From positions 2,418,001 through 2,482,000 of the forward strand of contig OZ004607.1 of the NCBI GenBank assembly GCA_963924565.1: DNA of 64,000 bases, read 5' to 3'. The notes beneath the pieces are model-generated. The model searched no databases and was not told the DNA's origin. It saw nothing but the letters and a program-made list of their open reading frames with translations. Both the position numbers and the translations under genes were made by a program. Of the stretch, positions 1 to 64,000 are shown piece after piece (the first letter of the stretch is position 1; each line of letters starts with the position of its first letter). The stretch is from Ascidiella aspersa. Taxonomy: Eukaryota.

Positions 1-202
1 TTAGCAATTAGGAAAATAGAAACTTTTTTTTAAGTCTGCAAAATCGTTTATAAGTTAAAGCTTGAGATTATTGTGAACGAAATAGTTTTTAGGTCAATCC
101 TTCAACATTTATGCAAAATCTTGACAATAAACAGACAAAATTAGGCGGGGGCGCGCTTGTTGTGTATATTTTGTCAAGGGGTGTATTTTCAGGACTTAAT
201 GT

Positions 203-360
203 NNNNNNNNNNNNNNNNNNNNNNNNNNNNNNNNNNNNNNNNNNNNNNNNNNNNNNNNNNNNNNNNNNNNNNNNNNNNNNNNNNNNNNNNNNNNNNNNNN
301 NNNNNNNNNNNNNNNNNNNNNNNNNNNNNNNNNNNNNNNNNNNNNNNNNNNNNNNNNNNN
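203..360. other. Assembly gap (158 N)
   Basis: Run of N. Confidence 0.99.
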
Positions 361-885
361 TTATTATTTTTATGATTTTTATTTTTTTTAATTATTATTA
401 TTATTTTATTTTTTACTATTTTTTTTTTGGGCCGAAAATTTCCCCATTTAGTTATGGCTTTGGTGCGAGAGCGGTTCAAATATGGCGTAGTATTAGGGGA
501 ATGATCGAAACATATATTTGATAAATAGAATTTACCTAGATATAATCTTATAATAGTTTCATGCCAGAACTAACATATTATTCCACGTGTTTGCATATTT
601 GTGGGTAGATCTATGTATGCTAACAATATATTGTTTTGTAAACATTCTGTACGAAACGCAGCCTGTCACAGTTTACAGTTCACATACCGCCTTTCGAGTT
701 CAATTAGAATTACTTCAGCGCTCAAACAGAGTTTAGTATTATTTGGAAATAATCTTTGCGATGTGGCCAATTTGTCATTCCTAACGCTAAGAACTAACTT
801 GGGATGTCCGATACTTGGTATTTCTAATAACCGATATTTTCGTTTAAAAATATCGTGATTGGATCCGATTGTAGATCATGTCACA

Positions 886-2122
886 CAGTGGCGTATCCAG
901 GGGGGGTGGACCCCCCCCCCCCCTTTTCGTAAGTGACAATATCGTTTTTTGTTCGTTTTTGTCAGCGTTTAAACTCACCGTCCGAAGCTGCGTGATTTTA
1001 AATGTAATTGGGTCACGCGTCTTGAGCTAATGCGAAACCAAAATCAAAAGCAAAACGCCGTTTTTCGTCTTTTGTTTGGTCGACCGTAAACGCTAGATAG
1101 TTTTTCTCTTCTTTCGTTATTCGTTCGGGTTGGCTGATCAGCAAGTGTGTGTTCGACAACTAATAATATAAATCAACCGGTTTCCGTTTTTTTCTCTCTG
1201 AAAACGTCGAGTTAGACTGTGCTGATATTTCTCGCTGTTTGTTGTCTGCGTTAATATCAGATGTTGGTGTAAGACTGGGGTCGGCAACCTACTGTATCGG
1301 GCCCGTCGCCTCTTTGACAAACTATACACGAGTTCATTTCTAATACTTTTTGACTATTTTAACTACGCAAGTGCGAAATAATCTTCCTACGTCCCATTTG
1401 TTAACGTTTTGATGCTGCATTTTGAACTAGATCAGCGCTTCTTTACCGTTGCGCCGTGGAAAGCTGCCATTTGCGTCGCGGACAAACCGGAAACGTATTC
1501 AAAAATATTTGACATATATTTTTCAACATTTTTCATTTTCAGCAATGTAATTAAAAACTTGCAAAAAATTTAAAAGAAACGCCGTTATATCAAAAAAAAA
1601 ATCGCGCTCGCTTCGCTCGCCAGGTGCGCCCAAACTTAAAACGGTTATCAAACGCTGAACTAAATTAACTAACTGTTAAAGTTAGACCGTTTTTTTCGAA
1701 ATAGTTTTATATGTTGCGCTAATCAAAACAACACCCGGGAAAAACGATCTCCGTTTAGTATTGCAGATGGCGAAAGACGTGATTGTAATATAGCCTAGTC
1801 CCGTACTTGGATCTACCAAAATCAATCACACATATTTCACGGTCTTGGTTTAGTTTTTCGCCTGAAGTTAACGATTACACACTAAGCGGTTTGGCAGCTG
1901 GCGCCTGATAGGATTGTCGATAACGCACGTGTACGCTTTCCGTCTAAATGTTCGCTTTTGCTGGAGGTTAATCGGCTGTTTCGGATGATTTTTTTTCTTG
2001 TTCATGACGTCCTATCCGTCACTATTTTATGACGTCATTAACGTCAGATGAAAAAACAACGGGCAATTCCCTAAGTTGAAAATTCGTAACCCCCCCTTTT
2101 TGAATTTCTGGATACGCCCCTG
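886..2122. mobile_element. Non-autonomous hAT-type DNA transposon (MITE)
   Basis: TIRs CAGTGGCGTATCCAG / CTGGATACGCCCCTG (14/15 match); perfect 8-bp TSD ATGTCACA at 878-885 and 2123-2130; no transposase ORF. Confidence 0.9.
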
Positions 2123-2327
2123 ATGTCACATATATAGGCATTTCGGGTTCAACCTAGGAATTCTGTCCACTCGTTTACCCCCTTGCCGCAACCTAACCCC
2201 AAAGTTTTTATTTCTACGCTAAATGCTTATAAATGCTTCAGATTATAAGCCGACATTTTGTTTTGCATAAATAAGCCTATTTAGTTTGTATTTTTAACGC
2301 AATGCATTTTCCAAGCTTTTATTGAAC

Positions 2328-2637
2328 GTAAGTTTTATTTGAGAGGCGGCCGTTAGTCTCGTTGCGATATTCGGTGAAGATTTTTCCATGGTCTTGTTAC
2401 TTTATTATTTTATAAGTTACCGATAAACCAAATGTTTGATGCACGTTTCGAAAGCAAATTATTGAAAGATTCGAAGCGTCTTTTATGTTAAACGCGCACA
2501 AAACAATAATAATCTGGTAACAGATTGGGGCTTGAGAAAAAGGGAATTTAACTTATTTGTATGATGAGCATTGGTAAAAGGTCGTGACTATACACCAAAG
2601 TGCTTAGTATATTATTGAACTGCTTGATACTTTTTAG
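2328..2637 (+). other. Probable 5'-UTR intron of first ZF gene
   Basis: GTAAGT donor at 2328; TTTTTAG acceptor ending 14 nt before ATG 2652; homologous sequence recurs upstream of other paralogs (~3970-4300, 14402-14680, ~16830-17181). Confidence 0.55.
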
Positions 2638-2651
2638 AACTTAAATTAAAC

Positions 2652-3470
2652 ATGTCAAAGAACCAAAGCGATTATGCAAGGAATCAGCTGAAAAAAGAGA
2701 GCGATGATGGATTTTCTGATGATTCTGTTGCCACGGTTACTGATTGGTCATCACAAGAACATGAACCTGTAAGTGAAGAGTCCGATTGTGAAGAACAAAG
2801 TGACTTGGATCAAATGGATACTTCTAAGAAGGATAAAAGTCAGGATAATCCAACAAAGATGAACAAAATTACAAATAACAGCATGGAGTTTCGGTGCAAC
2901 ATTTGCGAAAAGTTGTTTAAAAATCGTTATAAGGTCAATAGCCATTTATCCAGATTTCACTTTAAGAAACACAAATGCAAAGTTTGCGAGAAAGCGTTTG
3001 GGACAATTGGCGATCTTGAAAACCACATAAGAATTCACTCTGACGAAAAACCCTTTAAATGTGCTTATTGCGATAAAGGCTTCAAAGTAGCTCAAAACGT
3101 AAAAGTACACGAACGAATTCACACTGGGAAAAGACCATATCAGTGCAAATATTGTGGAAAGTGTTTTACTCAACTGTCTAACCTCAACACACATAATATC
3201 ACACACACAGGCGAAAAACCTTACAAATGTAAAGTTTGTGACAAGTGTTTTACCCAGGCTGGAAGTCTCAAAACTCATGAAATAATTCATACCGGAAAAA
3301 AACCTTACAAATGCTTGGAATGCGGAAAGTCTTTTAAACAGGCAGGACATCTTAAAAATCATAAAAGAAGTCACACTGGAGAAAAACCTTACAAATGTAG
3401 AGAATGTGGAAAGTGTTTTAACCATACAGGAAATCTTAATAGACACAAAAGACGCACGCACGCTATATAG
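2652..3470 (+). CDS. C2H2 zinc-finger protein, 7 fingers, acidic N-terminal module
   Basis: 272-aa ORF; seven CxxC...HxxxH fingers with TGEKP-type linkers; N-terminal SDDGFSDDSVAT..WSSQEH. Confidence 0.93.
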   Translation: MSKNQSDYARNQLKKESDDGFSDDSVATVTDWSSQEHEPVSEESDCEEQSDLDQMDTSKKDKSQDNPTKMNKITNNSMEFRCNICEKLFKNRYKVNSHLSRFHFKKHKCKVCEKAFGTIGDLENHIRIHSDEKPFKCAYCDKGFKVAQNVKVHERIHTGKRPYQCKYCGKCFTQLSNLNTHNITHTGEKPYKCKVCDKCFTQAGSLKTHEIIHTGKKPYKCLECGKSFKQAGHLKNHKRSHTGEKPYKCRECGKCFNHTGNLNRHKRRTHAI

Positions 3471-4308
3471 AGAAAAAAAACTTAAAAAATATACCCTGTA
3501 AAATATTTTTGTAAAATATAAAACTGAACATTGAATTATTAGTTCCTGGACAGAACCCTTTTATTCTGTTCAAATATAAAAAACAGTAATGTTGCAAATA
3601 ATTGAAAATACACCTACAATTTAAAAGAAATGTGAATATGCGCGAATATATATTCATAAGAATGTAATCAATTTTCAAACTCGATAAACTAACAGGATCC
3701 TGTATTTTTTCTATCCGCTTAACTCTTCATTTTATGTTATCCATCATTAGCGTTGAAACACTTACTTTAAGTTGTGGGATCTTTATTTAATCCTGTTCTT
3801 TTTTGTGCCTTAAATAAAGCGTTTGTAATTACCCCTGTACAATTTATATGTATCGTTCGTTTCAAACGCTGTCATAATTTTTACTTTTCGAATTTTACTC
3901 TCTAAGAAATATATGTGGAAAATGTATCCAATTCTTGTATTATTATTGTCATAATGTTGAGAGCCCGCTCCGCTGTTAGTCTCTTTGCTATTAGTTACAG
4001 ATTTTTTAATGGTGATGTTGCTTTGTTATTTTATAAGTTATAGACCTTATAAACCAAGCATTTGATGCAAGTTTGGAAAGCTTAGTTGCTAATGAAAGGT
4101 TCGGGTTCCAAGAAAGTTTTTTTATGTTAATTGTGCAACAAAACAATAATAGTATGGTCACAGATTTGGCTTGAGAAGAATTAAACAAATTAAGTCACAT
4201 GAGAAAAATGGGAATATATCTTAGATGGATCAATGTAGTTTAAAATAGCATTGGTAAAAGCTCGTGCTTTGTATTATTAGTGAAACTATTTTTCAAGTAA
4301 ATTAAAAC

Positions 4309-4800
<492 letters not shown>

Positions 4801-5760
4801 ATATAAAACAAAGCGTTTGAAAACGCTGCAAAGATTACTTCAAAATGCATAATATATTTTACTTTTAAAACGTTTTTAACGTATTCAACATGGATATAAC
4901 GAACAAAATAGTTTTAAAAGAACAAAACAAAGTATTTTTTGTAAATAGTGTGAGAAATACTTTTGTGACCTAAAAAATGATAATAAAAAATGTAAATATT
5001 GCGCGAGGACTGAACACATATTTAAAGTGCAATCGTTTTTTCTATGCAGGGTACTGTTACGCCCCGCCGCCACTTGTGCACTGGGGCCTGGTCCCTGACC
5101 CCATACAGTTGTCCGGCAGGACACAACCGCGTAAGTTCTCATTGGTTGGCGAAGATTTCTGGCTAGATATGCACCTGTAATAACCACAACTGAAATACCA
5201 ATTAAAATTATACTGTTACAATTTGAAGTAAAACGTTATGAAATAGCATTAGTGAATGTATACTTGTTTTCAAGTTACTACCACGGCCTATTGCCGCCAC
5301 TGTCGGCTCAACACTGCTCCAGACTGTTGAGACATGGCATAAAGAGCGAGAAAGTTACACGTCATATTTGGCCAATAAGACACTTTTTAAACATGGTTAG
5401 GCACTAGCAAAACAAGTGGCTTGTTTTGAAGAGCGCGTTTATCACCGCCCGCAAGGACTAATAACATATTAGGAGGTTAAACGTTAAAAGTCAAGTTTGA
5501 AACAAGGCGAGCGAACGTACAAAAACTCATGAATTTTGCAATTAAATCGACGAATTGCTTCACCGACACAACAATACAGAAAACATTAAATCATGAAATA
5601 TTATATTATGCAACCTATAATACATTTGATTGTGCAAAAACTAACGCGCTAATCTGAAACCTTATTTATCAATTCGTAAAATAACTTAAAGAACTCTAAG
5701 ATTTGGCGTAAGGCAATTAATTAATTTAGGTGTTTAATGTGTTAGTGGACACGTAACAGG

Positions 5761-5935
5761 TACCTTAGAGCTCATGTAAGAGTTCACACTCGAAAAAAAA
5801 CTTATAAATGTAAAGTTTGTGGAAGATGTTTCATTTATTCAGTAAGCCTAAGATATCAAGAAAAAACACAAAAATGAGAGTGAAGAAAATGAAAAATGCT
5901 TCGCCGAATCGTCAAGCCTCAAAACACATAAAGGT
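5761..5935 (+). pseudogene. ZF relic (about two decayed fingers)
   Basis: Translates YLRAHVRVHTRKKTYKCKVCGRCF...; no N-terminal module, early stop. Confidence 0.7.
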
Positions 5936-6094
5936 ACTTTTACAAAACAAGAAACATATTTAAAAAAATTTCAAATGACCTCAACCATAACTATTCATAA
6001 AGTATGTTTACATTTTTCCGCTTCAATTAAATAAACTACGCTACATCTGTTTGCATATGAAATCATCCATGCGTGAAATAAAACTAGCTTTCAT

Positions 6095-6220
6095 TAATCA
6101 GCCACGCGTTTCGGGCGTGCGGAAACGGAAGTTCTTGGTTTAGACAAGCTGTACAGTGTTCATAGTTGCCTTTCTGTAATGTAGTGGTATATAGTTTAAC
6201 AACGTGCGATTAAGCGTTTA
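6095..6220 (+). promoter_or_regulatory. Conserved upstream block with ETS-like ACGGAAGT
   Basis: TAATCAGCCACGCGTTTCGGGCGTGCGGAAACGGAAGT...TTCTGTAA ~400 bp before ATG 6510; homolog at ~57742-57880, weaker at ~51840-51925. Confidence 0.45.
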
Positions 6221-6509
6221 ACATTGCTTAAGATTAAGATTTAAGGTGAAACACAACTATACGTTAATAAACATATGGTACCTATATATTAAACACAGTA
6301 AGAGAACAGTTCCAAGCTTTCTATATTAACACAGTTGTCACCACTGATAAACCATTATATGACCTTAGAGCTACAAATGCAGCAGTGTGCAGTAAGCTAA
6401 TCACAGTAAGGGAACAGTTCCAAGCTTTTTTTTGCTGAATCGGTCATTTTGTTGTGGCGATAATTTAATGAAAATAAGTAATTAATGTTTTTTAGAGAGG
6501 GATTGAAAT

Positions 6510-7217
6510 ATGTCAAACCAGATAACTGATTTTGTGACCACGAAGTTAAAAAAACACAGCTATGATGGATTGTCTGATGATTTAGTTTCTACAATAACAG
6601 GTTGTTCATCACAAGAACATCAACCTGTAAGTGAAGAGTCCGATTGTGAAGTACAAAGTAACTTGGATCAAACGAATACAAGGAAAGAACAAAGCAAGAA
6701 TAGGTCAAAACGGAAGACAGAGTTCCGATGTCACGTTTGTGAAAAGTGTTATAAAACGGGTTACGTATTAAAACAGCATTTGTCCAGAGCTCACTTCAAG
6801 AAACACAAATGCAAAGTTTGTGGGAAACTATTTGGAATAAGTAGCCTACTCGAAACCCACATGCGAACTCACACTGGAGAGAAACCTTTCAAATGTAATT
6901 ATTGCCCTAAATGTTTTAACCAAGCTCAAACCTTGAAATTACACGAACGAATTCACACCGGAAAACGACCATATGTGTGCAAAGTTTGTGACAAGTCTTT
7001 TTGTCGGGCAGTTGATCTTAAGTATCACGAAAGATTTCACACTGGTGAAAAACCCTTCAAATGCAAAGAATGTGGAAAATGCTTTACCCAGACAGGAAGT
7101 CTAAATGCACATGAAAGATTTCACACTGGAGAAAAACCTTACAAATGTAAAGAATGTGAAAAATGTTTTAGCTGGTCAGGAAATCTTCGAAGACATGAAA
7201 GGACTCATATTAAATAA
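6510..7217 (+). CDS. C2H2 zinc-finger protein, 6 fingers
   Basis: 235-aa ORF, six fingers, diverged acidic module; AG acceptor just upstream of ATG. Confidence 0.92.
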   Translation: MSNQITDFVTTKLKKHSYDGLSDDLVSTITGCSSQEHQPVSEESDCEVQSNLDQTNTRKEQSKNRSKRKTEFRCHVCEKCYKTGYVLKQHLSRAHFKKHKCKVCGKLFGISSLLETHMRTHTGEKPFKCNYCPKCFNQAQTLKLHERIHTGKRPYVCKVCDKSFCRAVDLKYHERFHTGEKPFKCKECGKCFTQTGSLNAHERFHTGEKPYKCKECEKCFSWSGNLRRHERTHIK

Positions 7218-7246
7218 ATGCTCGGAAACAACAACAACCCTTAGAT

Positions 7247-7577
7247 CAGTGGTTCTCAACCTGTTTTCTTTCGTGGCCCATTTACGTTGCAAAAAAAATC
7301 TGTGGCCCAATTGTTTTATGAAAGAAAAAATGTAAAATAGGTTTAGAACAAAACACAGCAGAACATATTTCAAAACAGATTATTTATTCAACCGTGCATT
7401 AATGAGATACTTGCGGCTGAACAATAAATTTATATTCCTTTTTAATTCGTCCCCAAGCCATTATTCCTGTAAAATTAAACATAGTGACACAAATAAAACT
7501 AAATCTAGCGTTTTTCAATTGGTCTGTGGCCCACCTCAAATGTTCTTATGGCCCACCAGTGAGCCATGGCCCGCTGG
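7247..7577. mobile_element. hAT (Charlie-like) MITE, right TIR partly lost
   Basis: Starts CAGTGGTTCTCAACC after CCTTAGAT; GGCCCA subterminal motifs at both ends; followed by TSD-like CTTAGAC. Confidence 0.7.
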
Positions 7578-9534
7578 CTTAGACTGAGACAAAGAACTAT
7601 TTTTCATGTAAATTTAACGAATTTCTTCCATACATATATATTGAAAATATGTAAAAATCAACTCTATATTTACTAATTTTGTATGTTTCCATTTAAACAG
7701 TTGTAAAACAGCAGAGAAAGTTTTAATAATTTTTTTAAATTTATGTATCTTTATTGTATATTTTAAAATGCAAGACACAAGGACTTCGACTGTGAGCAAA
7801 GAGCGCTACATCGACCTCGTATAGAATAATTGTTTTTTTACTGCGGGTAAAACTACTGCAGTTTGTAACAACATGCAGATTTATTAAAGGTATTTTACGA
7901 ACAAACGCAGATTTCGCCAATAAAGTTTTTGTACAATTCGATGTTTCAATAAATCGATCTGAAAAAGCATAAGTTTGAACTTGGACTGTTTTTCACAACA
8001 TTTTTGTCTGTTAAAAAACAAACCAACCAAGAACAAGATTGCTCTAAACGTACTCGGTGATAAGAACGAGTAGTGAGTATGTTTTACTGGTGTTAATTGA
8101 TACTAACTTACCGAGTATGTTGTGATGGTGTTTAAAGTATGTTTAATTACTTACTGGATGATTTGCGACTTTTTGAGCTTAACCATAAGTCTTTCGATAA
8201 TAGAACGTATTTCTTCCTTTTACGGCTGATTATCATTTTATAGTTTGGGACACAATCCCCAAAGTAGCTGATAAGGATAAGGATTGATTTACGTTCTCGA
8301 TCAAGACGTTTATTGGACAGCACGATCGGTATAAGGCAAACACCCATGCAACCCAAGTGATCGCATTAGGCTACAGCTTGTTCCTTATTAAAGATTTCAA
8401 ACTGCCCTTAAAATGCACCTAATTCTTTCGTTATCCACCCGACGACATTATGTCGCTCCTACGCAATATAAAGCCACAAAACACACGCAGCGTTGAAGCA
8501 ACGGTGGCTTCAAATTTCACACAACGTCCTATCCCCCCAGGTAGAGTGAGTCGGCGGGTAGCCGATAGAAACGGCGGTTCCCGTGGCCAAACTTTATAAT
8601 CGATGCAAAAGGATCACAGTAATTACATTTGCAACATTTACCCCCTTTTAAAAATAATCCTCAATTAGCTTACTTTAAAAAAACACAAATGCAATCAAAA
8701 ACAAACTGCACTCCGATTTAAAACGGCTTTATGGCGTATAACGAGAAACGAAATTTAGCAAAAGAGGAAAACTAAAACAAACATATTACAAAATTGGAAT
8801 ACAGTAGGTTAAATAACCTTTTCTTAAAAGAGACTTCGTGATATATATACATTTTAAAACAGTTTTGTGATGCATACTTTTAAAAACAAACTTAAAAGTA
8901 GGCAACATAAAAACGATAACAAACGAGAATCATATCACAAAGTCATTTCAACTCTAAACAACTCTAGTCATCGCAATGACCCATTTAAACGCGAGCTGCT
9001 CAATTCTGCCTCTGTATGGTGACGGCAAACCGGAGGGATGTTAAACACCCTGTTGATCTCGTTTGGCATAGTGACCATGATTTTCGAAATGTAAAGACTT
9101 AACTAATTTTTTTCTAAATGATTTTTTCACAATGCTGGGTGTTAGAAAATTATTTTTATAAGTAAGGTGCATGACGATGTGCAGTGATGTAGAAATCAGA
9201 CGATTTTTAATTTCAGAATCTGTATTCGACTATTCGTACTCAGTTTTTTACTGTGTTTAAGTAGTTGCAGTTTTTAAAGTATCCCTTTTCTTTTTATATG
9301 AAGTAATTGCTATTTTTTTTTAAGTAATTGGCTCACTATAGTCAACACTTTTGAATATAAAGGAAATCTTTTAATTTAAGTTTTTAAATAAACACTTAAA
9401 GCAGAAGCTATATATTTACAAAAAATACAAAAACAGTGGTAACAACGTTTAGTGTTTTTTAGTGTGAAGTATTAATGTGTTTTTGCGAATTAAACTAGCA
9501 GCATTTTCTCCATGTTTGTACTTATTTAACTTTT

Positions 9535-10451
9535 CTCAAGTGTGAGTCCTTTCATGTCGTCTTAGGCTTTTCACCATTGTGAATTCTTTCATGAACTTTA
9601 AGAGTTGCTGCACGACAAAAACATTTTTCACAAACTTTGCATCTAAAAAGTTATTTGCCAGTGTGTATTCGTTCATGTATTTTAAGATGACTTGCTTGGA
9701 TACAACGTTTTCCACAAAATTTCCATTTGCAATGTTTCTGTCCAGTTTGAGTTCTCACTTCTTTAAAGCTTTTTGCACAAACTTTGCATTTGTAAGGTTT
9801 TTCTCCTGTGTGAATTTTGTCGTGTTTCTTTAGATTTCCAGCATGGCTAAAGCATCTTCCGCAAACTTTGCATTTGTAAGGTTTCTCGCCTGTGTGAATT
9901 CGTTGATGTCTTTCGAGTTTTGAAGATTCCAGAAAGGCTTTTCCACAATCTTTACAAATAAATGATCTTTCACCAGTGTGTATTAACTTATGTCTATTAA
10001 AATTGACAGTATTTTTAAATCGTTTTCCACAAACTTCGTATTTATATGGACTTTCTCCGGTGTGAATTCTTGTGTGAATTGTAAGTTCTCTACTTCTACC
10101 AAACAATTTCCCACAAAACTTGCATTTGTATTTCTTGAAGTGAACCGTGGATAAGTGATAACTGAGCAGAGGGCGTCTTTTGAAACACTTTTCACAAATG
10201 TGACATCGAAACTCCGTATTATTGTCGCTTTGGGGTTTGAGATTTCCATTCCTTGTTGTAAGGTCTTTTTCCTTTTGCTGTTTGTTAAGATGATCCAAGT
10301 CACTTTCTTCTTCACAATCGGACTCTTCACTTACAGCTTGATGTTCTTCTGATGACCAATCAATATTCGTGGCAATAGAGTCGTCAGAAAATCCATCATC
10401 GCTCTGTTTTTTCAACTCTGCATTTTCAAGATTGGTTTAAGATTTTGACAT
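9535..10451 (-). pseudogene. Inverted ZF paralog, pseudogene
   Basis: True start ATG at 10451 reads ATG TCA AAA TCT TAA (stop at codon 5), in frame with ORF 9651-10415; one finger has C>Y, one is internally deleted; finger sequence continues past the stop at 9651. Confidence 0.85.
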
Positions 10452-10803
10452 ATTTTATTTCCTAAGAATACTTGAAAGAGGTTTGTCAAAATGTAAAACC
10501 GCACCTATCGCCAACAGTACACAGTATCACGTCTATAGAATAGAAAAACCTGATGTCAGTTTGCCAGCCACGTAAACTACAGAGTGGTAAACCTAAACTT
10601 CTCACGCTATGTTTTTTTAAAGGCTGTCGATCTGTTTTGATAACAACGTTATAAGTAAATGAAAGATGTATACGCACGCCTGTGAAAACGATGATATAGC
10701 CTTTCTAAAGTCGCTTTGTGATATCATAGTATAGCGGGAGCCTTAGGAAGAAAAAACACTTCTATTTATTTTGGAGCATAATGGTTGGAGGTTGTAGTAA
10801 GAC

Positions 10804-10968
10804 GTAATAAGAATATCAAAGCCCATACAGAAGTAGGTATCATTTTGGACGTTTCGAATAACTCTTTATTCATTTTCAACATCTTGAAAATGTTGAAAAT
10901 GAATAAAGAGTTATTCGAAACGTCCAAAATGATACCTACTTCTGTATGGGCTTTGATATTCTTATTAC
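10804..10968. repeat. Perfect inverted repeat, 79-bp arms with 7-nt loop; Penelope pLTR-like
   Basis: 10804-10882 is the exact reverse complement of 10890-10968. Confidence 0.95.
10893..10924 (+). ncRNA. Minimal hammerhead-like motif with U3-A8 core variant (mirror copy on minus strand 10848-10879)
   Basis: UUGAAAA-U-[GAAUAA agag UUAUUC]-GAAA-CGUC: core, stem II, palindromic ACGU stem III, GUC triplet; stem I only ~2 bp. Confidence 0.5.
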
Positions 10969-11006
10969 TTCTATTTATGATGCAAGAAAAGCGGACGAGA
11001 CAACTA

Positions 11007-11078
11007 TCCTTTGGTGAGATTCGAACTCACAACATTGGTCAAAAAGGGTCGTCGCTCTACCAACTGAGCTACACAGGT
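11007..11078 (-). other. tRNA-like element (pseudo-tRNA or SINE head)
   Basis: A box TAGCTCAGTTGGTAGAGC; T arm GTGAG-TTCGAAT-CTCAC; partial acceptor stem CCTGTG/CAAAGG; anticodon arm unpaired. Confidence 0.75.
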
Positions 11079-12225
11079 TCAGAAGGCAGCGAGTCAAGAA
11101 ACAAACAAACACCAAATGATTTGCTACATTAGTTAAGGGATCTACAGTACCATATTATTTAATAAAAAATATTCACGCAAACAAGTAAACTGAGTGTTTA
11201 ATAGGTCGGGATGCATAACTAACTGTACACTACTTACGCCGTTAAGAAGGCACGGATTAACTCCGACATGATGCCTTGTCCCTAACTAGGTCTTGGTAAT
11301 CTACAACTGCAAAAACTATATTAAACAATGGATCTAGGTCTAACCGCTGAAGTAAACTCTTATCTTTTTTATTTTTTAAGGTAAAAACGTGTATAGTGGC
11401 TAACAACTTACACATTAAATTACATTTAATCAGAAGCTCAACATCTATCAAAAGACGCTTTTTAGCATCCACCCTAGACTGTAAAGAGCCGACAGGCTAA
11501 ATGGTGATAGTATATCACGATAGCAGCCCGCTTAAGATCAGACTTAGCTGGCGTGACTTAGCAGCGTCATGGGGAATTTGCCAACTGTCTTGCGCAGCTG
11601 AAGAAGGGAAAGCCTTTTGGATTTGACACGTGTTTAAATTTATGGAATTTAGAATTTGGTTTCACTATTATCGCGTTCAATATATGTATGACGTGGGAAT
11701 TAAAACTCCTGAAAAGTTATATTATAATGCAACTGAAATGGATGAGTTCTGCCTTGAAAGGATAAGTTTTCTATTTCCTCAAAAGCATGAGCCTTTAAAT
11801 TATTCTTTATTTAAAGTAACCTTCCTTTATTATAAGTCTACTAACTTATCTTTTATATATCTTTAAACTTACTGTTATAACACCTAAATAAACGTTACTT
11901 TTAAAACCAAAGAAAACGATACAGTTTCAAAATAACATCCGAGTTTACTTGAGTTTAACCATTTGATTTTACCTTAGTAGTAACTCCCAAGAGACCAAGA
12001 CAATGTCGCACATCAGTCCGTTACACATACAGCGTAAAAAGGCAACTTCGCAATGCAGCTTAAATAAAAGGCGGATCTACGTTTAACGAATTACAGCATT
12101 ATGCAAATTCAAAAAAAGTGCAACGTTTTTTAACAGCAGTTTTTATCTTATTTCTGGCTGTCGTCTTCCCTGCTGTATCAAATTTTTGTGAGTTGCATTT
12201 GCTGTAAAAGTACGTATATTATTGA

Positions 12226-12360
12226 CAGGGAGTCGAACCGTTCGACTTTTCCGGTTCAGGTTCGGGTTCAATGATTTTTTCCGAATCCGGTTCAGCTCCG
12301 GTTCGACTAAATTTATTTTTAAAACCGGTTTATAAAGATCCGGTTCGGATACTATACTAG
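12226..12360. repeat. Cluster of (C)CGGTTC/GAACCG motifs, probable DNA-transposon end remnant
   Basis: About 7 GGTTC-type motifs in 130 bp; no partner end or TSD found. Confidence 0.45.
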
Positions 12361-12429
12361 TTGCGTTAAACCGAAAATTTGGGTCAATAAATGTGGAGCA
12401 TAATTATTATTTGGTAAATCGTATTAAAT

Positions 12430-13690
12430 CTAAGTTTCGTAGCGTAGTAAAAAACAAGTAGAATTTTAAGTCCTAACCGTGAACTTATTCCCGCTAGCTA
12501 TTTAAATCTTCAGCGCTTTTTGTTCTCGCTGTATATACATTGTTACAGTCCGCTGCGCAAGACGGCTGAAATATAGCCTCAGGGTGTGGCGAGCCAACTT
12601 ATAGTTGCAGTTCTAGTTTACCACGACTTGTACTTGCGCCCTAGACAAGGTTAGTATTGCTCAAGTATATTTAGAGAAAGATAAAGCGTTTGTTAAAATC
12701 AGTTATAGTTCGAAAGGTTTTCAATTATTTTTAGCAGGCTTAAAACTAACCAACGTGTCTTTTGTCAGAACTTACAAATTCGTTTTTATCTTGTTTTCAA
12801 GGATCAGCAGTAAAGCATAATAATAGTGTAGGAAGAACACGACAAAGTATTTAGAGAAAATTTGAATATTATTTTAATTTTTTTAAAGGCTCATTTCTAG
12901 CCGTTGTTTGTTTAATATGTGTTTTCAAATTTTTTGGTTTTGTAATGTATGTAAATTTTAACCTAAACCATAGCGACATTCCGGTAAAAATTATGATCAA
13001 AAATCTTGTATAACCTGCCTTATAAAACAGGTCATACAAGATGTGTTATATCTGCTAGCTGTTTAAACCTTTATCGCTTTTGTTTTGCTGCGTAAGACTG
13101 TAGGAAATATAGCCTCAGGGTATGGCGAGCCAACTCAGAGTTGCAGTTCTAGTTTATCAGACGCACTAGACAAGGTAATACTCAAGACTATTTAGAAAAG
13201 ATAATACTATAATAAAAATCAGTTATAATAGTTCACAAGGTTTTCAAATTTATTTTAGCCTGCTTTGAAACTAATCAACAAATGTGTTTTGTTAGAACTT
13301 ACAAATTGTTTGTCATCTTGTATTCATAGATCAGCATTCAAGCATAATAATAGTGTAAGAGGAAACCGACAAGGTTTATATTATAGAAAGCAACCGTAGC
13401 GACATGCCGGTAAAAACTAAGATCAAACATCGTGTATAACCTGCCTTATAAAACAGGTTATACAGTGCGTTAAATCTGCTATTTAAACCTTAAGCGATGA
13501 TTTTTCAGCGTAAGACTATTGGAATAGCCTCAGGGTGTGGCGAGCTAACTTACAGTTGCAGTTCTACTTTATCACGGCTTATACGTACGCACTAGGTAAA
13601 GTCATTATTAGTGAAGTATATCAGAAGAACATATATCGTTTATTAAAAGGAGTTATAATGTACAAAAGGGTTGAGATTTATTTTGTTTTG
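12430..13690. repeat. Diverged ~415-540 bp tandem repeat, about 3 units
   Basis: Core TAGCCTCAGGGTRTGGCGAGCYAACT at 12574, 13110 and 13525; flanks align. Confidence 0.85.
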
Positions 13691-14401
13691 ATTTTAATCT
13701 AATCAGAAACTTGATTTAATATGTTTTTAAAGTTACAACACGCATAAAGGTGTTAATATTAAGTTCCAAAAAGGAACAGGCTCATACATATTTTTTAATA
13801 TTTGAATACAGTTTTACCGCACGCTTAAAATTATTTATCATTTCACTAATCAAGTAACATAAGTTTTATCGTAATATTAAGTATTTAAAAAGTACACATT
13901 TACTAAACAAAGGGTGATTAAATAAAGATAGTTGAGAAACACTATTAAAGACGTTCAACTGTTACCGAGTTCCTGGTGAAATTTTAAATATTGTTCCCAA
14001 ATTTCGAAAGCGAGTTGCTATTGGAAGGTTCGATTTTAATAACAGACAGTTTTTAATATCGTTGTTAAACAAATATCTTGCGCGGTTTGGAAAAAGATTA
14101 CAAAAATGTGACAAGATACGATAACACTATTCAGTCAACACCCTTTAGTTGAAGAAAGTTTATAAGATTTTTGTCAATATTAGAATTTAAATTGTAAACA
14201 AACTATTAAGAGCAATATGTTAACCTGTGGCTTTGTGTAAAAAAGATACACGTTTTAAAATTAGATAAACTTTGCGATGAATCGCCAAACACTGCTAAAA
14301 TGCATAAATCAATCGGCATCGGATCGTCACACTCGAATATCGCGCAAAAGTTCTAAACTGACGCGATGTTTTTTATCTATTTTTCAAGCATTTTAATTTA
14401 C

Positions 14402-14700
14402 GTAAGTTTTAGACCGGTGTTAGTCTCGATGCGTTATTTGGTTGATTTTACAATGGTGTTGTTGCGTTGTTATTTTATGAGTTACTGATAAACCAAGCGC
14501 TTGGCGCAAGGTTAGAAGGCAAAAAACTATTGAAAGATGCTGGTTCGACCAGCATTTTTCATGGTATTCGCGCAACAAAACAATAATAGTATAATATTAA
14601 GTCGCATGAGAAAAAGTGAATTAACTTAGAGGTTGTGGTTATGCAGTGCTTTGTATTATTTGCGAGCTACATTTTCAGAAGTTAAATTAAAACATCGCCA
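14402..14700 (+). pseudogene. Orphan ZF 5' intron and leader without CDS
   Basis: GTAAGT...TTTTCAG AAGTTAAATTAAAAC then ATC instead of ATG; no fingers follow. Confidence 0.65.
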
Positions 14701-15059
14701 AACTAAGCACGCATCCGAAAATTGTTTAATTTATGAAGTTTCGCGTTTAAACAAAACGAGAAATGACATTGAAGAAGAAATATGTTAGTAAATGAAACCG
14801 TAAGTCAAAGTGTTGCTTTTGAACACTTGGCAGCTATATATTTAGATTGCATTATATTTTAATGTGGACCTGACAACATTATATTAAGAACAGCCGGGTA
14901 ACAGTTTTAATCCTTGTTTATCAACAACGATGAACCACTATAGGACGTTCAAGTATAGTAGAATATTATGTATTTAAGGTTGATGCTGGTAAGTGTGATG
15001 CTAGTATTTTAAACAGCACGATTATTTGTCAGTGATCTATATGTGTTGGTTTTTAAAAG

Positions 15060-15450
15060 CATCAATTTCATCACAAATAAAGCAGCATTCATTAGAGAAA
15101 AAGTCGCCAACCCATTCCAATATAATTGTAAGAATAGGAGCATTTAAAAGCAGCATCGAAAACTCGAGCAGCCACTGATTAAAGCTTCTTTTGTTGTTAC
15201 GCTCTGCTGCTACGCTCCAGTGCGCACAGTTGCTAGTACTATAGCCTGAGGCTTTTGTAAGCTAACTTAGATCAAATGATTGAGCGAACTAATGCAGTTG
15301 GACGATTAGGGCTCTTGCTCTAACGCAGAAATATATTTTCTTGGCTGCATACTGCTGCAAGATCGAACAGAGGAAAAATTAGGAGCTATTTCATTATACT
15401 AAGTCATTTGACAGAAAATGTTAGTAAGTTTGCAATCGCTAGAGCTTTAT
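15060..15450 (+). repeat. Non-coding block duplicated at ~52170-52570
   Basis: Shared AAAAGCAGCATCGA...TCGAGCAGCCACTGATT...TAGCCTGAGGCTTTTGTAAGCT; both ~2 kb upstream of a ZF ATG. Confidence 0.8.
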
Positions 15451-16024
15451 GTATTTGTAACTTTCTAATAAATCAATTGACTAGAGCCACTTGCAACTCT
15501 GTGGTGTTTTGTGTGGCTTTTACGTTCACGTTGTATTTGTGTTGTTTTAGTTGTGCAGTGCACATTTTTTTAAGTTTGCATTATCATTTTTGAACCGGAT
15601 AACTAGATATTAGAAGCCTCGGCACAGGCAAAGTTACTGTACCTAAAGTTATGTTTAGCTATTACATTGCGTTAGGTAATTGTAAGTAAGATGTTGTCTG
15701 TTTGTTGCAATTTAAATGCGTTCTGTTAGCAACAGATAAATTCGTTGCACCGCATAACTACTGCGAAAGCTATTGCTAAAGGACCACAGTTGGAAATTCC
15801 TTCTGTTTGCATACCTTAGAAATTCAGATGTTTTTTTTAAATTTTTTATTAAATCACATTTTTACGAATATGGGTAGGTTAACTATTTGCTTCCCTCACC
15901 ACAGGCAAAGTATCATTTTGTTTCCTGTGCACAACACCAAGCTCTTGGGTCGCCTTGTAACACACCTGAATGAGGCATCACAAGTAAGTTTAGTATTCGT
16001 TGCAAAATTAGCGTCAGATTAAAT

Positions 16025-16335
16025 CAGGGGTTCTTAAACTTTTTTACCCCGGACCCCTAAATTTTTTTTTTGCTTTGCATGGAGCCCGGATAAATTGACG
16101 TCACAATACAAATAGATTTCATGACTCTATTTCCGCCGAAAAATGTGAAAGTTAATTGGAGTCTAACTATACATTTAGTGCAAAACCGTTTAATTTTTAA
16201 CTAAAGTATTTTCTTTTGAAAATTAATCACTTTAATTACAAGTATACACTAGGTTTTAATTAGGCTTTCATGGACCCCCTAAAACTAGTTCACTGACCCC
16301 CAGGGGGTACATGGTCCCCAGTTTAAGCACCCCTG
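16025..16335. mobile_element. hAT MITE
   Basis: TIRs CAGGGGTTCTTAAACT / AGTTTAAGCACCCCTG (15/16); perfect 8-bp TSD GATTAAAT. Confidence 0.92.
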
Positions 16336-17196
16336 GATTAAATGATACTGAAACTATCAAAGAGCAGATCAGAAATCATCGCTGGGCGACAATACAAGTT
16401 GTTTAAGTGAGATCCAAGCACATTTAAACCACGATCATGTAAATTTAGTTGATTCCGAGGAAATGTTACTTTTACTTGTAAGTTGCTCTCCTAAAATAAA
16501 CCGTTACAAATAGCGACCTAAAAATTGAAATAATCATTTGGGTGAAGCGATTTTTAAGCGAACCATAACAAGGGTTAATTGATATGTATATATTTATTGC
16601 TTTATAACAATTTAAAAAATAATTTAAAAAAAAAAACAATTAACGTCATTAATACAGTCAAATAATCACAATGCCTCAGATTGAAAAGTTCAGTGTAATC
16701 TTTTTAATAGTATATTTTACGTATGTAAGCTCACAGATGTTGTAATTTTAATAGAATATTTTCTCATGAATTTAAGTTTTAAAGTAGAAAAAAATATCGT
16801 ACAAGTTTCAACAGATGCAATTATTTTTCCACCGCTGTTAGTTTTGTTGCAATATTAGATGTGTTTTTTTCCTGATGTTGTTGCGTTGTTATTTTATTAG
16901 TTAATGATAAACCAAGCGTTTAGTGATTAAGAAGAAATTTGCTATGAAAAGATTCGATAAGCGTTTTTCACGTAAATCGCGCAACTAAACAATAATAGTC
17001 TGTTCACAAATTTGGGACTTTCATTTGGAAGAATTATATAAAAATTAAGCCACATGAGAAAAGGGGAATTTAACTTAGTTGCAACAATAATCAAAATCAA
17101 GTATATCATACAAAACACTATTGTCAAGGTCGTGGTTATGCAGTGCTTCGTCTTGTTAATGAGCTACTTGATACTTTTCAGAACTTAAGTTAAAGC

Positions 17197-18542
17197 ATGT
17201 CAAACCACCAAAGTGATTTTGTTAAGAATCAGTTAAAAACAGAGAGCGATGAAGGATTTTCTGATGATTCTATTGCCACGATAACATATTGGTCATCAGA
17301 AGAACATCAAGCTCTAAGTGAAGATTCTGATTGTGAAGTACCAAGTGGCTTGGATCAAAAAGACACTCTCCAGAAGGATATGAGTAAAGATAATTCAGCA
17401 AAGAACAAAATTACAAACAACAACATCGAGTTTCGATGCAACATTTGCGAAAAGTTGTTCAAAAAGCGACATGAGCTCAATGAACATTTGTCTAGACTCC
17501 ACTTCAAGAAACACAAATGCAAAGTTTGTGGAAAACTTTTTGGACAAATAGCCACTCTTAAAAACCACGTGCGTACTCACACTGGTGAAAAGCCCTTTAA
17601 ATGTGCATATTGCGATAAATGTTTCAATCGTGCTCACATCTTGAAAGCTCACGAACGAATTCATACTGGGGAAAGACCATATGGGTGCAAAGTTTGTGGA
17701 AAATGTTTTACCCAGGCCGGGCATCTCAACCAACATAATAAAATACACACTGGAGAAAAACCTTACAAGTGTAAAGATTGTGGAAAATGTTTCACACGAC
17801 CGTCATGTCTCAACCAACATAATAAAATACACACTGGTGAAAAGCCCTTTAAATGTGCATATTGCGATAAATGTTTCAATCGTGCTCACATCTTGAAAGC
17901 TCACGAACGAATTCATACTGGGGAAAGACCATATGGGTGCAAAGTTTGTGGAAAATGTTTTACCCAGGCCGGGCATCTCAACCAACATAATAAAATACAC
18001 ACTGGAGAAAAACCTTACAAATGCAAAGTTTGTGGAAAATGTTTTATGCGGGCAGGAGATCTTAAAGATCATGAAAGAACTCACACTGGAGAAAAACCTC
18101 ACGAATGCAGACAATGCGGAAAATGTTTTACCCAGAGAATACATCTTAAAAGTCATGAAAGAAATCACACTGGTGAAAAACCTTACGAATGCAAACAATG
18201 TGGAAAGTGTTTTAGTGAGGCAGGACATCTTAAAGATCATGAAAGAATTCACACTGGAGAAAAACCTCACGAATGCAGACAATGCGGAAAATGTTTTACC
18301 CAGAGAATAAATCTTAAAAGTCATGAAGGATTCACACTGGAGAAAAACCTTACGAATGCAGACAATGCGGAAAATGTTTTACCCAGAGAATACATCTTAA
18401 AAGTCATGAAATAATTCACACTGGAGAAAAACCTTACGAATGCAGACAATGCGGAAAATGTTTTAGGCAGACATCCAATTTCAATAAACATAAAAGAAGG
18501 CACTCTAAAGATAAATCCTTTAAAAACAAAACTTGCGACTAG
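17197..18542 (+). CDS. Long A-type ZF gene, 13 fingers with a late 1-bp frameshift (ORF ends 18414)
   Basis: Ten intact fingers, then CATGAAGGATTCAC (~18328) shifts frame; remaining fingers and the KTCD* terminus lie in another frame; internal 252-bp-period duplication. Confidence 0.85.
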
Positions 18543-21490
18543 TTTTAAATCATACAAAACATATACGTGTAAAGCATTTTTGTATTATATTAAACATAGA
18601 AATTGCACATTACATATTTATATTTTTTTACCAACTGTACAATACATCTATACATTTTGAGCTATTGATATCGTTAAAGCAGTGACTTTAAGTTTTAGAA
18701 TATTTATTCAATCTTAATCTTTTTGTCGTCGAAATGATGTTAAAAAAATTAATGGTCCCATTCCCATACTCTTTCCCTACAATGTTTGGAAAGACAAAAC
18801 AAAAATATACCGAAAAATGTTTAGTTCTATAATAAACACATTGCAATATAAAACATAACAATGATTGTAAATAATTGAAATTTTATCTGTCATTAGAAAT
18901 GTGAATATTTCGCAAGCTTGAGGGCAAACTTCCTCTGCTGGACTTTGCTACTTCAACAAAAGTAAAAACGGCGGACCAGTTCATAAGGATGTATGTTTAT
19001 TGTTTTAAATAAAACGGGATGCTTTGTTTTTTTACCCACCGAGCCTTTAGAGTTATCATTAAAACAGTTGCTTTAAAGCGTGAAATCTTCATTTAATCTT
19101 GTTAGTTTTCTCATCGAAATGGTGTTAAAGCGTTTGTAATTATCGATGTATATAATTTGTATGTGTAACCCGTTTCAAACGCTGTCATGACATTTGCCCT
19201 TCGCATTTTAAAATCTAAGCCATCTTGTTGCGTAAAGGAAAATACAAATTATATGTTTTGTGTTTTATAAACGCTACATTTTAAAGGGCATATATAAAAT
19301 GATTATTCAACAACACGCATCTGAGGTTTTAGAAAGAGTTGCATATTTAAAACCACACAGAAATTAACATTACAGAAAAACATTTAAGTGCAAAATATGT
19401 CAAAAATGTAAGGTTATAATACAAGTCTTACAAATATTTTAATAATGGCAAAAAAGATTTAAATTTTCTCGGATATTGAATCCTAGTTACAACGTTTATT
19501 CAGCTCTTTAATTTATCTTTACGTCGTCCGGGTGCGACTGTACTGGTAACAACTTTAACACAACACGATTTTCATTTTCTCGCTGAGTCAAGGTAGTTTT
19601 GTTTAACTAGATTTACGGCAATAAACTTAAGATAATAAATATACCTGGATACTGATTTCTGTTGTTTCCGTTAAGTTTTCCGTTTAAAGAACCAACTCTG
19701 TAAAATAACACGTTTCAAAATTTCATTGTTGCTTCAAGCCTTCAAAGCCCTCGCGTGTTTTCATAAATAAATACTTTAATTAATTTAATGCAGATGTTTA
19801 AACTCATGATACATAGAATGCAAGTTCCTCACTTTTGCGTCAAAATTGTGTAATAATTATAAACTTTAGACAAACATTAAGCCAGTAGCATATATATCCA
19901 AAAGTTTAAGGTCACTATAACTGCCGAACATCGTCTTAATTTTTTTTGAAGCAGCGACACTGAAATGCTACAACACAGCATAAACTAGTTTGTTGCGGAA
20001 TTATATATAAAAAAAAATTACGGTCTTGTAACGATGTAATAATAAATATATGCGTAAGAGAACTTTATCAATCTTTTATCTAAAAGAGTCGTATGGCCTG
20101 CGAGCCACAGTTTGCCAACCTCAGTAAATGTATATTTTGTTTGTACCTTGATAATATACGAAATACATCGCTTTAACTTATTACTATTTTTTTTCGCTCA
20201 ACAACACAACACGGTGTTCTAATTTGAAAATGTTTAATAATTGTGTAAAACTAGTAAATCTGTTTTGTATCAACACATCATCAAATGTACAAGCGTCTAA
20301 TCTCATTCGCAGCTGTGATAAATAACACTCTGCTAGCAGCAGCGTTGCTTGGATCGAACCCGTCGTTATCCTGGCTTACTGTGCAGTGTTCGCCGCTTTG
20401 TTAATCCCCGCGCCAGGACAATTAGCTCTCGTTTCCCTGAGCAGGAAACATCTTATCGTTCGACCCGATAAAACCAACCAAGCAAATGTGTTTAACCTCA
20501 TATTAGATTTGGGACTGAGTGGAGTTTACTATGCAATGCTGTACTGACTAGTTACTGTCAATATATATCAGAAATATGGATAAAGGAAATGCTATAAGTG
20601 TGAAATGAATGGTTGCTGCAAATATATGATAAGAAAGTATATATATTTTTTGTATTTTAAGTTTTATTACAAGCCAGTAGTAATATAGAACACTTGAAAC
20701 TGATGAAAAATGCAAGGTTTTTTTAGGTACGCCGATGCTTTATTTGTATAGAAGTCAGGTTTTCATTAGGCCTATCTAACTTCTAGTTGATTCCAGCCAA
20801 TATAAATTTGATAATTGGTTGATTATTTCTCTTATAGTTCGTTATAATTCTTATTGTTAGGCACTTTAGTAGCTTTAAATTGTGTAAAGCCTTATAAACA
20901 ATGTATGGAAGCTAAGGTTGTTTAAAGCATGTTCTCAGATCGTAAGAACCATAGCTATTTTAATCCGACGGTGGTTAATATAAAGCAATTGGAAGAGATA
21001 TAATTTCATGCAAAGCTCGTTAAAATTTGGTTCATATATCTTTATACTAACGTTGCAAGTTTGGATAATGTCGCTGTAAACATCTTAAATGGTTATTTAA
21101 AATGCATTACTTCCCTTAAGACGACGTTGTGGTTAGCGAGTGATTGTGAATATTTCCTGCCTTCGTCTAATTATTATCAAGTTTCAATCAAATTTTATTG
21201 GTGGAGCGGCGAACTTGTAATTTCAATTCTTTGAAGTGCGTTTGTATTGAAAAAATAACACTCGTTAGTAAATTGTGGACAGAATACGCTGTGTAAGTTT
21301 GCTAAAAATTAGGCGATAACCAACATTGTATAGTATCTCGTCGTTTTATTTCATATACCTCTATTAAATTATCAATTATATTAAACTATTATTTGCCGAT
21401 TTACTTGGCGTGATGCTTAAACTCAAATGTTTATGATAACAAATAAGTTGTTTGTTGTAGAGGAAAAATTAGATTATAATTTCGTACTAA

Positions 21491-21566
21491 AATATCGGCC
21501 TACATTTACCGACAGCGATATATCGGTAGAAGTCTACCCGTAAACCGATATATCGGTCTATCTCTA
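21491..21566. mobile_element. End remnant of a palindromic DNA-transposon-like element (copies ~28511-28587, ~39420-39496)
   Basis: Repeated CGATATATCGG palindromes ending TCTATCTCTA, abutting the truncated ZF intron. Confidence 0.5.
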
Positions 21567-21874
21567 GTTGTTGCGTTGTTATTTTATAAGTTACTGATAA
21601 ACTAATAATTTGGTTAAAGATAGAAAGCAAATCGCTATTGAAAGATTCTAGGAAACGACAAAAGTTTTTCAGTTAATTGTGCAACATTATACAACAATAG
21701 CCTGGCCACACATTTGCGCTGAACAGGTATATAAAAATTAAGACAAATAAGAAAAAGTAAATTTAATTTAGTTGCATCAATAAATATGAAAGATCATTGG
21801 CAAAAGGTCGTGGATATACAGTGCTTCGTATTATGAGTGAGCTACTTCATACTTTTCCGACATAAAACTAAAAC

Positions 21875-22633
21875 ATGTCAAACCACCATAGCGATTTTGT
21901 TACGACAGAACAGACAAAAGAGAGCGATGATGGATTTTCTGATGATTCTGTTGCCACGGATATAGATTGGTCATCACAAGAACATCAACCTGTAAGTAAA
22001 GAGTCCGATTGTGAAGAACAAAGTGACTTGGATCAAATGGACATTTCTAAGAAAGATGTAGGCTTAAATAGTAATAATCGAACAAAGAAGAACAAAATTA
22101 CAAACAACAACACAGAGTTTCGATGCAACATTTGCGAAAAGTTGTTCAAAAAGCGTCGTAAGCTCAATATACATTTGTCCACAGTTTCACTTAAAAAACA
22201 CAAATGCAAAGTTTGCGAGAAACGCTTTGGAACAATTTTTAAACTCGAACACCACGAACGAATTCACCCTGGAGAAAGACCATATGAGTGCAGAGTTTGT
22301 GGCAGGTGTTTTACCCAGACTGGAGATCTTAAATATCATGAAAGAATTCACACTGGAGAAAGACCTTACAAATGTCAGATTTGTGCCAAGTGTTTTACCC
22401 GGGCAGGAAGTCTTAAAAAACATGAAAGAATTCACACTGGTGAAAAACCTTACAATTGCAAAGAATGTGGCAAGAGTTTTGGCCAGTCAGCAGATCACGA
22501 CAGACACAAAATTATTCACACAGGAGAAAAACCGTTTGAATGCAAAGCTTGTGGAAAGTGTTTTAACCAGGCAGGAAGTCTTAAAAGACACAAAATAATT
22601 TATTGTAAAGAAACCATGGTGAAAACGGTCTAA
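21875..22633 (+). CDS. B-type ZF protein, 6 fingers (finger 1 H>S, last finger C2HC)
   Basis: 252-aa ORF; upstream acceptor mutated CAG>CCG. Confidence 0.8.
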   Translation: MSNHHSDFVTTEQTKESDDGFSDDSVATDIDWSSQEHQPVSKESDCEEQSDLDQMDISKKDVGLNSNNRTKKNKITNNNTEFRCNICEKLFKKRRKLNIHLSTVSLKKHKCKVCEKRFGTIFKLEHHERIHPGERPYECRVCGRCFTQTGDLKYHERIHTGERPYKCQICAKCFTRAGSLKKHERIHTGEKPYNCKECGKSFGQSADHDRHKIIHTGEKPFECKACGKCFNQAGSLKRHKIIYCKETMVKTV

Positions 22634-23486
22634 GGATTAGTTCCAAATTCAAAAAAAATATATTTTACTTCTGCAACGATTTTAACACATGAAGATAACG
22701 AACAGAATAATTAAAATGGCGTTGTTTAGGGCATATTGTAAAATTAGCCGACAACTAGTATTTATATTTGAAGAAATTTCAACATTCGCAAAGTCGTAAA
22801 GTGTTGCTTGGGTCTTTTTGTGAATACATTCTTGTGTACAACTTTACTTCGACGCCCATAAGTAACCTTCTAATAATACAACATTTAGCATATTGTACTG
22901 CATTGCTCCTTTGTTGAAAAGCACTATTTATTGGTAGGGAATTAAAATATAACGCCTTCATGATAGAAACAACACAACCAGTTGAGTTTCCGCTTTAGAC
23001 GCTGTTGTTTTACATGGTCTACGCTGCGCAATACAAAGCAATAACAACTTGGTATGAAATCACATGCACACGCGAAATAAAAATCGCACTTGAGCAATCT
23101 GCAGTGCAACATATTTTTAAAGTAAACTGTTGCATTAATTAAGGTCCACTGTTTCAGATAGTTTTGGCTTCTTGGGAGTTACCAAAAACACTAAAAATAA
23201 CATTTAGTGATTTAGCGAGTTAAAATATTTAGTTTTAGGCATTGTTATAAAGTCAGATAAGGCTCCTTTACAATTAAGTTTGGTCGGGTTGTGAATTTAA
23301 GGCGACTAAACAATTTAATTCACGCGTTTGGTTTGGTTCTGTATTTCTTATTAGACGTCATCTTATCACTCAAATATATTTCAACATTTTGTCTTAAGTT
23401 TTGGTTATTAATGTCTCGATTTATCTTCACGATTCTTTTGAACTTTGTCAGCATATCCACATTACATTTACCTTAGCACAGTGGTT

Positions 23487-24312
23487 CCACTAACCCTCTA
23501 AACCCATACCACTAAATCTAACCCTTTAACCTCAACCCACTAACCCTTTAAACCCATGACAACAAATCTAACCCTTTAACCTCAACCCACTAACCCTTTA
23601 AACCCATAAAACCAAATCTAACCCTTTAACCTCAACCCACTAACCCTCTAAACCCATAACACTAAATCTAACCCTTTAACCTCAACCCACTAACCCTCTA
23701 TACCCCAGAAAACTAAATCTAACCCTTTAACCTCAACCCACTAACCCTATAAAACCCAGAACACTAAATCTAACCCTTTAACCTCAACCCACTAACCCTC
23801 TATACCCCACAAAACTAAATCTAACCCCAACCAACTAAATCGAACCCTTTAACCTTAACCCACTAACTCTATATTACCCAGAACACTAAATCGAACCCTT
23901 TAAACTTAACCCACTAACCCTCTAAACACATAAAACTAAATCCAACCCTTTAACCTCAACCAACTAATTAACCCACTAACTCTATAATACCCAGAACACT
24001 AAATCTAACCATTTATCCTCAACCCACTAACCCTCTAAACCCATAACACCAAATCTAACCCTTTAACCTCACCCCTCTAAAACCCAGAACTCCAAATCTA
24101 ACCCTTTAATCTCAACCCACTAACCCTCTAAACCCATAACACCAAATCTAACCCTTTAATCTCAACCCACTAACCCTCTATACACCAGAAAACTAAATCT
24201 AACCCTTTAACCTCGACCCACCAACCCTCTATACCCCAGAAAACTAAATCTAACCCTTTAACCTCAACCCCTAACCCTATAAACCCATAACACCAAATCT
24301 AACCGTTTAACC
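23487..24312. repeat. Telomere-like 50/51-bp satellite array 1
   Basis: Unit CCCACTAACCCTCTAAACCCATAACACTAAATCTAACCCTTTAACCTCAA. Confidence 0.95.
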
Positions 24313-24516
24313 TAATAGTCTGTTCACAAATTTGGGACTTTCAATTGGAAGAATTATATAAAAATTAAGCCACATGAGAAAAGGGGAATTTAACTTAGTT
24401 GCAACAATAAGCAAAATCAAGTATATCATACAAAACACTATTGTCAAGGTCGTGGTTATGCAGTGCTTCGTATTATTAACGAGCTACTTGATACTTTTCA
24501 GAACTTAAGTTAAAAC

Positions 24517-25359
24517 ATGTCAAACCGTCAAAGTGATGATGCAATGACTCAGATAAAAACAGAGAGCGATGAAGGATTTTCTGATGATTCTGTTGCCACG
24601 ATAACATATTGGTCATCAGAAGAACATCAAGCCCTAAGTGAAGATTCTGATTGTGAAGGACCAAGTGGCTTGGATCAAATAGACATTCCCCAGAAGGATA
24701 TGAGTAAAGATAATTCAGCAAAGAACAAAATTACAAACAACAACATCGAGTTTCGATGCAACATTTGCGAAAAGTTGTTCAAAAAGCGACATGAGCTCAA
24801 CTCACATTTGTCTAGATTCCACTTCAAGAAACACAAATGCAAAGTTTGTGGAAAACTTTTTGGACAAATTGCCGCTCTTAAAAACCACGTGCGAATTCAC
24901 ACTGGTGAAAAGCCCTTTAAATGTGCTTATTGCTATAAATGTTTTAGTCATGTTCAATCCTTAAAACCTCATGAAAGAATCCACACTGGCGAAAGGCCGT
25001 ATGGGTGCAAAGTTTGTGGCAAATGTTTTTCCCGGGCCGGGCATCTCAACCAACATAATAAAATACACACTGGAGAAAAACCTTACAAGTGCAAAGATTG
25101 TGGAAAATGTTTCACACGACCGTCATGTCTCAACCAACATAATAAAATACACACTGGAGAAAAACCTTACAAATGCAAAGTTTGTGGAAAATGTTTTATG
25201 CGGGCAGGAGATCTTAAAGATCATGAAAGAACTCACACTGGAGAAAAACCTTACGAATGCAGACAACGCGGAAAATGTTTTAGCGAGACATCCAATTTTA
25301 ATAAACATAAAAGAAGGCACTCTAACGAAAAATCCTTCAAAAACAAAACTTGCGATTAG
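24517..25359 (+). CDS. A-type ZF protein, 7 fingers (last finger C>R)
   Basis: 280-aa ORF; YECRQR instead of YECRQC. Confidence 0.88.
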   Translation: MSNRQSDDAMTQIKTESDEGFSDDSVATITYWSSEEHQALSEDSDCEGPSGLDQIDIPQKDMSKDNSAKNKITNNNIEFRCNICEKLFKKRHELNSHLSRFHFKKHKCKVCGKLFGQIAALKNHVRIHTGEKPFKCAYCYKCFSHVQSLKPHERIHTGERPYGCKVCGKCFSRAGHLNQHNKIHTGEKPYKCKDCGKCFTRPSCLNQHNKIHTGEKPYKCKVCGKCFMRAGDLKDHERTHTGEKPYECRQRGKCFSETSNFNKHKRRHSNEKSFKNKTCD

Positions 25360-28300
25360 TTTTAAATCATACAAAAACATATACGTGTAAAGCATTTTTG
25401 TATTATATTAAACATAGAAATTGCACATTACATCATTACAGAAAATGAAACACAATGGTTGTAAATAATTGAAAATATATTTGTGACATAAAGAAAATGT
25501 GAAAATGCGCGAGCGTCGAACATATATTTATGTGCAACTTTATATGCTGTACTTTCTGCCAATTCAGCAAAAATTAAATGAAGGACCAGTTCACAAGACT
25601 GCATTAAATTCCCAAAATTAATGAAGAATTCTATATTTTTTTACCAGCTGTACATATATACATTTTGAGCTATTATTATCGTTAAAGCAGTGACTTTAAG
25701 TTTTAAAATATTTATTTAATCTTAATCTTTTTGTCGTCGAAATGGTGTTAAATAAATTAATGGTCCCATTCCCATACCCTCTACCTACAATGTTTGGCGT
25801 TGTTTTGTCCATTTAGCCTACAAAAATATACCTAAAAATTATTTTTAGTTCTATAATAAACATATTGCAATATAAAACATAACAATGATTGTAAATAATT
25901 GAAATTTTATCTGTCATTAGAAATGTGAATATTTCGCAAGCTTTGGGGGCAAACTTCCTCTGCTGGACTTTGCCACTTCAACAAAAGTAAAAACGGCGGA
26001 CCAGTTCATAAGGATGTATGTTTATTGTTTTAAATAAAACGGGATGCTTTGTTTTTTTACCCACCGAGCCTTTAGAGTTATCATTAAAACAGTTGCTTTA
26101 AAGCGTGAAATCTTCATTTAATCTTGTTAGTTTTCTCATCGAAATGGTGTTAAAGCATTGGTATTATCGATGTATATAATTTGTATGTGTAACCCGTTTC
26201 AAACGCTGTCATGACATTTGCCCTTCGCATTTTAAAATCTAAGCCATCTTGTTGCGTAAAGGAAAATACAAATTATATGTTTTGTGTTTTATAAACGCTA
26301 CATTTTAAAGGGCATATATAAAAATGATTATTCAACAACACGCATCTGAGGTTTTAGAAAGAGTTGCATATTTAAAACCACACAGAAATTAACATTACAG
26401 AAAAACATTTAAGTGCAAAATATGTCAAAAATGTAAGGTTATAATACAAGTCTTACAAATATTTTAATAATGGCAAAAAAGATTTAAATTTTCTCGGATA
26501 TTGAATCCTAGTTATAACGTTTATTCAGCTCTTTAATTTATCTTTACGTCGTCCGGGTGCGACTGTACTGGTAACAACTTTAACACAACACGATTTTCAT
26601 TTTCTCGCTGAGTCAAGGTAGTTTTGTTTAACTAGATTTACGGCAATAAACTTAAGATAATAAATATACCTGGATACTGATTTCTGTTGTTTCCGTTAAG
26701 TTTTCCGTTTAAAGAACCAACTCTGTAAAATAACACGTTTTAAAATTTCTTTGTTGCTTCAAGCCTTCAAAGCCCTCGCGTGGTTTCATAAATAAATACT
26801 TTAATTAATTTAATGCAGATGTTTAAACTCATGATACATAGAATGCAAGTTCCTCACTTTTGCGTCAAAATTGTGTAATAATTATAAACTTTCGACAAAC
26901 ATTAAGCCAGTAGCATATATATCCAAAAGTTTAAGGTCACTATAACTGCCGAACATCGTCGTAATTTTTTTTGAAGCAGCGACACTGAAATGCTACAACA
27001 CAGCATAAACTAGTTTGTTGCGGAATTATATATAAAAAAAAAACATTACGGTCTTGTAACGATGTAATAATAAATATATGCGTAAGAGAACTTTATCAAT
27101 CTTTTATCTAAAAGAGTCGCATGGCCTGCGAGCCACAGTTTGCCAACCTCAGTAAATGTATATTTTGTTTGTACCTTGATAATATACGAAATACATCGCT
27201 TTAACTTATTACTATTTTTTTTTTGCTCAACAAGACAACACGGTGTTCTAATTTGAAAATGTTTAATTATTGTGTAAAACTGGTAAATCTGTTTTGTATC
27301 AACACATCATCAAATGTACAAGCATCTAATCTCATTCGCAGCTGCGATAAATAACACTCTGCTAGCAGCAGCGTTGCTTGGATCGAACCCGTCGTTATCC
27401 TGGCTTACTGTGCAGTGTTTGCCGCTTTGTTAATCCCCGCGCCACGACAATTAGCTCTCGTTTCCCTGAGCAGGAAACATCTTATCGTTCGACCCGATAA
27501 ACCAACCAACCCATGTGTTTAACCTCATATTAGATTTGGGACTGAGTGGAGTTTACTATGCAATGCTGTACTGACTAGTTACTGTCAATATACATCAGAA
27601 ATATGGATAAAGGAAATGCTATAAGTGTGAAATGAATGGTTGCTGCAAATATATGATAAGAAAGTATATATCTGTTTATGTTTTATGTTTTATTACAAGC
27701 CAGTAATAATATACAACACTTGAAGCTGATAAAAAATGCAAGGTTTTTTTAGGTACGCCGATGCTTTATTTGTATAGAAGTCAGGTTTTCATTAGGCCTA
27801 TCTAACTTCTAGTTGATTCCAGCCAATATAAATTGGAGAATTGGTTGGGTATTTCTCTTATAGTTCGTTATAATTATTATTGTTAGGCACTTTAGTAGCT
27901 TTAAGTTGTGTAAAGCCTTATAAACAATGTATGGAAGCTAAGGTTGTTTGACTCTCAGATCGTAAGAACCATAGCTATTTTAATCCGACGGTCGTTAATA
28001 TAAAGTAATTGGAAGAGATATAATTTCATGCAAAGCTCGTTAAAAGTTGGTTCATATATCTTTATACTAACGTTGCAAGATAATGTCGCTGTAAACATCT
28101 TAAATGGTTATTTAAAATGCATTAATTCCTTTAAGACGACGTTGTGGTTAGCGAGTGATTGTGAATATTTCCTACCTTCGTCTATTTATTATCAAGTTTC
28201 AATCAAATTTTATTGGGGGACCGGCGAACTTGTAATTTCAATTCTTTGAAGTGCGTTTGTATTGAAAAAATAACACTCGTTAGTAAATTGTGGACAGGAT

Positions 28301-28897
28301 ACGCTATGTAAGTTTGCTAAAAATTAGGCGATAACCGACATTGTATAGTAACTCGTCGTTTTATTTTATATACCTCTATTAAATTATCAATTATATTAAA
28401 CTATTATTTGCCGATTAACTTGGCGTGATGCTTAAACTCAAATGTTTATGATGACAAAATGGGTAAGCTGTTTGTTGTAGAGGAAAAATTAGATCATAAT
28501 TTCGTACTAAAATATCGGCCTACATTTACCGACAGCGATATATCGGTAGAAGTCTACCGATAAACCAATATATCAGTCTATCTCTAGTGTTGTTGCGTTG
28601 TTATTTTATAAGTTACTGATAAACTAAGAATTTGGTTGAAGATAGAAAGCAAATCGCTATTGAAAGATACTAGGAAACGACAAAAATTTTTCATGTTAAT
28701 TGTGCAACATTATACAACAATAGCCTGGCCACACATTTGCGCTGAACAGGTATATAAAAATTAAGACAAATAAGAAAAAGTAAATTTAATTTAGTTGCAT
28801 CAATAAATATGAAAGATCATTGGCAAAAGGTCGTGGATATACAGTGCTTCGTATTATGATTGAGCTACTTCATACTTTTCCGACATAAAACTAAAAC

Positions 28898-29649
28898 ATG
28901 TCAAACCAGCATAGCGATTTTGTTACGACAGAACAGACAAAAGAGAGCGATGATGGATTTTCTGACGATTCTGTTGCCACGGATATAGATTGGTCATCAC
29001 AAGAACACAAAGCTGTAAGTGAAGAGTCCGATTGTGAAGAACAAAGTGACTTGGATCAAATGGACATTTCTAAGAAAGATGTAGGCTTAAATAGTAATAA
29101 TCGAACAAAGAAGAACAAAATGACAAACAACAACACAGAGTTTCGATGCAACATTTGCGAAAAGTTGTTCAAAAAGCGTCGTAAGCTTAATATACATTTG
29201 TCCACAGTTCACTTCAAAAAACACAAATGCAAAGTATGCGAGAAACGTTTTGGAACAAACTCGAACACTACGAACCAATTCACACTGGAGAAAGACCATA
29301 TGAGTGCAAAGTTTGTGGCAGGTGTTTTACCCAGACTGGAGATCTTAAATATCATGAAAGAATTCACACTGGAGAAAGACCTTACAAATGTCAGATTTGT
29401 GCCAAGTGTTTTACCCGGGCAGGAAGTCTTAAAAAACATGAAAGAATTCACACTGGTGAAAAACCTTACAATTGCAAAGAATGTGGCAAGAGTTTTGGCC
29501 AGTCAGCAGATCACGACAGACACAAAATTATTCACACAGGAGAAAAACCGTTTGAATGCAAAGCTTGTGGAAAGTGTTTTAACCAGGCAGGAAGTCTTAA
29601 AAGACACAAAATAATTTATTGTAAAGAAACCATGGTGAAAACGGTCTAA
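28898..29649 (+). pseudogene. B-type ZF, frameshifted
   Basis: 7-bp deletion at ~29258 in finger 2 relative to the 21875 copy; splits into ORFs 28898-29614 and 29227-29649. Confidence 0.9.
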
Positions 29650-29706
29650 GGATTAGTTCCAAATTCAAAAAAAATATATTTTACTTCTGCAACGATTTTA
29701 ACACAT

Positions 29707-32245
29707 CTTCTTTCGTGTTGCTTAGATATCTGGGCAGTGGCTTGTGAGCCACTGCGTGTTAGAGGGTTTTGCGGCCAATATCGCTGCCCAACCACCGGGA
29801 CAGGAAAAGTTTGGACATTCTTCCACGATGTGGCTTGCCGTTTGTGTGGCTCCGCACTCACATAGTGGGGAAGGGGCAAGGCCCCATTGAAACATAGAGG
29901 AGGCAAAACGGCCGACTCCTGTTAATAAGTGGTTGCGTCTCACATTCGCTGTTCTCGACAGCTCTGGGGCGTGGTAGCGAGCCGCGGAGATGGATGCGTG
30001 TAGCTTTGTCTTGTTTGTTGACCATTCTTCTTCCCAGGTTTCCTCCTTCCTTTCTGACGCAGTTTTGCCATCAAGAATTGCTTTCTTGAATGACTGTGCT
30101 GCGGTTACAAAGGAGTGTCGTGACTTCAGTCGCGTTGCCTGCGCACAGCCTGAGATTTTGCTGTGCAGTAGATGGTCAGGCCACAAAAGTGCCTTGCGCG
30201 ATTGAGCAAAGGTTGCTCCCTTTCGCCTTATGTCAGTTGGCACAATCCCTGCTAGCACTGGGAGGTTGTTTACTGGGGTCGCTGTTAGACAGCCAGTGAT
30301 GGTCCGCAAGCAGTTATTTATTGGCACGTCCAGTAGTTTGATGTGTGCACTCCTGGACCATTCGGCCGCACAGTATTCTGCTGGCGCGTATACAAGCGCG
30401 AGTGCAGTAGATCGCAAAACATTGCTGCTGGAACCCCATGTTGTGCCAGCGAGTCTTCTAATTAGAGCTGCTCGGGATGAGACCTTGTTCCTCAAACCCT
30501 CCAGGTGTTTTCGATACGTGAGGGAACGGTCCAGTTTGACTCCAAGGTAGGTTGGGCACGGGTCAAAGGGAAGGTTGAAGCCGTTACATATGATGCGTAT
30601 CTCCCTGGAGGCTTCCCTGTTGTTTAAGTGGAAGGCGGAAGCGACAGACTTTGTTTCGCTCAGCACCAGTCTCCATTTTTCGAGGTATGTTGAGAGTGTG
30701 CCGACATCCTTGATGAGAGTACTTTCGACAGTTTCCCAACTCCGGCTTGACGTAAGTATTGCGATGTCATCTGCGTATGAGTATTTGCGGGCAGTGGTTT
30801 GGGGAAGGTCATATATGTATATGTTGAAGAGCATCGGTGCAAGCACAGAACCCTGTGGGACCCCATTTCTTAGCCGCCTTAAACGACTTTGTTGGCCGTC
30901 GCTGGTACGGAGAATGAAACTCCTGTTAGATACCAGTTCCATGATAAACTGTACCATGCGTTTGTCAGGGACGGTTTTCAGGAGCTTGTAGGTTAGGCCC
31001 TGGTACCATATGGTGTCATAGACAGCTGTCAGGTCTAAGAATACAGCGCCTGTTTTGTTGTTGGCTTGGTAACCGTCTTCAATATCCTGCGTCAGGAGGG
31101 TGACTTGGTCTGATGTGCACCTACCACGTCTGAAGCCTGCTTGCTCTGATGGTAATTGGGGATCAACGACAGGTTCTAATCGTTAGTGTATGATTCGCTC
31201 AAGGATCTTGAAAGGGATGCTTAGCAGGGATATTAGGCGGTAGCTCTTCGCATCGTCGGTTGGCTTGTTTGGCTTGGGTATGGCTATCACAAGGACTCTT
31301 CTCCATATCCTTGGAATTTTTAGCCGGTTCATGCACGACGAGAGAAACTTTGCAAGCCAATGGATTGCAGAGTCCCCCATGTGTATGAGGAATTCTGGAT
31401 GGAGGCGATCGGGGCCAGGTGCTTTGCCGGACTTTAGCTTCCGAAGGGCGTTGCGGACTTCTTCGGGTGTAAACTCGCTAGAGAGGTTTGCGTCTGCAGT
31501 CGGTGATCTCCAAAGCTCTGATAGTTTCTTTACCAGAGTTGTCTTGGATTGCCGATGGATTTTGGCATTGCGACCATTTTTCACTAGACGCGAAGCTATA
31601 GCGTTTGCTGTGACATGACACTTGCCCGGAGCAGCCTTGCCACGGCCCGTGAGTCGATTAATGGTGAGCCACGCCTTTCGGCTAGAGTGTATGAAGTCGA
31701 TGGACTCTACTGTCTCGATCCAGCGAGCTTGGCGCTTTCGGTCTAGGTGGTTTACCAGTTCATCGGCTGCTGATTTGGTTTCTTCCAAATTGCTGGAGCG
31801 TTTAAACTGGCTATACAGGTCCTGGCAGTCCTGGTCCCAGCATGGGACGTAGTTATTGCGGAATCCCCGCGGGATTTCCTGTTTTGCCGCGCGTGTCAGC
31901 ATTCCTGCGAAAGCGTAATAGGCCTTATTTTGGTCTTGCGAGTCTGGGCTAGCCAAGGTTTTTGCCATGTGGTGTGTTGCCTTGTTGTAGAGCAACCAAC
32001 GTGCCTTTCGGAAATTCCACCGTCTCACAGGTTTGCTTGGGGTGGGTTTTAAATGACCGGCCATTGATGTTATTGAAACTCTGTGCTGTGACCGAGGGAA
32101 CCGACTGATGACGTGTCGTTCGGGAAGGGCTTGTCCAGAAGTCACTCTCGCAAAAGCAAGGTCTGGATTGCTTCCAGTGCTCCAGCGTCCCGAGGTAAAA
32201 CTGTCGGGGTCTTTTGGGTCATACAAGAGCGACAGGTTGTTAGTT
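29707..32245 (-). mobile_element. 5'-truncated non-LTR retrotransposon, Vingi/Ingi-like; nonsense codon at 31183-31185
   Basis: Endonuclease C-terminus (PDLAF..SQHR), RT (PQGSVLAP, YADD), LALVYAPAEYC motif, terminal CCHC, no RNase H; TSD GATTTTAACACA(T/C); empty site at ~22678-22690. Confidence 0.9.
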
Positions 32246-32437
32246 GATTTTAACACACGATGATAACGAACAGAATAATTAAAATGGCGTTGTTTAGGGC
32301 ATATTGTAAAATTAGCCGACAACTAGTATTTATATTTGAAAAAATCTCAACATTCGCAAAGTTGTAAAGTGTTGCTTGGGCCTTTTTGTTATAACATTCT
32401 TGTGTACAACTTTACTTCGACGCCCATGAGTAACCTT

Positions 32438-32954
32438 AATAGAGAAATCAGGTGGCACTGTATAAAGACAAATTGTATTTGATTCTCGACAAGCTTTCGC
32501 ACAACCGTGCTTCATCAGGTCAAAGCATAAATGAAAACAATTAAAATGCACGTAAAAGCACAGGCGCAAGTAAAAGGCGATAAGAATGGTGACGTCTAAC
32601 ATATCCAGGCACATGCTCGCAAAAGCGTGTTACTGACGCAAAAACAATTATGCTACGATGCCTGCGCTTCAAGGTACGATGGGTGTAGTACAGCCTGCTA
32701 TGAGGTGTAGTGTGACATAAAGCCCAAATCCCGATTGAGCCCCACATTAATGGCATCGAACGTTTTAATTATGTTTTGTTCGACTGTGAGCCTCGCTTGG
32801 GTGCCGTTACTTACTTTTTTGATCACCGAAACTCTAAGGTCTTTTACACTGTGTGATCCTTGGTTAAAATGTTCGCCGACTGGTTTCTCCATATGTCCAT
32901 GCCTTATGTCACTGTTATGTCCATTCATGCGCTTTCTGATTGTTTGTCCAGTTT
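32438..32954 (-). mobile_element. Penelope-like element 3' fragment (GIY-YIG C-terminus plus pLTR)
   Basis: ETGQTIRKRMNGH...PVGEHFN...GLNRDLGFMSHY; hammerhead in 3' region; absent at the equivalent site ~22869. Confidence 0.88.
32485..32524 (-). ncRNA. Minimal type I hammerhead ribozyme
   Basis: UUUGAC-CUGAUGA-A-GCAC gguu GUGC-GAAA-GCUU-GUCGAG: canonical core, stem II, palindromic AGCU stem III, 6-bp stem I. Confidence 0.8.
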
Positions 32955-33560
32955 CTTCTAATAATACAACATTTAACATATTGTACTGCATTGCTCCTTT
33001 GTTGAAAAGCAATATTTATTGGTAGGGAATTAAAGTATAACGCCTTCATGATAGAAACAACACAACCAGTTGAGTTTCCGCTTTAGACGCTGTTGTTTTA
33101 CTTGGTCTACGCTGCGCAATACAAAGCAATAACAACTTGGTATGAAATCACATGCACACGCGAAATAAAAATCGCACTTGGGCAATCTGCATTGCAACAT
33201 ATTTTTAAAGTAAACTGTTGCATTAATTAAGGTCCACTGTTTCAGATAGTTTTGGCTTCTTGGGAGTTACCAAAAACACTAAAAATAACATTTAGTGATT
33301 TAGCGAGTTAAAATATTTAGTTTAAGGCATTGTTATAAACTTTACAATTAAGTTGGGTCGGGTTGTGAATTTAAGGCGATTAAACAATTTAATTCACGCG
33401 TTTGGTTTGGTTCTGTATTTCTTATTAGACGTCATCTTATCACTCAAATATATTTCAACATTTTGTCTTAAGTTTTGGTTATTAATGTCTCGATTTATCT
33501 TCACGATTCTTTTGAACTTTGTCAGCATATCCACATTACATTTACCTTAGCACAGTGGTT

Positions 33561-35222
33561 CCACTAACCCTCTAAACCCATACCACTAAATCTAACCCTT
33601 TAACCTCAACCCACTAACCCTTTAAACCCATAAAACCAAATCTCACCCTTTAACCTCAACCCACTAACCCTCTAAACCCATAACACTAAATCTAACCCTT
33701 TAACCTCAACCCACTAACCCTCTAAACCCAAAACACTAAATCTAACCCTTTAACCTCAACCCACTAACCCTCTAAACCCATAACACTAAATCTAACCCTT
33801 TAACCTCAACCCACTAACCCTCTAAACCCATACCACTAAATCTAACCCTTTAACCTCAACCCACTAACCCTCTATACCCCAGAAAACTAAATCTAACCCT
33901 TTAACCTCAACCCACTAACCCTCTAAACCCATAAAACCAAATCTAACCCTTTAACCTCAACCCACTATACCCCAGAAAACTAAATCTAACCCTTTAACCT
34001 CAACCCACTAACCCTCTAAACCCATAAAACCAAATCTAACCCTTTAACCTCAACCCACTAACCCTCTAAACCCATAACATTAAATCTAACCCTTTAACCT
34101 CAACCCACTAACCCTCTATACACCAGAAAACTAAATCCAACCCTTTAACCTCAACCCACTAACCCTATAAAACCCAGAACACTTAATCTAATCCTTTAAC
34201 CTCAACCCCCTAACCCTCCATACCCCAGAAAACTAAATCTAACCCTTTAACTTCAACCCACTAACCCTATAAAACCCAGAACACTAAATCTAACCCTTTA
34301 ACCTCAACCCCCTAACCCTCCATACCCCAGAAAACTAAATCTAACCCTTTAACCTCAACCCACTAACCCTATAAAACCCAGAACACTAAATCGAACCCTT
34401 TAACCTCAACCCACTAACCCTCTATACCCACAAAACTAAATCTAACCCTTTAACCTCAACCAACTAACCCTCTATACTCCATAAAACTAAATCTAACCCT
34501 TTAACCTCAACCAACTAATTAACCCACTAACTCTATAATACCCAGAACACTAAATCTAACCATTTAACCTCAACCCACTAACCCTCTATACCCCACAAAA
34601 CTAAATCTAACCCTTTAACCTCAACCAACTAACCCTCTATACCCCAGAAAACTAAATCTAACCCTTTAACCTCAACCCACTAACCCTCTATACCCCACAA
34701 AACTAAATCTAACCCTTTAACCTCAACCCACTAACCCTCTAAACCCATAACACTAAATCTAACCCATTAACCTCAACCCACTAACCCTCTATACCCCAGA
34801 AAACTAAATCCAACCCTTTAACCTAAACCCACTAACCCTCTATACCCCATAAAACTAAATCTAACCCTTTAACCTCAACCAACTAATTAACCCACTAACT
34901 CTATAATACCCAGAACACTAAATCTAACCATTTATCCTCAACCCACTAACCCAAAAAACTAAATCTAACTCTTTCATCTCAACCCACTAACCCTCTAAAC
35001 CCATAACACCAAATCTAACCCTTTAACCTCACCCCTCTAAAACCCAGAACTCCAAATCTAACCCTTTAATCTCAACCCACTAACCCTCTAAACCCATAAC
35101 ACCAAATCTAACCCTTTAACCTCAACCCACTAGCCCTCTATACCCCAGAAAACTAAATCTAACCCTTTAACCTCAACCCCCTAACCCTATAAACCCATAA
35201 CACCAAATCTAACCGTTTAACC
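33561..35222. repeat. Telomere-like satellite array 2
   Basis: Same 50/51-bp unit, ~1660 bp. Confidence 0.95.
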
Positions 35223-35426
35223 TAATAGTCTGTTCACAAATTTGGGACTTTCAATTGGAAGAATTATATAAAAATTAAGCCACATGAGAAAAGGGGAATT
35301 TAACTTAGTTGCAACAATAAGCAAAATCAAGTATATCATACAAAACACTATTGTCAAGGTCGTGGTTATGCAGTGCTTCGTATTATTAATGAGCTACTTG
35401 ATACTTTTCAGAACTTAAGTTAAAAC

Positions 35427-36269
35427 ATGTCAAACCGTCAAAGTGATTATGCAACGACTCAGATAAAAACAGAGAGCCATGAAGGATTTTCTGATGATTC
35501 TGTTGCCACGATAACATATTGGTCATCAGAAGAACATCAAACTCTAAGTGAAGATTCTGATTGTGAAGGACCAAGTGGCTTGGATCAAATAGACATTCCC
35601 CAGAAGGATATGAGTAAAGTTAATTCAGCAAAGAACAAAATTACAAACAACAACATCGAGTTTCGATGCAACATTTGCGAAAAGTTGTTCAAAAAGCGAC
35701 ATGAGCTCAACTCACATTTGTCTAGATTCCACTTCAAGAAACACAAATGCAAAGTTTGTGGAAAACTTTTTGGACAAATTGCCGCTCTTAAAAACCACGT
35801 GCGAATTCACACTGGTGAAAAGCCCTTTAAATGTGCTTATTGCTATAAATGTTTTAGTCATGTTCAATCCTTAAAACCTCATGAAAGAATCCACACTGGC
35901 GAAAGGCCGTATGGGTGCAAAGTTTGTGGCAAATGTTTTTCCCGGGCCGGGCATCTCAACCAACATAATAAAATACACACTGGAGAAAAACCTTACAAGT
36001 GCAAAGATTGTGGAAAATGTTTCACACGACCGTCATGTCTCAACCAACATAATAAAATACACACTGGAGAAAAACCTTACAAATGCAAAGTTTGTGGAAA
36101 ATGTTTTATGCGGGCAGGAGATCTTAAAGATCATGAAAGAACTCACACTGGAGAAAAACCTTACGAATGCAGACAATGCGGAAAATGTTTTAGCGAGACA
36201 TCCAATTTTAATAAACATAAAAGAAGGCACTCTAAAGAAAAATCCTTCAAAAACAAAACTTGCGATTAG
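35427..36269 (+). CDS. A-type ZF protein, 7 intact fingers
   Basis: 280-aa ORF, near-identical to 24517. Confidence 0.9.
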   Translation: MSNRQSDYATTQIKTESHEGFSDDSVATITYWSSEEHQTLSEDSDCEGPSGLDQIDIPQKDMSKVNSAKNKITNNNIEFRCNICEKLFKKRHELNSHLSRFHFKKHKCKVCGKLFGQIAALKNHVRIHTGEKPFKCAYCYKCFSHVQSLKPHERIHTGERPYGCKVCGKCFSRAGHLNQHNKIHTGEKPYKCKDCGKCFTRPSCLNQHNKIHTGEKPYKCKVCGKCFMRAGDLKDHERTHTGEKPYECRQCGKCFSETSNFNKHKRRHSKEKSFKNKTCD

Positions 36270-39200
36270 TTTTAAGTCATACAAAAACATATACGTGTAA
36301 AGCATTTTTGTATTATATTAAACATAGAAATTTCACATTACATCTTTACAGAAAATGAAACACAATGGTTGTAAATAATTGAAAATATATTTGTGACATA
36401 AAGAAAATGTGAAAATGCGCGAGCGTCGAACATATATTTATGTGCAACTTTATATGCTGTACTTTCTGCCAATTCAGCAAAAATTAAATGAAGGACCAGT
36501 TCACAAGACTGCATTAAATTCCCAAAATTAATGAAGAATTCTATATTTTTTTACCAGCTGTACATATATACATTTTGAGCTATTATTATCGTTAAAGCAG
36601 TGACTCTAAGTTTTAAAATATTTATTTAATCTTAATCTTTTTGTCGTCGAAATGGTGTTAAATAAATTAATGGTCCCATTCCCATACCCTCTACCTACAA
36701 TGTTTGGCGTTGTTTTGTCCATTTAGCCTACAAAAATATACCTAAAAATTATTTTTAGTTCTATAATAAACATATTGCAATATAAAACATAACAATGATT
36801 GTAAATAATTGAAATTTTATCTGTCATTAGAAATGTGAATATTTCGCAAGCTTTGGGGGCAAACTTCCTCTGCTGGACTTTGCTACTTCAACAAAAGTAA
36901 AAACGGCGGACCAGTTCATAAGGATGTATGTTTATTGTTTTAAATAAAACGGGATGCTTTGTTTTTTTACCCACCGAGCCTTTAGAGTTATCATTAAAAC
37001 AGTTGCTTTAAAGCGTGAAATCTTCATTTAATCTTGTTAGTTTTCTCATCGAAATGGTGTTAAAGCGTTTGTAATTATCGATGTATATAATTTGTATGTG
37101 TAACCCGTTTCAAACGCTGTCATGACATTTGCCCTTCGCATTTTAAAATCTAAGCCATCTTGTTGCGTAAAGGAAAATACAAATTATATATTTTGTGTTT
37201 TATAAACGCTACATTTTAAAGGGCATATATAAAAATGATTATTCAACAACACGCATCTGAGGTTTTAGAAAGAGTTGCATATTTAAAACCACACAGAAAT
37301 TAACATTACAGAAAAACATTTGAGTGCTAAATATGTCAAAAATGTAAGGTTGTGATACAAGTCTTACAAATATTTTAATAATGGCAAAAAAGATTTAAAT
37401 TTTCTCGGATATTGAATCCTAGTTATAACGTTTATTCAGCTCTTTAATTTATCTTTACGTCGTCCGGGTGCGACTGTACTGGTAACAACTTTAACACAAC
37501 ACGATTTTCATTTTCTCGCTGAGTCAAGGTAGTTTTGTTTAACTAGATTTACGGCAATAAACTAAAGATAATAAATATACCTGGATACTGATTTCTGTTG
37601 TTTCCGTTAAGTTTTCCGTTTAAAGAACCAACTCTGTAAAATAACACGTTTCAAAATTTATTTGTTGCTTCAAGCCTTCAAAGCCCTCGCGTGGTTTCAT
37701 AAATATATACTTTAATTAATTTAATGCAGATGTTTAAACTCATGATACATAGAATGCAAGTTCCTCACTTTTGCGTCAAAATTGTGTAATAATTATAAAC
37801 TTTCGATAAACATTAAGCCAGTAGCATATATATCCAAAAATTTAAGGTCACTATAACTGCCGAACATCGTCGTAATTTTTTTTGAAGCAGCGACACTGAA
37901 ATGCTACAACACAGCATAAACTAGTTTGTTGCGGAATTATATATAAAAAAAATTACGGTCTTGTAACGATGTAATAATAAATATATGCGTAAGAGAACTT
38001 TATCAATCTTTTATCTAAAAGAGTCGCATGGCCTGCGAGCCACAGTTTGCCAACCTCAGTAAATGTATATTTTGTTTGTACCTTGATAATATACGAAATA
38101 CATCGCTTTAACTTATTACTATTTTTTTTTCGCTCAACAACACAACACGGTGTTCTAATTTGAAAATGTTTAATAATTGTGTAAAACTAGTAAATCTGTT
38201 TTGTATCAACACATCATCAAATGTACAAGCGTCTAATCTCATTCGCAGCTGTGATAAATAACACTCTGCTAGCAGCAGCGTTGCTTGGATCGAACCCGTC
38301 GTTATCCTGGCTTACTGTGCAGTGTTCGCCGCTTTGTTAATCCCCGCGCCAGGACAATTAGCTCTCGTTTCCCTGAGCAGAAAGCATCTTGTCATTCGAC
38401 CCGCTAAAACCAACCAAGCAAATGTGTTTAACCTCATATTAGATTTGGGACTGAGTGGAGTTTACTATGCAATGCTGTACTGACTAGTTACTGTCAATAT
38501 ATATCAGAAATATGGATAAAGGAAATGCTGTAAGTGTGAAATGAATGGTTGCTGCAAATATATGATAAGAAAGTATATATCTTTTTATGTTTTATGATTT
38601 ATTACAAGCCAGTAATAATATACAACACTTGAAGCTGATAAAAAATGCAAGGCTTTTTTAGGTACGCCGATGCTTTATTTGTATAGAAGTCAGGTTTTCA
38701 TTAGGCCTATCTAACTTCTAGTTGATTCCAGCCAATATAAATTGGAGAATTGGTTGGGTATTTCTCTTATAGTTCGTTATAATTCTTATTGTTAGGCACT
38801 TTAGTAGCTTTAAGTTGTGTAAAGCCTTATAAACAATGTATGGAAGCTAAGGTTGTTTGACTCTCAGATCGTAAGAACCATAGCTATTTTAATCCGACGG
38901 TCGTTAATATAAAGTAATTGGAAGAGATATAATTTCATGCAAAGCTCGTTAAAAGTTGGTTCATATATCTTTATACTAACGTTGCAAGATAATGTCGCTG
39001 TAAACATCTTAAATGGTTATTTAAAATGCATTACTTCCTTTAAGACGACGTTGTGGTTAGCGAGTGATTGTGAATATTTCCTACCTTCGTCTAATTATTA
39101 TCAAGTTTCAATCAAATTTTATTGGGGGACCGGCGAACTTGTAATTTCAATTCTTTGAAGTGCGTTTGTATTGAAAAAATAACACTCGTTAGTAAATTGT

Positions 39201-39806
39201 GGACAGGATACGCTATGTAAGTTTGCTAAAAATTAGGCGATAACCGACATTGTATAGTAACTCGTCGTTTTATTTTATATACCTCTATTAAATTATCAAT
39301 TATATTAAACTATTATTTGCCGATTAACTTGGCGTGATGCTTAAACTCAAATGTTTATGATGACAAAATGGGTAAGTTGTTTGTTGTAGAGGAAAAATTA
39401 GATTATAATTTCGTACTAAAATATCGGCCTACATTTACCGACAGCGATATATCGGTAGAAGTCTACCCGTAAACCGATATATCAGTCTATCTCTAGTGTT
39501 GTTGCGTTGTTATTTTATAAGTTACTGATAAACTAATAATTTGGTTAAAGATAGAAAGCAAATCGCTATTGAAAGATACTAGGAAACGACAAAAGTTTTT
39601 CATGTTAATTGTGCAACATTATACAACAATAGCCTGGCCACACATTTGCGCTGAACAGGTATATAAAAATTAGGACAAATAAGAAAAAGTAAATTTAATT
39701 TAGTTGCATCAATAAATATGAAAGATCATTGGCAAAAGGTAGTGGATATACAGTGCTTCGTATTATGATTGAGCTACTTCATACTTTTCCGACATAAAAC
39801 TAAAAC

Positions 39807-40558
39807 ATGTCAAACCAGCATAGCGATTTTGTTACGACAGAACAGACAAAAGAGAGCGATGATGGATTTTCTGACGATTCTGTTGCCACGGATATAGATT
39901 GGTCATCACAAGAACACAAAGCTGTAAGTGAAGAGTCCGATTGTGAAGAACAAAGTGACTTGGATCAAATGGACATTTCTAAGAAAGATGTAGGCTTAAA
40001 TAGTAATAATCGAACAAAGAAGAACAAAATGACAAACAACAACACAGAGTTTCGATGCAACATTTGCGAAAAGTTGTTCAAAAAGCGTCGTAAGCTTAAT
40101 ATACATTTGTCCACAGTTCACTTCAAAAAACACAAATGCAAAGTATGCGAGAAACGTTTTGGAACAAACTCGAACACTACGAACCAATTCACACTGGAGA
40201 AAGACCATATGAGTGCAAAGTTTGTGGCAGGTGTTTTACCCAGACTGGAGATCTTAAATATCATGAAAGAATTCACACTGGAGAAAGACCTTACAAATGT
40301 CAGATTTGTGCCAAGTGTTTTACCCGGGCAGGAAGTCTTAAAAAACATGAAAGAATTCACACTGGTGAAAAACCTTACAATTGCAAAGAATGTGGCAAGA
40401 GTTTTGGCCAGTCAGCAGATCACGACAGACACAAAATTATTCACACAGGAGAAAAACCGTTTGAATGCAAAGCTTGTGGAAAGTGTTTTAACCAGGCAGG
40501 AAGTCTTAAAAGACACAAAATAATTTATTGTAAAGAAACCATGGTGAAAACGGTCTAA
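39807..40558 (+). pseudogene. B-type ZF, frameshifted
   Basis: Same 7-bp deletion (~40167) as the 28898 copy. Confidence 0.9.
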
Positions 40559-40615
40559 GGATTAGTTCCAAATTCAAAAAAAATATATTTTACTTCTGCA
40601 ACGATTTTAACACAT

Positions 40616-43154
40616 CTTCTTTCGTGTTGCTTAGATATCTGGGCAGTGGCTTGTGAGCCACTGCGTGTTAGAGGGTTTTGCGGCCAATATCGCTGCCCAA
40701 CCACCGGGACAGGAAAAGTTTGGACATTCTTCCACGATGTGGCTTGCCGTTTGTGTGGCTCCGCACTCACATAGTGGGGAAGGGGCAAGGCCCCATTGAA
40801 ACATAGAGGAGGCAAAACGGCCGACTCCTGTTAATAAGTGGTTGCGTCTCACATTCGCTGTTCTCGACAGCTCTGGGGCGTGGTAGCGAGCCGCGGAGAT
40901 GGATGCGTGTAGCTTTGTCTTGTTTGTTGACCATTCTTCTTCCCAGGTTTCCTCCTTCCTTTCTGACGCAGTTTTGCCATCAAGGATTGCTTTCTTGAAT
41001 GACTGTGCTGCGGTTACAAAGGAGTGTCGTGACTTCAGTCGCGTTGCCTGCGCACAGCCTGAGATTTTGCTGTGCAGTAGATGGTCAGGCCACAAAAGTG
41101 CATTGCGCGATTGAGCAAAGGTTGCTCCCTTTCGCCTTATGTCAGTTGGCACAATCCCTGCTAGCACTGGGAGGTTGTTTACTGGGGTCGCTGTTAGACA
41201 GCCAGTGATGGTCCGCAAGCAGTTATTTATTGGCACGTCCAGTAGTTTGGTGTGTGCACTCCTGGACCATTCGGCCGCACAGTATTCTGCTGGCGCGTAT
41301 ACAAGCGCGAGTGCAGTAGATCGCAAAACATTGCTGCTGGAACCCCATGTTGTGCCAGCGAGTCTTCTAATTAGAGCTGCTCGGGATGAGACCTTGTTCC
41401 TCAAACCCTCCAGGTGTTTTCGATACGTGAGGGAACGGTCCAGTTTGACTCCAAGGTAGGTTGGGCACGGGTCAAAGGGAAGGTTGAAGCCGTTACATAT
41501 GATGCGTATCTCCCTGGAGGCTTCCCTGTTGTTTAAGTGGAAGGCGAAGGCGACAGACTTTGTTTCGCTCAGCACCAGTCTCCATTTTTCAAGGTATGTT
41601 GAGAGTGTGCCGACATCCTTGATGAGAGTACTTTTGACAGTTTCCCAACTCCGGCTTGACGTAAGTATTGCGATGTCATCTGCGTATGAGTATTTGCGGG
41701 CAGTGGTTTGGGGAAGGTCATATATGTATATGTTGAAGAGCATCGGTGCAAGCACAGAACCCTGTGGGACCCCATTTCTTAGCCGCCATAAACGACTTTG
41801 TTGGCCGTCGCTGGTACGGAGAATGAAACTCCTGTTAGATACCAGTTCCATGATAAACTGTACCATGCGTTTGTCAGGGACGGTTTTCAGGAGCTTGTAG
41901 GTTAGGCCCTGGTACCATATGGTGTCATAGACAGCTGTCAGGTCTAAGAATACAGCGCCTGTTTTGTTGTTGGCTTGGTAACCGTCTTCAATATCCTGCG
42001 TCAGGAGGGTGACTTGGTCTGATGTGCACCTACCACGTCTGAAGCCTGCTTGCTCTGATGGTAATTGGGGATCAACGACAGGTTCTAATCGTGAGTGTAT
42101 GATTCGCTCAAGGATCTTGAAAGGGATGCTTAGCAGGGATATTAGGCGGTAGCTCTTCGCATCGTCGGTTCGCTTGTTTGGCTTGGGTATGGCTATCACA
42201 AGGGCTCTTCTCCATATCCTTGGAATTTTTAGCCGGTTCATGCACGACGAGAGGAACTTTGCAAGCCAATGGATTGCAGAGTCCCCCATGTGTATGAGGA
42301 ATTCTGGATGGAGGCGATCGGGGCCAGGTGCTTTGCCGGACTTTAGCTTCCGAAGGGCGTTGCGGACTTCTTCGGGTGTAAACTCGCTAGAGAGGTTTGC
42401 GTCTGCAGTCGGTGATCTCCAAAGCTCTGATAGTTTCTTTACCAGAGTTGTCTTGGATTGCCGATGGATTTTGGCATTGCGACCATTTTTCACTAGACGC
42501 GAAGCTATAGCGTTTGCTGTGACATGACACTTGCCCGGAGCAGCCTTGCCACGGCCCGTGAGTCGATTAATGGTGAGCCACGCCTTTCGGCTAGAGTGTA
42601 TGAAGTCGATGGACTCTACTGTCTCGATCCAGCGAGCTTGGCGCTTTCGGTCTAGGTGGTTTACCAGTTCATCGGCTGCTGATTTGGTTTCTTCCAAATT
42701 GCTGGAGCGTTTAAACTGGCTATACAGGTCCTGGCAGTCCTGGTCCCAGCATGGGACGTAGTTATTGCGGAATCCCCGCGGGATTGCCTGTTTTGCCGCG
42801 CGTGTCAGCATTCCTGCGAAAGCGTAATAGGCCTTATTTTGGTCTTGCGAGTCTGGGCTAGCCAAGGTTTTTGCCATGTGGTGTGTTGCCTTGTTGTAGA
42901 GCAACCAACGTGCCTTTCGGAAATTCCACCGTCTCACAGGTTTGCTTGGGGCGGGTTTTAAATGACCGGCCATTGATGTTATTGAAACTCTGTGCTGTGA
43001 CCGAGGGAACCGACTGATGACGTGTCGTTCGGGAAGGGCTTGTCCAGAAGTCACTCTCGCAAAAGCAAGGTCTGGATTGCTTCCAGTGCTCCAGCGTCCC
43101 GAGGTAAAACTGTCGGGGTCTTTTGGGTCATACAAGAGCGACAGGTTGTTAGTT
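40616..43154 (-). mobile_element. 5'-truncated Vingi-like LINE, second copy, ORF uninterrupted
   Basis: Perfect 13-bp TSD GATTTTAACACAT at 40603-40615 and 43155-43167; 3' tail ...ACGAAAGAAG. Confidence 0.92.
40631..43154 (-). CDS. LINE ORF: partial AP endonuclease, RT, CCHC
   Basis: Element part of the 866-aa ORF; its first ~26 codons are flanking DNA. Confidence 0.8.
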
Positions 43155-43346
43155 GATTTTAACACATGATGATAACGAACAGAATAATTAAAATGGCGTT
43201 GTTTAGGGCATATTGTAAAATTAGCCGACAACTAGTATTTATATTTGAAAAAATCTCAACATTCGCAAAGTTGTAAAGTGTTGCTTGGGCCTTTTTGTTA
43301 TAACATTCTTGTGTACAACTTTACTTCGACGCCCATGAGTAACCTT

Positions 43347-43862
43347 AATAGAGAAATCAGGTGGCACTGTATAAAGACAAATTGTATTTGATTCTCGACA
43401 AGCTTTCGCACAACCGTGCTTCATCAGGTCAAAGCATAAATGAAAACAATTAAAATGCACGTAAAAGCACAGGCGCAAGTAAAAGCGATAAGAATGGTGA
43501 CGTCTAACATATCCAGGCACATGCTCGCAAAAGCGTGTTACTGACGCAAAAACAATTATGCTACGATGCCTGCGCTTCAAGGTACGATGGGTGTAGTACA
43601 GCCTGCTATGAGGTGTAGTGTGACATAAAGCCCAAATCCCGATTGAGCCCCACATTAATGGCATCGAACTTTTTAATTATGTTTTGTTCGACTGTGAGCC
43701 TCGCTTGGGTGCCGTTACTTACTTTTTTGATCACCGAAACTCTAAGGTCTTTTACACTGTGTGATCCTTGGTTAAAATGTTCGCCGACTGGTTTCTCCAT
43801 ATGTCCATGCCTTATGTCACTTTTATGTCCATTCATGCGCTTTCTGATTGTTTGTCCAGTTT
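43347..43862 (-). mobile_element. Penelope-like fragment, second copy
   Basis: Duplicate of 32438-32954. Confidence 0.88.
43394..43433 (-). ncRNA. Minimal hammerhead ribozyme, second copy
   Basis: Identical to 32485-32524. Confidence 0.8.
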
Positions 43863-44468
43863 CTTCTAATAATACAACATTTAACATATTGTACTGCATT
43901 GCTCCTTTGTTGAAAAGCAATATTTATTGGTAGGGAATTAAAGTATAACGCCTTCATGATAGAAACAACACAACCAGTTGAGTTTCCGCTTTAGACGCTG
44001 TTGTTTTACTTGGTCTACGCTGCGCAATACAAAGCAATAACAACTTGGTATGAAATCACATGCACACGCGAAATAAAAATCGCACTTGGGCAATCTGCAT
44101 TGCAACATATTTTTAAAGTAAACTGTTGCATTAGTTAAGGTCCACTGTTTCAGATAGTTTTGGCTTCTTGGGAGTTACCAAAAACACTAAAAATAACATT
44201 TAGTGATTTAGCGAGTTAAAATATTTAGTTTAAGGCATTGTTATAAACTTTACAATTAAGTTGGGTCGGGTTGTGAATTTAAGGCGATTAAACAATTTAA
44301 TTCACGCGTTTGGTTTGGTTCTGTATTTCTTATTAGACGTCATCTTATCACTCAAATATATTTCAACATTTTGTCTTAAGTTTTGGTTATTAATGTCTCG
44401 ATTTATCTTCACGATTCTTTTGAACTTTGTCAGCATATCCACATTACATTTACCTTAGCACAGTGGTT

Positions 44469-45425
44469 CCACTAACCCTCTAAACCCATACCACTAAATC
44501 TAACCCTTTAACCTCAACCCACTAACCCTCTAAACCCATAACACTAAATCTAACCCTTTAACCTCAACCCACTAACCCCATAAAACCCAGAACACTAAAT
44601 CTAACCCTTTAACCTCAACCCACTAACCCCATAAAACCCAGAAAACTAAATCTAACCCTTTAACCTCAACCCACTAACCCTATAAAACCCAGAACACTTA
44701 ATCTAATCCTTTAACCTCAACCCACTAACCCTATAAACCCAGAACACTAAATCTAACCCTTTAACCTCAACCCCCTAACCCTCTATACCCCAGAAAACTA
44801 AATCTAACCCTTTAACCTCAACCCACTAACCCTCTATACCCCAAAAAACTAAATCTAACCCCAACCAACTAAATCGAACCCTTTAACCTTAACCCACTAA
44901 CTCTATAATACCCAGAACACTAAATCTAACCATTTATCCTCAACCCACTAACCCTCTATACCCCAGAAAACTAAATCTAACCCTTTAACCTCAACCCACT
45001 AACCCTCTAAACCCATAACACCAAATCTAACCTTTTAATCTCAACCCACTAATTAACCCACTAACTCTATAATAATCAGAACACTAAATCTAACCATTTA
45101 TCCTCAACCCACTAACCCAAAAAACTAAATCTAACTCTTTGATCCCTCTAAACCCATAACACCAAATCTAACCCTTTAACCTCACCCCTCTAAAACCCAG
45201 AACTCCAAATCTAACCCTTTAATCTCAACCCACTAACCCTCTAAACCCATAACACCAAATCTAACCCTTTAACCTCAACCCACTAGCCCTCTATACACCA
45301 GAAAACTAAATCTAACCCTTTAACCTCGACCCACCAACCCTCTATACCCCAGAAAACTAAATCTAACCCTTTAACCTCAACCCCTAACCCTATAAACCCA
45401 TAACACCAAATCTAACCGTTTAACC
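44469..45425. repeat. Telomere-like satellite array 3
   Basis: Same unit, ~960 bp. Confidence 0.95.
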
Positions 45426-45629
45426 TAATAGTCTGTTCACAAATTTGGGACTTTCAATTGGAAGAATTATATAAAAATTAAGCCACATGAGAAAAGGGGA
45501 ATTTAACTTAGTTGCAACAATAAGCAAAATCAAGTATATCATACAAAACACTATTGTCAAGGTCGTGGTTATGCAGTGCTTCGTATTATTAACGAGCTAC
45601 TTGATACTTTTCAGAACTTAAGTTAAAAC

Positions 45630-46472
45630 ATGTCAAACCGTCAAAGTGATGATGCAATGACTCAGATAAAAACAGAGAACGATGAAGGATTTTCTGATGA
45701 TTCTGTTGCCACGATAACATATTGGTCATCAGAAGAACATCAAGCTCTAAGTGAAGATTCTGATTGTGAAGGACCAAGTGGCTTGGATCAAATAGACATT
45801 CCCCAGAAGGATATGAGTAAAGATAATTCAGCAAAGAACAAAATTACAAACAACAACATCGAGTTTCGATGCAACATTTGCGAAAAGTTGTTCAAAAAGC
45901 GACATGAGCTCAACTCACATTTGTCTAGATTCCACTTCAAGAAACACAAATGCAAAGTTTGTGGAAAACTTTTTGGACAAATTGCCGCTCTTAAAAACCA
46001 CGTGCGAATTCACACTGGTGAAAAGCCCTTTAAATGTGCTTATTGCTATAAATGTTTTAGTCATGTTCAAACCTTAAAACCTCATGAAAGAATCCACACT
46101 GGCGAAAGGCCGTATGGGTGCAAAGTTTGTGGCAAATGTTTTTCCCGGGCCGGGCATCTCAACCAACATAATAAAATACACACTGGAGAAAAACCTTACA
46201 AGTGCAAAGATTGTGGAAAATGTTTCACACGACCGTCATGTCTCAACCAACATAATAAAATACACACTGGAGAAAAACCTTACGAATGCAAAGTTTGTGG
46301 AAAATGTTTTATGCGGGCAGGAGATCTTAAAGATCATGAAAGAACTCACACTGGAGAAAAACCTTACGAATGCAGACAATGCGGAAAATGTTTTAGCGAG
46401 ACATCCAATTTTAATAAACATAAAAGAAGGCACTCTAAAGAAAAATCCTTCAAAAACAAAACTTGCGATTAG
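45630..46472 (+). CDS. A-type ZF protein, 7 intact fingers
   Basis: 280-aa ORF. Confidence 0.9.
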   Translation: MSNRQSDDAMTQIKTENDEGFSDDSVATITYWSSEEHQALSEDSDCEGPSGLDQIDIPQKDMSKDNSAKNKITNNNIEFRCNICEKLFKKRHELNSHLSRFHFKKHKCKVCGKLFGQIAALKNHVRIHTGEKPFKCAYCYKCFSHVQTLKPHERIHTGERPYGCKVCGKCFSRAGHLNQHNKIHTGEKPYKCKDCGKCFTRPSCLNQHNKIHTGEKPYECKVCGKCFMRAGDLKDHERTHTGEKPYECRQCGKCFSETSNFNKHKRRHSKEKSFKNKTCD

Positions 46473-49400
46473 TTTTAAATCATACAAAAACATATACGTG
46501 TAAAGCATTTTTGTATTATATTAAACATAGAAAATGCACATTACATCATTACAGAAAATGAAACACAATGGTTGTAAATAATTGAAAATATATTTGTGAC
46601 ATAAAGAAAATGTGAAAATGCGCGAGCGTCGAACATATATTTATGTGCAACTTTATATGCTGTACTTTCTGCCAATTCAGCAAAAATTAAATGAAGGACC
46701 AGTTCACAAGACTGCATTAAATTCCCAAAATTAATGAAGAATTCTATATTTTTTTACCAGCTGTACATATATACATTTTGAGCTATTATTATCGTTAAAG
46801 CAGTGACTTTAAGTTTTAAAATATTTATTTAATCTTAATCTTTTTGTCGTCGAAATGGTGTTAAATAAATTAATGGTTCCATTCCCATACCCTCTACCTA
46901 CAATGTTTGGCGTTGTTTTGTCCATTTAGCCTACAAAAATATACCTAAAAATTATTTTTAGTTCTATAATAAACATATTCCAATATAAAACATAACAATG
47001 ATTGTAAATAATTGAAATTTTATCTGTCATTAGAAATGTGAATATTTCGCAAGCTTTGGGGGCAAACTTCCTCTGCTGGACTTTGCTACTTCAACAAAAG
47101 TAAAAATGGCGGACCAGTTCATAAGGATGTATGTTTATTGTTTTAAATAAAACGGGATGCTTTGTTTTTTTACCCACCGAGCCTTTAGAGTTATCATTAA
47201 AACAGTTGCTTTAAAGCGTGAAATCTTCATTTAATCTTGTTAGTTTTCTCATCGAAATGGTTTTAAAGCGTTTGTAATTATCGATGTATATAATTTGTAT
47301 GTGTAACCCGTTTCAAACGCTGTCATGACATTTGCCCTTCGCATTTTAAAATCTAAGCCATCTTGTTGCGTAAAGGAATGTACAAATTATATGTTTTGTG
47401 TTTTATAAACGCTACATTTTAAAGGGCATATATAAAAATGATTATTCAACAACACGCATCTGAGGTTTTAGAAAGAGTTGCATATTAAAAACCACACATA
47501 AATTAACATTACAGAAAAACACTTGAGTGCTAAATATGTCAAAAATGTAAGGTTATGATACAAGTCTTACAAATATTTTAATAATGGCAAAATAGATTTA
47601 AATTTTCTCTGGTATTTAATGCTAGTTATACTGTTGATTCAGCTCTTCAATTAATCTTTACGTCGTCCGGGTGCGACTGTGCTGGTAACAACTTTAAACG
47701 CAACAAGATTTTCATTTTCTCGCTGAGTCAAGGTAATTTCGTTTAATTAGATTTGCGGCAATAAACTAAAGATAATAAATATACCAGGATACTGATTTCT
47801 GTTGTTTCCGTTTAAATTTTGGATATATAAGTTGGTGGTATTTTAAAGTTTTATAGTTATTAGACAATTTCGACGCAAAAGTGAGTAACTTGCATTCCAC
47901 AATTCATGAGTTTAAGGATCTGCATTAAATTAATTAAAGTATATATTTATGCAACCACGCGAGGACTCTGAAGCCACAATAGAATGTTGGAACATGAAAA
48001 CAAATGATGAATATTGTGGTTATTTCACAGAATGGCTTCTTTAAGGCCAGAACAGCCGAACATCGTCGTGTTTATGTTCTTTGAAGCAGCAACACTGAAA
48101 TAATACAACAACACAGGATAAACTAGTTTGTTGCGGAATTATTTCTGATTTTAAACAATTTGACCATAATTAATACTATAGATGCGTAACAGAACTTTAT
48201 CAATCTTTGAAACAAATATCTCAAAGAGTCGCATGTGGCCTGCGAGCCACAGTTTTTAAACCTGTTAATGTATATTTTGTTTGTACCTGGATAATATACG
48301 AAATAGACCACGTTCTTGCAGTGAACTTTGACTTAATACTGGTTTTGGTTCGCCCAAAAAGACAACACAGTGTTCTAAGGTGAAAAGTTTTATAATTGTT
48401 TAAAACTATATCAGTTATAAATCAAGACATCATGGTGCAAGCGATAATCTCTTTGCAGCTGTGATATATAACACTCTGCTAGCAGCAGCGTTGCGTGGAT
48501 CGAACCCGTCGTTATCCTGGCTTACTGTGCAGTGTTCGCCGCTTTGTTAATCCGGCGCCAGGACAATTATCACCGTTTATCTGAACAGGAAACATCTTGT
48601 CGTTCGACCCGATAAAACCAACCAAGCAAACGTGTTTAACGTTATATAAGTGTTGGACTGAGTGGAGTTTGCTTTATGGTACAAGGCTGTAGCCTACTGA
48701 CTAGTTGTTGTAAATATATATTATCTATGATTAAAAAGAAAGGCTGTAAGGCGGAAATCACTAGTTTATGTAAATTAATGATGAGCAAAGTATATATAAA
48801 TTTGTTATTATTATGTTTTATCACAATATTGTTTATATACAACACTGGGCGGTGATATAAACATAGAAACGACACCAGCTTTAGGTACGACGATGCTTTA
48901 TTAAGAGAGACGTCAGGTTTTCATTGGGCGAATCTAATTTCTTATGGATTCCAAGCAATATAAATTTGAAAAGTGGTTGGTTATATTTCCTATTAAAGCT
49001 CTTTCATCCGGTAGCTTGAATTCGTTGAAGCCTTATAAATAATAAAGTGAAGTTAAAGTAGTTTCTTAGATTATAAGAACCAGAGCCATTCAATCCTAAC
49101 AGTCGTTAATATAAAGTGGTTGGAAAAGATATAATTTGTGCAAAACTCGTTTAAATGCGATAGGTGGTTGATTCATAAATCTTTATAGCATTGCAAATTT
49201 TAGATTTGGACAACTGGTGTCGCTGCAAACATTTTCAATGCATATTTCAAATGTGTTGGTTCCCGTAAAACGTCGTTATGGTTAGCGAGTGATTGTAAAT
49301 CCTTCCTGTCTAATTAATGTCAAGTATCAATCAAATATTATTGCGCAAGCGGCGAACTTGTAATTCAACGCGTTTGTATTGCAAAGGTAACACTCGGTCT

Positions 49401-49682
49401 TAAATATGGAACAACATAAGCTGCACAGGGTTGCTAAAACGATTAGGACGATAACCTGCGTTGTATTTACACGTGGAATAATTAAGCAGCAGGATCGACG
49501 CTAGTAATGTTGCATTCTTCGCATCGAATTCCATCGCCAATAAACATCATAGATTGTATCACAGTCTTATTTAACGAGACTTAGTTTTTTGTAATCAGGT
49601 TAGGTTGTCCATCTTTGTTGTGTTATTAAATCACTAATAAATATAGTTTACCACACTTTTATTTTTCTAGAAATAAATAAAC

Positions 49683-50348
49683 ATGTCACACCACCAGACC
49701 AACTTTGCAACAAAATATTTGAAAAACCACAGCGATGAGGGATTTTATGATAATTCCATTGCCACCATTACAGATTGGTCATCACAAGAACATCAACCTG
49801 TAAGTAAAGAGTCCTATTGTGAAGAACAAAGTGACTTGGATCAAACGAATACCAAGAAAGAACAAAGCAAGAATCTTTTAACACACAATACAGAGTTCCG
49901 ATGTTACGTTTGCGAAAAGTTGTTCAAAAAACTTGATCTGCTAAATAAACATTTGTCTAGAGTTCACTTCAAGAAACACAAATGCGAGGTTTGTGGAAAA
50001 CAATTTGGAACAATTTTCGAACTGAAAAACCACATGAGAATTTACACTGGAGAAAAGCCTTTTAAATGTAATTTTTGCGCTAAATGTTTCAATCTAGCTC
50101 AAAACTTGAAATTGCACGAACGAGTTCACACAGGTGAAACACCATATGACTGCAAAGTTTGTGGAAAAATGTTTCACTTTCGGACAAGCCTTAAGCATCA
50201 CAAAAGTGTTCACACTGGCGAAAAACTTTACGAATGCAAAGACTGTGGAAAGTGTTTTAGCCAGACAGGACATCTTAATAGACACAAAAGAACGCACTCT
50301 AAAATAAACCTTTCAAAACTTTTGATTAGTTTTGAATCTCACAAATAG
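49683..50348 (+). CDS. ZF protein, 5 fingers (finger 2 H>Y)
   Basis: 221-aa ORF with acidic module; TTTTTCTAG acceptor before ATG. Confidence 0.85.
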   Translation: MSHHQTNFATKYLKNHSDEGFYDNSIATITDWSSQEHQPVSKESYCEEQSDLDQTNTKKEQSKNLLTHNTEFRCYVCEKLFKKLDLLNKHLSRVHFKKHKCEVCGKQFGTIFELKNHMRIYTGEKPFKCNFCAKCFNLAQNLKLHERVHTGETPYDCKVCGKMFHFRTSLKHHKSVHTGEKLYECKDCGKCFSQTGHLNRHKRTHSKINLSKLLISFESHK

Positions 50349-52683
50349 TTATATCTGTAAAACTTTATTTATAATATATGAAACGTAGAAATTGCTTCAC
50401 AGAAAAAGAAACGCAACCATGGCTGTAATAGTTAAAGATATATATGCAACTTGAAGGAAATTGTGAATATTGCGCAAACTACAAACTTGTATTGATGTAC
50501 AACTTCCTATGCTGTACTTTATGCCACTTCAGTAAAAGGGAAAGACCAGTTAGGCCTAATAAGGACGTCTTCAACTTATAAAATCAATTTAGAAGCGGGA
50601 TTCTGTATTTTTTACACGTAGAACCTTTATGAAGTTTACTTTTACTCATTGATATGGTTGAAACAGTTGCTTTAAGTTGTTTTAACCCTGTTCTTTTTAT
50701 CGTCGCAATGGTGTTAAATAAAGGGTTTGCAATTATCCCTGTGCCATCCGTATGTATTAAGCTTTACTTTTCGGATAAAATTTAAGCAATCTTGTTAAGT
50801 AAAGGAACTACTTATTTATTTTATATATCGCTATATTTTTAGGACGTTGTACACCCCTGTCTTGTGATTGCAAGGTTATTTTTTGGTATGAGATGATTTA
50901 TGGAATGTGGAGCTATTTGTATTGATGCACACACAAAAAAACGCATTTCAATTTTATGTTCTAGCAATACACCAAACACCTTTAAGTTTTGTTTTGCATA
51001 TTTATTAAAATTAAGCAGTTCATATTGAAGAGTTGATCTAGGTCAACTTTTTTCCTTTCACACAGCAGCCATGGTTGCATTTTCAGTTTAACTAGATTTT
51101 AGCTATTCTGTACAAAAACCGCCAGTACCAATTGATATACAACAAACAACACACCACTTTTACTTTATATTCTATTTGTAATAAAATATGAATATAGCTT
51201 TGTAACTCTGGGGCCAAGACACACTGTGGGGCACGAGCATAGTTTGGTTGGGTTGAAGCTTCTGACTCTCGCTTTAAGGTTGCTTGAAGGTTGTGTGCGT
51301 ATAACTCGTGAGCCAACCACAAGACGTATAGGTTAATAGAATTGTATTATATGATAAGCGAACAACCAGTTAAACTATTGAAGGCGGACAAGTTAGCATA
51401 TAGCAGATGCTACTTGCAATATAAAAGTTGCGAACAGCAAGACGATAACTGAGAAGAAGTCTTTCTTACAAGCGGAAGGCGGTCTTAAGTACTCAAATAA
51501 TATAATAATGCAAGCCAACAACTTAATGCAAGCCAACAACTACTTAGCACTTTGGAGCGAGTAGGCGATAAATCTGTGGCATAAGCAAATACATCACAAA
51601 AGTTACTGTAAACACAATCTTTTAGTCGGTAAGTTATAGCCGTGCGCTACAACACCACCAAAAAATAAAAAAATATCTCTGCAAACGGCCAACAACTAGA
51701 AATGAATGCTAACCGTTGAGATAGTTTAAAATGTTTTCAACATTAAATTTTCCACTCCAATCCTAGCTGCTACATAAAACCAGTGCGCCTTTACCTAAAA
51801 CTAGACATGCGTTACACAAAACCAATCTGTGTATATAAAGCCATGCTTTGGGGGCTAAAGAAATGAACAGCTATTGGTTTAGACTGCACTTCTGTAATGC
51901 GCGCATTGGCATATAGTTTAACATAGTGAGGTTAAAATGTTGCTTTAAAACACATAGGAGTTATATTGCACTAACAGCTAGGCAACTGTATATCAACAAA
52001 GATAAAGCACTATTATACTGTTCAGTATGCGTAACGTTCAGTACCTTATGTGTATGGTTGTTTACAGTGCTGGTAAGTTTAATGCTAATCGATGGAAGAA
52101 AGTTAAGTATTATTTTGAACATCAAGACAATTAGTTAGTCAGTGGCTTATATGTTGGGTTGGGGAAGCATTAGTTTCATCAACGATAAATGCAGGATTCA
52201 TTAAAGCAAATGTCACCAAAACATTCCAATGTAGTAGTAAGAATAAGAGCATTTTAAAAGCAGCATCGATAATTCGAGCAGCCACTGATTCATTTTTTTC
52301 TTTTTATGCTGCTACGCTCCAGTACGCACGGTTGCTAGTAATATAGCCTGAGGCTTTTGTAAGCTGACTTAGATCAAGTGATTGAGCGAGCTAATGTAGT
52401 TGCACGATTACAGTAAGTACATTTTTTTGAGCGATTGAGCGAGCTAATGTAGTTGCAAAGTACATTTTCGTGTCTGTTAACTGCTGCAAGAAGTAATAAA
52501 GTAAAATTAGGAGCTATTTTATTATACGAAGTCATTTGATAGGAAATATTGCAACTTTTACAATCGTTGAAGCATTAATGTTTGCGCCACCAGGTATAAA
52601 CCAGATGAACATATTTTAGTAGCTTATTATCTTGTATCTAATGGTTACAGAAAAGTTATGTTGTTGTTCAAATATTCTCTGCT

Positions 52684-54030
52684 CATAATACAGTAGGTTA
52701 GAAAAAAAGAAATGTTAATCCTTTTGGATAATACAGTAAGTTAGAAGTAGGGAATGTGGCGTTTTGTGAATGCAATAATTTAAAAGGATTGATATACTAG
52801 GTTAGAGGAAGTGAGGCATTTTTTTCTTACTGATAATACAGTAGTTTCAAAGTAAAGAATGTGTTTGTTTTCGGATAGCACATTAAAGGCTCATTTACAC
52901 TGCAAGCGACGCTGGATCGTTTTTAAATTGATTTAATGCAACCGTCTACCCTGGCTCGCTTAAGCGTCGCGCCGAATCGCTTGCGAAGCGAAAAATCGCT
53001 TGACGCTTGAAACCTGACCCTGGAGTGCAGGGAATCCGTTTCGCTGTTTATGTTAATTTTTCTATATTCGTGTATGTTTTAGTAAAAACGTTAAGTACTT
53101 GCAAAATTTTGTACACATTTAGTGCTTTCTTTGGGCAGCATATCAAATGCTAGCCTTTCTGTACTAGTTGTTTCTATTTTGGCGCTGGTTTAGATTCCTA
53201 CCACATTTTTTCTGGTATATTCAAAATTGAAATTGCAAACTCGGAGAATAAATTAATATGGGTGAGATTTTCATTAATAAGGTTAAAGGTTTCTAATTGC
53301 CTTACCATGACAGGAATGCAAAAAAGAAAATAGTTGGCAGCAAGTTAACTAGTTTAAATATTTGAGGTGCGTAGTTGACTTAAAATATTAACAAACACTA
53401 ATTAACTATTTACGGTTATCGCGTTTTCACAAAGTAGTTTTATTACACTTTTCATTAGTAGTATGGATGAGGACGAGTAAACTCGAATTAGAAAACTCTT
53501 TTTTCGCGTTTTGAGCCGACACTTTACTGCTTTCTTAAATGTAATTTAACACGTTTTTAAGTGCAAAAAAAGATCCGAGGCCTGTCTCATTTACAATATT
53601 CTTTTGAAACAATTATTAAATCAAGGCACAATATTTGGGTTAGGGTGTCGGTTAGTGTTCAGGGTGGGTCAAGTATTATTATTTAATAATATTGCTTAGC
53701 CTACCCAAAGCAGCTTAATCCAAATAATGTTCTTTGTTGTAGGATTTTATACCAGCGCCCGACTCTGTAAGCATTTTCATTAAATATGATCAACATTTAT
53801 TTCAAGTTTCACCTTTTAACCTTGACTCTCGAGCGCCACCGTTAAACACGCGAATTTGCGCTGTAAACGCATCGTCGCAAGCGCTTAAGCTCCCCTCGCT
53901 AGTAGTGTAAATTGGCCTTAACTTAGAAGTAATGAACCTGGGTCGTTGCTGGTAATACAGTCAGTTAGAAATAAGTAACTTGTTCCTTTGCACATTTTAC
54001 CATGAGCTTAAAGTAAGGAATGTGGCTATT
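52684..54030. repeat. Degenerate ~42-bp minisatellite split by a MITE
   Basis: GATAATACAGTAAGTTAGAAGTA.GGAATGTG-like units on both sides of 52887-53918. Confidence 0.65.
52887..53918. mobile_element. PIF/Harbinger-type MITE
   Basis: TIRs AGGCTCATTTACACT / AGTGTAAATTGGCCT; TAA TSD. Confidence 0.85.
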
Positions 54031-54219
54031 GGCATCCAATGGTGGCCAAACCATAACGGGCGCATTGTGGTCTCAGGTTCCCCTGGCCCCAAAGTACTTT
54101 CACTACAGACTGGTGTTGTGTTTTCATAGTTTAACTGGCTGGTTATATTTTGCCACAATATAGGTTAATGATACCATGATTAACTATGTGCTGATTTTTT
54201 TAAGATTTACAAAAAAAAC

Positions 54220-55454
54220 ATGTCGAACTATGAGATTGAAGTTGCGTCAAACGATTTAAAATGTCAGAGCGATGATGGATTTTCTGATGATTCTATTGTC
54301 ACCATTACAGAATGGTCATCACAAGAACATAAACCTCTAAGTGAAGAGTCCGATTGTGACGAACAAAGTGACTTGCATGAAATGAATATCAGGAAAGGAC
54401 AAAGTAAGAATCCGTCAATACAGAATACAGAGTTCCGATGTCACGTTTGCGAAAAGTGTTTTACGAGTAGTATTAAACTGAAAAGGCATTTATCCAGAGT
54501 TCATTTTAAGAAACACAAATGCAAGGTTTGTGGGAAACTTTTTCGAGAAATTACCGCACTTGAAAACCACATGAGAATTCACACTGGAGAAAAAAATGTG
54601 CTTATTGTGCTAAAATGTTTCAACCATGTTCAAAGTTTAAAAGTACACGAAAGAGCCCATCATGGGGAAAGACCATATGAGTGCCAACATTGTGAAAAAA
54701 GTTTTACACGACCGTCAAATCTCAGTCAACATATTAAAATACACACTGAAAAAAAAACTCACAAATGCAAAGTTTGCGGCAGGAGTTTTAGCCAGTCAGG
54801 AAGTCTTAAACATCATGAAAGAATTCATCCGGAAAAAAATCTTACAACTGTGTTTATTGCGTTAAACGTTTCAACTGTGCTCAAAACCTTAAAGTACACG
54901 TGCGAGTTCACACTGGTGAAAAGCCCTTTAAATGTGCTTATTGCTGTAAATGTTTTAGCCATGTTCAAACCTTAAAAGCTCACGAAAGAATCCACACTGG
55001 CGAAAGGCCGTATGGGTGCAAAGTTTGTGGCAAATGTTTTTCCCGGACCGGGAATCTTAAAGCTCATGAAAAAATTCACACTAAAAACAAATCTTTTAAA
55101 TGCCCTTATTGCGAAAAATGTTTCAGCCATGCTAAAACCTTAATATTACACGACCGAATTCATACTGGTGAACGACCATATGAGTGCAAAGATTGTGGAA
55201 AATGTTTCACACGACCGTCATATCTCAACCAACATAATAAAATACACACTGGAGAAAAACCTTACAAATGCAAAGTTTGTGGAAAATGTTTTCTACGGGC
55301 AGGACATCTTAAAGATCATGAAAGAATTCACACTGGAGAAAAACCTTACGAATGCAGACAATGCGGAAAATGTTTTAGCCAGACATCCAGTTTCAATAAA
55401 CATAAAAGAAGGCACTCTAAAGATAAATCCTTCAAAACCAAAACTTGTGATTAG
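54220..55454 (+). pseudogene. Long ZF paralog (~12 fingers), frameshifted
   Basis: Finger 3 scrambled at ~54595, frameshift at ~54830; distal fingers in ORF 54900-55454 end KTCD* like A-type genes. Confidence 0.85.
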
Positions 55455-56034
55455 TTTTAAATCTCACAAAAACATATACGTGTGAACGTTTTGTGTAATA
55501 TATTAAACATAGAAGTTGCAAGTTATATGTTTACAGAAAATGAACCACAATGGTTGTCAATAATTGAAATATATTTGCAACTTTATATGCTGTACTTTAT
55601 GCCAATTCAGCAAAAATAAAATGAATGACCAGTTCATAAGACTGCATTACATTTCCAAAATTGATAAAGTTTAATTCTATATTTTTTGCCAACTGTACAA
55701 TACATCTATACATTTTGAGTTATTGATATCGTTAAAGCAGTGGCTTTAAGTTTTAGAATATTTATTCAATCTTATTCTTTTTGTCGTCGCAATGGTGTTA
55801 ACTAAATTAATGGTCCCATTCCCATACCCTCTCCCTACAATGTTTGGCGTTGTTTTGTCCATTTAGCCTACAAAAATATGCCTAAAACTTTTTAGTTCTA
55901 TACTAAACACATTGCGAACCAAAACTTCACAGAATGTTAAACAAAATAATGATTGTAAATAATTGAAATTTTATCTGCCATTAGAAATGTGAATATTTCG
56001 CGAGCTTCGAACATATATCGAAGCATGCTTATAC

Positions 56035-56210
56035 CAGTGTTTCTCAACCTATGGGCAGTAACATAATATTGGTCTCCACAGCTGTATTTCACTTGATTGG
56101 ATTACTGGGATTGGATCTACGCAACATATCATTCAAACTTCAGAAAACTTTTTAATAAGTTAAGTTAATATTTACTTGAAAAGAGTTAAAAAAATAGTTG
56201 ACAAACACTG
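56035..56210. mobile_element. Short hAT MITE
   Basis: TIRs CAGTGTTTCTCAAC / GTTGACAAACACTG (13/14); 8-bp TSD-like GCTTATAC / GTCTATAC. Confidence 0.8.
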
Positions 56211-57741
56211 GTCTATACTATACTTAAGGCCCGCCGAAGACCACTTAAAAAAGATACTTAATTTCTAAAATCGAGAAAGTAACATGTTTCTATATTTTTA
56301 CCTATCGAATCTATAACGTTGCTTTGTTGTGTATCTTTATTTAATCCAGCTCGTTTTCTCGCCGCTATGTTTAAATAAAGCGTTCGTAATTATTCCCAAA
56401 TGTTAAATGTATACTTCCTGTCAAACAATGTCGTGAATTTTACTTTTCAAATTGTCTAAGATAAGCAATCCTGTTGCGTAAACATATACAAAATTAATAT
56501 ACAAATTATACCTCCTTGTTGTGTATGCTACATGTTAAAGGCGCATGTAAAAAGGTGATACCAAACTAATCACGCATCTGAGGTTTGTGGAAGTTTCGCA
56601 ATAAAATAACACACGTGAGTACAAATGTCTCAGTTACTAAAACCTAAAGTTTTAAATAAAGTATATAAACTGGCGTACGTCGGGCATAATGAAAATAGAC
56701 CGACACAAAATATTTATGTCGGAAAAGCTTAACAATTGAAAAGTTGTAAACTATTACTTGCGACCCCTTCTTACAATTTTGCAAGATAAAAGTTTATCTT
56801 TGCGTCATGCGGTTGCGACTAGCGATAAAAACTGTCTTTTTTGGTTGCTGATCAAACCTTCAACGCCTTTTTCGTTTTTATATTCGCTGTAAAATATTTA
56901 ATGAATGTCGTCAAACTTTTGTTTCAATAACAACATGCCTTTTGGTATTTAAATTTAGATTATAGAGCAAAATTTTAAAAAGCAGTTAACAAGTGCGTTT
57001 AGTTAGGCTTGCTAAAGTAAAACGAGATACATACCGTTCACCAGCCTCACCTATACGTCCTTAGTTTGCCATTATTTTACTTTTAAACAGTTGTTAATAG
57101 TATCGATGGACAGGCTTTGTACTGTGTAACTCTATGTACCTTTATATCTGTTGCCTTGCTCTGTAATTTTTATTTGAAATGTTTGTTTGAAGCCTCTATT
57201 AAACATCATAACTCTACATTGCTTTATTTGACGTCACTATGCACATGACTGTTGTCTACTGACGCGTGACCAAACCGAACCGTGCATTATCGGCGTTTTT
57301 CGAAGCATTGTACTTTTTAAGGCTCATAGACTACCGGCTTTAATAACCGTGTTATTTTATCGTGGTTTCTAAGATTTGTGAATATATACTAAACGAGCAA
57401 TATCAACTGTGTTAAATAACCCTTTCTAGAGTTCAAGAAGGTTAGGACAACCGTTTTAGCGGCCTTACCCGTACATACGTCAACATATGTTCTGATACGT
57501 TATGAGTTCTTATAATGTACCAGTTAAACGAAGCAACCTTGTATTTTGTTAAGTCCATTCATTAAAATCGAGCAGCCACCTTTAAGAAAAAATAAACGTC
57601 TTTAAAAGCTTCCAAATGACCCAATGATTAATTTATAAGTTTGTTTGATTTGTTCGCTTTAAACCAAAAATAAATTATACGCTAAACCTATTTTTATATG
57701 TAACTATCCATGCCTAACTTATAACTAGCCATGCGTTCTAT

Positions 57742-57880
57742 TTAATCAGCCATGCGTTTCGGGCTTGCGTAAACGGAAGTCATCAGTTTCAAAAAAGCTG
57801 TGCGATGTGTATAGTTGCATTTCTGTAAAGTATGCGGTGGCATTTAGTTTAGCTTATCCCGGTAAAAGCGTTCATAATTG
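57742..57880 (+). promoter_or_regulatory. Second copy of the ETS-like upstream block
   Basis: TAATCAGCCATGCGTTTCGGGCTTGCGTAAACGGAAGT aligns to 6095-6132. Confidence 0.45.
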
Positions 57881-57996
57881 CTTCTTAAAATTACGTTTCA
57901 TTAATTAAAAAAATGACAGCCTTTATACGTTTGCTTGGAAACTGCAGATATGGTTATAATTATATAAATCAATATATTATTATGTTAGTGTGCGTA

Positions 57997-59218
57997 CACT
58001 GTTAATAATATTGGGTACTTCATGCAGAAAGTTTTGGGTAGTGCAACATTTTACCCCGAAACAGGGCCAAAAAAATTGGGTACCCTTAAAACCTACCCAA
58101 GTAGAATTGGGTAGCGTGAATTTCATAAGAAATTTCCTTTTTTTGTTGGGTAAAAAAACATGCTACCCAATTGAAGAAAAATATTTTTTTGGGTAATAAG
58201 ATTTCATACCCAAATATTCATGGTACGTTTCTACCCAAAACAGGAAAATTGGGTACTAATTGCAAGTACCCAATTCCTTTTATCAGAATTGGGTAATCGT
58301 ACCACCCAAAAAAATTATGTCTGAGCTTTAATACCCAAAACGCATGTACCCATAATCGGTGAATTGGGTAAAGGCAACAGATACCTAATTTACAAATTGG
58401 GTACTCTTGACTTTCCGAACACAGTGATTTCAGCGTTGCATAAAACAAGACTCCAAAGTAATTCTTTAAACGTTCTGTTTAGTTTATTTACACAATCAAG
58501 TCAACTTAAATGCACAAAAATCGGTGAATTGGGTGAAGTTAACAAATACCTAATTAACAAATTGGGTACTCTTGACTTCCTAAAAGCAGTGGTTTCAGCT
58601 TTGCATAAACAAGACTTAAAAGTAATTCTTAAAACGTTTTGTTTAGTTTATTTGCAAAATCAAGTGAACTTAAATACACAAAAATTTGTGAATTGGGTAA
58701 AGCTAACAAATACCTAATTAACAAATTGGGTACTTACGACTTCCTAAAAATTAAATACACACAAGCAGACTGTTTCAAGGATTCCAACCTAAATTTTGGA
58801 CAAACAAATTCCTCAAATGAACCAAATGGGGATACTATACATCAAGGGCGAGGAAAAAAATAATGGTTACTTCATTCAGTTTGGGTAGTGCATGAGTTTA
58901 CCCCGAAAAACGGCAAAATAATTTGGGTACCCTAAAAAACAACCCAAGTAGAATTACTCAATATAATTTTGATTTTTTCTTGGGTAAAAAAACATGCTAC
59001 CCAATTAAAGAAAAATATATTATTGGGTAGTAGGATTTTATACCCAAATTCAGAGCCGAGATTTGTACCCAAAATAAATAAATTGGGTATAGTCAACATG
59101 TACCCAAATAATATCGGTAGAATGTTGGGTAAGGAATGTTCACATAATTGGGTTTGGGAACTTTGGGTATTCATAGATTTAACCCAAAACAAACTTGGGT
59201 AAAGTTTAGCACCGGGTG
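57997..59218. mobile_element. Non-autonomous CAC...GTG DNA transposon (EnSpm/CACTA-like)
   Basis: CACTG start, GGGTG end, TA on both flanks; many TTGGGTA/TACCCAA motifs; internal ~160-bp tandem repeat and duplicated ~270-bp segment. Confidence 0.7.
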
Positions 59219-59288
59219 TAAAAAACAAATTAATGGATCATACATTTTATTGTTCATCGTAATGATCAACACAAAACTTGTTCGATAG

Positions 59289-59450
59289 TGTAGCGTCTCA
59301 CTCACGCTTTTAGGGATTCAAACGGATTTATTACGCTGCTGTCAATTACGCAGCACAACTTCAGCACACGCTAGGTAGAATCCTTATGTACACAACAGTT
59401 CATGTAACAGACGACACGAAATGGTAACCGGCACATTATAAAACACTACA
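59289..59450 (-). repeat. 3' LTR
   Basis: Identical to 63539-63700; adjacent PPT AAAGGGGAGGGA at 59451-59462 on the minus strand. Confidence 0.97.
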
Positions 59451-59510
59451 TCCCTCCCCTTTTACTTTAAACATCACGACAAAGAAATTAAACTCAAGTA
59501 CATGACAATA

Positions 59511-62500
59511 TTACACAAAATCACGAAACCGCACTGGCGTTACAATTTGTCGCCCAGAGCAACTTCGTGTTCCATCTGGCCTATCAGAATTCGGGGAAGA
59601 GCCTTCCACGTCGACCAATGGTGGTACATGGGGAACATCCTCTGATTCACTTTCGTCATTGACATACTTTCGCAGAAATGATGAATTTCTTTTCATTTCC
59701 ACACCCTCCTCACTCTGAATTGTAACTTGGCCACTTTCTTCGCCGACAACTATTTTAGGTTCCGGATCAAAATTGGTAGAAAGCTTGTTGGTTTTGGGCT
59801 GCTTCACCAAAACTTGATCACCAACTTTTATTCCAGAGGAAATTGCTCTTCTTTTCTCGTCAGTGTATAGTTTTCCTTTTAGCTTGTTGCTCCAGTCCCT
59901 GTCATGAAACTCCTCTTCGTTCACCCTTGGTTCTTGACAAAGCTCCGGAAGCTTTGTTCGCATTTCACGACCAAACATTAAATAATATGGAGAAGCTCCA
60001 GTTGATGACTGTGGTGTTGATCTGTACGCCATTAAAAATTTGTCCATCTCAGCCTTCCAATCTTTGTGTTCCGAATGAGCCACACGGATTGCCTTCATTA
60101 AAGTTCTGTTTTGCCTCTCCACTTCTCCATTAGCCTGAGACCAAAGTGGAGTTGTATGGACATGTTCAACACCATTTTCTTTTAGAAAATCTTCAAATTC
60201 CTTAGAAATGAACTGTGGGCCATTATCAGTCCGAAGTGAGTAAGGCATACCGAATCGTGCAAACATTTTGCTTAGCGCTTGTATTACACAGGAACTTGTA
60301 ATTGACCTCATAATTACCACTTCATAGAACCTGCTATAATAATCCACAACAACCAATATGTTGTCTCCACTTGGTAAAGGTCCCAGTATATCAGCTGCAC
60401 AATCCTGCCATGGTTGACTTGGAGGTAGGACTCTTGCAATTGGTTCTGGTCTGCTGTACTCACTAGTTACTTGGCATCCATGACATTTCTTACACAGGGT
60501 TTCTGCATCTCTATCCATCTTTGGCCACCAAACTTTACAACGAAGCCTGTTCTTTGTTTTTACAATACCCTGGTGTCCCTCATGAGCAAGTTTCAGCACA
60601 GCTTGACGCAAACTACCAGGAATTACAAGTCTAGTGCCTCTAAGTATCAGGTTTCCATATATACTAAGTTCATTTTTCACATGTAGATAGCTTGGATTAA
60701 CACATTTTGACCAATCACCTGTTTTTACACAATGTCTTACCACTCTTAGTTCTTCATCTCTTTCGGATTCTCTTTCCACGTCTTTTGATGACATAGCAAC
60801 AGGTGTACTGTATTCCACCACTTGACCAATAAAGTCTTCAGAAACACTGTTGTCAATACAGCATGCTAAATTAAGCCTGGACAACGCATCGGCAATATTA
60901 CTTTTGCCTGGTCTGTACACAACTTTAAAATCATACCCTTGCAGTCTTAGCACCCAACGTTCAATACGTGCTGGAAGCTTTGGTGACTTTGAGTAAATAA
61001 ACTGAAGTGGTTTATGGTCAGTCTCTAATTCAAACTTTTTTCCGAACAAATACAAATTAAACCGCTCACAAGCCCAAACTAAAGCCAATGCCTCTCGTTC
61101 TGTTTGGCTGTATCTTCTTTCCACATCAGTAAGACTCCTTGATGCATAAGATATAACCCTCCATTGACCACATTGCCACTGAGTCAAAACTGCACCCAAT
61201 CCATATGGAGAAGCATCTGCAATTACTCTTGTTGTGCAGTCATTGCGAAAATAGGCAAGGGTGTCTGCTTTGGCAATTAAATCCTTTAGTCTTACAAATG
61301 CAATGTCCTGGGCCTTGCCCCATGTAAACTTGACACTTTTCTTTGTTAAATCCAAAATGGGTCTTGCAATTGAAGACAAATTCGGGATAAATCGTGCAGA
61401 ATATTGCACCAAACCCATAAATGATCTTGCTTCACTGGCAGTTTTGGGAGGTTCAGCATTCTTGATTGCTGCTATTTTCTCTTCACTTGGATTAATCCCT
61501 TGCTTGCTTAAATCATGACCAAAAAAAGTAAGTTTAGCCATACGAAATTTGCACTTTTTAGCATTCAGTGTCAAACCACAACGAGACATTTTATCCAACA
61601 CAGCATACAACCTCTGATCATGCTCTTTTCTTGTACGCCCATGTATAATAACATCATCTGCAATGTTTGCAGTTCCTTGACATCCCTTCAAGATATCCCA
61701 TATAATCTTCTGATATTTCTCTGGGGCAGAGTTTAGACCAAACATTAGTCTAGTGTACCTGTACAATCCCTTGTGTGTGATAAATGTGGTGATATGCCTA
61801 CTGTGTTCATCAAGTAAAATTTGATGAAATCCCCACTTCAAGTCCAATTTACTGAAAACAGTACTTCCATTAAGTTCATACAGCAACTCTTCCACTGTGG
61901 GTATTGGGTGTCTTTCCCTTACAATAGCTGTATTAGCCTGTCGCATATCCACACACACTCTAATGTCACCATCAGGTTTAGGAATTACCACCAATGGAGA
62001 AATCCAACCAGTAGGCCCTTCAGGTGCTTCCTCGATTATCCCCCCCATTAACAGCTCTTCTAATTTTAATTCCACTTTTTCTCTCAGCTGAAATGGAATT
62101 CTTCTCACAGGCTGTGCCACAGGTTTAACTTTATCATTGATGTGCAACTTCAACTTGTATTCCTTCAACAAACCAATTCCAGAAAACAGTTTTGGAAATC
62201 TGGACAAAACATCATCATACACAGAGTTCACACAACTTGGCCCCAAGTGTAGTAATCCTAACACTTCTGCAGTATGCTTTCCAAGCAAGGTGTGACCTTT
62301 TTTTTCTGTGACAATAAAATCTACCTTGCACTCTTGAAGACTGTCTTTAGATTTCACCTGGGCTGTAAAAGTTCCTAAGGTAGCAAGAGGCCCTTTACTG
62401 CCATATGCATACAACGTCTTGGTAGACTTTCTGGTTTCTGCTTTAATTTTCTGCTTCTTTAGCCATTCCCATGTATCCTTGTCAACAATATTTGCTGACG

Positions 62501-63467
62501 CCCCTGAATCAATCAAAATATTTGGCAAGGTAACACCACCAATTACCAGTGTCACTGTATAAAACTCTGTTAGAGGTTTTAGACCAAAAACAAATCCATC
62601 ACCATCTTCTTTCTCTATTCCATTTTGTACAGTGTTATTATTGGAACGCCTTTCAAAAAGACGATGTCCCTCTTCACCATTATATTTTGATGGCTGGAAA
62701 CCATTGGACCAACACTTTGATTTAAAGTGTCCAACTCTACCACATTTAGCACAAGCTTTTTTTCTAGCTGGACATATCATATCTTTCTTAAAATGTCCCT
62801 TTTGACCACAAGCAAAACAGGTTTTTACTTCTTTTCTTGATGTTGAAGCAACCTGACGTTTTCCAGGCTTTTCAATGTAGTTGACTGTCTGGCTTTCCTC
62901 CATCACTTTTGCTTGAGAATTCACAGCTTCAAATGCTTTGGACATTGACAACACATCTTTAAGGGTAAGTGTATCTCTCTCCAGAAACTTTCTACGTAGT
63001 GCATTTGAGTGACATTTATCAATTACTTGATCACGAATTTGGTCATCTGTCTCATTTCCAAAATTACAAGTAGCTGCACTTTGCCTTAGTCGACATACAA
63101 ACTGATCAACTGATTCGTCATTTGTTTGATGCAATTGACGAAACAAGTGTCTTTCAAAAGGTATGTTGCACTTTGGCATAAAATACTCATTTAAAACAGT
63201 TAAAGTTTCATCATAGGTCTTATTGTCATCTTCCTCGTTTACTAATGTATAGTAAATTTCCTGCACATTCATACCTGCAGTATGTAGCAACAGTGCCTTT
63301 TTCTGAGCGCTACTCGTGATTCCCTTTCCCACCAAGAATAGATTGAAAGCTCGTTTCCAACGCTTCCAGCGTTGAGACAAACCATGTGCATCGTCTTGAA
63401 CATCGAACGGTTTCAGTGCACCAACATCACTGTTTGACATTCCCACGAGGGCAGGATTCCCTTCCAT
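59511..63467 (-). CDS. Gag-Pol polyprotein
   Basis: First ATG at 63467; two CCHC knuckles, protease LIDSGA, RT IADD, RNase H ADAS, integrase HHCC plus DDE; no stops. Confidence 0.96.
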   Translation of the reverse strand: MEGNPALVGMSNSDVGALKPFDVQDDAHGLSQRWKRWKRAFNLFLVGKGITSSAQKKALLLHTAGMNVQEIYYTLVNEEDDNKTYDETLTVLNEYFMPKCNIPFERHLFRQLHQTNDESVDQFVCRLRQSAATCNFGNETDDQIRDQVIDKCHSNALRRKFLERDTLTLKDVLSMSKAFEAVNSQAKVMEESQTVNYIEKPGKRQVASTSRKEVKTCFACGQKGHFKKDMICPARKKACAKCGRVGHFKSKCWSNGFQPSKYNGEEGHRLFERRSNNNTVQNGIEKEDGDGFVFGLKPLTEFYTVTLVIGGVTLPNILIDSGASANIVDKDTWEWLKKQKIKAETRKSTKTLYAYGSKGPLATLGTFTAQVKSKDSLQECKVDFIVTEKKGHTLLGKHTAEVLGLLHLGPSCVNSVYDDVLSRFPKLFSGIGLLKEYKLKLHINDKVKPVAQPVRRIPFQLREKVELKLEELLMGGIIEEAPEGPTGWISPLVVIPKPDGDIRVCVDMRQANTAIVRERHPIPTVEELLYELNGSTVFSKLDLKWGFHQILLDEHSRHITTFITHKGLYRYTRLMFGLNSAPEKYQKIIWDILKGCQGTANIADDVIIHGRTRKEHDQRLYAVLDKMSRCGLTLNAKKCKFRMAKLTFFGHDLSKQGINPSEEKIAAIKNAEPPKTASEARSFMGLVQYSARFIPNLSSIARPILDLTKKSVKFTWGKAQDIAFVRLKDLIAKADTLAYFRNDCTTRVIADASPYGLGAVLTQWQCGQWRVISYASRSLTDVERRYSQTEREALALVWACERFNLYLFGKKFELETDHKPLQFIYSKSPKLPARIERWVLRLQGYDFKVVYRPGKSNIADALSRLNLACCIDNSVSEDFIGQVVEYSTPVAMSSKDVERESERDEELRVVRHCVKTGDWSKCVNPSYLHVKNELSIYGNLILRGTRLVIPGSLRQAVLKLAHEGHQGIVKTKNRLRCKVWWPKMDRDAETLCKKCHGCQVTSEYSRPEPIARVLPPSQPWQDCAADILGPLPSGDNILVVVDYYSRFYEVVIMRSITSSCVIQALSKMFARFGMPYSLRTDNGPQFISKEFEDFLKENGVEHVHTTPLWSQANGEVERQNRTLMKAIRVAHSEHKDWKAEMDKFLMAYRSTPQSSTGASPYYLMFGREMRTKLPELCQEPRVNEEEFHDRDWSNKLKGKLYTDEKRRAISSGIKVGDQVLVKQPKTNKLSTNFDPEPKIVVGEESGQVTIQSEEGVEMKRNSSFLRKYVNDESESEDVPHVPPLVDVEGSSPNSDRPDGTRSCSGRQIVTPVRFRDFV

Positions 63468-63522
63468 TACCTTCAGAAAGTTCCACAATCAACCCAAATG
63501 TTGATTAAATGAATGAAAAACA

Positions 63523-63536
63523 GATCCTCGTCGCCA
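63523..63536 (-). promoter_or_regulatory. Primer-binding site TGGCGACGAGGAT
   Basis: 2 nt inside the 5' LTR; complementary to the 3' end of tRNA-Ser(GCU). Confidence 0.85.
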
Positions 63537-63538
63537 AA

Positions 63539-63700
63539 TGTAGCGTCTCACTCACGCTTTTAGGGATTCAAACGGATTTATTACGCTGCTGTCAATTACG
63601 CAGCACAACTTCAGCACACGCTAGGTAGAATCCTTATGTACACAACAGTTCATGTAACAGACGACACGAAATGGTAACCGGCACATTATAAAACACTACA
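63539..63700 (-). repeat. 5' LTR
   Basis: Identical to 59289-59450. Confidence 0.97.
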
Positions 63701-64000
63701 GATAGTGGTTATGTTAGAAATATAACTAGTTATGACAGTGATTAATGCGACTGTTTTAAGATGAAAAATCGGCGGACCATAACGTCCTATTTCACTTATT
63801 AATCTATTAGGCATACCGTTATGAGTTAGTTCAGCAGCTTAGAGCCTAACATACATTAAATACTCCAGTTTGTTATAACGCTTATTAGGTGTAGGCCTAC
63901 AAATATTTAAATAACGGCAAATTGGTGCGTCGATTTTAAATTTTGAAAGGCGGCGCGAGACGTCACACTCCGTTAAGCGAGAGGCATTCTTTCGCCAAGC

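Follow-up and report, generated by a model that had tools for sequence, protein, structure and literature searches.

The window, i.e., the whole 64-kb stretch of Ascidiella aspersa DNA analyzed here, harbors an inverted repeat that is exact over 79 bp, with arms at 10804-10882 and 10890-10968 that are separated by a spacer of 7 nt. The palindrome extends to 86 nt at 98% identity, and no other exact inverted repeat of at least 18 bp with a loop of at most 30 nt is found in the window. Each arm, read outward from the center, contains one minimal hammerhead motif. The element to which the palindrome belongs is larger than the palindrome itself: it spans 197 bases (10770-10966), including an unpaired tail of 34 nt (10770-10803), and is flanked by two identical copies of a 12-bp target-site duplication (10758-10769 and 10967-10978), which surround the hairpin only and leave a tRNA-like piece outside. 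The features at the locus are, in order of position:

10758-10769, no strand: left copy of the 12-bp target-site duplication, identical to 10967-10978; single in the empty allele
10770-10882, minus strand: long (direct) arm including the 34-nt tail (10770-10803); 100% match to the start of the open reading frame (ORF) of L152, an intact copy of the parent element; among 90 copies the most frequent 3' end is +113/114
10845-10879, minus strand: minimal hammerhead of the U3-A8 variant in the long arm, seen as a motif in the sequence; predicted cut between 10848 and 10847; a C3-G8 motif is found at the same position in the sister family L257
10883-10889, no strand: junction of 7 nt; on the minus strand, 10883 corresponds to a G added ahead of +1, which likely stems from the cap
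10890-10968, plus strand: short (inverted, tail-less) arm with the second hammerhead motif; 100% match to L152; its last 2 nt overlap the duplication; inverted arms most often have their outer end at +79 to +81
10967-10978, no strand: right copy of the target-site duplication, identical to the left copy
10975-11179, minus strand: decayed tRNA-bearing repeat from a separate and older family, covering unit positions of about -100 to +133; 71% identity to a young copy; also in the empty allele
11006-11078, minus strand: tRNA-like cloverleaf within the repeat copy; Rfam score 36.5 bits; A and B boxes intact; T5 gained in the anticodon arm

A C2H2 zinc-finger ORF at ~9540-10436 (minus strand) is separated from the insertion by some 330 nt. 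The frame of its zinc-finger array (84-nt repeats, 9536-10436) is apparently broken near 9750, and the ORF continues in another frame. Further along the window, at about 12550-13600, three copies of a tandem repeat with a period of roughly 500 nt are seen.

Counted from the first A of the ORF of the parent Penelope-like element (PLE), the long arm comprises nucleotides +1 to +113 and the short arm nucleotides +1 to +79, and both are 100% identical to L152. An initial annotation of this DNA had described the exact palindrome with a hammerhead motif in each arm and had likened the arms to PLE terminal repeats (pLTRs) that carry minimal hammerheads, which agrees with this identity. It had also taken the perfect arms as a sign of recent origin or homogenization; we read them as a sign of recent origin. 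The minus-strand tRNA-like stretch with A and B boxes that was noted at the same time is real: it matches Rfam family RF00005 at 36.5 bits (gathering threshold 29, E 5e-5), the boxes are visible, and its distance to the outer end of the short arm is 37 nt, close to the ~40 nt first given. Default ARAGORN calls no tRNA in the window. Matches of the palindrome to miRNA families in Rfam all fall below the gathering thresholds and were dismissed as generic hairpin matches.

The hairpin is very probably a recent, polymorphic insertion of two short PLE end pieces that are joined head-to-head, likely two cDNAs of the element RNA, at an AT-rich site adjoining an older, unrelated tRNA-bearing repeat. 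The polymorphism is seen in an empty allele, a 147-nt contig from sample S2 (run X2, from the same study as run X1) that covers 10660-10769 and then continues with the letters of 10979 onward. The depth of this contig, 173, is in line with that of neighboring unique contigs, and run X2 yields no contig covering the filled junction, which is carried by X1 and by 5 reads of X7. The empty allele is represented by one contig from one other sample, so that a deletion from one 12-bp repeat to the other, arising in library preparation or in assembly, is formally possible. Because this allele contains the tRNA-like piece and lacks the hairpin, the tRNA-like piece is older than the hairpin on this evidence, and the hairpin is polymorphic.

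These data bear directly on the first of two proposals in the initial annotation, i.e., that the tRNA-like piece is the Pol III head of a composite, non-autonomous element that includes the hairpin and is moved by Penelope machinery. The tRNA-like piece does point into the hairpin, 37 nt away, and the two families are often found near each other: arms lie within 1.5 kb in several tRNA-family loci, and one short PLE copy (L067) is only 27 nt from a tRNA-family piece. However, the empty allele with the tRNA-like piece alone refutes a composite at this locus unless the contig is an artefact, and the duplication encloses the hairpin only. The two parts also differ in age. A search with the arm in the species' own 309-Mb genome gave 1212 first-look candidates, the top copies of which are 99-100% identical and often occur as inverted pairs, whereas the tRNA-like piece gave 1171 candidates, often in ~140-nt tandems, with the best others at 77-90% identity. 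No tRNA piece is found within 1.5 kb of the other arm loci from the arm search. Among 90 sampled short PLE copies (see below), the two pieces abut only in the window's own copy, and tRNA-family sequence occurs anywhere in the fetched flank of 4 of the 89 others. In two loci, L033 and L030, the tRNA-family copies have a duplication of their own, outside or nested within the PLE arm. The initial annotation had itself stated that its proposal would fall if head and hairpin belonged to separate families adjacent only here and no transcripts were found; searched separately across the genome, they are two families that differ in age, and the supposed head is internal to a larger repeat unit. A composite element is therefore hardly credible. 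Mobilization by Penelope machinery fails for the composite and survives as an idea for the neighboring family alone, which inserts with Penelope-like signatures. As a separate observation, the tRNA-family copy at L030:1340-1680 lies within a PLE arm older than itself and is flanked by an 11-bp duplication of its own, which shows that either family has at times been the target of the other.

The parent element was reached by walking in the 5' direction from longer arm copies through the 3' UTR into an ORF with RT and GIY-YIG domains. A 44-mer from the arm has 508 exact copies in the genome, while the reversed control has none. Intact ORFs are found in copies L152 and L153 and encode 840 amino acids from the first ATG, with an RT followed by a C-terminal GIY-YIG domain. 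The RT matches the RVT_1 profile above the cut-off (E 1.8e-9), and the GIY-YIG match (residues 742-779, E 7e-4) scores 20.2 bits, just under the cut-off of 22.6, with the motif visible in the translation. A PDB sequence search with the ORF gave no matches. The full element forms a tandem array on contig C9 with a period of 2671 bp and four matches. Long 5'-truncated copies display the same inverted-arm layout as the short copies (hereafter referred to as stubs), which places the hairpin at the short end of one size series. The family thus combines an ORF with RT and GIY-YIG domains, partial tandems with an inverted truncated copy, a one-sided tail and a duplication with an empty site, i.e., the features of endonuclease-bearing (EN+) PLEs. 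The stretch that links RT to EN contains a single Cys, set here against the Zn-finger-like linker described in passages of PMC8557442, and the absence of a Cys-rich linker would place the element with the Penelope/Poseidon type. The head-to-tail array of L148/L149 (G000:C9:23.487-23.496 Mb, period 2671 bp) is capped by an inverted arm, and its copies share a frameshift near the endonuclease end.

Other relatives are present in the same genome. A Pfam GIY-YIG search of the genome recovered other PLE-type families and two probably bacterial contigs, with the parent family not among them. At least three further PLE families (L257, L259, L043-L054 and L056-L065) have C3-G8 minimal hammerheads in their pLTRs, and L257 and L259 contain long open ORFs of 848 and 880 amino acids, respectively. 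The two small contigs (L041 and L042, on G000:C35 and C11) have bacterial-looking GIY-YIG genes, and the L042 gene presumably resembles UvrC, as judged by eye; a contaminant or symbiont in the assembly is a possible source of these contigs. At L262 (G000:C7:28923379-28923834), the start of the PLE ORF, from about +4 to +155, is repeated head-to-tail in 3-4 copies that have a period of ~153 nt and a decayed hammerhead core, which looks like a nascent retrozyme-like derivative of the parent PLE.

The ends of the stubs were determined in 90 of the 508 copies, i.e., the first 30 listed and 60 of the next 70, with 10 skipped; the sample includes the window's copy and two non-independent groups (L076-078 and L191/193). 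It was picked by a pattern that reaches into the tail, so that direct arms carry the tail by construction and the reverse layout is seen only in longer copies. An inverted arm is present in 57 of the 90 stubs. The direct 3' ends fall at +111 to +115 in 57 of the 90 (modal +113/114), and the outer ends of the inverted arms at +78 to +82 in 27 of 57 (modal +79 to +81). Duplications of 11-16 bp flank 41 of the 90 stubs (12-13 bp in 32), those of 6-10 bp flank another 12, and a simple search finds none in the remaining 37.

Among 147 arms, 37 have their 5' end exactly at +1, i.e., at the first A of the ORF, and in 27 of these 37 the preceding base is a G, where the parent has a T. Over all exact matches in the genome the base before +1 is G in 270 cases vs A, C or T in 360, and among 100 listed non-G matches it is T (the parental base) in 66, A in 17 and C in 17. 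In the raw reads, 700 loose ends lie at the +1 position, and a TATA-like box of the parent starts at -32. In a passage of PMC9341517 an untemplated 5' G in L1 is attributed to copying of the cap; by analogy, +1 is likely the capped transcription start. A second, weaker group of 5' ends, at +36 to +38, lies near the predicted ribozyme cut and comprises 17 of the 147 arms; after dropping five arms that are artefacts or duplicates (L208, L212, L165, L193 and the inverted arm of L169), 12 such ends are left vs 3.7 expected (p about 1e-3). Collectively, the stub 5' ends suggest cDNAs of capped RNA, with the added G, and of self-cleaved RNA, while microhomology in an A/T-rich stretch is an alternative cause of the +36 to +38 group. 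Two other candidates were rejected. The 5' ends that seemed to gather at -19 result from a one-base indel relative to the reference copy and are artefactual. Splicing or trans-splicing behind the +1 boundary does not agree with the parent, which has no AG before +1, nor with L083 and L093, where exactly one G is found between the duplication and the ATG.

In its overall design the family resembles the Penelope element of D. virilis, Pen2/Pen2a of Adineta (PMC3846280, in part) and PAc of Anolis (PMC11167929, in part), with which it shares a single ORF with RT plus a C-terminal GIY-YIG domain as well as partial tandems. Further similarities to these Penelope/Poseidon-type elements are the inverted 5'-truncated end, the 34-nt tail on one arm, the short duplications, the TATA-like box in the pLTR, the overlap of the pLTR with the ORF start and a predicted cut 26 nt after the ATG. 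Passages of PMC3846280 describe an inverted pLTR, a tail, a target-site duplication and TATA/Inr elements for the Adineta PLEs. The layout of the flagged hairpin, i.e., an inverted and a direct end with a tail of ~34 nt and a U3-A8 hammerhead, is thus already described for PLEs. In contrast to known EN+ PLEs, the commonest product here is a stub that starts at the first A of the ORF with an added G, which is not described in the available passages of this literature.

A mechanism that would produce such stubs can be outlined from the end positions. The protein of the element would nick both target strands about 12 bp apart, and reverse transcription would begin at two internal positions of the RNA, i.e., +113 and about +80, each primed from a different target strand. 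Each cDNA would then run to the 5' end of the RNA, likely a capped start at the first A of the ORF, 32 nt below the TATA-like box; a capped start at this position would explain the added G. Some copies would stop near the ribozyme cut at +36. Finally, the two cDNAs would be joined with a few filler bases, and a perfect palindrome would result with no need for selection on a hairpin RNA. The identity of the arms, a duplication that flanks the hairpin alone, the empty allele and the two preferred outer ends are observed directly, and from these we infer the two nicks and the two internal starts. According to passages of Frangieh et al. (PMC11167929), the PLE tail is the interval between two internal start sites of reverse transcription, with both target strands cut and extended.

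The same element could also have generated the palindrome by other chemistry, either when an antisense template folds back and primes itself, as has been suggested for rotifer PLEs, or through twin priming as in L1. Self-priming has been argued from junction palindromes and is favored for head-to-head palindromes (PMC3846280, in part), and some junctions in our sample, e.g., in L095, do overlap by short palindromic microhomology. However, the ends of the two arms often fall, independently of each other, on shared RNA landmarks (+1 preceded by the added G is found on either arm), the filler at the junctions is variable and often copied from an arm, and the outer ends fall at two fixed sites rather than at one variable internal site. 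We consider self-priming and twin priming less likely than the two-site model, of which self-priming is the main rival.

The hammerhead motif of the arms is composed of a U3-U4-G5-A6-A7-A8-A9 core, an extra U, a 6-bp helix II, GAAA, C and GUC; it has the core with 3-8 covariation, the helix II and the NUH triplet of a minimal type I hammerhead. The predicted cut is at +36, where helix II starts, and lies 26 nt after the ATG; for PAc, passages of PMC11167929 likewise describe a cut at stem II, at the same distance of 26 nt from the ATG. A U3-A8 variant, an extra base before helix II and pairs on opposite strands are reported for metazoan PLE hammerheads (Cervera and De la Pena 2014; PMC4209133, in part). 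The arm motif agrees with these minimal type I PLE hammerheads in the U3-A8 covariation, the unpaired base between A9 and G10.1, the G10.1-C11.1 pair, the lack of a loop 3 together with a palindromic ACGU, and the close spacing of the pairs on opposite strands. With 2 bp, helix I is shorter than the usual 4-5 bp; the same source reports this for D. virilis as well. Unlike in that source, the cleavage triplet reads GUU, not GUC, in about 80% of the family (78-84% of the reads), while the window's copy and the intact parents have GUC, and cleavage is here predicted from the motif. In the sister families L257, L044 and L056, this position is occupied by C3-G8 motifs whose helix II sequences differ. 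RNA read through a stub is predicted to fold as a single hairpin of -128 kcal/mol. Because helix I is only 2 bp and the RNA would fold in this manner, the hammerheads within the stub are predicted to be inactive passengers. For PAc, passages of PMC11167929 state that hammerhead cleavage in vivo was not seen in RNA-seq.

The second proposal of the initial annotation was a natural cassette, i.e., a hairpin RNA transcribed by Pol III and selected at this locus as a source of siRNA. A 79-bp duplex would suit Dicer or ADAR as a substrate. The A and B boxes are intact, and the window's copy has lost the T5 that in the family directly follows the cloverleaf. On the other hand, a T5 at 11045 within the tRNA-like part and a T4 at 10990 precede the hairpin on the minus strand, as the initial annotation had pointed out in a caveat of its own. 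Moreover, the insertion is polymorphic, and hundreds of other loci contain such palindromes, which arise there as a by-product when the element inserts. A selected cassette is therefore very improbable. Incidental double-stranded RNA from read-through, e.g., from the region of the neighboring zinc-finger gene, is possible. One RNA run (an ordinary cDNA library, of which ~6% was used) gave reads that match the repeats family-wide but none that match the unique flanks, and is uninformative for Pol III transcripts and small RNA.

The flagged locus itself is ordinary mobile DNA, i.e., a Penelope stub beside another repeat, and its value for the mechanism is modest. The stub population has a wider use. 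The PLE cycle is still poorly resolved, and here intact parents and hundreds of near-identical stubs reside in one genome, such that the stub ends could be used to test two-site priming, the transcription start and hammerhead cleavage in vivo.

The neighboring tRNA-bearing family is a lead worth following. It is composed of a non-coding repeat unit of 346 nt (3923 first-look candidates) with an internal cloverleaf, and a relative with a period of 139 nt exists. In the consensus, ARAGORN at a relaxed threshold identifies a cloverleaf followed by T5, and young copies score 43-55 bits as tRNA; the window's copy has lost this T5 and gained one in the anticodon arm. A set of 30 loci was chosen by similarity to the 3' part of the unit, which favors partial tandems. 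In these loci the 3' ends fall at unit positions 167-174 in 19 and at 267-270 in 7, i.e., at two sites ~95 nt apart; duplications of 7-14 bp are found in 18, and the ends are not followed by poly(A). Of eight inverted arms, four end at the other fixed site. The family thus occurs in partial tandems, ends 3' at either of two fixed sites, has inverted arms and short duplications and lacks poly(A), as in PLE-type insertions. Because its ends, duplications and inverted arms reproduce the insertion signature of the PLE stubs, it is a candidate for mobilization by a PLE.

Relaxed pattern scans revealed no convincing hammerhead in the units or in the consensus, and in Rfam only tRNA scores above gathering. 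Comparison with 28 sampled loci (26 with PLE-type GIY-YIG or ORF-start sequence and the 2 probably bacterial contigs) showed no similarity except for inserted repeat copies. Because neither a hammerhead nor a partner among the sampled PLE loci was found, we put mobilization by a PLE forward tentatively, as somewhat less probable than its converse. The family resembles non-LTR retrozymes and other PLE derivatives (bioRxiv 10.64898/2026.07.22.740005 and the Chlamys MRC1-type in PMC8557442, both in part) in having a short non-coding unit, head-to-tail partial tandems and PLE-like ends, but differs from retrozymes in having an internal tRNA cloverleaf where no hammerhead was found, and in the lack of a sequence link to the sampled PLE families.

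Similarities to tRNA-derived SINEs are also evident, i.e., a region with A and B boxes, a high copy number and short duplications; examples of such SINEs are Sm-alpha of Schistosoma and Cics-1 of Ciona. In contrast to these elements, the tRNA is here internal to a tandem unit, there is no poly(A) or simple-repeat tail, and two 3' ends as well as inverted arms are found. A possible, though not the favored, reading is that the family is a hammerhead-less Pol III "SINE" served by PLEs in place of LINEs, in which the tRNA would provide a promoter or a processing site as hammerheads do in retrozymes, and that the stubs are an in vivo record of PLE reverse transcription with two primers, a capped end and ribozyme-cut ends. 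If PLE-mobilized, the family would extend tRNA-derived passengers to a third retroelement class. No tRNA-derived PLE passenger appears in the titles and opening lines of abstracts in the literature searched; the supplements of the retrozyme preprint could list some, and this result is no proof of absence. In the 30 loci (L215-L244, e.g., L223, L243, L218 and L241), 7 of 30 direct blocks start at unit positions 16-33, near the 5' end of the cloverleaf.
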